In this document: positions 1-52,334 of the stretch, piece after piece | Position numbering within the stretch: the first letter of the stretch is position 1 | Layout: every line of letters begins with the position of its first letter | NCBI GenBank assembly: GCA_025929365.1 | Contig: JAICMG010000005.1 | Coordinates: 1 to 52,334, forward strand | Direction of reading: 5' to 3' | Source: Frankiaceae bacterium | GTDB lineage: Bacteria > Actinomycetota > Actinomycetes > JAFAQI01 | DNA length: 52,334 nt | Program-made: the position numbers and the translations under genes | The notes under the pieces: generated by a model | The model's input: the letters and a program-made list of their open reading frames with translations, nothing else | What the model was told of the DNA's origin: nothing | Databases searched by the model: none

Positions 1-325
1 GTGTCTCAGTCCCAGTGTGGCTGACCGTCCTCTCAGACCAGCTACCCGTCGACGCCTTGGTGGGCCGTTACCCCACCAACAAGCTGATAGGCCGCGGGCC
101 CATCCTCCGCCGAAAAACTTTCCACCAAACGAGATGTCTCGCCAGGTCGTATCCGGTATTAGCTCCGGTTTCCCGGGGTTATCCCAGAGCGGAGGGCAGG
201 TTGCCCACGTGTTACTCACCCGTTCGCCACTAGGTCACCTCCCCGAAGGGAGGGCCTCGTTCGACTTGCATGTGTTAAGCACGCCGCCAGCGTTCGTCCT
301 GAGCCAGGATCAAACTCTCCATTGA
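1..325 (-). rRNA. rrs: 16S rRNA gene, 5' portion (truncated at window edge)
   Basis: Reverse complement of the universal 27F site AGAGTTTGATCCTGGCTCAG at 299-318, followed by GACGAACGCTGGCGGCGTGCTTAACACATGCAAGTCGAACG (actinobacterial type). Exact 5' end approximate. Confidence 0.98.
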
Positions 326-523
326 TGTCTGCTCGGCAGGCGAGCACAAGGCTCCCCTGCCAAACTCAACAGAGCCACGTCCGCTGGTGCGGAGCGTGGA
401 TCTTGTATCTCCTGGCGTTGAGCAGACGTTGGTTGTGCTGTTCGTCTGTCATCGCCAAATCGAACCGTGCCGACCTCGCCGAAGCGAGACGTCACGGATC
501 AGTTGGCACTGACTTTTGGCACG

Positions 524-539
524 CTGTTGAGTTCTCAAG
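524..539 (-). promoter_or_regulatory. rrn leader conserved boxA-like/processing-stem motif
   Basis: Minus strand CTTGAGAACTCAACAG, the motif typical of actinobacterial rrn leaders and spacers. Confidence 0.75.
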
Positions 540-592
540 GGACAGATGCGCACCGCTCACGGCCTCTCGACCGATCTCGGGGCAACCGAGCC

Positions 593-622
593 ACGCTATG
601 TCAGCGGGGGGAGGCGAGTCAA
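593..622 (-). promoter_or_regulatory. SigA-type rrn promoter
   Basis: TTGACT (622-617), 18-nt spacer, TAGCGT (598-593), between the tyrS stop and the rrn leader. Confidence 0.8.
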
Positions 623-647
623 AGAATCGGGCCCACCAGTTTCACGC

Positions 648-1919
648 TCAGCGCCCGTTCAATCGTACTCCGGCCAGCGACCGCTTCCCGCGCCTCAGAA
701 CGAGCCACCCCCCGGGCAGCAGATCGGCGTCCGACGGGGTCACCTCGGCGTCGGTCAGCCGGACGTTGTTGAGGTACGCGCCACCCTCGTCGACCGCCCG
801 CCGGGCCGCTGACTTGCTGGCGCACAGGCCGGTGGCCACCAGGAGGTCCGTCACGCTCGGCAAGGTCCCCTCGATGGTGACGTTCGGGGCCTCAGTGAGC
901 GCTGCGTCCAATGTGGCGGCATCCAGTGCCCCCAGCTCACCCTGTCCGAACAGCGCTGAGCTAGCCGCGATCACCCGTGCGGTCTCTTCGTGACCGTGAA
1001 CGAGCGTGGTGAGCTCCTCCGCGAGCCTGCGCGCCGCCGTACGCGCCTGCGGCCGCTCGGCGGTCTCCTGGTCGAGCGCCTCGATCTCCTCACGAGGCAA
1101 GAAGGTGAAGTAGCGCAAATAAGGGCCTACGTCCCGGTCGTCGACGTTGATCCAGTACTGGAAGAAGGCGTACGGCGAGGTGAGCGCCGCGTCGAGCCAC
1201 AACCGCCCGCCGCCCGTCGACTTGCCGAACTTCTCCCCCGAAGCCGACGTGACGAGCGGGGTGGTGAGCGCATGACCTGTGCCACCCTCCACGCGGCGAA
1301 TGAGGTCGAGCCCGGCAACGATGTTGCCCCATTGGTCGCTCCCCCCGGTCTGCAAGCGGCAGCCGTAGCGGCGGTAGAGCTCGAGGAAGTCGTAGGCCTG
1401 CAGCAGCATGTAGCTGAACTCGGTATAGGAGATCCCGCCGGCCTCGAGCCGCGCGCTCACCGACTCACGGCCGAGCATCACGTTGACCGAGAAGTGCTTG
1501 CCCACGTCACGCAGGAAGTCCAGTGCGGACAGGTCAGCCGTCCAGTCGATGTTGTTCGCCAGGACTGCCGCGCCGCCGGATATGTCGACGAAGCGCTCGA
1601 GTTGCGGCTTGATCCGCTCGAGCCGAGCGGAGACTTCCTCGCGGGTGACGAAGTCGCGCTCGCTGGACCGGCCGCTCGGATCGCCGATCAACCCGGTCGC
1701 GCCACCTGCCAGCACGATCGGGCGGTGACCTGCCAGCTGGAAGCGTCGCAGCGTGACCAGCTGAAGGAGATTGCCGGCATGCAGGCTCTCAGCAGTCGGG
1801 TCGAACCCGCAGTACAGCGTCACCGGGCCAGCGGCCAAGTCCTTGTGCAGCGCGTCCGCGTCGGTGGTCTGCGCGATCAGTCCTCGCCACGCAAGCTCGT
1901 CGAGGACGTCAATGGTCAT
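648..1919 (-). CDS. tyrS: Tyrosyl-tRNA synthetase
   Basis: [15 protein letters not shown] (HIGH-like), [16 protein letters not shown] (KMSKS-like), C-terminal S4 domain LRRGK. Confidence 0.98.
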
Positions 1920-1931
1920 TCCGCCATTGTT

Positions 1932-2537
1932 TCAGGAGCGGCTGCGGACGCGTCGCACGTGCGCGCGGTACGGCGACACGGTCGGGTCGCCGGCGATCCA
2001 GAACCGCCATGGCCGATCCGCAGCGGCTGCGATGCCGACTCGCGGGCCGGTCATGACTGCCTCGTCCGGCACTCGTGCGCCCGGATGGAGACGTAGCGGT
2101 GATCGGCTGGCGGTCAGGTCGGCTCCGTTGAGATCTCGGCCGATCCCAAGTGCGAGACACAATCGCGCCGGTCCGCGTGCGTAGTCGCGCGGCTTCGCCG
2201 TTGGTCGCCGAGCGGCAACGATGTCGTTACCGGCGATCACCTCGCCGGCCCGCAACAACACGGCCGAGGCGGTGCCGACCGGACCGCAGGCCACGTTGAC
2301 GCAGAAGTGCATGCCATAGGTGAAATACACGTAAGCGTGGCCGGGCGGGCCGAACATCACCGCGTTGCGCGCGGTCATGCCGCGAAACGCGTGCGAGGCG
2401 GGGTCGTTCCCGCCGTCGTAGGCCTCCACCTCGGTGAGGCGCACCGCGATGTCGCCGCTGCGAAGGATGCAGCCCAGCAGACCGGGCGCCACCTCAAGCA
2501 CCGGGCGGTCGAAGAAACCGCGCGGCAGCGGCTTCAC
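1932..2537 (-). CDS. mpg: DNA-3-methyladenine glycosylase (MPG/AAG family)
   Basis: [26 protein letters not shown] motifs. Start placed at the GTGA overlap with the argH stop. Confidence 0.93.
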
Positions 2538-3952
2538 GCCGTTCCGGCCCACTCCAACTGGCGGTGCACCGTGTCGCGCAGATCGGCGAGCTGCTCCGCA
2601 ACCCGAGCCGGCGCGGTGCCGCCCGGCGCGGACCGCGCCTCCACTGCACCGCGCACCGACAGAACGCCCCTGACGTCGGGCGTCAGATGCTCGCTGATCG
2701 CTGCGAGGGTGTCGTCGTCGACCTCTGAGAGGTCCAGACCCTTGGCCGCGCAGTACGCCACGAGCTCACCGACCGCTTCGTGCGCGTCACGGAACGGGAC
2801 ACCGCGACGGACCAGCAGCTCCGCGACGTCGGTCGCCAGCGCGTACCCATCCGCCGCTGTCGCCTCGAGCCGATCGACGTCCACCGTCATCGTCGCGATC
2901 ATTCCGCTCACCGCCGGCAGGACGAGCAGCAATGTGTCGACCGCATCGAACACCGGCTCCTTGTCCTCCTGCAGGTCGCGGTCATAGGCCAGGGGCAAGC
3001 CCTTGAGAACCGTGAGCAGCGCAGTGAGGTCACCGATCAGCCGACCCGCCTTGCCACGCGCGAGCTCGGCGACATCGGGGTTCTTCTTCTGCGGCATGAT
3101 CGACGACCCGGTACTGAAGGCGTCGTCGAGCTCGACCCAGCGGAACTCACTCGTCGCCCACAGCACGACCTCTTCGCCGAGCCGCGACAGATGCACGCCG
3201 ATGAGCGCGGCGGCAAACAGGAACTCCGCGGCGAAGTCTCGGTCGCTGACCGCGTCGAGGGAGTTTGCGGCGGCGCGCGCGAATCCGAGCTCCTTGGCAA
3301 CCGCGTCGGGATCGAGCGGAAGCGACGAGCCGGCGAGCGCGCCCGAGCCGAGCGGGCTCACCGACGCCCGAACATCCCAGTCCTGGAGCCGCGACACATC
3401 CCGCGCGAACGCCTGCACGTGGGCGAGCAGCTGGTGGGCGAACACGATCGGTTGCGCGTGCTGCATGTGGGTCAGGCCGGGCGCCGGAGCCTCGATCGTG
3501 CGCTCGGCTTGTGCCATGAGCTCGGACTCGAGCTCCGCGATGCGCGTCACGATCTGCCGTACGTGGTCGCGCAGGTACAGCCGCAGGTCCGTCGCGATCT
3601 GGTCGTTGCGGCTACGGCCGGCGCGCAGCTTCCCGCCGAGCGCACCGACCCGCTCGAGCAGACCGCGTTCCAGGGCGGTGTGGACGTCCTCGTCCTCAGC
3701 AGCCGGCCGGAACACGCCGTTGTGCGCGTCGTGGTCGAGGTCGGCGAGTGCGGTGAGGATCCGCTCGACCTCGGTGTCGTCGAGCAGGCCGGCGCGGTGC
3801 AGCACGCGGGCATGGGCGCGCGAGGCGAGCAGGTCGTACGGAGCAAGCCGCCAGTCGAAGTGAACGCTCATCGACAACCGAGCGAGCGCGTCGGCAGGAC
3901 CGCCCGAGAAGCGCCCGCCCCACAGCCGAGTTGGCGGAGAGGATTCGGTCAC
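2534..3952 (-). CDS. argH: Argininosuccinate lyase
   Basis: [25 protein letters not shown]. Start reassigned to GTG 3952 with GAGG upstream. Confidence 0.97.
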
Positions 3953-4017
3953 GTCCTCTACCCCACCCTCCACCCGGAAGCGGTGGCTGCCCTCGCTTCG
4001 CTCCTGCAGCCACTCAT
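3949..4017 (-). repeat. MIRU-like intergenic element A (argG-argH) with 19-aa mini-ORF
   Basis: ATG overlaps the argG TGA. Hairpins GTGGCTGC..GCAGCCAC and CCACC..GGTGG. Tail GAGGGTGGGGTAGAGGACGTGA shared with elements B and C. Confidence 0.65.
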
Positions 4018-5213
4018 GAAAGCCGGTGATCCCGCTGGGCCGCCATCTTGCTGGGCAGTCCCCACAGCTCGACGAAGCCCTTCGCGAGCTTCTGGTCGAA
4101 CGTGTCGGCCGCGTCGTACGTCGCGAGGTTGTAGTCGTAGAGCGAGGCCTGGCTGCGCCGGCCGTTGACCACCGCACGGCCGCCGTGCAGCTGCATCCGG
4201 ATGTCGCCGCTGACGTGCACGGAGGCGGAGGCCACGAACTCGTCGAGCGCCCGCTTGAGCGGCGAGAACCACAGCCCGTCGTACACCAGCTCGGCCCAGC
4301 GCTGCTCGACGGCCCGCTTGAACCGCGACAGCTCCTTCTCGACGGTCAGGTCTTCGAGGTGACGGTGAGCCTCGATCAGCGTGAGGGCTCCCGGGGCCTC
4401 GTAGACCTCGCGGCTCTTGATCCCGACCAGCCTGTCCTCGACCATGTCGAGCCGCCCGACGCCTTGCGCGCCGGCGCGCTGGTTCAGCTGCTGGATGGCC
4501 TCGAGCATCGTGACCGGGGCGCCGTCGATGGCGGTCGGCGCACCGTCGACGAAGGTGATCACCACCTCGTCGGGCTCACGGGCAACGGTGGGGTCGGACG
4601 TGTAGGAGTAGACGTCCTCGATGGGCGCGTTCCAGACGTCTTCGAGGAAGCCGGTCTCGACCGCCCGTCCCCATACGTTCTGGTCGATCGAGTACGGCGA
4701 CTTCTTCGTGACGTCGATCGGGAGGCTCTTCTCCTCCGCGAACGCGATCGCCTTGTCGCGCGTCATTCCGGAGTCGCGGACCGGCGCGGTGACCGTGATG
4801 TCAGGCGCGAGAGCCGCGATTCCCACCTCGAACCGCACCTGGTCGTTGCCCTTGCCGGTGCAGCCGTGCGAGATCGTCGACGCGCCGAACTTCCTCGCCG
4901 CGTCCACCATGTGCTTGACGATCGTCGGCCTCGACAGCGCCGACACCAGCGGGTAGCGGTCCATGTACAGCGCGTTCGCCTTCAGCGCGGGCAGGCAGTA
5001 CTCGTCGGCGAACTCGGCGCGCGCGTCGACGACCACGGCCTCGACCGCACCGCACGCGAGGGCGCGCTCGCGGATGACGTCGAGGTCCTCACCACCCTGG
5101 CCGACGTCGGCCGCGACGGCGATCACCTCGGCGCCGGTCTCGGCGGCGATCCAGCCGATCGCTACGGAGGTGTCCAGTCCGCCTGAGTAGGCGAGGACGA
5201 CACGGTCGGTCAT
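4014..5213 (-). CDS. argG: Argininosuccinate synthase
   Basis: [37 protein letters not shown]. Confidence 0.98.
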
Positions 5214-5264
5214 CTGGGAGTGCTCCTGTCAGTTGTTCGCATCATCTGGTGCCACGTCTATCCG

Positions 5265-5779
5265 TCAGAGTCCGGCCATTCGGCGGAGCCGTTCCGCCAC
5301 CTTCGCGCCGCCGCGGGGGTCGCGGGCCACGAGCAGCACAGTGTCGTCGCCCGCCACCGTGCCGAGGACGTCGGGTAGCCCGGCCCGGTCGATTGCCGAG
5401 GCGAGGAGGTGCGCGCCACCGGGTGGCGTCCGCGCCACCACGAGGTTGGCGCTCGCCTCCGCGGAGACCAGCAGCTCCGCCGCGAGCCGCGAGACGCGGC
5501 CGTCGCTGGCATCGCTGAGGGCGCGCAACACCGGCCCAGGGGCCTCCTCGCCGACGGCGTACACCGTGCCGCCGGATGGGTGCCGCACCTTCAGCGCACC
5601 CATCTCTTCGAGATCGCGCGACAGCGTCCCCTGCGTGACCGCCACGCCCTCTGCCGCCAGCAAACGCGCAAGCTCGGCTTGCGAACGCACCGGCTGTGCG
5701 GACAGGACCGCAGCGATGCGGGACTGCCGTGCCGTTTTCGAGTGAGGCGCGCCGACGTCGCGTGCCTTGGCCGATGCCA

Positions 5780-5780
<1 letters not shown>
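5265..5780 (-). CDS. argR: Arginine repressor
   Basis: SQAEL..L...[13 protein letters not shown] winged-HTH; GTVAGDDT oligomerisation motif. Confidence 0.96.
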
Positions 5781-7124
<1,344 letters not shown>

Positions 7125-7128
<4 letters not shown>

Positions 7129-7186
7129 ACGCCCACCACCTCGTCCACCGCCCGGGAGCGGTGTTGGCTTCGCCAACTCATCTCAT
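7125..7186 (-). repeat. MIRU-like intergenic element D (argD-response regulator) with chained mini-ORFs
   Basis: ATG AGA TGA then an 18-aa ORF, all junctions ATGA overlaps. Hairpins GTTGGC-GAA-GCCAAC and CACCGC..GCGGTG. Confidence 0.65.
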
Positions 7187-8379
7187 GCCTCCATCGCGCT
7201 CGACGCTGCATCAAGAATGCTCGGCAAGGCCGCGGAGAACGACTCGGCGTCGTCTGCGGCAAGGATCAGCGGCGGCGCGATCCGGATCGCGTCCGGACCC
7301 GTGGCGTTGACGAGAAAGCCCTGCCGGCGAGCGGCCGTCTCGATGGCCGGCCCTGCTCCAGGGACGTCGAGCCCGATCCAGAGCCCGCGGCCGCGGACTC
7401 CCTTCAGCACCCCGCCGCTGCATGCGCCGAGCGCCCCCATCCACTCCTCGCCGAGCTCGTCGACCTGCTTGAGCAGCCCCTCCGACTCGATGACGTCGAT
7501 CACCGCGAGCGCGGCCGCGCACGAAACCGGGTTGCCGCCGAACGTCGAGCCGTGGTCGCCCTTCTGCAGCGCCACCGCGGCCTCCCCGGTCGCGAGGCAG
7601 GCACCCACAGGCAGTCCACCGCCGAGCCCCTTCGCCACCGTGACGATGTCGGGGACGACGGCCTCGTGCTGGTGGGCGAACCATGCGCCGGTCCGGCCGA
7701 TGCCGCCCTGCACCTCGTCCACAACCAGGAGTGCGCCCACGGTGTCGCACGCGGCGCGAGCCGCGGTCAGGTAGCCGGCCGGCGGTGGGATCACCCCGGC
7801 CTCACCGAGCGTCGGCTCGAGGAAGACCGCTGCGGTGTCGCCGTCGACGGCCGCCACAAGAGCGGCGGCATCGCCGTAGGGCACGAACGCGACATCGATG
7901 CCGAACGGGCCGAACGGCTCGCGGATCGCTGCCTTGCCCGTCAAGGCGAGCGCGCCCAGCGTGCGGCCGTGGAAGGAGTTCTCAGCGGCAACGAACCGTC
8001 GCCGACCTGGACGCGCCCGCAACGCCGTCTTGATCGCGGCCTCGTTCGCGGTCGCGCCGTCGTTGCTCAGGAAGACGCGTACGCCGTCGACGCCCATCAG
8101 CTCGGCCAGCCGTTCGGCGAGCTGCAGCGCCGGCGGGTTGATGAACAGGTTCGAGGTGTGCGCGATCGTCGCCACCTGCTTCGAGACCGCGTCGACGACC
8201 GCCGGATGCGCGTGCCCGAGCGACGAGACCGCAATGCCCGCGATGAGGTCGAGGTACTCCCGGCCGTCGGCATCGGTGACCCGGCACCCGGACCCGCCGA
8301 CCAGCGCGACCGGCGGCGTCCCGTAGTTGCGCATCATGGTCGCGTCCCACCGCCGCTGGAACGCCTCCGTCGCACTCAT
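7183..8379 (-). CDS. argD: Acetylornithine aminotransferase
   Basis: [25 protein letters not shown] (PLP lysine), [13 protein letters not shown] overlap with argB. Confidence 0.96.
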
Positions 8380-9251
8380 GCGACAACCATCGTGCCGACG
8401 CCGGAGTCGGTCAGCAGCTCGAGCAGGAGGGCGTGCGGCACTCTGCCGTCGAGGACGTGCGCCGCCCCGACCCCGCCCTTCACCGCCCGCAGGCATGCCT
8501 CCATCTTCGGGATCATCCCCTCTGACAGTCCGGGAAGCATCGCGGCGAGCTCGTCGGCGGTCAGCCGGCTGATCACCTCGGTGCTGCTCGGCCAGTCGGC
8601 GTACAGCCCCTCGACATCGGTGAGAACGACGAGCTTCTCGGCGCACACGGCGACGGCGACCGCGGCAGCAGCAGTGTCCGCGTTGACGTTGTAGACCTCA
8701 CCGGTCTCGCCGCGGCACACACTCGCGATCACCGGGATCCGGCCATCGGCGAGCAGCCCTTCGACGACCCCTGGCTCGACGTGGTCGACGTCGCCGACCA
8801 GGCCGATGTCGACCTCCTCGCCTTCGACGATGCCCGGACGGCGCGACGCCGTCATCAGCCGGCCGTCTTCGCCCGACAGCCCGACCGCGAACGGGCCGTG
8901 AGCGTTCAGCAGGCCGACGATCTCCCGCTGGACCTGGCCGACGAGCACCATCCGGACCACGTCCATCGTCTCAGGCGTCGTGACCCGAAGCCCGCCTGCG
9001 AACTTCTGCTCGATGCCGAGCCGGTCGAGGTGGGCGTTGATCTGCGGTCCGCCGCCGTGAACGACGACGACCTTGATCCCGGCGTACCGCAGGAAGACGA
9101 CATCCTCTGCGAACGCCTCGCGAAGCGGTTCTTCGGTCATCGCGTTGCCGCCGTACTTCACGACGACAGTCCGGCCGTGGAACTGCTCGAGCCACGGCAG
9201 CGCCTCGACCAGCGCCCCGGCGGTTTGCTGGCGATCGATTGACCTGCTCAT
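8376..9251 (-). CDS. argB: Acetylglutamate kinase
   Basis: [31 protein letters not shown] overlap with argJ. Confidence 0.97.
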
Positions 9252-10402
9252 GTCGAGTACGCCGAGTTCTCGTGCACGTAGGCGGCGGTCAGGTCGTTGC
9301 TCCACACCGTCGCGGTGTGAGGACCGGCCTTGAGATCGACGACGATCTCGACCTCCCGACCGCTCATGTCGACCTTCGCCGGATCATCGCCGGGCGCGCT
9401 GTCGCGGCACACCCACACCCCGTTGATCGCCGAGTCGAGCGCATCTGCATCGAACGCCGCACTCGTCGTCCCGACGGCGGCGAGGATGCGACCCCAATTC
9501 GGGTCCTCGCCGTGCAGCGCGCATTTCAACAGGTTGCTGCGCGACACTGCGCGGGCAACCTCCACCGCGTCACTGACCGACGCGGCACCTTTGACCTCGA
9601 TGCGAATGTCCTTGCTTGCGCCCTCGGCGTCCGCGACCAGCTGGCGGGCGAGGGACGCGCACACCTCGTAGACCGCCGCGTCGAGCTCGGCCTGGCTCGG
9701 CCGCACGCCCGATGCGCCACTAGCGAGCAGGAGCACGGTGTCGTTGGTCGACATGCAACCGTCCGAGTCGATCCGGTCGAAGGTGAGTGCGCTGGCGGAC
9801 TGCAACGCCTGAGCCAGTGCCGCGGAATCCGACACCACATCCGTCGTGAGCACGCAGAGCATCGTGGCGAGCGAGGGCGCAAGCATGCCGGCGCCCTTCG
9901 CCATCCCGCCCACCGACCACCCGTCGCCGGAGACGTGCGCTTCCTTGGAGACCGTGTCCGTCGTACGAATCGCGTCAGCAGCGGCTGCGCCGCCTTCGTC
10001 CGAGAGGCTCGCCACGGCCGCTGCAACGCCGCCTCGAAGGAGATCGAGCGGCGGCGGCTCGCCGATCTTGCCGGTCGAGCACACCGCCACCTCGCCCGCG
10101 CCGACGCCGAGTGCAGCGGCTACTGCCTCTGCGGTTGCGTGCGTGATCTGGAACCCGGCCGCCCCGGTGCAGGCGTTGGCGTACTTGGCGTTCAACACAA
10201 CGGCAGACACCGCGCCGCCGGCCAGAACCTGCTCAGACCACAGCACAGGCGCCGCCTTCACGCGGTTGGCGGTGAACACTCCCGCCGCGGCCTTCAGCGG
10301 CCCGTCGTTGACGACGAGCGCGACGTCACGCCCGCTGTCCTTCAACCCCGCCGCGACACCGGCAGCCCGAAACCCCTTGGGTGCGGTCACGCCCCCGGTC
10401 AT
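9248..10402 (-). CDS. argJ: Ornithine acetyltransferase
   Basis: [44 protein letters not shown] overlap with argC. Confidence 0.97.
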
Positions 10403-11427
10403 GGCGCGATCCCGTGTCGGGGCAACCCGGCCGTCTCCGGCAGTCCGAGCATCAAGTTGGCGTTCTGGATCGCCTGACCGGCCGCTCCCTTGCCGAGGTT
10501 GTCCAATGCGACCAGCACAACCGCCCGGCCCGGATCGGCGTCGGCGACGACCTGCAGATGCGCGCTGTTCGACCCTGCCGTCGCGGCGGTACGAGGCAGC
10601 TGGCCTGCCGGCAACAGAGAGACGAACGGCTCGTCGTCGTAGCACCGGAGCGCACCACGCAGTGCAGCCTCGTCGACGCCTGGCCGCAGCTTCGCCGTGC
10701 AGGTCGCGAGGATGCCTCTCGGCATGGGCACGAGCATGGGCGTGAACGAGAGCGTGACGTCACGGCCCGCGATCGCGCGCAGCGACTGCCTGATCTCCCC
10801 GATGTGACGGTGAGCGCCGCCGACCTTGTAGGCCGACAGATCGCCCATCACCTCGCTGGCGAGCAGCTCGACCGACGCTGCCCGTCCGGCCCCGCTCGTG
10901 CCGCTACCCGCCACGACCACCAAGTCGGTGGACTCGACCAGCTCCCCGGTCAGCAGCGGCGCGAGTGCGAGCTGCACGGCGGTCGCGTAGCAGCCGGGGT
11001 TCGCGACCCGCCGCGCCGCCGAGATCGTCGCGCGAGCTCCTGGCAGCTCAGGCAGGCCGTAGGGCCAGCTGCCGGCGTGGTCACCGCCGTACCAGCGCTC
11101 CCAGTCGGCCGCGTCCGCAAGCCGAAAGTCCGATCCGACGTCGACGACGTAGGTGTTCTCGGGAAGCCGCGCAACCACCTCGGCCGCCGCGCCGTGCGGA
11201 AGGGCGAGGAAGACCAGCTCGGCATCCGCGAGCTCCGGCGTCGCGGTGTCGAGCAGCACACGGTCGGCCAACGAGACCAGCTGCGGGTGCAGCTCCCCCA
11301 GCGTCCGGCCGGCGTTCCCGCCCGCGACCAGCGCGCCGACCTCGAGCGTCGGATGACCGTCGATCAGCCGAAGCAGCTCGCCGCCGGCATAGCCGCTGGC
11401 GCCCACCACCGCGGTCCGGATGCCCAT
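10399..11427 (-). CDS. argC: N-acetyl-gamma-glutamyl-phosphate reductase
   Basis: VVGASGYAGGELLR, ANPGCYAT, DNLGKGAAGQAIQN. Confidence 0.97.
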   Translation of the reverse strand: MGIRTAVVGASGYAGGELLRLIDGHPTLEVGALVAGGNAGRTLGELHPQLVSLADRVLLDTATPELADAELVFLALPHGAAAEVVARLPENTYVVDVGSDFRLADAADWERWYGGDHAGSWPYGLPELPGARATISAARRVANPGCYATAVQLALAPLLTGELVESTDLVVVAGSGTSGAGRAASVELLASEVMGDLSAYKVGGAHRHIGEIRQSLRAIAGRDVTLSFTPMLVPMPRGILATCTAKLRPGVDEAALRGALRCYDDEPFVSLLPAGQLPRTAATAGSNSAHLQVVADADPGRAVVLVALDNLGKGAAGQAIQNANLMLGLPETAGLPRHGIAP

Positions 11428-11440
11428 GGCCGAGATGCTA

Positions 11441-11475
11441 CTGCATGATCATGCAGGCGTTCGAGTGAGTATGCG
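11441..11475. promoter_or_regulatory. ArgR operator (ARG boxes) upstream of argC
   Basis: Perfect 16-bp palindrome CTGCATGATCATGCAG (11441-11456) matching TGCAT-N4-ATGCA; degenerate second box 20 bp away (11462-11475); abuts a -10-like TAGCAT (11440-11435). Confidence 0.85.
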
Positions 11476-11482
11476 CGGACCG

Positions 11483-13936
11483 TCAGCTCCGGAGCTCTGC
11501 TCCCACCCGCGTGGCCGCCTCCGCAACCGCGGCGTCACGTACCGCGGTCACCTCGTCGACTGTGAGCGTGCGGTCGGCGGCGCGCAGTCGAAGCGCGTAG
11601 GCCATCGACTTGCGTCCCGAACCGACCTGCTCGCCGACATAGACGTCGAACAGCCGGATCGCCTCGAGCAGCGGACCGGCGCCGGCGCGCAAGGCGGCCT
11701 CGAGCGCGGCCGCGGGGACGGCGGTGTCCACCGTGACGGCGATGTCGACCGTGGCAGCGGGGTACGACGACACCGTCGGCGCGGCGGTCACGCCCGCAGC
11801 GGCGCCGATGAGCACATCCAGCGAGATCTCCATCGCACTGGTGCGCGGCGGCAACCCGAACGCCTCGATCGCCCTTGGGTGAAGCTCACCCGCGTGGCCC
11901 AGCAGTTCGCCGCCGACGGCGAGGGCGGCGCATCGGCCAGGGTGGAAGGGTGCGTGGTGATCGGCGCTGACCACGATCTCGGCACCGACCGCGCGAGCGA
12001 GCGTGCGAGCCGCTTCCACGGCGTCCGCCCACGACACGGCGCGGCCGCCACCCCACCATCCGGACTGCTCCCGCATCCCCGCGATGACGACCGCGACCCG
12101 CCCGGGCTGATCGGGCAGTGCGGCATCGAGCGCGAGCAACTCGGCATCGAGGGGCCGCTTGCCCGCCACCAGCACAGGCGCGGGAACCCTGCTCGGGCTC
12201 CGGAACACGGGGCCGACCTCGAAGAGCGCGACGTCGCTCAGACCGCGGCCGACGTTGCGGACCAGCGCCGAGAACAAACCCGGTAGCAGCGTCGCGCGCA
12301 AGAACGGCTCGGCGTCCGACACCGGGTTCGCGATTCGGACCGAGGGCACACGCCCGTCGCCGGGCTCGAGTTGGAGCCGCTCGGCCGACGCCGCGTCGAC
12401 GAAGGGCGAGCAGAGGACCTCGGTGTAGCCGGCTCCGGCCAGCGTGCGCCCGAGCACCCGGCGGAGACGTTGCTCACGCGTGAGGCCGGCACCCGAGGTG
12501 GCCCGCGGCAGCGTCGACGGGAGGTTGGAGTAGCCCTCGAGCCGAATGACCTCTTCGACCAGGTCCTCCGGGATTCGCAGGTCGGGCCGCCACGACGGAG
12601 GGGTGACGTCGAACGCCCCGCTGCGCTCGCGGACCGAGCAGCCGACATCGGTGAGCCGGCTGGAGATCGTCTCGTAGGGATAGTCGATGCCGGCGATACG
12701 CCCGGGGTGGGCAGGGTCGAGCTCGATCGTCGGCGTCAGTGACCGGTTGTCGATGTCGGTCGACCGATGGGTGCGTTGGGCCGCTCCGAGGTCGACCAGA
12801 ATCGAGACGACGAGCTCTGCGGCCACCCGAGGAAGTGCGTCGTCGACGCCGCGCTCGAACCGTCGGGACGCCTCGGATCCGAGCCGGTGACGGCGCGAGG
12901 TGTACGCGATCGAGGTGGGCTCGAAGTGCGCGGCCTCGAGCAGCACGTGACGGGTGGCGTCGGTGATCTCGGTGTGCTCACCGCCCATCACCCCCGCGAG
13001 GGCGATGGCTCCGCTGTCATCGGCGATGACGAGGTCGCGCGGATCGAGCTCGCGATTGGTGCCGTCCAGGGTTCGCAGCTTCTCGCCGCCTCGTGCGCGT
13101 CGTACCGCGATCGGTCCGTTGACCTTCTCGAGATCGAACGCGTGAAGCGGTTGTCCGACCTCGAGCATCACGTAGTTCGTGACATCGACCATCAGCGAGA
13201 TCGGCCGCATGCCCGCCAGGGCGAGTCGGCGCTGCATCCATCCCGGCGACGCCACGGACGGGTTCAGCTCCTCGAGCGACACCGCGACGTAGCGGTCACA
13301 GCCCTCCGGGTCCTCGATCGTCACCGGATAGCCACGGCCCGGAGGCGGTGGCGCCACCGCGCCCGGGTCACGGAAGGCGACACCGTAGGCCGTCGCGAGC
13401 TCTCGCGCGATGCCCCGCATCGACAAGGCGTAGCCGCGATCGGGATTGATCGAGATGTCGAGCACGTCCTCGCGCAGGGCGAGCGCCTCGACCACATCGG
13501 ACCCGAGCTGCAGCGCGGGGTCGAGCACCAGGATTCCTGTGTGGTCGTCGGAGAGTCCGAGCTCGCGGCCCGAGCAGATCATCCCGTCGGAGACGCGGCC
13601 GTACGCCTCCCGTGCGTCGATCCGGAAACCGCCGGGAAGCTGCGCCGGCGGGCGGGCGTAGGCGACCACGTCACCGGCGGCGAAGTTGGTGGCGCCGCAG
13701 ATCACCTGTCGCTCGCCGGTGCCGTCGGCGAGCGTCACCCATCGGATCGGCTTCTTGAATCCTTCGAGCTCTTCGAAGGCGATCACCTTGGCGACGACGA
13801 CCCCTTCGATGCCCTCGCCGATCCGCTCGACCCGCTCGACTTGCAGACCGGCTGCCGTCAGGCGCTCGGCGATGTCGCGTGCCGGCGCGTCGGGCAGCTC
13901 GACGTACTCCAGCAGCCAGGACAGCGGCGCAAGCAT
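11483..13936 (-). CDS. pheT: Phenylalanyl-tRNA synthetase beta subunit
   Basis: tRNA-binding OB domain (VICGATNF, SDGMICS), B3/4 domain (VTNYVMLEVGQPLHAFD), C-terminal FDX-ACB (LFDVY). Confidence 0.97.
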   Translation of the reverse strand: MLAPLSWLLEYVELPDAPARDIAERLTAAGLQVERVERIGEGIEGVVVAKVIAFEELEGFKKPIRWVTLADGTGERQVICGATNFAAGDVVAYARPPAQLPGGFRIDAREAYGRVSDGMICSGRELGLSDDHTGILVLDPALQLGSDVVEALALREDVLDISINPDRGYALSMRGIARELATAYGVAFRDPGAVAPPPPGRGYPVTIEDPEGCDRYVAVSLEELNPSVASPGWMQRRLALAGMRPISLMVDVTNYVMLEVGQPLHAFDLEKVNGPIAVRRARGGEKLRTLDGTNRELDPRDLVIADDSGAIALAGVMGGEHTEITDATRHVLLEAAHFEPTSIAYTSRRHRLGSEASRRFERGVDDALPRVAAELVVSILVDLGAAQRTHRSTDIDNRSLTPTIELDPAHPGRIAGIDYPYETISSRLTDVGCSVRERSGAFDVTPPSWRPDLRIPEDLVEEVIRLEGYSNLPSTLPRATSGAGLTREQRLRRVLGRTLAGAGYTEVLCSPFVDAASAERLQLEPGDGRVPSVRIANPVSDAEPFLRATLLPGLFSALVRNVGRGLSDVALFEVGPVFRSPSRVPAPVLVAGKRPLDAELLALDAALPDQPGRVAVVIAGMREQSGWWGGGRAVSWADAVEAARTLARAVGAEIVVSADHHAPFHPGRCAALAVGGELLGHAGELHPRAIEAFGLPPRTSAMEISLDVLIGAAAGVTAAPTVSSYPAATVDIAVTVDTAVPAAALEAALRAGAGPLLEAIRLFDVYVGEQVGSGRKSMAYALRLRAADRTLTVDEVTAVRDAAVAEAATRVGAELRS

Positions 13937-15045
13937 CAGGCCTCACGCCCCATCGCAGCCGTCACCCGCACGTCACCCTCGACAAGGTCGCGAATGTCGG
14001 ACATGTCGTGGCGCGACATCAGGGTGCGCTCGAGGCCCATTCCGAACGCGAACCCCGTGTAACGCTGGGGGTCGATGCCGGCGGAGGCGAGGACGACGGG
14101 ATGGACCATCCCGCTGCCACCCCATTCGACCCACCCCTCCGAGCGACAGGTGCGACAAGGTTCGGCCCCCGGCTCGGTAGACGTGCCGTGGCAGACCCAG
14201 CACTCCAGGTCGACGTCCGCCGAAGGCTCGGTGAAGGGGTAGTGGTCGGGACGAAGCCGGGTGCGGGCCTCCGGACCGAACATCGCGCGGGCGAGCGCGT
14301 CGAGGGTGCCGCGAAGATCGCCCATGGTGAGGCCCTCGTCGACGGCGAGCCCTTCGAGCTGATGGAAGACGGCGCTATGGGTCGCATCGAGCGCTTCTTG
14401 GCGGTACACCCGACCCGGAACCGCGATGTAACACGGAGCGCCGCGTTCCAGCAAGGCGCGGATCTGCACCGGCGAGGTCTGCGTCCGAAGCAACACCCCG
14501 GCCTCCGGCGGGTCCAGCCAGAGCGTGTCCTGGGTCTCCCGCGCCGGGTGGGCGGGCGGGATGTTGAGCGCGTCGAAGTTGAACCACGCGGCCTCGACCT
14601 CAGGCCCCTCGGCGACCTCCCACCCCATCGCGATGAAGACGTCCGCCACACGCTCCTGGATCAACGTCAGCGGATGGCGGCCACCCGCAGGTGCGCGGTC
14701 CCACGGCAGGGTGACGTCCACCGTCTCCTCGATCAGAACCCGCTCGTCCCGATCGCGCTCCAGCGCGACGTGCCGCTCGTCGTACGCCGCTGTGAGCGCG
14801 GCCAGCGCCTCGTTGACGCGCCGGCCCGCATCCGCTCGGGCCTGCGGCGGGAGTGCGCCCAGCTCGCGCCGCGCGAGGGCGATCGGCGACCGCGCGCCCA
14901 GATGCGCGGTGTGGGCTTCCGCAAGCGCGTCGAGATCAGCCGCCGCCGCGAACGCGGCCGCTCCGGCGTCGACTGCGCCGGACAGGGCGTCGTCAGACAG
15001 CGCAGCCACTTCCTTGGGGTCGTACGAGTCGTTGGGTCCGGACAT
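13936..15045 (-). CDS. pheS: Phenylalanyl-tRNA synthetase alpha subunit
   Basis: [46 protein letters not shown]. Confidence 0.97.
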
Positions 15046-15060
15046 CGGCGTCAGGACGTG

Positions 15061-15066
15061 AGTCTA
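15061..15066 (-). promoter_or_regulatory. Putative -10 element for pheST
   Basis: TAGACT 15 nt upstream of the pheS ATG in a 31-bp spacer. Confidence 0.5.
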
Positions 15067-15076
15067 GGAAGCCCGA

Positions 15077-16156
15077 CTACGGCCAGACCAACCGATTGCC
15101 GTGGTACAGCGCGGCAACCAGGGTCGTGTCCTCGACGCGGCTCAACGGTGGCAGCGACTTCGCCAGCCCGAAGCGGATCACCTCGTCGCGCTCAGGCATC
15201 CACTCGGCGGCCGACTGCACGCCGATGCCCTGCCCGGCCACGGTGTGGTTGCGCGACAGCGCTGCCTCGACCCGCCAGACCTGCTGCTCGTGTGCCACCG
15301 AGAAGTCCGCGCCGGCGTGGTTCGCGTACGACTGCTCGATCGACACGCAACCGGCCTGATGCGTCTCGCAGTAGTCGAACGCGTGCAGGTCGGCGCGCAT
15401 GAAGTCCTGCACGGCGGCTCGGTGCGCGGCGAGGAACGACGTGTTGAAGAACACGACGTTGTAGGTGCCGGAGACGCCGTATTGCGCCGGCGTGAACTCG
15501 TGGAACCGCGCACCCTCCGCGCGCAACGTCAGCGGCTCGTTGGACTGGTAGCAGCCCACCGAGTCGAGCTTTCCCTGCACAATCTGGTTCGGGTCGAAGT
15601 TCGGGGTGTTGACCAGCTTGATCTTCGAGAGGTCGACGCCGGCGGCACGCAACATCTCGAGATCGGGTGCCTCTTCGACGAAGTGATAGCCGAGGGTGTG
15701 ACCTTCGAGCTTCTTCAGAGTGCTGAACTGCGGCCGGGCGATGATGCAGTAGTCCGACGTGTTGCCGTACGTCGCCACAGCGGTTGTGTGTGACCCGTTG
15801 GCGGCGAGCACCAGGTAGTCCGCTGCCGACCCGGTGCTGGTGGTCGTGGCGGTTCCTGCAGAGACCAGCGCGGCGGCGTTCTGCGCGCTCGTGACGATCC
15901 GCACCTTGAGGCACAGGTCGCGGAAGTAGCCGAGCTTGTCGGCGGCGAAGACCTCGATGATTCCGGCCGATGCATCGAAGCCGAACGGTGAGACGTACGT
16001 GATCGTCCCGGCTGCCCGGTTCGACGCGCACCGGTCGGCAGAGATGAGGCCGTGGCCCGCGGCATGACCGTTCGAGCCGCCACCGCACGCGCCGGCCGCA
16101 ACCAGCGCGGCGGCCGCCATCCCGATGCGGGCCGCCCGCCACGTCCGAGACCTCAT
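15077..16156 (-). CDS. ABC transporter substrate-binding lipoprotein, NMT1/THI5-like
   Basis: Signal peptide ending AAGAC; A..KLGYF..L.L.V.I and YQSNEP segments typical of the NMT1/THI5 (SsuA/TauA-like) class. Confidence 0.75.
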   Translation of the reverse strand: MRSRTWRAARIGMAAAALVAAGACGGGSNGHAAGHGLISADRCASNRAAGTITYVSPFGFDASAGIIEVFAADKLGYFRDLCLKVRIVTSAQNAAALVSAGTATTTSTGSAADYLVLAANGSHTTAVATYGNTSDYCIIARPQFSTLKKLEGHTLGYHFVEEAPDLEMLRAAGVDLSKIKLVNTPNFDPNQIVQGKLDSVGCYQSNEPLTLRAEGARFHEFTPAQYGVSGTYNVVFFNTSFLAAHRAAVQDFMRADLHAFDYCETHQAGCVSIEQSYANHAGADFSVAHEQQVWRVEAALSRNHTVAGQGIGVQSAAEWMPERDEVIRFGLAKSLPPLSRVEDTTLVAALYHGNRLVWP

Positions 16157-16932
16157 CCGCGCCTCGCGCCCACGGACGGCCGGTACCGGCCGAGTACCAG
16201 CCGCTGCAGCGCAACCACCGCGCCGAACATCGCCACCCCTAGGACCGCAAGTACGACGACCGCGGCGTACACCGTGCCGAGATCGCCAAGAGAGGCTGCC
16301 GTGACCACCAGCGTCCCCAATCCCTTCGCCTCCCCCGCTGCGACGAACTCTGCGACCACCGCGCCGACGAGGCTCAGTGGCATGCAGATGCGGCCGGCCG
16401 CGAACAGATACGGAAGGCTACTGGGCAGCCGCAGGCGCCACAGCACCTCGGCCCTGCTCGCGTGCAGAGTCGCCACCAGATCCAGCGCCTCGGGATCGAC
16501 GTCGCGGAGCCCGGCCAGCGCGTTGACGAGGAACGGGAAGAAGACCAAGAGCGAGGCAATGACGTACTTCGGAGTCATCCCGAAGCCGAATGCGACGACC
16601 AAGGCGGGCGCGATCGCGACGAGCGGCGTGACGTTGAGCACGACGGCGAGCGGCAGCAGCGCGCGCTCGATGACCCGGACGTAGAACATGACGAGGGCGA
16701 GCGCGAAGGCGACGCCCATTCCCGCCCCTGCTCCGACCAGCGCCTCCTCCAACGTCGTCCACGCGTTGCGCGCGAACAGCCGCGGATGTGAGTCGAGCTC
16801 GGAGAGCACCTTCGACAGCTTCGGCGCGACGTACGGATGGTGGTCGGCGTACAGCTGCCAGAGCAGAACGAACACGGCGAGGGCGATCGCCGGCGGCAGC
16901 CACGCCCCGATTCGAAGCGGCTTTCGGCTCAT
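16153..16932 (-). CDS. ABC transporter permease (SsuC/TauC-type)
   Basis: TPLVAIAP, FFP..VNALAGL..VD, LRLPSSLPYLFA, GAVVAEF..GLG. Confidence 0.9.
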   Translation of the reverse strand: MSRKPLRIGAWLPPAIALAVFVLLWQLYADHHPYVAPKLSKVLSELDSHPRLFARNAWTTLEEALVGAGAGMGVAFALALVMFYVRVIERALLPLAVVLNVTPLVAIAPALVVAFGFGMTPKYVIASLLVFFPFLVNALAGLRDVDPEALDLVATLHASRAEVLWRLRLPSSLPYLFAAGRICMPLSLVGAVVAEFVAAGEAKGLGTLVVTAASLGDLGTVYAAVVVLAVLGVAMFGAVVALQRLVLGRYRPSVGARRG

Positions 16933-17711
16933 TTCGAGCCCTTGCGAAGCTCGAGCCGCAGCTCACGTTCCAGTGCGAGGAACTCGGGGGTGGTTTCCAC
17001 GAGGTCATCGCGCGGCCGCGGGAGGTCGATCGGTATCACGCGCTGGATTCCGTGTGTGTTGGCCGACATCACGACGACGACGTCGGACAGGGCGACTGCT
17101 TCGGTGACGGAGTGCGTCACGAACAGCACGGTCTTGCCGCTTGCCTGCCAGATCGTCAGCAGGGAATGACGCAACGACTCGCGCGTGAGCTCGTCGACCG
17201 CAGCGAACGGCTCGTCCATCAGCAGCACAGGCGGGTCGAAGACGAAGGCGCGGGCGATCGCGACGCGCTGTTGCATGCCGCCCGAGAGCTCACGCGGCCG
17301 GCGTTGTAGCGCATCTCCGAGGCCGAGTGCGGTGAGCAGCTCCACCGCGTCGGGTGCCGCCTTCGAGGACGGCACCTTGCGGTTCACCTGCAGCGGCAGC
17401 AGCACGTTGTCCAGCACCGTGCGCCAGGGCAGGAGGGCGGGCGCCTGTGGCACGAACCCGATCCGCTTCTCCGCGGTTGCATCGGCAACGGAGGCACCGA
17501 ACAGTGAGACCGATCCGGCATCAGGCTCGACGAGGCCGGCCGCGAGTCGCAGGAGCGTGGTCTTGCCGCAGCCGCTCGGCCCGATGACGGTGACGAACTG
17601 CCCGCGCTGGACTGACAGATCGACGCCGTCGAGAACCTTCACGCGTTCGTTGCCGCGGCCGAAGGTCTTGTGGAGACCGCGGAAAACGATCGCGTCGTCG
17701 GTCGGGGTCAC
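16929..17711 (-). CDS. ABC transporter ATP-binding protein (SsuB/TauB-type)
   Basis: GPSGCGKTT, LLPWRTV..N, LSGGMQQR, LLMDEPF, FVTH. Confidence 0.95.
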   Translation of the reverse strand: MTPTDDAIVFRGLHKTFGRGNERVKVLDGVDLSVQRGQFVTVIGPSGCGKTTLLRLAAGLVEPDAGSVSLFGASVADATAEKRIGFVPQAPALLPWRTVLDNVLLPLQVNRKVPSSKAAPDAVELLTALGLGDALQRRPRELSGGMQQRVAIARAFVFDPPVLLMDEPFAAVDELTRESLRHSLLTIWQASGKTVLFVTHSVTEAVALSDVVVVMSANTHGIQRVIPIDLPRPRDDLVETTPEFLALERELRLELRKGSK

Positions 17712-18763
17712 GCCTCGGCGTGGCCGGGCGCGCCGAGCGGCAGCGCGAATCCGATCCGGGCCCCGCCTGTCTCCGCGGAACCGGCCTCGATCACGCCGCC
17801 ATGCGCCTCGACGATCCCTTTCGCGATGAACAGCCCGAGTCCGGTGCCGCCGCGTCGCGCATCCCGCCAGAACTTGGTGAAGACCCGGGGCAGCGCCTCG
17901 GCCGAGATCCCCTCGCCTTCGTCGGTCACGGTCACGCGAGCACCGTCGCCTTCGGCCGCGAGCCTGACGTGAACCGCCCCGGAGCCATGACGCAGCGCGT
18001 TCTCGACGATGTTGCCGACGACCTGGCCCACCTTGTCGGGATCCGCCCAGACCTCCGGCACGTCGGCCGTCTCGATCACGAAGCGATCCGCCGCCTCGCC
18101 CGCCGCCACGCGGCCGGCGATGTCACGCTCCACGAGCGTCGCCAGGTCGACGAGCTGCTTGTGCAGCTCGAGCCGACCCGACTCGATTCGTGACACGTCG
18201 AGCAGCTCGCTGATCAAGCGGGTCAGCCGGTCCGCGTCGGCGTTGATCGTCTTGAGCATGTGCAGACGCTGCTCGTCGGTGAAGCGCTCCCATTTGTTGA
18301 GCAGCGTTGCGGTGAAGCCCTTCACCCCGGTGAGCGGTGACCGCAGCTCGTGCGCGACAACGGAGATGAGCTCCGTGCCGCTCTTTTCCGAGCGCGACCG
18401 CGCCTTGGTGTCACGCAGCGACACGATGACCGAGGTGACCTTCCGCTGCCCGTCCCGGCGGTACGCCGCGGTGACCAGCACGGTCTGGTCCGGCTGGCCC
18501 TCGCGCGCGAGCGTCAGCCAGCGTTCGGGCTGCCGCACCCGGGTGACCAGGCCGTCGTAAGGGTTCGTGCACGCCCACCAATCGCGCCCCTGCGGGTCGA
18601 TCAGCGGAAGGACGTCGCGAAGCGGCCGACCCTGCCAGTCCCCGGGCCCGAGGATGCGCAGGGCAGCGTCGTTGAGATCGACGACGGTTCCGTTCGCGTC
18701 CGCGACGACGACGCCGTCGGGCAGCCCGTCGTAGACAGACTCCCCCCCGCCGCGCTCCGGCAC
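17708..18763 (-). CDS. Cytoplasmic PAS-domain sensor histidine kinase (OhkA-like by gene order)
   Basis: PAS (LPDGVVVAD.NG.V..LN), H-box AHELRSPLT, N-box NIVENA, DEGEGI, GTGLGL. No transmembrane segment. Start set at GTG 18763 behind SD AAGGAGG; -10-like TAGGCT at 18798-18793. Confidence 0.92.
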   Translation of the reverse strand: MPERGGGESVYDGLPDGVVVADANGTVVDLNDAALRILGPGDWQGRPLRDVLPLIDPQGRDWWACTNPYDGLVTRVRQPERWLTLAREGQPDQTVLVTAAYRRDGQRKVTSVIVSLRDTKARSRSEKSGTELISVVAHELRSPLTGVKGFTATLLNKWERFTDEQRLHMLKTINADADRLTRLISELLDVSRIESGRLELHKQLVDLATLVERDIAGRVAAGEAADRFVIETADVPEVWADPDKVGQVVGNIVENALRHGSGAVHVRLAAEGDGARVTVTDEGEGISAEALPRVFTKFWRDARRGGTGLGLFIAKGIVEAHGGVIEAGSAETGGARIGFALPLGAPGHAEA

Positions 18764-18844
18764 GCTCAGCCTCCTTGCCCCCTGCCTCCCGGAGCCTAGG
18801 ACGACATCGGCCAAAGCGGACCCCTCGAACTCCTCGACCTACGG

Positions 18845-19666
18845 TCAGGCCCGATCGGGCGACTGGACGCTTGCGGACGAGTACAGACAAATGGCGACAG
18901 CGGCGGAAAGGTTGAAGCTCTCGGCACGGCCCCGGATCGGGATCCGTACGACGCCGTCGGCCAAGCGGCCGAGCTCGCGGCCGAGGCCGTGTGCCTCGCT
19001 GCCGAACAGCCACGCAGTCGGCTCCGCCAGCCGCGAGCCGCGCGACAGCTCGTCGAGGTCCATATCGCCGTCCGCGGACGTCGCAAACACCTGGCAACCG
19101 CGCTCGCGAAGCGCGGCCACGGCGTCGGCCGCCCCGATCGACGTCACGACGGGCAGGTGGAACACACTGCCCGCGCTGGCCCGGACGCACTTGCCCGACC
19201 AGATGTCGACGGAGCCGGCACCGAGGACGACCGCGTCGGCACCGACCGCGTCCGCGCTCCTGATCACCGTGCCGGCGTTACCGGGATCCGAGCACTGCTC
19301 GAGCACGACCACCAATCGCGGGTGCTCCGGCAGCGCGTGGGGCGCGGGTGTCTCGACCACCGCGACGATGCCCTGAGGCGTCACGGTCTCGGCGACGGCG
19401 CGCAGCGCCCGCCCCGTCGCCACATGGATCGGGACGCCCGAACCCGCCAGCTCACCCATGCAGCGCTTCTCGCGCTCAGCGGCATCGTCGGTGACGAAGA
19501 CCTCGCGGATGGCAAACGCGGCCTCCTGCGCCGCGGCCACGGCATGCGGTCCTTCGGCAAGGAAAGCGCCGGCGGAGCGCCGCCCTCGGGCCGAGTGCAG
19601 CGCACGGGCGGCAACCACTCGCGCGTTGCGCGGCGAGTCGATCACGTCCGCGTGCGCGCCCGCCAC
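18845..19666 (-). CDS. TrmH/SpoU-family RNA methyltransferase
   Basis: DPGNAGTVIRSADA, FGSEAHGL, IPIRGRAESFNL. Confidence 0.93.
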   Translation of the reverse strand: MAGAHADVIDSPRNARVVAARALHSARGRRSAGAFLAEGPHAVAAAQEAAFAIREVFVTDDAAEREKRCMGELAGSGVPIHVATGRALRAVAETVTPQGIVAVVETPAPHALPEHPRLVVVLEQCSDPGNAGTVIRSADAVGADAVVLGAGSVDIWSGKCVRASAGSVFHLPVVTSIGAADAVAALRERGCQVFATSADGDMDLDELSRGSRLAEPTAWLFGSEAHGLGRELGRLADGVVRIPIRGRAESFNLSAAVAICLYSSASVQSPDRA

Positions 19667-19680
19667 AGCGCGCCGCCTGG

Positions 19681-20067
19681 CTAGGCGGCCGAGCCGGACG
19701 CGCTACCCGCTGCGGGCAGCGAGTTGCGGGCAAGCTCGACGAGCGCGGCGAATGCACCCTCGTCCGAGACCGCGAGCTCCGCGAGGTGCTTGCGGTCGAC
19801 CTCGACGCCGGCGGCCTTGAGACCCTGGATGAACCGGTTGTAGGTCATCCCGTTGGCACGCGCGGCGGCGTTGATCCGCTGGATCCACAGCGACCGGAAG
19901 TCGCCCTTGCGGGCACGACGGTCGCGGTAGGAGTAGTTGAGCGAGTGGAGCATCTGCTCCTTCGCCTTGCGGTAGAGCCGCGAACGCTGGCCGCGGTAGC
20001 CACTCGCGCGCTCGAGCACGACCCGACGCTTCTTGTGGGCGTTGACCGCCCGCTTCACCCGTGCCAC
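19681..20067 (-). CDS. rplT: 50S ribosomal protein L20
   Basis: [28 protein letters not shown]. Confidence 0.98.
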
Positions 20068-20161
20068 GGGAACTCTCCTTGACGACTAAGGACCGGCCGC
20101 AGGACCAGTTCTTTCTGACCGGCCGGACGGCCGGAGGGGAACGACGTACGAAGTGCGCGAG

Positions 20162-20356
20162 CTACCGACCCAGCAGCTTGTTCATCTTCTTGGTGTCGGC
20201 GGGCGACATGACCTCTTCGTTGGCCAGGCGACGGGTGCGCGTCGACGGCTTGTGCTCGAGCAGGTGGTTGCGGTTCGCGCGACGGTGCGTGAGCTTGCCG
20301 CTCCCGGTCACCTTGAAGCGCTTCTTCGACCCGCTGTGGGTCTTCATCTTGGGCAT
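20162..20356 (-). CDS. rpmI: 50S ribosomal protein L35
   Basis: [21 protein letters not shown]. Confidence 0.98.
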
Positions 20357-20412
20357 CGCAGCCTCGTCTCCTCGTCGTCCTCGGGTGGTGCTGGTGCTTG
20401 GTGGCTCGACTG

Positions 20413-21021
20413 CTACGCGGACGCGGCGGTCGCGGGTGGCTCCTCGGTGGGGTCCTCGCCCTCCGTCACAGGTTCGTCGTGGCGTCGTACGCGGCCCGGC
20501 TGTGCCTGCTGCTTTCGGTGCGGCGCCATGACCATGATCATGTTGCGGCCGTCGAGCTTGGGTTGCGCCTCGACGTATCCCAGCTCCTCGACGTCCACCG
20601 CCAGGCGCTGCAGCAACCGCAGGCCGAGCTCGGGACGGGACTGTTCGCGTCCGCGGAACATGATCGTGATCTTGACCTTGTCCCCGGCCTTGAGGAACCG
20701 CACGACGTGACCTTTCTTGGTCTGGTAGTCATGCGGGTCGATCTTCGGCCGAAGCTTCATCTCCTTGATGATCGTGTGCGACTGGTTCCGTCGCGCCTCT
20801 CGGGCCTTCTGCGCGTTCTCGTACTTCCACTTGCCGTAGTCCATGAGCTTGCAGACCGGCGGACGCGCGTCGGGCGCGACCTCGACCAGATCGAGATCGG
20901 CCTCCTGAGCCAGCCGCAGGGCGTCTGCTATGGCGACAATGCCGACCTGCTCGCCGTTCGGACCGACCAGCCGCACCTCAGGGACGCGAATCCGGTCGTT
21001 GATGCGTGGTTCGACGCTGAT
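20413..21021 (-). CDS. infC: Translation initiation factor IF-3, ATC start codon
   Basis: [36 protein letters not shown]. Frame extends to ATC 21021, 4 nt after GGAGG. Confidence 0.95.
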
Positions 21022-21029
21022 GGGACCTC

Positions 21030-21240
21030 CACTGACGTTTCACTTCGCGAGGCCGACACGGTGAAGGCCCCGCACGACGCGCATGCGAGGCCTCTACGAC
21101 AATGGCCACACCACACCCGCCGGCAATGACGCCGACCGGCGTGGCGACCAAAGACCCGTCCGCTCCGAAGAGCAAGCAGGTGGGAGAGGCTCCACTTGCA
21201 AGTGGGCCAAGCAAGCAGGACCCACCAGTCGCAGTTAAGA
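21030..21240 (-). promoter_or_regulatory. Structured 5' leader of infC-rpmI-rplT (possible L20-responsive element)
   Basis: AAGTGGAGCCTCTCCCACCT segment, strong hairpin at 21064-21093, 14-bp palindrome at 21192-21205, position ahead of the L20 operon. Confidence 0.5.
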
Positions 21241-21262
21241 GGGTAGCAGCGCAGCGACCTAC

Positions 21263-21329
21263 CCCGGTGATCTTGACGTTTTGGGCGTCTGGAGGCTCGC
21301 CAGCCGCCAAGTACGTCAAGATCACCGGG
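21263..21329. repeat. Palindromic REP-like element, left copy
   Basis: 17-bp perfect arms CCCGGTGATCTTGACGT / ACGTCAAGATCACCGGG plus an imperfect inner stem. Confidence 0.92.
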
Positions 21330-21332
21330 CCT

Positions 21333-22235
21333 TTAGGCCGCCGGCTGGCGCAGGCGCTCCCTCACCCGTTCAATCACGCCGTCGCCTGTGCCGCGAACGT
21401 CGGACGCGCTCACGACCAGCACTGTCCAACCCAATGCCCGTACGGCGTCGCGCCTCAGGTCGTCCTCACGTCGCTGGTCCCAATGGAAGGCGCCGTCGTA
21501 CTCGATGGCGAGACGGGGTCCGAGGTAGGCGAGGTCGAGCCGCGCGACGAACACACCATCGGCGTCGCGAACCACATGCTGCGCGGTTGGGCGCGGAAGT
21601 CCGGCAGCGACCAGCAGATACCGCAAGCGAGTCTCCATTGGCGATTCGCTGAGGGGCTCGACGCTTCGAATCACCTCATCGACCCGCCGAACATCACGAA
21701 TGCCCTTGTGGGCGTTCCGATAGGCCGACAGCTCCTCGACCGTGACGAGACCGCCGCCGGTCAACGCATCCGCCACCACAAGGCGCTCGGCGGGGGCGAG
21801 CCACCGGGCGCAGTCGTAGACCGTCCGCACCGGCGTCGTCAACAGGACGCCGTTGAACAGGTCGAGATCCGTGGCATCGACCGTGAGCTCTCGTGTGTAG
21901 CAACCTGCTCGAGTCCGCAGCCGGCTCCCGGTACGACAGCCGACCCAGACGAGGTCCCACCGCTTGTCGCGCGCATCGACGCCGTAGAGCCAAGCGGCGG
22001 TCAGGCCGCAAACGAAGGCGTGCTTCCCGAGAACGAGCCGGACAGCCGCCACCCGGGTCTCGCGACTGTCCTCGATGTCCTGATGAACCCAGACGTTGCG
22101 AAACACATGTCGCCACGGACCGCCCCGGAGCGACGAGGTCGACACGCCGACCCGCGACGCGTAGGAGGTGGTGAAGGGTCCCTTGGTGAGCTGATCTGGA
22201 GTGAAGGCCCGCGGCACGTCGCGAGCATTGATCAA
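21333..22235 (-). CDS. AbiEi-like N-terminal region plus DUF559/Vsr-like PD-(D/E)XK endonuclease domain protein
   Basis: TTPVRTVYDCAR (AbiEi-like); SESPMETRLR..L...GLP.P..Q, ARLDLAY, LAIEYDG..H, D..R...GW.V (DUF559-like). Start may be GTG 22217. Confidence 0.82.
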   Translation of the reverse strand: MINARDVPRAFTPDQLTKGPFTTSYASRVGVSTSSLRGGPWRHVFRNVWVHQDIEDSRETRVAAVRLVLGKHAFVCGLTAAWLYGVDARDKRWDLVWVGCRTGSRLRTRAGCYTRELTVDATDLDLFNGVLLTTPVRTVYDCARWLAPAERLVVADALTGGGLVTVEELSAYRNAHKGIRDVRRVDEVIRSVEPLSESPMETRLRYLLVAAGLPRPTAQHVVRDADGVFVARLDLAYLGPRLAIEYDGAFHWDQRREDDLRRDAVRALGWTVLVVSASDVRGTGDGVIERVRERLRQPAA

Positions 22236-22271
22236 TCAGCGTTCCCTGTGCTGCCGTCATGCACAGGCCCC

Positions 22272-22334
22272 CGGTGATCTTGACGTTGTTGGCGGCTGGA
22301 GCGCCCGCAGACGCCAACAACGTCAAGATCACCG
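22272..22334. repeat. Palindromic REP-like element, right copy
   Basis: 23-bp perfect arms CGGTGATCTTGACGTTGTTGGCG / CGCCAACAACGTCAAGATCACCG; homologous to the reverse complement of the left copy. Confidence 0.92.
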
Positions 22335-22350
22335 AGCCAAGGTCGGCGGG

Positions 22351-23223
22351 TTATTCGACGATCTTGGAGATGGGGAGCTCCAGGATGTCCTTCGCTCCCG
22401 CGGCCTTCAGCGCCGGGATGAGTGTGTTCACCCCTTGCTTCGGGACGACCGTGCCGAGGGCGTGGCCGCCTCCCGACAGCGCCGTGACCGTCGGCGAGCT
22501 CATCGCCGGCAGCACCTCGAGCACGCCGTCGAGATCGGGCGCGTCCACGTTGAGCATCAGGTACACCGTCCCCCGCGCCCGGATCGCGCCTTGCAGCAGC
22601 AGGGCGATGTCCTCCATCGCGGCCCGCTTCTCGGGGTCCGCGTAGGAGACCGGATTGGCAATCAGCTCGGTCCGCGAGGTGAGCAGGGTCTCGATGATCC
22701 GCAGCCCGTGCGCGCGCAACGACGAGCCCGTCTCCGTCACGTCGACGATCGCGTCGACGATGTCCGGCACCTTCGCCTCGGTCGCGCCGTACGACGGCAC
22801 GATCGTCGCCTTCACGCCCGCGTCGGCGAAGAACCGCCGCGTCAGCTCGGGGTACTCCGTCGACACGCGTACGCCGTCCGGCAGCTCCGCCCCCGTCTGC
22901 GCCGGGTGGTCCGCCGGCACGGCAAGGATGATCCGCACCGGGTTCGACGTCGCCTTCGAGTACTCCAGCTCACAGACGGACTCGACGTTCGCCGACGTCT
23001 CGGTGATCCAGTCGCGCCCGGTGATGCCGAGGTCGAACAGGCCCTCCTCGACATAACGCGGAATCTCCTGCGGACGCAGGAACATCACGCGGTCGACCCG
23101 TGGGTCGGAGATCCCCGCGCGATAGTCGCGGTCGGAGCCGCGGCGCACCGCGAGGTCGGCGGCATCGAAGAGCTCGAGGGTCGCCTTCTCCAGCGAGCCC
23201 TTCGGAAGGACGAGCGACAGCAC
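22351..23223 (-). CDS. hisG: ATP phosphoribosyltransferase, long form
   Basis: LPKGSL, DLGITGRDW, STEYP, SYGATE, DAIVDVTETGSSLRAHGL, C-terminal regulatory domain. Confidence 0.95.
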   Translation of the reverse strand: MLSLVLPKGSLEKATLELFDAADLAVRRGSDRDYRAGISDPRVDRVMFLRPQEIPRYVEEGLFDLGITGRDWITETSANVESVCELEYSKATSNPVRIILAVPADHPAQTGAELPDGVRVSTEYPELTRRFFADAGVKATIVPSYGATEAKVPDIVDAIVDVTETGSSLRAHGLRIIETLLTSRTELIANPVSYADPEKRAAMEDIALLLQGAIRARGTVYLMLNVDAPDLDGVLEVLPAMSSPTVTALSGGGHALGTVVPKQGVNTLIPALKAAGAKDILELPISKIVE

Positions 23224-23282
23224 AGGAATGGCCTTTCGGGACGGTTCGGAACAGGGACGCCGGAAATGGGCGAACGGCTCGG

Positions 23283-23831
23283 TCAGCCGCCCGCCGACGC
23301 ATGGCCGGGTCGGCCCGGGACGCTGCCCGCACCGTGTTGTCCGGGCGCGCTGCTCACGCGACGGATCGCGCGCAGCACGAGCGCCGTCTCGACCGCAGCC
23401 ATTGCGGCCTCCCGTCCCTTGTCCTCACTCGATCCGGGCAAGCCCGCCCGCTCGAGCGCCTGCTCCGTCGTGTCGCAGGTCAACAACCCGAAGCCTACTG
23501 GGACCCCGGATTCGATCGCGATCCGATTAAGCCCGTCCGTCGCCGCCGAGCACACGTAGTCGAAGTGCGGCGTCCCGCCGCGTACGACGACCCCGAGCGC
23601 GACGACCGCGTCGTACCCCGCCCTTGCCAGCTCGCCTGCGACCACGGCGAGCTCGAAGGCTCCCGGGACCCGGCAGACGTAAGGATCGGCGACCGACGCC
23701 GCCTCGAGGCCGCGAAGTGCACCCGCGACGAGCGCGTCGGTGATCTCGGTGTGCCAGCGCGCCGCGACGACGGCTATCCGCAGCCCGCTGCCGTCGACAG
23801 CCGGTTCCTCGGGCAAGCCCTTTCCGCTCAC
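23283..23831 (-). CDS. ribH: 6,7-dimethyl-8-ribityllumazine synthase
   Basis: [29 protein letters not shown]. Confidence 0.96.
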
Positions 23832-25231
23832 GGGGTGACCTCCTCGGCGTCCGCCACCGGCCGCGCGAACGGCGACAGCGCGTACGCCATCCGCACCGCA
23901 GCACGGTAGATGTCGGGTTCGGCGCGGGCGGCGCGTTCCGCGACCGCCGCCGGCAGCGCGTCGGCACTCGCCTCCGTGACCTCCTCGTCCATGCTGGCCG
24001 GCAGACCCGGGATGTCGTGTCCCATCCGGTCACGTTTGGTGGTGAGGTAACGGAGATTGTCGGCGGTCACGCGCACCGGCAGCGGCACCCGCGCGACGAT
24101 CGTCAGCTCATGGCCTTCGAGTCCCGCCCGCTTGTCCGGGTTGTTGGTCAGCAGCCGCATCGAGCGCACGCCGAGATCGGCAAGGATCTGGGCGCCGGTG
24201 CCGTAGTCGCGCGCATCGGCCGGCAGTCCCAACGACACGTTGGCGTCGACGGTGTCCTGCCCCTCGTCCTGCAGCTGGTAGGCCTGCAGCTTGTGCATCA
24301 GCCCGATGCCGCGACCCTCGTGCCCGCGTACGTAGAGCACGACGCCGCGCCCCTCTGCGGCGACCGCCGCGATCGCCGCGTCCAGCTGCGGACCGCAGTC
24401 GCAGCGGCGGCTCCCGAAGACGTCGCCGGTGAGGCACTCCGAGTGCACCCGCACGAGGACGTCCTCTCCGTCGCCGATGTCGCCGCGCACCAACGCGACG
24501 TGCTCGATGCCGTCGACCTCGCTGCGGAAGCCAACCGCACGGAACTCCCCGTAGTTGGTCGGGATGCGCGCCTCCGCGACCCGCTCGACCTGGCTCTCGG
24601 TGCGACGGCGGTAGGCGATCAGGTCCGCGATCGCGATCAGAGCGAGATCGTGCTCGGCCGCGAACACCTCGAGCTCGTCGAGCCGAGCCATGCCGTCGAC
24701 GTCCTTCTCGCTCACGATCTCGCAGAGGACGCCGGCGGGTCGCAGTCCCGCCATGCGGCACAGGTCGATCGTCGCCTCGGTGTGCCCGGCGCGTCGCAAC
24801 ACTCCGCCGTCCTTCGCACGCAACGGCACGACATGGCCGGGTCGCGTGAAGTCGGACGGCGTCGAGTGCGGATCGGCGAGCGCACGCATCGTCAGCGCGC
24901 GATCGTGCGCCGAGATCCCGGTCGTGGTGCCCTCGCGCGCGTCGACCGTGACCGCGTAGGCGGTACCCCGCCGGTCCTGGTTGGTGTGATACATCGGCGG
25001 CAGGTCGAGCCGGTCACAGTCGGATTCGGTGAGCGGCACGCAGATGTAGCCGGATGTGTAGCGCACCATGAACGCCACCAGCTCCGGCGTCGCCATCTCG
25101 GCGGCGAAGATCAGGTCACCCTCGTTCTCACGGTCGGCGTCATCGACGACGACGACGGGCTTGCCCGCGGCAATGTCGGCGACGGCCCGCTCGATGTCGC
25201 TGAAGCCCATGACAGGGTTGTGCTCGGTCAC
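23828..25231 (-). CDS. ribBA: Bifunctional DHBP synthase / GTP cyclohydrolase II
   Basis: [22 protein letters not shown]; [29 protein letters not shown]. Confidence 0.97.
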
Positions 25232-25824
25232 GCCCCACCCCTCGATGCCAGCAGCCGCTCGACGTACTTCGCGAGCACGTCGACTTCTACGTTGAGCCGG
25301 TCGCCGGCGGCACGGATGCCGAGCGTCGTGCGTGACAGCGTCTCGGGAATCAAGGAGACACCGACGGTCGAGGGGCCGAGGGAGGAGACCGTGAGGCTGA
25401 CCCCGTCAAGTGCGATCGAGCCCTTCTCGACGACGTAGGGCATCAGGTTCGCGGGGACCTCGAGGTCGACCTCGCGCCAATGCTCCGACGGCCGCGCGTC
25501 GACGACCGTCGCGACGCCGTCGACGTGTCCCTGCACGATGTGCCCGCCGAGCAACGACGTCGGCGTGACCGATCGCTCGAGGTTGACGCGATCACCGGCG
25601 ACCAACCCGCCGAGCGTCGTACGACGCAATGTCTCGAGCATCACGTCGGCGGTGAAGCCGGTCGAGTCGATCTGCGCGACGGTCAGACAGACGCCGTTGA
25701 CCGCGATCGACTCGCCGCCCGCGAGGTCATGGAGGATCTCGCCATCCACCGCGAGCCGTGCGGCGGCGCCGACATCCTCGATCGCGCGCACGGTGCCGAG
25801 TGCCTGGACGATTCCGGTGAACAT
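25228..25824 (-). CDS. ribE: Riboflavin synthase alpha chain
   Basis: MFTGIV N-terminus, [31 protein letters not shown]. Confidence 0.97.
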
Positions 25825-26927
25825 CAGCCTTCCGCCCTTCGCTCGACCGCGGCGACGACGCGCACGTCCGGCGGCATGTAGGTGAGGTCCTTCGGCACGA
25901 GTCGCAGTGCGGCGTCGATGGTCGGCACGCCGATATCGCCGACGACCGGCGTGCCGGCGCCGAGCAGGGCAGGCGCGACGTAGGCGACGACGCGGTCGAC
26001 CAGCCCGGCACGAACGAAGCCCGCAGCGAGACCGGCGCCGCCCTCCAGCAGGAGCAGGTAGCGCTCGCTGCCGTAGAGATGGGCGAGCAGCGCACCGAGG
26101 TCGATGCCGCAGCTCGCGCGAGGGAGCTGCACGACGTCGGCCGCGGTGTTCCCGAGCGCCTCCACACGATCGGCAGGTGCGTCGGCAGCGACCGCGACCA
26201 GGGTCGGCGCCACTCCGTCCAGGACACGTGCCGTCAGCGGAGTGCGGGCGTCGCTGTCGACGACGACCCGCAGCGGCTGCCGGCCGATGTCGAGGTCGCG
26301 CACCGTCAATGCGGGATCGTCGGCCAGCACGGTTCCGATCCCGACCACGACCGCGTCGCAACGGGCCCGCTGCCGTTGGACGTCGAGTCGAGCGCCGACG
26401 CCGGTGATCCAGCGGCTCGTCCCGTCAGCCGCGGCGGTTCGTCCATCGAGGGTTGTGGCGTACTTCCAGATCACGTACGGCCGCCGCCCGGCGGTCGCGA
26501 TGAGCCACGGCTCCAGGTCGTGGCGCGCGTCCTCCGCGAGCACCCCTGACTCGACCTCCATACCGGCCGCCCGCAGGCGACTCGCTCCGCCCGCGGCGTC
26601 GCCGTTGGGGTCGTCGACCGCATACACGACGCGCGCGACCCCGGCGGCGATGATCGCCTCGCTGCACGGTCCGGTCCGGCCCTGGTGGTCGCACGGCTCA
26701 AGCGTGACCACCAGCGTGCCGCCTCGCGCCCGGTCGCCGGCGGCTGAAAGGGCAACGATCTCCGCGTGCGGCCCGCCGATCGCGGCCGTCGCGCCCTCGC
26801 CGACGACCTGTCCGTCGGCGCCGAGCACCACAGCACCCACCGCCGGATTCGGGTTCGGAATGCCGAGCGCGGCTTCAGCAACGGCGAGGGCGCGACGCAT
26901 CGCGTCGATCTCGGCTGCCGTGGCCAT
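25824..26927 (-). CDS. ribD: Riboflavin biosynthesis deaminase/reductase
   Basis: PNPAVGAV, HAE, TLEPCDHQGRTGPC, SRWITG, EGG. Start set at ATG 26927 with SD AAGGAG. Confidence 0.96.
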   Translation of the reverse strand: MATAAEIDAMRRALAVAEAALGIPNPNPAVGAVVLGADGQVVGEGATAAIGGPHAEIVALSAAGDRARGGTLVVTLEPCDHQGRTGPCSEAIIAAGVARVVYAVDDPNGDAAGGASRLRAAGMEVESGVLAEDARHDLEPWLIATAGRRPYVIWKYATTLDGRTAAADGTSRWITGVGARLDVQRQRARCDAVVVGIGTVLADDPALTVRDLDIGRQPLRVVVDSDARTPLTARVLDGVAPTLVAVAADAPADRVEALGNTAADVVQLPRASCGIDLGALLAHLYGSERYLLLLEGGAGLAAGFVRAGLVDRVVAYVAPALLGAGTPVVGDIGVPTIDAALRLVPKDLTYMPPDVRVVAAVERRAEG

Positions 26928-27035
26928 CGGTTGCCTCTCCTTCGCTTCGGCCGGCGGACCGGGACGAGGAGAGGGACGCGAACGACGCCGCCCCCGGTGA
27001 TGCGCCGCGGACGGCGGCACCGCCGGGTGTCGCTC

Positions 27036-27186
27036 GCGCGCTGCCTCTCATCCGGACTCTCACCGTCGGCCCTGGAGTCTCACCAGGTCCACCGGCCGAT
27101 GGCGTCGGCCGGGTCGCGGGCTTCGAGATCGCCGCGAGGCTCTCTCGTCACCGCCGGTTCGGGCTTTCACCGATCCCGGAGCGCGC
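27036..27186 (-). ncRNA. FMN riboswitch (RFN element)
   Basis: Minus strand TCCGGGATCGGTGAAAGCCCGAACCGGCGGTGA..AGCCCGCGA..GGACCTGGTGAGACTCCAGGGCCGACGGTGAGAGTCCGGATGAGAG with a GCGCGC closing stem, directly upstream of ribD. Confidence 0.96.
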
Positions 27187-27269
27187 GGGGCACTTCCGTT
27201 TCATTGTGCATCGTTTTTGTCGCTGAGGGAACAGCCGCCGCCACTGAGGCGCCGGTCACAGCCCGGCAG

Positions 27270-27911
27270 CTACCCCCATGGCGCGAGCCGGAAATCCGCC
27301 GGCAGGCCGCCGCGGCCGGCCAGCCAGGCCATGAACACCCGCCGGTCCTCCGGGGTCGCCAGGCGTTGCGGGACGGTGGCAAGCAAGACACCGAGATCCC
27401 AGGCGACGTAGTCCTCCGGCCAGTCCAAGGGCCCGTACCCGACACCGAGGTCGGCGTGGTGCATCTCGACCTCCCGGAGCCGATGTGCAGGGCACGCGCG
27501 CGGACCGTACTGGTCGTGGCCGCGCAGATGCTCATTCGGCCAGCCCGCCGCTCCGCTCGCGCGGAACACCTCCTCGAGCGCGGCTTGGCTGGCCGCCAGG
27601 TCGTCGACGATGGTCCTCACGGAGCGAGCAGCTCCGGCTTCGATCTCCTCCGCCCGCTGCTCGCGACCGCCGGGGTACCTCGGCACGTCCTCTCCCCGCA
27701 GGGCGCCAGCAAGTCGCCGCGCGTGCCCGTCGGCATTGCGTGCCAGATGCGTCAGGACATGACCGACCGACCAATCCGGAAGCAGGCTCGGGGCGCGCAC
27801 CTGCGCCTCGGACAGGCCCGCGACCTCCGCGAGGAGCCGGCCGTGTGCGGCAACGCACAGCTCGACGCTGCGGTCGGGTTCGGCCGCCAGGTCGACGGGA
27901 GCCGACGCCAT
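27270..27911 (-). CDS. Maleylpyruvate isomerase family mycothiol-dependent enzyme (MDMPI, DinB-like)
   Basis: PSLLPDWSVGHVLTHLARNAD, RLREVEMHHADL. Start set at ATG 27911. Confidence 0.85.
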   Translation of the reverse strand: MASAPVDLAAEPDRSVELCVAAHGRLLAEVAGLSEAQVRAPSLLPDWSVGHVLTHLARNADGHARRLAGALRGEDVPRYPGGREQRAEEIEAGAARSVRTIVDDLAASQAALEEVFRASGAAGWPNEHLRGHDQYGPRACPAHRLREVEMHHADLGVGYGPLDWPEDYVAWDLGVLLATVPQRLATPEDRRVFMAWLAGRGGLPADFRLAPWG

Positions 27912-27916
27912 CGCGC

Positions 27917-28600
27917 CTAGTGCGTCCACCAGGCGACGTCGCCGGCCTTGACCGCGGCCTCGCGCAGCCGGACGACGGCCTCCGCCGGATCGTCGCAGCC
28001 ATAGACGGAGTTCCCGGCGACGAAGACGTCGGCGCCGGCCTCGGCGCACTGCTCGATGGTGTCGGCGTCGACCCCGCCGTCGACCTGCACCCAGACCGCG
28101 TGCTCACCGTCGCGGATGAGCTGACGGGCACGGCGGATCTTCGGCAGCATGATGTCGAGGAAGGACTGCCCGCCGAAGCCCGGCTCGACCGTCATCACCA
28201 GGACGGTGTCGATCTCAGGGAGCAGATCGGCGTACGGGTCGATCGGTGTCGCGGGCTTGATCGCCAGGCCGGCGCGCGCGCCCGCCGACCGCAGGGCCCG
28301 TGCCAACCGGACTGGCGCCTGCGCGGCTTCGGCGTGGAAGGTCACGCTTCGCGCGCCGGCCTCGGCGTACGCCGGAGCATGGCGATCCGGCTCCTCGATC
28401 ATCAGGTGACAGTCCAGCGGCAGCGCGGTGTGCTTCAGCAACGCCTTCACCGTCGACAACCCGAACGTCAGGTTGGGGACGAAGTGGTTGTCCATGACAT
28501 CCACGTGGACCCAGTCGGCCGTGTCGCCGATGACGGCGACCTCATCGGCGAGCCGCGCGAAGTCGGCGGACAGGATGCTCGGCGCGATCTGCATGGTCAT
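27917..28600 (-). CDS. rpe: Ribulose-phosphate 3-epimerase
   Basis: [36 protein letters not shown]. Confidence 0.97.
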
Positions 28601-28647
28601 CCAAGTTTAGGTGCGCTCCGCTCCTGCGCTCGGCTGATTTCTGTGCT

Positions 28648-29991
28648 TCAGCCGACCTTTCGCAACAGCGCGACGTACATCGCATCGGTGCCGTGGCGGT
28701 GCGGCCAGAGTTGGACGTCCGGGCCCGGCCCGAGCTCCGGAACACCGTCGAAGAGCGGTCGCGCATCGACCTGCTCGACCTCGCGATGGCGCTCCAAGCC
28801 GGTCCGCACGACCTCCCGCGTCTCGGCGAGGTGCGGCGAGCAGGTCGCGTAGACGATGACGCCGCCGATCCGCACCGCGTCGATCGCCGAGTCGAGAAGT
28901 GCGCCTTGCAGTCCCACGAGGTCCGCGACGTCGTCGGGCTTGCGCCGCCACCGGACCTCGGGGCGCCGCCGCAGCGCGCCCAGGCCGGTACACGGAACAT
29001 CCACGAGCACACGGTCGAAACTGGCCGATCGCCACGGCGGCCGAGTCCCGTCGGCGACCACTGCGCTCGCCGCGTCCGACACACTCCCCCGCACGAGTGT
29101 GGCGCGGTGCGGGTGGAGGTCGGTCGCGACGAGTCGCCCGCCGGTGGGCAACAGCCGCGACAGCAGCGCCGCCTTACCGCCTGGGCCGGCGCACATGTCG
29201 AGCCATCGCCCGTCGCGCCCGTCGACGGCGGCGCGCACCATGGCAAGGGCGACGAGCTGGCTGCCCTCGTCCTGCACCTGCGCCCGGCCGTCCTTTACTG
29301 CCGCGATCCCGCCGGGATCACCGCCGGACAACCGCACGGCGTACGGCGAAAACGGACCGGGCGTCGCGCCGTCGCCTGCGTGCCGGAGGAGCAGGTCACG
29401 CTCGATCGCCCCTGGCCGCGCCGCGAGGTGGGTGACCGGCCGGTCAGCGGCCAGCGCGCGTCCCAGCTCCGCGAGGTCGCCACCCAACGCGTCGAGAAAG
29501 GCCTGCGCGACCCACTCCGGGTGCCCGCGTTCGAAGGCAAGCCGACCCAGCTCGCCTTGCGGCGCGACTCGCGCGACCCATGTCGGCCAGTCGCACTCGC
29601 TCACCCGCCGCATGACGGCGTTGACCAACCCCGATGCGCGATGGCCGGCGACTTCCTTGCCGATCTCGACCGTCGTCGACACGGCGGCGTGCGTCGGGAC
29701 CCGCATGTGCAGCAGCTGATACGCGCCGACTCGCAGGACGGCGCGCACCTCCGCGTCGAGCAACGCGACGTCGCGACCCGACGCCACCGCGACGATGTCG
29801 TCGAGCACGCCCTGCCATCGCAACGCGCCGTAGGCGATCTCGGTCGCAAACGCCGCGTCCTGGCCTGACAGCGAACGCTCGCGAAGCAGGCGTGCCAGAA
29901 GGAGGTTCGCGTACGCCGCGTCCCGGTCGACCGCGAGCACGACCTCGACTGCGGTACGCCGCGCCGGGTCCTTCGACAGACCAGCGCTCAC
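28648..29991 (-). CDS. rsmB: RsmB/Sun-family rRNA m5C methyltransferase with NusB-like N-terminus
   Basis: [41 protein letters not shown] overlap with fmt. Confidence 0.93.
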
Positions 29992-30926
29992 TCGAGGTGC
30001 TCGCCCGGGGCCAACCGAGCGCCGCGCGCCCACTCCTCGGCCGACCGGTCCGGTTTGCCTTCCGGTCGCACCAGGCCGAGCCGCAACGGTTCGCTCGCGG
30101 TCCCCACGACCACGCCGTCCTTGCCGAGGTCTCGGACCTCACCGGGCGGCAGCGCCTCGCTCGCCATGTCGGCCGCGATGCGGACCGACCCGATCCCGAG
30201 CCTGCGTCCTCGGAAAGTCGTCCATGCTCCCGGCTCCGGAGTGCACGCCCTGACGCGTCGATCGATCGAGGCCGCGGGATGGGTCCAGGTGACGCGAGCG
30301 TCTCCCGGTTTCAGCTTCGGCGCGAGCGAGACGCCCTCGGTCGGCTGCGGCTGGGCCGACAGCGTGCCGTCCTCGATACCGTCCAGCGTCGCGGTCAGCA
30401 GGCCGGCGCCGTCGACGGCGAGGCGGTCCAGCAGCTCACCGGCAGTCTCGTGCGGTCCGATGGTCGTGGTCATCACGCCATAGACCGGACCCGTGTCGAG
30501 CCCGGCCTCGAGCAAGAACGTCGTCGCGCCGGTCACGTCGTCGCCGGCGAGCAACGCGTGCTGCACCGGCGCCGCCCCGCGCCACGCCGGCAGTACCGAG
30601 AAGTGCAGGTTGACCCAGCCATGTGCCGGGATCTCCAGCGCAGCGGTCGGGACCAGTGCCCCGTAGGCGACCACCGCGACGCAGTCGGGTGCCAGCTCCG
30701 ACAGACGCTCGAGAAACTCCGGCTCCGACGGGCGCGCGGGGGTCAGCACCTCGACGCCGGCCGCCCGGGCCTGCTCCTTCACGGGGCTTGCGGTCAGCGC
30801 GCGGCCGCGACCCGCAGGAGCGTCGGGCCGAGTGAGGACCGCGACAACGTCATGGCGAGTGGAGGCGAGCAGCGCATCGAGCGACGGGAGCGCCGTCGCC
30901 GGCGTACCCGCGAAGACCAGCCGCAC
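29988..30926 (-). CDS. fmt: Methionyl-tRNA formyltransferase
   Basis: [29 protein letters not shown]. Confidence 0.97.
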
Positions 30927-30938
30927 GACGCGAGATCG

Positions 30939-31490
30939 TTAGAGGGCTAGGCCGCTTGTGGCGTGCGGCGACTCTTTGACCGTCGGCGTCGCGAGACCTG
31001 ACCACTCAGCCTCCCGGATGGCCCGCATGGCGGCCTTGCGCTGCTCGGCGTCGAGCCGGTCGATGAAGAGGATCCCGTCGAGGTGGTCGACCTCGTGCTG
31101 CACGCATCGGGCCAGCAGATCCGTGCCCTCGATCCTGACCGGCTCTCCGTGCATGTCGACACCGGTCGCGACGACGAGGTGCTTACGCGTCGTCGGGAAG
31201 GCCAGCCCGGGCAACGACAGGCAGCCTTCGTCACCTTCCATGTCCTCCTCGCCGAGCGTGCGGATCACCGGGTTCACGAGGTGGCCGGACTGCTCGTCGT
31301 CGACGTGGTAGGTGAACACCCGAAGGCTCACGCCGATCTGGGGCGCGGCGAGCCCGACGCCGGGGGCATCGAGCATCGTCTCCGCCAGGTCGCGGACCAG
31401 GTTGCGCAGCTCCTTGTCGAACGTCGTCACCTCGTCGGCGGGCGTGGTCAGCACCGGGTCGCCGAACAACCGGATCGGCTGAACCGCCAC
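30939..31490 (-). CDS. def: Peptide deformylase
   Basis: GVGLAAPQIG, EGCLS, QHEVDHLDG. Confidence 0.97.
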   Translation of the reverse strand: MAVQPIRLFGDPVLTTPADEVTTFDKELRNLVRDLAETMLDAPGVGLAAPQIGVSLRVFTYHVDDEQSGHLVNPVIRTLGEEDMEGDEGCLSLPGLAFPTTRKHLVVATGVDMHGEPVRIEGTDLLARCVQHEVDHLDGILFIDRLDAEQRKAAMRAIREAEWSGLATPTVKESPHATSGLAL

Positions 31491-31569
31491 GACGAGCTCC
31501 TCGGGACGCAAGCGACAGGACGGTCAATGGTAGGTGGAACCGGCCAGGGGCCTCCGGCGTCGAAGGCGC

Positions 31570-32163
31570 ATGATCAAGGTCGTGACGACAGGTGGTCTGC
31601 GGGTCGGCGCCGCCCTCGTGGCATTGGGCGCCGCGGCTTCGGCTCAGGTCGGGTTCGCGGCGGCCACGTCCACCGCTCATGGCGCGCCGGTGTTGCGGGC
31701 GGCACCCGCGCACGCTCCCGCCGCGTCGGAGCACAACGGGACGTGCGTCGTGTCGAAGCGAGACGACTCGGCGAGCCCGCCACAGAGTCCCGACGACCCC
31801 CTGGTGTGGCTTCGCGCGGAGCCGTCGAGCGTCGTGGCGATCTGGCTCCCCGGGCTCAATGCGAAGAAGTGCGTCGCACGCCGGACCGTGTCGGGCGCAA
31901 CCCTCGCGGCACGCATCGCCGCTGCGGTCCGCCACGCCGGCGCGTTTCCCAACGGCGCGCTGCCGTGCCCGTACGACGACGGGACAGCAGTCCAGCTCTA
32001 CCTGCGCTACCCGGACCGGCCGGACGAGTACGCCCTCGTGACCCTCAGCGGCTGCCGCGCCGTCGGGGCGCCGGCTCGTCACTCCCGGTGGAGCACGGCC
32101 AGGCTCCAACACGCCCTCAGCAAGGCTGCGCCGAAGGCGTGGGCCCGCTACTTCGCGAGCTAG
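31570..32163 (+). CDS. Putative secreted protein of unknown function
   Basis: Fills the def-priA gap. Signal-peptide-like N-terminus, four Cys, GC-rich codon pattern. Stop overlaps the priA stop in CTAG. Confidence 0.7.
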   Translation: MIKVVTTGGLRVGAALVALGAAASAQVGFAAATSTAHGAPVLRAAPAHAPAASEHNGTCVVSKRDDSASPPQSPDDPLVWLRAEPSSVVAIWLPGLNAKKCVARRTVSGATLAARIAAAVRHAGAFPNGALPCPYDDGTAVQLYLRYPDRPDEYALVTLSGCRAVGAPARHSRWSTARLQHALSKAAPKAWARYFAS

Positions 32164-34166
32164 CCGAGCGCCACCGGGTCCATCTCGACCCGCACGCTGC
32201 CGGGCGCCTTGCGGGCGCTGCGGGTTGCCTGCGCCGCCTTCAACGCGCTCGCCAGCTCCTGGCCGCGCACTCGCGGCACCCGGACCAGCACCCGCTCGTC
32301 GCCCGGGTCGGCCTCGACAGCCGGCACCGGGCCGAGCACCTCTGCCGCGGGCGGCAGGGATGCGGCGGCGAGCAGCTCGGCAACCGCGTCGGGCGAGCCG
32401 GTGAGCGCGGCCATGCGCCCGGCCGGCGGGAGGTGCAACGCGCGACGGTCCTCGAGCTCTCGCTCGGCGTGCCAGCGGGGCTGCCAACGCAGCAGGGCCT
32501 GGACCGGCCGCAGCTCTCCCGGTGCCACCACGACGACCCGCCCGCCGTCACCGCTGCCCCGCACCAGGCTCGCGGCGTTGAGCCACCGCCGTAGCGACTC
32601 CTCACCGGCCCGCAGGTCCGGCCGTGACAGCATCAACCACCCGTCAAGCAGGATCGCTGCGGCATAGCCACCATCCGCAACCGGCTCCGCCCCGGGCGTC
32701 GCGACGACGAGCGCAGGGGTATCGCCGACCCGAGCGAGCACCTTGCCGCCACCGGATGTCTTCACCGGGATCCCCGGATAGACCCGACCGAGCTCCTCCG
32801 CCGTACGCCGCGCCCCGACCACCACGGCGCGCAGGGTCAGCGACGCGCAGTGCGGGCAGCGCCATGCTGTCGCGGCCACTCCGCACCAGCGGCACAGCGG
32901 CGGTGCGTCGTCGGCGGTTCGTGCCAGTGGGCCGGCGCAGTTCTTGCACTGTGCGCTTCGCCGGCACTTGGCACACGCGAGCGCGGGCACGTAGCCCTGA
33001 CGAGGCACCTGGAAGAGGACCGGCCCAGACTGCAGCGCATCCTTCGCCGCCCGCCATGCAATCGTCGGCAGCCGGGCAGCGCGCGCCGCCTCGTCGTCGG
33101 CGAGCTCCTCGTCACCGCCGGACGCGCGCACCGCAGGCAGATCGCGCGTCCTCGCCGGTGCCGTCGGGCTGAGCTCGCTCGCCCACCCCGTCGCCAGCAG
33201 CTGTGCGCCTTCCGCGGTGACCGCGTGGCCGGCGAGCAACAGCGACGCGCCCGCCCGATGCGCGCGCAGCACGGCGACGTCGCGAGCGTGGCAGTACGGC
33301 GCGCGGGGCTCGGCGAGCAGGTCGTCCCCGTCGTCCCAGATGACGATGAGGCCGAGGTCCTGCACGGGCGCCCACACGGCGGCACGAGTGCCGACGACGG
33401 CCCGGACGGCACCACGCGACAGTGCGAGGAAGCGCCCGTACCGTTCTTCGGGGCCGAGCTCGGCGGTGAGCGCGACGTGGTGACCCGAGCCGAGTGCAAC
33501 CGAAAGCGCACGATCCATCCGCGCCACGTCGCGGGCGTCAGGAACGACGATGACGACGCCTCGCCCAGCCGCCAGCACGGCGGCCGCCGTCGACGCGATC
33601 TCGGCCGGCCACTCGCCGGGCAGCGCGGTCCACACCCGCCTGGCCGTTCCTTGCGAAAGCTCCCGCAACAGGTCGGGCCCGCCGGCGTAGCGCCCGAGTG
33701 CCGAGGGCGGCGGCGGGGTGAGGACGGCCTCAGGCGGCTTGCTCTTCGCGCGCTCCGCGGTCGCGTGTCGCGGCGGCACCGCGAGCCGGGTCACGTCGGC
33801 GAGACTGCCCGCCCACCGGTCGGCCACCTCGCGCGCGACCGCGGCCACGTCGGGCAGGAGCACAGGCTCGGCGCCGAGCACCCGCTCGAGGAACGACAGT
33901 GGGCCCTCGTGGTCGCTGCTCGCGACCCGCTCGAGGATGAACCCGCCGACCAGCGCACCGGCAAACCGCACCCGCACACGCACACCGGGCTGCGCCGCAG
34001 CGTCCTGATCCTGGCTGACGAGGTAGTCGAAGCTGCGGTCGAGATGCGGCAGCGAGACGTCGACCGACACCCGCGCGATCGGCAGCACCTCGGCACGGCG
34101 CTGCATCGCCGGCTTCGCCGACTTGGCAGGCTTCGCCCGCGACGTCGGCTTAGGCGGCACGCGCAC
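32160..34166 (-). CDS. priA: Primosomal protein N' (actinobacterial type)
   Basis: LPHLDRSFDY, VRVRF, GTRAA.WAP, four CxxC pairs; usual metK-priA-def-fmt order. Start uncertain. Confidence 0.93.
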   Translation of the reverse strand: MRVPPKPTSRAKPAKSAKPAMQRRAEVLPIARVSVDVSLPHLDRSFDYLVSQDQDAAAQPGVRVRVRFAGALVGGFILERVASSDHEGPLSFLERVLGAEPVLLPDVAAVAREVADRWAGSLADVTRLAVPPRHATAERAKSKPPEAVLTPPPPSALGRYAGGPDLLRELSQGTARRVWTALPGEWPAEIASTAAAVLAAGRGVVIVVPDARDVARMDRALSVALGSGHHVALTAELGPEERYGRFLALSRGAVRAVVGTRAAVWAPVQDLGLIVIWDDGDDLLAEPRAPYCHARDVAVLRAHRAGASLLLAGHAVTAEGAQLLATGWASELSPTAPARTRDLPAVRASGGDEELADDEAARAARLPTIAWRAAKDALQSGPVLFQVPRQGYVPALACAKCRRSAQCKNCAGPLARTADDAPPLCRWCGVAATAWRCPHCASLTLRAVVVGARRTAEELGRVYPGIPVKTSGGGKVLARVGDTPALVVATPGAEPVADGGYAAAILLDGWLMLSRPDLRAGEESLRRWLNAASLVRGSGDGGRVVVVAPGELRPVQALLRWQPRWHAERELEDRRALHLPPAGRMAALTGSPDAVAELLAAASLPPAAEVLGPVPAVEADPGDERVLVRVPRVRGQELASALKAAQATRSARKAPGSVRVEMDPVALG

Positions 34167-34271
34167 CAGTCTCTAACAAGCAAAAGACAAAGACGCTAAG
34201 ACCAGGGCGACGGCGGCCGCTCGTGGTGCTTTCCGCTGCTTCGTTGCGCTGAACTCACCGAGGTCGACGTA

Positions 34272-34292
34272 GGAGGCCGCAAAACGACCTCC
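34272..34292 (-). terminator. Stem-loop downstream of metK, possible terminator
   Basis: GGAGGUCG-UUUUG-CGGCCUCC about 40 nt after the metK stop; no U-tract. Confidence 0.35.
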
Positions 34293-34331
34293 AGCGGCCA
34301 TCTTCGTCAGGCTCGATGCGCGTGCTCTTGC

Positions 34332-35525
34332 TTACTTGCCCGCAGCTGCCTTGAGTGCGTCGACCCGCGACGTCGACTCCCACGTGAAGTCGAGCTCCGG
34401 CCGGCCGAAGTGGCCGTACGCCGCGGTCTGCGAGTAGATCGGGCGCAGCAGGTCCAGGTCGCGGATGATCGCGGCCGGGCGCAGGTCGAACACCTGCACC
34501 ACAGCATCCTGGATCTGCTGGTCCGACAGCGTGCCGGTACCGAAGGTGTCGACGAACAGGCCGACCGGGTTTGCCTTGCCGATCGCGTAGGCGACCTGCA
34601 CCTCGCAGCGCTCCGCGAGACCCGCCGCGACGACGTTCTTCGCCACCCACCGCATCGCGTACGCCGCTGACCGGTCGACCTTGGACGGGTCCTTGCCGGA
34701 GAACGCACCGCCACCGTGACGGGCCATTCCGCCATAGGTGTCGACGATGATCTTGCGGCCGGTCAGACCGGCGTCGCCCATCGGGCCCCCGACCTCGAAG
34801 CGACCGGTCGGGTTGACGAGCAGGCGGTAACCCTCGGTGTCGATGTCGATGAGGGCGAGCTCCGGGTCCACGACGTGCTCGCGCACGTCGGGTGCGAGAA
34901 GGGTGTCGATGTCGATGTCGGCGGCATGCTGGCTGGAGACGACGACCGTGTCGAGCCGGACCGGCTTGTTGTCGACGTACTCGATCGTGACCTGCGTCTT
35001 GCCGTCCGGCCGCAGGTAGGGGACGGTGCCGCTCTTCCGCACCGCCGACAGCCGGCGCGCGAGCCGGTGCGCGAGTGCAATCGGCAACGGCATCAGCTCG
35101 GGAGTCTCGGTGCACGCGTAGCCGAACATCAGCCCCTGGTCACCGGCGCCCTGACGGTCCAGCGGATCGTCGTCGCCTTCGGCACGGTGCTCGTAGGCGT
35201 CCTCGACACCTTGCGCGATGTCCGGCGACTGCGAACCGAGCGACACGCTGACGCCGCACGAGTCGCCGTCGAAGCCCTTGCGCGAGGAGTCGTACCCGAT
35301 GTCGAGGATCTTGTCCCGCACGATGCCGGCGATGTCGACGTAGGTCTCGGTGCGCACCTCACCCGCGACGTGCACCTGCCCGGTCGTGATCAACGTCTCG
35401 ACCGCGACCCGGCTGGTCGGGTCTTCCTTGATCATGGCGTCGAGGATCGCGTCGCTGATCTGGTCGGCGATCTTGTCGGGGTGGCCCTCGGTAACTGACT
35501 CAGAGGTGAACAGACGGCGCGACAC
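34332..35525 (-). CDS. metK: S-adenosylmethionine synthetase
   Basis: [28 protein letters not shown]. Confidence 0.98.
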
Positions 35526-35575
35526 GGACGACTCCCTTGGATGGGCCGGTCGCGTCGGCGCCGGCAGACCACTTC

Positions 35576-35581
35576 ATTCTA
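35576..35581 (-). promoter_or_regulatory. Putative -10 element for metK
   Basis: TAGAAT overlapping the GNAT stop, about 50 nt before the metK start. Confidence 0.5.
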
Positions 35582-36178
35582 CCGAGCCGCGCCGCGCTGC
35601 GCGTGCGGGTGACTGAGCGCAACGGCAGCGCCCGGCCACTCGTTCACGAGCGTGGAGTACACCGCGAGGTCGACAAAGCCCTGCGGCAGCTGCTCCGCCT
35701 CACGCCGGATGCCCTCGTAGTGCATCCCGAGGCGCTCGGCCACCGCTCGGCTGCGGGTGTTGCCGGTCGCTGCCTGCAGCTGGATCCGATGCAGGTCCAG
35801 GTCCCTGAACCCGATGTCGAACAGCTCCGCCACGACCCGGGTGATCACCCCCCGGCCCACCGCTCGGGCAGCCAACCAGTACCCGACCTCGCCGCTGCGC
35901 TGAAGCGGACTGACCAGCAGATCCGCGTGGCCGGCGAAGCCACCACCGAGTCGGATCGTCGCGTGGACCTCGCCGGTTTCCACCGAGGCACTCGTCACCC
36001 GCTCGAGGAACCCGCGGGTGACATCGACAGACGTCGTCCCGTCCACCCACGGCAGCCACTCCCGCAGCCGGTCTCGCTCGGCGTCCACGACGGCGAACGA
36101 GTCCTCGGCATCTGCGACTGACGCAGGGTGAAGGACAAGCCCATCGCCCAGGTCGCGCGGAAGTAGCGGCGCGGTCAC
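35579..36178 (-). CDS. RimJ/RimL-family GNAT acetyltransferase
   Basis: LREWLPWV, EVGYWL....GRG, N.RSRAVAERLG..YEG..R. GTGA overlap with coaBC. Confidence 0.88.
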   Translation of the reverse strand: MTAPLLPRDLGDGLVLHPASVADAEDSFAVVDAERDRLREWLPWVDGTTSVDVTRGFLERVTSASVETGEVHATIRLGGGFAGHADLLVSPLQRSGEVGYWLAARAVGRGVITRVVAELFDIGFRDLDLHRIQLQAATGNTRSRAVAERLGMHYEGIRREAEQLPQGFVDLAVYSTLVNEWPGAAVALSHPHAQRGAAR

Positions 36179-37395
36179 GACTCCAGACGGCTCACTACCT
36201 GGTCCCAGATGGCGTGACCAAGGTCCTCCTTGGTCACGCCCTCGACCGAGGTACTGGAACCGTCGGCGCCGAGGATCGTCGCAGTGTTGTGCTCGGATCC
36301 GAACGTGAGGTTCTCGCCCACCTGGTTGACGACGATCAGGTCGCAACGTTTCGAGGCGAGCTTGGCGCGGCCGTTGTCGAGGACGTCGTCGGTCTCCGCG
36401 GCGAAACCGACGATCACCTGACCGGCGCGGCGCCGGTTGCTCGAGATGTCGGCGAGGATGTCGGGGTTGCGCACCAGGGCGACCGGCTCCGGATCGCTCG
36501 TGCCCTTCTTCAGCTTCGAGTCGGCTCGTACCGCCGGGCGGAAGTCCGCGACCGCCGCCGCCATGACGATCGCGTCCGCGCTGGCGGCGACCTCATCGAC
36601 GGCCAGCCGCATGTCCTCCGCGGTGCGCACGCGAACGACCTTCGCGCCGGCAGGATCGGCGAGCGCCGCGTTCGCCGCGATCAGCGTGACTTCGGCACCG
36701 CGTGCGAGTGCGGCGCGCGCAAGCGCAAACCCCTGCCGCCCGCTCGAGCGGTTGCCCAGGTAGCGCACCGGATCGAGCGGCTCGCGGGTGCCGCCGGCCG
36801 TCACGACGACGTGGCGTCCGGCGAGATCCGGCAGCAGCGACCGAAGGCCGCGCGAGAGGACCGTCCTCGCCACGGCGAAGATCTCGTCCGGCTCCGGCAG
36901 TCTGCCGATGCCGGTGTCCGCGCCGGTGAGCCGGCCGACGGCCGGGTCGAGCACGATCACGCCACGCTCGCGCAGCGTCGCGACATTGGCTTCGGTCGCG
37001 GGGTGCTGCCACATCTCGGTGTGCATCGCGGGCGCGACGAGGATGGGGCATCGCGCCGTCAGCAAGGTGGCAGTCAGTAGGTCGTCGGAGCGGCCGATCA
37101 CCATTCGCGCGAGGAAGTCCGCAGTTGCTGGTGCGACAACGACGAGATCGGCCTGCCGCCCGAGCGTCACGTGCGGGACGCGATGCGCAGCGGTCCAGAC
37201 CTCGGTCGCGACCGGGTTGCCGGACAGTGCCGCCCAGGTCGTCTCGCCGACGAACTTCAGCGCGGACGTCGTCGGCACGACGTGCACGTCGTGGCCTGAC
37301 TCGGTGAATCGCCGGAGCAGCTCGCACGCTTTGTACGCCGCGATGCCGCCGCACACCCCAAGGACGACGCGCCCCGGCGCGTCCCCGGCGCTCAT
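36175..37395 (-). CDS. coaBC: Phosphopantothenoylcysteine decarboxylase/synthetase
   Basis: GGIAAYK, APAMHTEMW, TAGGTREPLDPVRYLGNRSSG, AAAVADF, GFAAET. Confidence 0.97.
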   Translation of the reverse strand: MSAGDAPGRVVLGVCGGIAAYKACELLRRFTESGHDVHVVPTTSALKFVGETTWAALSGNPVATEVWTAAHRVPHVTLGRQADLVVVAPATADFLARMVIGRSDDLLTATLLTARCPILVAPAMHTEMWQHPATEANVATLRERGVIVLDPAVGRLTGADTGIGRLPEPDEIFAVARTVLSRGLRSLLPDLAGRHVVVTAGGTREPLDPVRYLGNRSSGRQGFALARAALARGAEVTLIAANAALADPAGAKVVRVRTAEDMRLAVDEVAASADAIVMAAAVADFRPAVRADSKLKKGTSDPEPVALVRNPDILADISSNRRRAGQVIVGFAAETDDVLDNGRAKLASKRCDLIVVNQVGENLTFGSEHNTATILGADGSSTSVEGVTKEDLGHAIWDQVVSRLES

Positions 37396-37399
37396 GACG

Positions 37400-37663
37400 T
37401 CAGGCTTCGACCTGCTCGAACGTCAGCAAATCCTCGTTGGCCTCACGGAGCGCCACCGACAGCGGCTTCTCCTGGACGTGGGCGGGGACGAGGGGGCCGA
37501 CGTACTCGAGCAGACCCTCACCGAGCTGGGAGTAGTACGCATTGATCTGGCGGGCTCGCTTGGCTGCGTAGATGACAAGGGCGTACTTGCTCTCGACCTT
37601 GTCGAGCAGCTCGTCGATCGGCGGGTTGGTGATCCCCTCGGGGCGAGCGGCGGTGCCGGACAC
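37400..37663 (-). CDS. rpoZ: RNA polymerase omega subunit
   Basis: [36 protein letters not shown]. Confidence 0.97.
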
Positions 37664-37711
37664 GCGGGCCTCATCTCAGTCGTCGAAAGTGCCCGACAAC
37701 GCTACCAGCGG

Positions 37712-38266
37712 TTACCGCAGGAGGGCGGCGAGCCGGTCCGCGGCTTCGCTGACCGAGGTGTTGACGATCACCTCGTCGAACTCCCCCTCGGCCGCGAGCT
37801 CGACGCTGGCCTGGGCGAGCCGACGCTCGATGACTGCCTGGGCCTCGGTGCCGCGACCGCGGAGCCGACGCTCGAGCTCCTCCCACGACGGCGGCGCGAG
37901 GAAGACGAGCAACGCATCCGGATCGAAGGCTCGCACCTGCCGAGCCCCCTGGATCTCGATCTCGAGCAGCACCGGGACGCCGGCGCGCAGGCGCTCCTCG
38001 ACCGGACGTCGCGGGGTGCCGTAGAGGTTGCCGGCGTAGGTGGCCCGCTCGAGGAGATCACCGCGCGCGGACATCGCTTCGAACTCCGCGACGGAGACGA
38101 AGAAGTAGGACTCACCGTCGACCTCTCCAGGCCGCATCGCACGTGTCGTCGCGCTGACCGAGACCCAGACGTCGGGCGAGCGCTCACGCAGCGCCGCGAC
38201 GACCGAGCTCTTGCCGACCCCGGCCGGCCCCGACAGGACGGTCAGGCGGCGTGTTGGGTCCGTCAT
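37712..38266 (-). CDS. gmk: Guanylate kinase
   Basis: [36 protein letters not shown]. Confidence 0.97.
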
Positions 38267-38297
38267 GACGGGCTGGGAGAAGTGAGCGGAGCGAAGG

Positions 38298-38612
38298 TCA
38301 GTCGGCGAACTCGCGCTCGAGCGCGGACCTCTGATGCGCGCCGAGCCCGCGGACTCGCCGACTCATCGAGATCGACAGCCGCTCCATGATTCGCTGCGCG
38401 CGGATCTTGCCGACGCCGGGAAGCGACTCGAGGACCGCGCTGACCCGCATCTTGCCGATCGCTTCGTCGCGCTCGCCAGCCGCGAACACGTCCGCGAGGG
38501 TGATCTTCGACTGCTTGAGCTGTTCGCGAAGCTCGGCCCGAGTGCGACGCGCGGCTGCCGCCTTCTCCAGCGCGGCCGCCCGCTCTTGCGGAGTCAGCGG
38601 CGGGAGCGCCAA
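38298..38612 (-). CDS. mihF: Actinobacterial integration host factor (mIHF/sIHF)
   Basis: [41 protein letters not shown] start with SD GAGGTG. Confidence 0.95.
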
Positions 38613-38725
38613 GCGGATTCACCTCGTGGTCATGGTCGCAGCGATTCGGGACCCCCGTGGCGCCCCACCGGAACATCCCAGCGGCGGCGAACCTAGCGAG
38701 GGCGAGACAGGTCGCGCAACCGAGG

Positions 38726-39424
38726 TCAGCGCGCACGGCCCGGGAGTGACGCGGCGATCGCCGCAGCCGCCTCACCAGGATCAGCGGCACCGGTGATCGG
38801 CCGGCCGATGACGACCACATCCGCGCCATCGGCGATCGCCCGCTCCGGGGTCGCGACCCGCGCCTGGTCGTCGTGGCCCGCCGCGGCGGGCCGCACGCCG
38901 GGGGTGATCAACGTGATGTCGGGGCCGACGGCGCCACGCACCATCGTGACCTCTTGGGGAGAACAGACGACGGCGCGGGCGCCCGCGCCGACCGCGATCT
39001 CCGCAAGCCGTACGACGGCCTGCTCGGGCGGCCCGGCGATCCCGATCTGGTCGAGATCGGCAGCCGACAGGGAGGTCAGGATCGTGACCGCGGTGATCCG
39101 GGTGCTGGGCAGCGCCTCCGCCGCGGCCTCGATCATCGCGGCGCCGCCACCGGCGTGCACCGTCAGGTAGTCGGGCGCGAGCATCGATACCGAGCGAGCG
39201 GCGCCGGAGACCGTCGCCGGGATGTCGTGAAGCTTGAGATCCAGGAAGAGGTCGGCATCCGCTGCCGCACGGATCTTCTCCACGGCACCCGGTCCCTCGG
39301 CGCAGAACAGCTCGAGGCCGACCTTCAAGGTGCTGACGTGCGGACCAACCGCCAGCGCCCACCTGGTCGCGGTGGCGAGATCGCCCGTGTCCAGCGCGAC
39401 AGCGATCGGCGCGCGATCAGACAC
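38726..39424 (-). CDS. pyrF: Orotidine-5'-phosphate decarboxylase
   Basis: [26 protein letters not shown]...DDQ.R, VIGRPI. Start set at GTG 39424 after GGAGG. Confidence 0.96.
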
Positions 39425-39474
39425 GTCCTCCACCCCACACCCTGCCCTCATGCGGACGGCTCGTCCGCAGCCGA
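39422..39474 (-). repeat. MIRU-like intergenic element B (pyrD-pyrF), degenerate
   Basis: Hairpin TGCGGACG-AGC-CGTCCGCA followed by GGGGTGGAGGACGTG, the tail shared with elements A and C. Confidence 0.5.
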
Positions 39475-40566
39475 CTACACATCCTGGTCTTCCAGCCACT
39501 CGTCTTCGGCGAAGACATCCGCTTCGTCGACGGCGTCTTCGTAGAGCTCGTCTTCGAGCACGTCACCCGGCGGGTCCGGCAGCTCGGGAACGATGACGTC
39601 CGGGGGTCGATGTGCCAGGCCGATCGCCTGCTCGACGGCATCCATCCCGCGTTCGGCGAGCGCCTCGCTCAGCTCGCGAGAGATCCGCTGCGGCGCGCCG
39701 GGATCGTGGAAGATCACGGTGCCGACCTGCACCGCGGTGGCCCCGGCGAGGATGAACTCGAGGGCATCCAGTCCGGTGCGGATGCCGCCGATGCCGAACA
39801 GCGGCACCTCGGGCATGGCCTGATGCACCTGCCAGACGCAGCGCAGGGCGAGCGGCCGGATCGCGGGTCCCGACAGCCCACCGGTGATGCCGGCGAGCAG
39901 CGGCCGCATCGTGTGGGTGTCGATCACCATCCCGAGCGTCGTGTTGATCAGACTCAGGCCGGTCGCGCCCGCATCCATGCACGCCTTGGCGATGGAGACG
40001 ATGTCGGTGACATCGGGCGAGAGCTTCGCGAAGATCGGCACGCTGGCCGGCGCCGCCCGCTTGACGGCTTGTACGACGGAAGCCGCGGCACTCTTGTCGC
40101 AGGCGAACACCTGTCCGCGGTCCTCGACGTTCGGGCAGCTGATGTTGACCTCGATCATCGACACCGGCTTGCCGCGCAGCTTGCCGGCGAGCTTCGCGTA
40201 CTCATCGACCGTCCCGCCGGCGATCGACACGACCGCGTTGACGTTGTGGTCGGCGAGCCAGGCAAGGTCGCGGTTGATGAAGATCTCGATGCCCGGACCC
40301 TGCAGCCCGATCGAGTTGAGCATGCCGCTGGGCGTCTCGGCCATCCGCGGAGTGGCGCGGCCGGCCCGCGGATTGAGCTGGATGGACTTGGTCACGACGC
40401 CACCGATCGCGGTGAGGTCGTTGTAGGCCGCGAGCTCCTGGCCCGCGGCTGCGCAACCCGATGCCGTGAACACCGGGTCGGGCGCCGTCAGGTTGCCGAG
40501 CTTCGTGGTCATGTCCACATTGACGTGACGCGGCTTCTCGACACGCCGCCGAATCGTGACGGTCAC
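39475..40566 (-). CDS. pyrD: Dihydroorotate dehydrogenase, family 1B catalytic subunit
   Basis: [42 protein letters not shown]; adjacent pyrK. Start uncertain (40566, 40572 or 40512). Confidence 0.94.
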
Positions 40567-40622
40567 GTCCACCACCCCACCCTCCGCCCTACGGAGGGCG
40601 GTTGCTGCGCAACCGGCCTCAT
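40563..40622 (-). repeat. MIRU-like intergenic element C (pyrK-pyrD) with 19-aa mini-ORF
   Basis: ATG overlaps the pyrK TGA and its TGA overlaps an in-frame pyrD GTG. Hairpins CGGTTGC-GCA-GCAACCG and CCGCCCT..AGGGCGG. Confidence 0.68.
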
Positions 40623-41475
40623 TGATGGGCCCCCACGGCATCGTCGGGAACGGTGCCGAGCGCATCCCAGCGGATCCGGTCGCCGCCGAACACCGGCCCG
40701 TCGACGCACGAACGCGCCATTCGCGTCTGTCCGTCGTTGCCGATGATCGGCAGCACGCAGGTCATGCAGACCCCGATGCCGCAGGCCATCGACTCCTCCA
40801 CCGAGAGCTGCGTCGGGATGCCGGCGCCGTCGTAGGACTCACTCGCGACCCGCTGCACCGCCTCGAGCATCGCCATCGGACCGCACGCGTAGACGACGTC
40901 GGCACGCACCCGCTCGATGACTTCGGGCAACACGTCGGACACGCGACCCTTCTCGCCGTACGAGCCGTCGTCGGTGGTGAACGCCACACTCGCTGCCATC
41001 CGCTTCGCATCGAGCGCACCGAACAACCGGTCGCCGGTCGAGGCACCGAGCACCGCGTCGATGCGGCAGCCGCGCGTGCGCAGCGAATCCGCGAGGGTGA
41101 ACAACGGTGCCGCGCCGTAGCCGCCCCCGACGAGCACGCAGTTGGCCGGCTCACGCGGCAGCGCGAACGGTCGCCCGAGCGGTCCGACGATGTCGATCGG
41201 GTCGTACGGCCGTTGCGCGGCCAGCCACGCGGTGCCATGGCCGGCGACCGAGAAGATGAACTCGACCGTTCCGCCGTAGACGCCGGTCTCGCGCACCGAG
41301 TAGATCGAGAAGGCGCGGCGCAGCAACATGCCGCCGCTCTCTCCACCGACCGCCACTGCGACGAACTGTCCCGGCTTGCTGCGCTCCGCGATCCCGGGGG
41401 CGACCACGGTCATCGAGAAGTACTCGCCGACGGGCTTGACGTTGAGGACCTCGCCCTTGACCTGGATGCCGCTCA

Positions 41476-41476
<1 letters not shown>
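40619..41476 (-). CDS. pyrK: Dihydroorotate dehydrogenase electron transfer subunit
   Basis: PGQFV, LRRAFSI, GPLG, VGGGYG, YACGP, MACGIGVCMTC..C.DGPVF (2Fe-2S). Confidence 0.95.
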
Positions 41477-44831
<3,355 letters not shown>

Positions 44832-44832
<1 letters not shown>

Positions 44833-45941
44833 CAGTGCGCCGCCATCAGCTCGGTGAAGCGGGCGAACAGGTTGATCGCGTCGTGCGGTCCTGGCGCTGC
44901 CTCCGGGTGGTACTGCACCGAGAAGGCGGGTACGTCGAGGCACCGCAAGCCCTCGACGACGCCGTCGTTGAGGTCGACGTGGCTCACCTCGACCTGGCCG
45001 AACTCGGTCGTCGCGGGCGCATCGGTCGGTGCGTCGACGGCGAAGCCGTGGTTGTGGCTGGTGATCGCGATCTGGGCGGTGCGGCGGTCCTGGACCGGCT
45101 GGTTGACGCCGCGATGGCCGAACTTCAGCTTGTAGGTGCCGAACCCGAGCGCGCGGCCGAGGATCTGGTTGCCGAAGCAGATCCCGAAGACCGGCTTCAC
45201 CCCGAGCACGCCACGCAGCGCGGCGACCGGGCCGTCCGCGGTGGCGGGGTCACCGGGCCCGTTGGAGAAGAAGACGCCATCGGGTGAGAGCGCGAGGATG
45301 TCCGCCGCAGTCGCCGACGCAGGCAGCACGTGCACCTCGCACCCGTGCTCGGCCATGTAACGAGGGGTCGAGGCCTTGATCCCGAGGTCGACCGCGGCAA
45401 CGGTGAACCGCTTCTCCCCGACCGCAGGCACGACGTACGGCTCCGCTGTCGTGACCTCGCCGGCGAGGTCGGCGCCCTCCATGCCGGGGCTGTCGAGCAC
45501 CCGCGCCAGCAACGCCTCGGAGTCGGTCTCGATGCTGCTCACGCCGACGCGCATCGCACCGCGCTCGCGAAGGTGACGCGTCAGCGCGCGGGTGTCGATC
45601 CCGCTGATGCCGACGACGCCCTGGGCGGCGAGCTCGACATCGAGCGTGCGTTGCGAGCGCCAGCTGCTCGGCACGCGCGCGGGATCGCGCACGACATAGC
45701 CGGACACCCACACCCGCCGCGACTCCGGGTCCTCGTCGTTGACCCCGGTGTTGCCGATGTGCGGCGCGGTCTGGACGACGACCTGGCGGTGGAACGACGG
45801 GTCGGTGAGCGTCTCCTGGTAGCCGGTCATGCCGGTGGTGAAGACTGCCTCGCCGAAGGTCTCGCCCACAGCCCCGTAGGAGCGACCACGGAATGTCCGG
45901 CCGTCCTCGAGCACGAGGATCGCCGGGTTACTGCTTGTCAT
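44832..45941 (-). CDS. carA: Carbamoyl-phosphate synthase small subunit
   Basis: [38 protein letters not shown]. Confidence 0.98.
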
Positions 45942-46095
45942 CGTCGCCCTCTCGGCCGTGCCGAACTCGTTGAATCACGATCCACGTCGCGAAGATGAGG
46001 AAGACCGCGGCGGCCGCGATGGCGACACCCAGGCTGCCCCATGCCGGGTGTGGGTCGATCAGGACCTTCTTCGCGCCGTCGGCGAGCAGATTCAT
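45928..46095 (-). CDS. 55-aa single-pass membrane protein (absent from ORF track)
   Basis: [59 protein letters not shown] overlap with the pyrC stop, 14-nt overlap with the carA start. Confidence 0.72.
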
Positions 46096-47369
46096 ACGGC
46101 CTTGCCGTCCAAGACCGTCGCTTTGCCGCGGAGGAACGTCGCGACCACCCGGGCCGCGAGCTCACGGCCGGCGAAGGGGGTGTTGCGGCTGCGACTCGCC
46201 GACAGGGTCGCGTCGACCGTCCACCGAGCTGCCGGGTCGACCAGCACGACGTTCGCCGGCGCTCCGGGCTCGAGCGGCTGGCCCTGTCGCGTCAGCCGGC
46301 CGATCGCCGCCGGCCGGACACTCATCCGGTCCGCGACTCCGGCCCAGTCCAGCAGGCCGGTCTCGACCATCGAGGTCGCGACGACCGACAGCGCGGTCTC
46401 CAGCCCGGTCATGCCGAAGGCGGCGGCGGCGAACTCCGTCTCCTTGTCCTCCAGTGCGTGCGGCGCGTGGTCGGTCGCCACCGCGTCGATCGTGCCGTCC
46501 GCGAGAGCGGCGCGAAGCGCGACCACGTCGTCGTTCGTGCGCAGCGGCGGGTTGACCTTGAACACCGGGTCGTACGACGCGACCAGGTCATCGGTGAGCA
46601 GCAGGTGGTGCGGGGTGACCTCGGCGGTGACGTTCCATCCCTTGGCCTTGGCCCAGCGCACCAGCTCGACGGAGCCGGCGGTCGACACGTGGCAGAAGTG
46701 CACGCGCGAGCGGACGTGCGCCGCGAGCAGGCAGTCGCGCGCGACGATGGCCTCCTCCGCGACCGCCGGCCAGCCGGCGAGACCGAGCGTGGCCGACCAT
46801 TCGCCTTCGTTCATCTGCGCGGACTCCGTCAGCCGCGGGTCCTGCGCGTGCTGCGCGACGACGCCGTCGAACGCCTTGACGTACTCCAGCGCGCGCCGCA
46901 TGAGCAGCGGGTCGTGCACGCAGTTGCCGTCGTCAGAGAAGACCCGCACCCGTGCCGCTGAGTCCGCCATCGCACCCAGCTCCGCGAGGCGCTCCCCCGC
47001 GAGACCGACGGTGACCGCACCGACCGGGTGGACGTCACAGTGCCCGGCCTCCTGACCGAGCCGCCAGACCTGCTCGACGACCCCGGCCACGTCGGCCACC
47101 GGGTCGGTGTTGGCCATCGCGTGAACCGCGGTGAACCCGCCGAGCGCGGCGGCGCGGGTACCCGTCTCGACCGTCTCGGCGTCTTCGCGACCGGGCTCCC
47201 GCAGGTGCGTGTGCAGGTCGACGAAGCCCGGCAGCGCGATCAGGCCGTCGGCGTCGATGACATCGGCCTTGGCGGGCGCCTCCTCCACGAGCTCGCCGCC
47301 GTCGACGTACAGGTCACGCGCCTCGCCCCCGAGCGGTCGCGCGCCCCTGATCACGTATCTCGACATCAT
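46092..47369 (-). CDS. pyrC: Dihydroorotase
   Basis: [40 protein letters not shown]. Confidence 0.97.
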
Positions 47370-48313
47370 GCTGCGACCTCGTCCGCACCGGACACGTCGA
47401 TCAAGCCGCCGAGCAGGAGATAGAGGACCGCCATCCGGACCGACACGCCGTTGGCGACCTGCTCGACGATCGTCGAGCGCACGCTGTCCGCGACCTCGGC
47501 GGCGATCTCGACGCCTCGGTTCATCGGGCCCGGGTGCATGACGATCGCGTCGTCGGGCAGTGTCGCCATCCGCTCGGCGTCCAGGCCGTAGCGGCGCGAG
47601 TACTCGCGCGTCGTCGGGAAGAACCCGCCGTGCATTCGCTCGTGCTGCACCCGCAGCATCATCACGACGTCGCTCTTGGGCAGCACTGCGTCGAGGTCGT
47701 ACGACACCGCGCACGGCCACGCGGTGACGCCGACCGGCAGCAGTGTCGGCGGCGCGACGATCGTCACCTCGGCACCGAGCGTGTACAGCAGCAACACGTT
47801 GCTACGCGCGACCCGCGAGTGCAGGACGTCGCCGACGATCGCCACCTGCAGGCCCTCGACGCGACCGGTACGCCGGCGCATCGTGTAGGCGTCGAGCAGC
47901 GCCTGAGTGGGGTGCTCGTGCGTCCCGTCGCCGGCGTTGATGACGCTGCCACGGATCCAGTTGGCCAGCCGGTGCGGTGCACCGCTTGCCGAGTGGCGGA
48001 CGACAACCGCGTCGGACCCCATCGCTTCCAACGTCAACGCGGTGTCCTTCAGCGACTCGCCCTTGCTGACGCTCGAGCCCTTCGCGGAGAAGTTGATGAC
48101 GTCGGCCGACAGCCGCTTGGCCGCCACCTCGAACGACGTCCGCGTCCGCGTCGAGTCCTCGAAGAACAGGTTGACGACGGTGCGTCCGCGCAAGGTGGGC
48201 AGCTTCTTGATGCTGCGCCCGGCGAGCGCGGCGTCCATGTCGGCCGCGGTGTCGAGGACGAGCAGCGCATCGTCGCGGCTCAAGTCTCCGGCGGAGAGCA
48301 GGTGGCGGTTCAT
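47366..48313 (-). CDS. pyrB: Aspartate carbamoyltransferase catalytic subunit
   Basis: [37 protein letters not shown]. Confidence 0.98.
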
Positions 48314-48918
48314 CGCGTGACCTCCTCTGGCGCAGCGGCCGGCTCACGCTTGAGGTCAGCCGGACCGAGCAGGACGGCGTCGCGTCCGTCGTGCTCGTCG
48401 AGCAACACGTGCACGGTCTCGGTGAGCGACGTCGGGATGTTCTTGCCGACGTAGTCGGCCTTGACCGGGAGCTCGCGATGGCCGCGATCGACCAGCACTG
48501 CGAGCTGTACCGCTTTTGGCCGGCCGATGTCGGAGAGCGCGTCCAGCGCCGAGCGGACGGTCCGGCCGGAGAAGAGGACGTCGTCGACCAGGACGACGAT
48601 CAGGTCGTCGATCCCGGCGGCCGGGATGTCGGTGGGCTCGAGCGCACGGACGCCCCGCAGCCGCAGGTCGTCGCGGTACATCGTGACGTCGAGCGCGCCC
48701 ACCGGCACCTCGACGTTCTCGATGTCGGCGATCCGGGCCGCGATCCGGCGCGCGAGCGTCACGCCACGGGTCGGGATGCCGAGCAGGACGATCTGATCCG
48801 CGCCGTTTCGCTCGACGATCTCGTGTGCGATCCGGGTCAGCGCCCGCGCCACGTCCTCGGCTTCGAGCACGGGTCGCGCAATCGACGGATCACCCGTCAC
48901 AGGGCGGGCAGCATCCAC
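48310..48918 (-). CDS. pyrR: Bifunctional pyr regulator / uracil phosphoribosyltransferase
   Basis: [48 protein letters not shown]. Start set at GTG 48918. Confidence 0.96.
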
Positions 48919-48925
48919 CGAGACA

Positions 48926-48960
48926 CCTCCTTGCCCGCCTCGCAGGACGGGATTAAAGGA
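48926..48960 (-). promoter_or_regulatory. PyrR-binding RNA element overlapping the pyrR Shine-Dalgarno
   Basis: TCCTTTAATCCCGTCCTGCGAGGCGGGCAAGGAGG matches the CUUUAA / GUCCNGNGAGGC binding-loop consensus; TCCTT can pair with AAGGA. Confidence 0.88.
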
Positions 48961-49027
48961 CGTTGTCGTACGACCTCGACAGTAGCAGTCGCGCGCAGCG
49001 AGAAGCGGGCTTATCGAGACGCGTGGC

Positions 49028-50248
49028 TCACCCCGGCGCGGGCGCCGGTGACGGCTCGACCTCGAGCGCAGCTGCCGGGGCCTCGTGCGGCGGCGGCGTA
49101 CGGGTCTCCGCGACGATCGCCACGATGACGGCAAGTCCCCAGACCAGCTTTCCCCACTCGAGGGCCACGACCCACGAATGGAAAGAAGCACCGGTGATGA
49201 CGGTCGGCACGTAGGCGAGGACACCTTCGACGAGCAACGTGGCCGCGCTGTAAACCGGCAGTTTCGTCAGCCGTCCGGGACGGATGAGGTCCCACGCGAG
49301 CGCGAACAGGACCGGACCCATGCTGTAGTACGTGGCAGGATAAGGGTCGGTCAGCACACGCAGCGCGATGGCGGCAAGCGGCGCCGCGAGCCACGCGTTG
49401 CCGGGCCGCTTCGCCACCCACACACCGAGTGCGATGCCGCCGACGAACTGCACGGGACGCAGCCAGCGATAGACGTCGCCGTGCACGCCAATCAGCCACC
49501 ACGCGGTGCCGGGGGAGACGGGCACCGGGAACGTGCTGAGAGCGTGAAACGTCCCGCTCGCCCCGAGCACGAACGGCGCCCACCAGGCCGCCGCGACCGC
49601 GACGGTCAGCATCGCGGCTGGGCTTCGCCTCCCACGCGGTAGGCCGATCAGCACCGGGGCGAGCATCAGCGCCCACGGCCTCGCGGCGATCGCGGTACCC
49701 ACCAGCAGGCCGACCAGCCACCACGCTCGGCGCCGTTGGATCAACAGGCAGGCGAACGCGGTGAACGACAACGCCATCGCGTCGTCGAGATGGTGCCACT
49801 GCGCGACGTTGTAGCTCCAGACGATCATCACCCCCGCGCCCACGACCAGCGTGGTGAGGAGCCGGCGCCTGTCGGAGACGCCCGGCAGCACCTGGCGCGC
49901 GATGGCCTCGACCGCGGCGATCGACGCCACACCGAGCACAACCATCACCATCACGAAGGCGATGTTCAGGGGCCACGGCGAGACCCACTGCAGCGCCGTC
50001 AACGGCAGCCACGCGGGGGGACCGACCTGGATGGCCGGTAGACGCGCGTAGAGCCCGAGTCGGTTGCCCGCGTAGACCGGCTCGTGGTGGAAGTGGATGA
50101 ACGAGCGAGCGGCGCTTTCGAAGGCGAGCCAGTCGGTCGGCACGAGACGCTTGCCGTGCAGGTCCGTGGCGGCCCATGCCACACCCAGGATGACCAGGAT
50201 TGCGTAGGCCGCCACCCGGCCGGTCCGGCCACCGACCGATCCGAACAC
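49028..50248 (-). CDS. Polytopic membrane protein, possibly GT-C/GT87-like glycosyltransferase
   Basis: About ten hydrophobic segments; DW...Y...QVGPP loop after TM1 and a WHHLDD motif. Function tentative. Confidence 0.6.
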
Positions 50249-50250
50249 GC

Positions 50251-50667
50251 CTACCCCCTCAGATCCGACGCTGCCGTCTCGCGCACCACACGGGCGAGCA
50301 CCGCGTTGACGAATGCCGGCGAGTCATCCGTCGACAGCGACTTTGCCAGCTCGACCGCCTCGTCGATGGCCACTGCGGTGGGGACATCGTCGCACCACAG
50401 CAGCTCGTACACGCCCAACCGCAGCACGGCGCGGTCCACCGAGGGCATCCGGTCGATCGCCCAGCCGTCGGAGCAGGCCGACAGCAGCTCGTCGATTCGG
50501 GCGCAGTGGTCCGCGACGCCGATGACGAGCTCCTTCGCGTAGACCTGGACGGGAGGGTCCGCCCGGCTCACCCACTGCTCGAGAGTGGTTCGCGGATCGA
50601 CCCGGCGCTGGTCGGCTTCGAAAAGGACGTCGAGCGCGCGCTTGCGAGCCTTGCTACGAGCGGCCAC
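50251..50667 (-). CDS. nusB: Transcription antitermination factor NusB
   Basis: ARSKARKRALDVLFE, W..DRM..VDRAVLRLG, AIDEAVELAK, FVNAVL. Confidence 0.97.
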   Translation of the reverse strand: MAARSKARKRALDVLFEADQRRVDPRTTLEQWVSRADPPVQVYAKELVIGVADHCARIDELLSACSDGWAIDRMPSVDRAVLRLGVYELLWCDDVPTAVAIDEAVELAKSLSTDDSPAFVNAVLARVVRETAASDLRG

Positions 50668-50676
50668 CCAAGACGA

Positions 50677-51240
50677 CTAGGAGTTGACGCGGCCGATGTA
50701 CCGGCCGTCGCGAGTGTCGACCTTGATCTTCTCGCCCTGCGTCACGAACAGCGGGACCTGCACCGTCGCGCCGGTCTCGAGCGTGGCGGGCTTGGTGCCA
50801 CCGGTGGAGCGGTCGCCCTGCACGCCGGGCTCGGTGTAGGTGATCGTGAGCTCGACGGAGGCGGGCAGCTCGACGTACAGCACCGTGTCGTCGTGGACCG
50901 CGACCGTCGCGTTGGTGTTCTCGAGCAGGTAGTCCTTCGCGTCGCCGACGGCAGATGCGGGGACATGCATCTGGTCGTAGGTGTCGGTGTCCATGAACAC
51001 GAAGTCGGAGCCGTCGGCGTAGAGGTAGGTCATCTCCCGCTTGTCCACGGTCGCGGTGTCGATCTTCACGCCCGCATTGAATGTGCGCTCGACGACCTGG
51101 CCGGTGAGCACGTTCTTGAGCTTGCTGCGCACGAAGGCGCCGCCCTTGCCGGGCTTGACGTGCTGGAACTCCACGACGTTCCAGAGCACGCCGTCGAGGT
51201 CGAGCGTCATCCCGTTCTTGAGGTCGTTCGTCGTCGCCAC
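50677..51240 (-). CDS. efp: Elongation factor P
   Basis: [29 protein letters not shown]. Confidence 0.98.
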
Positions 51241-51262
51241 GGCGAACAGACTACGGAACCGC

Positions 51263-52334
51263 TCAGATCTCGATGAGGTCGCGCGGTGACGTCGTGAGCG
51301 ACTCGGCGCCAGAGTCGGTGACCAGGACGGTGTCCTCGATCCGTACGCCGCCCCGGCCTTCGAGGTAGATGCCGGGCTCGATCGTCACGACCATCCCTGC
51401 CTCGAGTGCGGAGGCCGGCGATCGCTCGGTGAGGAACGGGTCCTCGTGAATCTCCAGGCCGACGCCGTGACCGAGCCCGTGCGACACGTGGTGACGCGCC
51501 GCGCCGATCCGCTGGCGCATGTCCGCATCGAGCTCGGCCGGGATGGCTCCGGGAGAGACCGCCGTTGCGAGGTCCGCCTGAATCGCCCGAACCGCGCCAT
51601 GCAGCTCGCGCTGCCAGGCAGCCGCCGGCCCCATGACAACGGTGCGGGTCATGTCCGCGTGGTAGCCGTCGACCATCGCGCCGAAGTCGAGCTTGATCAG
51701 GTCGCCCCGACACAGGAGCGTGCCGGATGGGTGGTGGTGGGGGCTTGCCGCGTTGGCGCCGAAGGCGACGATGCTCGGAAACGATGCCCCGTCGGCACCG
51801 GCCGCCCGCAGCGCCCCGAGCAGCGCCCACTCGGCGTCCCGCTCGGTCATGCCGATCTTGAGGAGCGTCAGCATCGCCGCGAGCGCGCGATCGGTGGCCG
51901 CGCAAGCGCGCCGCAGGGCCTCGACCTCACTCGCGTCCTTCACCACGCGCAGGCCCTCGACCAGCCTCCCGGCCGGAACGAGCTCGACTCGACCGTCCGC
52001 GACGGTTTCGAGCGCCTGGAGTGCCTCGACGGTGAGGTGATGGGCCTCGATGCCGATCCGCGCACGTCCGCTGCGGGCAGCCCCGTCGACCAGCGCCGGA
52101 CCCACCCGCGCCGTCTCCACCACCTCGACATCAGGCGCCTCGACTGCGGCCTGCAGGATATATCGCCCATCAGTGGCTAAAACTGGCGTTTCCCCACGAA
52201 TGAGCAGCAAAGCACCGTTCGAGCCGGTGAAGTCGGACAGGTAACGGACGTTCTCCGGTCGGGTCACCAGCAGCCCGTCGACGTCGGCGGGAAGCAGCGC
52301 GGCTGCCGCCTCCCGGCGTGTCGCGGTTCGCCCA
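51263..52334 (-). CDS. Xaa-Pro peptidase (M24 family), 5' end outside window
   Basis: [55 protein letters not shown]. Frame open to the edge. Confidence 0.93.

Follow-up and report, generated by a model that had tools for sequence, protein, structure and literature searches.

A gene that joins an AbiEi-like DNA-binding module to a DUF559/Vsr-like nuclease is bracketed, between the housekeeping genes hisG and infC, by two copies of a long palindrome that is dispersed through the genome of this soil actinobacterium, and its relatives are bracketed by palindromes of their own; we therefore see in it a probable, hitherto undescribed counterpart of the repeat-enzyme partnerships known from other bacteria. 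On balance we consider it probable that we are dealing with a widespread, apparently undescribed actinobacterial element in which nuclease and palindrome are partners as in REP/RAYT or SRM/Ssn, with an unrelated enzyme in the nuclease's place. Our literature search found no description of an AbiEi-DUF559 gene bracketed by palindromes, and database names for the family range over 'DUF559', 'AbiEi antitoxin', 'vsr endonuclease' and 'hypothetical'.

In the window, as we call the whole 52,334-nt stretch of DNA analysed, a 1,077-bp block (21262-22338) is made up of a hairpin, a gene of 294-300 amino acids and a second hairpin, with infC (20413-20976, minus strand) on one side and hisG (22351-23223, minus strand) on the other. 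The nuclease gene occupies 21333-22235 on the minus strand as an open reading frame of 300 amino acids; by comparison with relatives, translation probably begins at a GTG (22217), which would give 294. The upstream palindrome, or right copy (22269-22338, without strand), has its hairpin core at 22272-22334, with 27-nt arms at 96% and a 9-nt centre, and ends 16 nt past the hisG stop (22351) and 37 nt short of the TTG annotated as the start codon; the downstream palindrome, or left copy (21262-21331, likewise without strand), has its core at 21263-21329, with 30-nt arms at 87%, and ends 3 nt from the stop codon of the nuclease gene and 286 nt upstream of infC. All coordinates that the sequence-only reading had given for the two elements and the reading frame hold. 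Folded as single strands the copies reach -27.7 to -34.1 kcal/mol (z -9.2 to -11.1; 0 of 200 shuffles as good), the upstream one -33 to -34.1 kcal/mol (z about -10.5 to -11) and the downstream one -27.7/-31.5 kcal/mol (z -9.2/-9.9). The 13-mer arm occurs four times exactly in the window and ten times with at most two mismatches, against 1.69 expected, a count that none of 100 shuffles reaches, and Rfam holds no credible family for the palindromes, its best match (25 bits against a gathering score of 82) being a chance microRNA. Contigs from four public runs break inside the hairpins, with no joint across the block among them, and one RNA-library contig covers 20950-21221 only, on the infC leader side.

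The orientation of the two copies is less clear-cut than had been proposed. Read directly, the 70-nt copies are 83% alike, and read inversely they are 88% complementary over 65 nt; the claim that they are inverted around the gene hangs on a handful of asymmetric bases, and global alignment yields 0.82 in both orientations, a tie. As a feature of the family, inversion has to be given up: among 21 flank pairs, direct repeats are commoner than inverted ones (10 against 3, with 8 ties).

The protein's identity, first suggested from the letters alone, was borne out by Pfam, PADLOC, fold and profile searches. It comprises an AbiEi-like DNA-binding module at about residues 1-190 and a DUF559/Vsr-like endonuclease domain at about residues 195-295, and its AlphaFold2 model has a pLDDT of 92.4. 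The Pfam model DUF559 (PF04480) matches residues 234-295 with 27.4 bits (cut-off 20.6), and the C-terminal part of the structural model matches 3r3p (I-Bth0305I), 3hrl (NGO0050) and the Vsr structures 1cw0 and 1vsr; a profile search likewise finds 3hrl (E 1.4e-8) and 3r3p (E 0.038). In the N-terminal 190 residues the model has the two-domain AbiEi fold, with 6y8q_A as a Foldseek match (E 4.4e-5), and the AbiEi models of PADLOC match residues 17-203 (E 1.3e-9), Pfam's AbiEi_1 staying below its cut-off (12.8 against 22.2). Four residues (E197, S198, E245 and D247) never vary across 24 sequences, down to 27% identity, and two more (D234 and G248) are conserved at 90% or more, an acidic core (ES..E, D, ExDG) whose members we take to be the catalytic residues of the window protein. 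The gene is under purifying selection (dN/dS 0.09-0.32 against orthologues), and its dS is two to three times that of hisG, which could reflect older alleles or weaker codon bias. NCBIfam has no family for the protein and Pfam finds no transposase domain in it; searches with Pfam, PADLOC and fold comparison yielded AbiEi and DUF559 only and no HUH tyrosine transposase, and neither Pfam nor the fold search found a single-domain GIY-YIG nuclease.

The tie between gene and repeat, as had been proposed, extends well beyond this locus. Of the 12 full-length paralogues in the same genome, 11 lie between palindromes of a kind peculiar to them (flank-to-flank similarity score of at least 20), so that, judged from these flanks, each paralogue appears to have a palindrome family of its own. 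In a control set of 1,567 ORFs only 10 reach that score, three of them family members, leaving 7 of 1,564, and control scores have a median of 10 and a 99th percentile of 16.5; the twelfth paralogue scores 16.5, and two AbiEi genes that have no nuclease domain are unbracketed, with scores of 8 and 9. Approached from the repeats, the 36 strongest hairpins in the 3.27 Mb include 8 beside family genes and 7 more similar to those flanking copies.

Among relatives, 24 of 30 loci carry a same-armed hairpin on both sides of the gene, at protein identities of 28-100% and with arms that differ from clade to clade; palindrome lengths across the family run from 57 to 75 nt. Both named records examined, from Tsukamurella tyrosinosolvens and Arthrobacter sp. 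StoSoilB13, have the bracket, which is much rarer outside the class (6 of 22 loci) than inside it (6 of 7), a contrast that weighs against the partnership. Repeats and genes also tend to occur together at the level of whole genomes. After sorting by eye, genuine hairpins of 55-56 nt with GAGGTCGAC arms were observed only in the five genomes of the genus that hold a gene so flanked, one of the five genes having an internal stop, and in a further genome (G011) a pair of GTGATCATGGCG hairpins spaced 1,126 nt apart led us to expect a family gene, which was indeed present (HMM E 1.7e-37). One relative (G009), whose hisG-site gene is decayed and unflanked, has no hairpin of the window's palindrome family. 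As evidence against the partnership, three genus genomes that are 78-87% complete (G003, G004 and G010) hold 6-8 such hairpins and no cognate gene that we could find. Fifteen hairpins from two sister families can be aligned in register; the share of paired cells is then 83%, compared with 76% in shuffles, none of which in 500 attains the observed value, and three base pairs have been switched fully by compensatory change. It is important to note that co-variation of gene and flank is expected from linkage alone, which counts against reading it as a sign of partnership.

The family as a whole is large: a profile search with an E-value limit of 1e-10 returned 28,829 cluster representatives, and in an even sample of the phylum 54 of 151 genomes, about a third, carry it, with up to 14 copies per genome. 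A single-protein search gave 7 close loci.

The window's palindrome is a dispersed family that also occurs alone, as had been anticipated: hairpins with exact TGATCTTGACG arms number 10 in this genome and 0-35 in relatives, and the reversed-pattern control gives 0 in every genome. Copies that have no gene mostly lie 2-23 nt from stop codons, including the 3' ends of unrelated genes, and several copies are palindromic to their very centre. Identity among solos rises to 100%, although likeness within one genome could also arise by gene conversion without the protein. At two solo sites compared across relatives, the corresponding positions hold other hairpin families, unrelated DNA or nothing; different families occupy the same site in different species, which requires insertion or turnover.

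These observations bear directly on a self-contained selfish cassette, a reading that we consider unlikely and that nonetheless survives best among the alternatives. Hairpin, gene and hairpin would move together by homing or by recombination at the hairpins, possibly via a circle with one hairpin, and the solos would be attachment sites or leftovers of flank-flank recombination rather than elements spread by the protein. Such a cassette fits the finding, which we also count in favour of the partnership, that at three sites the whole block, both hairpins included, is either there or missing in its entirety: two cassettes of the same clade (in G006 and G008) have clean, hairpin-free empty counterpart sites in the genome studied here, and the comparison of hisG-infC across relatives, suggested earlier as a search for the empty site, revealed one in G010. 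Three species carry related cassettes, with proteins 69-73% identical, each at a different place in the chromosome; all five flank pairs that are at least 85% alike are direct repeats, as would result from integration or long duplication; unrelated small ORFs, too, lie between direct pairs of identical or near-identical hairpins; and the modelled catalytic domain shares its fold with I-Bth0305I (3r3p), a Vsr-like EDxHD homing endonuclease, as well as with the DUF559 protein NGO0050 (3hrl), at TM 0.71-0.74 normalised to the target. Presence or absence at three sites further recalls free-standing homing endonuclease genes, cleavage of the gene-less allele being putative here. The block differs from I-Bth0305I and NGO0050, however, in its N-terminal DNA-binding module and in having no intron or intein context, and several findings speak against an autonomous cassette. 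No two paralogues in the genome are more than 77% identical, and hence there is no sign of recent cassette copying, whereas solos reach complete identity; no relative has a family cassette at either of the solo sites compared; and in the three genomes without a cassette at hisG, that site holds no solo of the family to which the cassette belongs. Among 72,556 plasmid records just 2 contain the gene family, and the phage collection gave no match.

The history of the hisG site points the same way. Seven further genus genomes have an intact copy there and an eighth a decayed one, so that of the tight insert between housekeeping loci that the sequence-only reading had described, the hisG/infC setting stands and recent insertion does not. 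Relatives that keep the gene keep it with its repeats, the sole repeat-less copy being decayed, and the repeat is far commoner beside these genes than in other places, so that neither of the two refutations named in the sequence-only reading that sequence can address came about. The clade of the cassette tree is not rejected on the housekeeping block (AU p 0.45, with trees that are poorly resolved), a result that neither contradicts vertical descent nor supports replacement at this site; the copies are compatible with mostly vertical inheritance within the genus. Cassette replacement was considered and dropped, as this tree test gave it no support, and an IS- or MITE-type transposon was likewise set aside, given the missing transposase domain and closest paralogues that are only 77% identical. 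No target-site duplication is readable at two junction pairs, where the genomes have diverged.

The closest formal parallel to the arrangement is that of REP/REPIN repeats and their RAYT genes (Nunvar 2010, PMC2817692; Bertels and Rainey 2011, PMC3116915), and the earlier suggestion of a REP/RAYT-like layout built on a different nuclease is upheld, with cognate dispersed palindromes flanking the gene of an AbiEi-DUF559 enzyme. In the accessible text on RAYTs, the features listed are cognate flanking repeats, co-evolution, faster evolution than neighbouring genes and a presence correlated with repeat abundance (PMC2817692). The family described here shares with them cognate hairpin-forming repeats on both sides of the gene, dispersal of the same repeats outside genes and near gene ends, one repeat family per paralogue with a single gene copy per family per genome, a gene that evolves faster than its neighbours, and a gene presence that goes with repeat abundance. 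The differences are equally plain: RAYTs are HUH tyrosine transposases related to IS200/IS605, whereas here the enzyme is an AbiEi-like and Vsr/DUF559 hydrolytic nuclease; the flanks are more often direct than inverted; copies number in the tens, not the hundreds, where classical REPs, according to the same text, usually exceed 100 copies per genome (PMC2817692); the whole block is polymorphic for presence and absence; and the hosts are Actinomycetota.

A second parallel is offered by the SRM/NTS hairpin repeats and the GIY-YIG single-strand nuclease Ssn (Chenal 2025, PMC11893778), where, in the portion of that report available to us, 42% of ssnA homologues lie between two copies of a hairpin motif that is also dispersed genome-wide. 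Both systems place the gene of a hydrolytic nuclease between its own genome-dispersed hairpin motifs, and both comprise many nuclease-motif pairs, whose differing specificity is in our case a prediction; Ssn, on the other hand, is a single-domain GIY-YIG enzyme with a motif of about 28 nt, whereas here there are two modules and palindromes of 57-75 nt. The likeness raises the prospect of a host-serving nuclease of the Ssn kind, which would cut its hairpin motif in single-stranded (incoming or replicating) DNA and thereby modulate recombination, uptake or repair, the repeats being self-marks spread by other means. The layout shared with ssnA (PMC11893778), purifying selection and long residence at one site would all suit such a domesticated function; twelve orthogonal pairs with few targets each in the 3.3-Mb genome of an uncultured organism are hard to explain as one host function, however, and the enzyme fold is unrelated to that of Ssn, so that we regard this reading as rather improbable.

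Less probable still, and in our view very unlikely, is a purely regulatory or structural role in which the palindromes act as terminators, insulators or operators of an AbiEi-type autorepressor and the nuclease domain is irrelevant to their distribution. Published AbiEi antitoxins are described, in the text available, as autoregulating by binding inverted repeats (PMC7319586), hairpins behind stop codons could end transcripts, and a further, small palindrome, CCTGTGC-N9-GCACAGG (22245-22267, minus strand), lies between the upstream hairpin and the start codon. This small palindrome, which may serve as an operator or promoter element, is the local version of a CTGTGGAY / CTGTGGACAG motif whose position is kept in relatives and which, upstream sequences being judged by eye, precedes the gene in about 27 of 29 loci; its reverse form is present at distant paralogues of the same genome, and its 9-mer shows no genome-wide enrichment (56 occurrences against about 86 expected). 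An operator, though, leaves unexplained the copy behind the gene and the solos at unrelated 3' ends, and the promoter and terminator scan came back empty, with 0 terminator-like sites and no T-tract after the stems; the conserved nuclease residues are under selection, and different families at one site in different species imply insertion or turnover.

A role as an AbiE-type orphan antitoxin or defence gene we find scarcely credible, for all that PADLOC recognises the AbiEi module and some database sources call relatives 'type IV toxin-antitoxin system AbiEi family antitoxin': the modelled likeness to AbiEi antitoxins (6y8q; Rv2827c, 1zel) is confined to the N-terminal 190 residues, a nuclease is fused at the C-terminus, no AbiEii partner adjoins the gene (its neighbours are hisG and infC, as the sequence-only reading had said), the sole above-threshold AbiEii match of the genome (contig C51, 11069-11755) adjoins a plain AbiEi, the plain AbiEi genes of this genome have no palindrome bracket, and the locus lies between housekeeping genes, outside any defence island. 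The defence module entertained earlier accordingly finds no evidence here, either for a defence or for a toxin-antitoxin role.

Within the nuclease-palindrome partnership that we favour, the protein would most likely recognise its own palindromes, whether as duplex, cruciform or single-stranded hairpin, and make cuts at these sites or next to them; when the host repairs or replicates the cut DNA, the palindromes would then be copied or maintained, and the whole block might occasionally move. What has been observed is the anatomy, the tie of gene and repeat, compensatory arm changes, the presence or absence of whole blocks, and purifying selection; binding, cleavage and a spread caused by the protein are inferred. 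To our knowledge, a PD-(D/E)XK nuclease forms no covalent intermediate, so strand transfer of the kind carried out by HUH transposases would be impossible for the nuclease alone. A bolder proposal, which we put forward only tentatively, is that these genes make up a hitherto unknown class of DNA that is mobile or propagates itself: an AbiEi-guided hydrolytic nuclease of the Vsr fold would recognise and cut a long palindrome and so spread the palindrome and sometimes itself, with a dozen orthogonal pairs in one and the same genome and tens of thousands of variants across Actinomycetota. Were that so, the family would amount to a naturally occurring collection of nucleases with long target sites, specific for structure or sequence.

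Should the partnership itself prove real, these genes would be assigned a function, and there would be an explanation for a class of intergenic palindromes in actinobacteria at which metagenome assemblies also break. It would place a third, mechanistically different repeat-associated enzyme beside RAYT and Ssn, and supply numerous pairs of nuclease and target, with long recognition sites directly readable from genomes.

At the hisG-infC locus, the minus-strand open frame at 21333-22235 is enclosed by two elements of ~65 nt, each a near-perfect palindrome, and the coordinates that a sequence-only reading had assigned to the gene and both elements proved exact. The left, downstream palindrome (21262-21331; 30-nt arms at 87%) sits 3 nt past the enclosed gene's stop codon, with infC 286 nt further along, while the right, upstream one (22269-22338; 27-nt arms at 96%) lies 16 nt behind the hisG stop. 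Folded as single-stranded DNA, they reach -27.7 to -34.1 kcal/mol, with z of -9 to -11 against shuffles. The pair had also been described as inverted around the gene: the two elements are indeed 88% alike when read inverted vs. 83% when read directly, but the two orientations tie in a global alignment, so that the label depends on very few asymmetric positions. In the spacer downstream of the block (21000-21260), sequence conserved genus-wide around GCAAGYGGAG...CTCCCACC is probably the infC leader; the spacer gives a weak Rfam match to Scr1601 (21 bits vs. a gathering score of 100), and one RNA-library contig spans 20950-21221.

The description of the gene as AbiEi/DUF559 nuclease-like is borne out by profile and fold comparisons. 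Pfam DUF559 matches residues 234-295 above its cut-off, Pfam AbiEi_1 stays under its own, and the PADLOC AbiEi models cover residues 17-203 (E 1.3e-9). A confident AlphaFold model built from 24 homologues (pLDDT 92.4) resembles the AbiEi antitoxin 6y8q and Rv2827c over residues 1 to ~190 and, over the last ~100 residues, 3r3p (a Vsr-like homing endonuclease domain), the DUF559 protein 3hrl and Vsr, in agreement with a profile search of PDB sequences. Homologues down to 27% identity all retain E197, S198, E245 and D247, and nearly all retain D234; dN/dS is 0.09-0.32 against orthologues at the same site. Together, the domain matches, model, invariant residues and dN/dS indicate a working protein in which a predicted DNA-binding module is joined to a predicted nuclease; its true start is likely the GTG at 22217, for a length of 294 aa, as is typical in relatives. 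A CTGTGGAY / CTGTGGACAG-like motif, in many cases forming a 10-bp palindrome, occupies 22245-22267, between start codon and upstream hairpin; it recurs ~40-50 nt before start codons in about 27 of 29 loci (L002-L030) and is kept even at loci with unrelated hairpins. Some 30 nt further on, and 6-7 nt ahead of the GTG start, comes another conserved block, CAYSCT, and the two may represent operator and promoter of a leaderless transcript. At the other end of the gene, the ORF in three loci of one clade (L006, L007 and L027) continues into the downstream hairpin, the palindrome encoding the last 10-12 residues (for example, ...DLDEKGALRAS).

A family profile search of the 3.27-Mb assembly recovers 14 family genes, 12 of them full length and 2 matching the AbiEi part only. 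With a flank score defined as the highest ungapped similarity of a gene's two flanks to each other, 11 of the 12 full-length members reach at least 20, and the twelfth, with a degenerate upstream copy, reaches 16.5. Among 1,567 other long ORFs ten score as high, three of which are family members, leaving 7 of 1,564 and supporting the proposed enrichment of repeats beside DUF559 paralogues. Scores of 8 and 9, under the control median of 10, are obtained for the two plain AbiEi genes. One of them adjoins the only AbiEii toxin match in the genome to exceed the threshold and forms with it a classical toxin-antitoxin pair at C51:11069-12614, in which the AbiEi has neither nuclease domain nor flanking palindromes. 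The arms differ in sequence from paralogue to paralogue, all paralogue pairs are at most 77% identical, and family genes adjoin 8 of this genome's 36 strongest hairpins, while a further 7 are similar to those flanking copies. Further hairpin/dyad families, GTCAGG...CCGGCTGTAGCCGG and ATGTCACAT arrays (C29:16711-16784, C186:2062-2101; C164:10387-10461, C34:379-457, C82:35670-35712), are strong in this genome, where no partner gene was identified for them.

Among 31 related genomes the protein is present in 26, mostly in several copies, and same-armed hairpins flank it on both sides in 24 of 30 fetched loci (one of the 30, L025, from the unpublished genome G026), on one side only in 2 and on neither in 4, of which one sits at a contig edge and another is a split gene. 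Arm sequence varies clade by clade; a gap of 31-53 nt separates the upstream hairpin from the start codon in the close clade, and the downstream hairpin either starts 1-16 nt past the stop or extends over the gene's final codons. Ten of 21 scorable flank pairs are direct, 3 inverted and 8 tied, and the 5 most similar are all direct. The bracket is likewise present in 2 of 2 named records, Arthrobacter sp. StoSoilB13 and Tsukamurella tyrosinosolvens, in the latter around a protein annotated as DUF559. Even sampling of the phylum finds the family in 54 of 151 genomes and a flank score of at least 20 at 12 of 29 loci (five of the 29 from the unpublished genomes G097, G175, G031, G149 and G047); these 12 comprise 6 of 7 loci from the same class and only 6 of 22 from other classes, and the bracket is thus not universal. 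Plasmids almost entirely lack the family (2 of 72,556 records), and a search of a phage collection gave no match. Public soil-metagenome contigs stop mid-hairpin, and contigs just 1-1.7 kb long carry many of the database homologues; short-read assembly around the gene appears to be interrupted by the palindromes. It should be noted that L025 also supplies a row of the 24-row homologue alignment, which hence rests partly on an unpublished genome and underlies the residue conservation, AlphaFold model, fold search, PDB profile search, phylum census and cluster-representative profile search, and that the local HMM that yielded this genome's 14 family genes comes from the same 24 translations, so that the paralogue-arm, G011-gene and flank-score results partly rest on it.

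Hairpins with the arms of the hisG-infC locus number 10 in this genome and 0-35 across the genus and three neighbouring genera, and a reversed-pattern control returned none in any genome searched. The repeat also occurs alone, as anticipated: in this genome most gene-less copies (solos) are placed within 2-23 nt of a stop codon, often in the gap where two genes converge. Fifteen copies of the locus family and a sister family align in register, with 83% of cells pairing vs. 76% when shuffled (a level reached in 0 of 500), and three stem positions switch between the two families by fully compensatory change. Two further tests favoured co-occurrence of repeat and protein: true 55-56-nt GAGGTCGAC-armed hairpins, separated by eye from coding matches, are found only in the five genus genomes holding a gene flanked by them (one of the five with an internal stop), and two GTGATCATGGCG hairpins 1,126 nt apart in G011 predicted a family gene that was then found between them. 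Against this, a search for the cognate gene came up empty in three genomes of 78-87% completeness (G003, G004 and G010) that carry 6-8 locus-family hairpins. In G007 the cognate gene is frameshifted and has variant arms. G006 has distinct hisG genes on contigs C54 and C69 (84% and 87% identical to that of this genome); its assembly may therefore mix two strains, which bears on its high hairpin count (35) and two cassettes. At C13:18002-18656 of this genome (L062), two 100% identical hairpins stand 586 nt apart around a lipoprotein-like ORF of ~170 aa, unrelated to the nuclease family.

The hisG-infC site itself holds an intact cassette in seven other genus genomes, and the search for an empty site in relatives succeeded with a clean one in G010. 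G003 and G011 instead carry a solo hairpin of a different family at this spot, each from a family flanking a paralogue elsewhere in the same genome, and in G009, where no locus-family hairpin was found anywhere, the gene copy is decayed, being without hairpins, its N-terminus lost and its conserved acidic motifs mutated. Trees of the site are poorly resolved, vertical descent is not rejected by an AU test (p 0.45), and the gene has branches exceeding its neighbours' in length by a factor of 2-3. The main rival explanation, that the block is a self-contained cassette integrating at hairpins, draws on direct flanking repeats and on block-wise indels: the whole block is a presence/absence unit, the sites of the G006 and G008 cassettes being cleanly empty in this genome (no hairpin, just 6 and 34 unaligned bases). 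The two cassette proteins share 69-73% identity with one another and with the G007 hisG-site copy, placing one clade at three different sites in three species. We nevertheless consider this rival less likely, as there is no recent gene duplicate and the solos turn over independently. Hairpins alone show presence/absence at two solo sites of this genome, where relatives have an other-family hairpin right behind the same stop codon, other DNA, nothing, or a small unrelated ORF enclosed by two hairpins. One such pair, direct, of GAGGTCGAC type and around an unrelated ORF of ~130 aa, occupies L067 (G009:C190), orthologous to C75:2288, which in this genome has just one hairpin; the intergenic site in question is an insertion hot spot in the genus. 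No target duplication was readable at the cassette junctions compared.

Full-text searches of the open-access literature returned, among the papers listed, no description of an AbiEi/Vsr-like nuclease paired with palindromes and, for AbiEi with inverted repeats, only autoregulation of AbiEi antitoxins. The gene-palindrome pattern matches point by point the defining features of REP/RAYT systems laid out by Nunvar et al. (PMC2817692), and the same arrangement has been reported for Ssn nucleases with their hairpin motifs (PMC11893778), whereas the AbiEi-like/DUF559 enzyme is unrelated to both the REP/RAYT enzyme and the Ssn nuclease. It is this match of pattern with an unrelated enzyme that makes us lean toward a nuclease-palindrome partnership at the block. 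In such a partnership, for which we infer binding, cutting and causation alike, the protein would most likely recognise and cut its own palindromes and host repair would copy them, while the gene would stay in place for long periods and decay once its repeats are gone.
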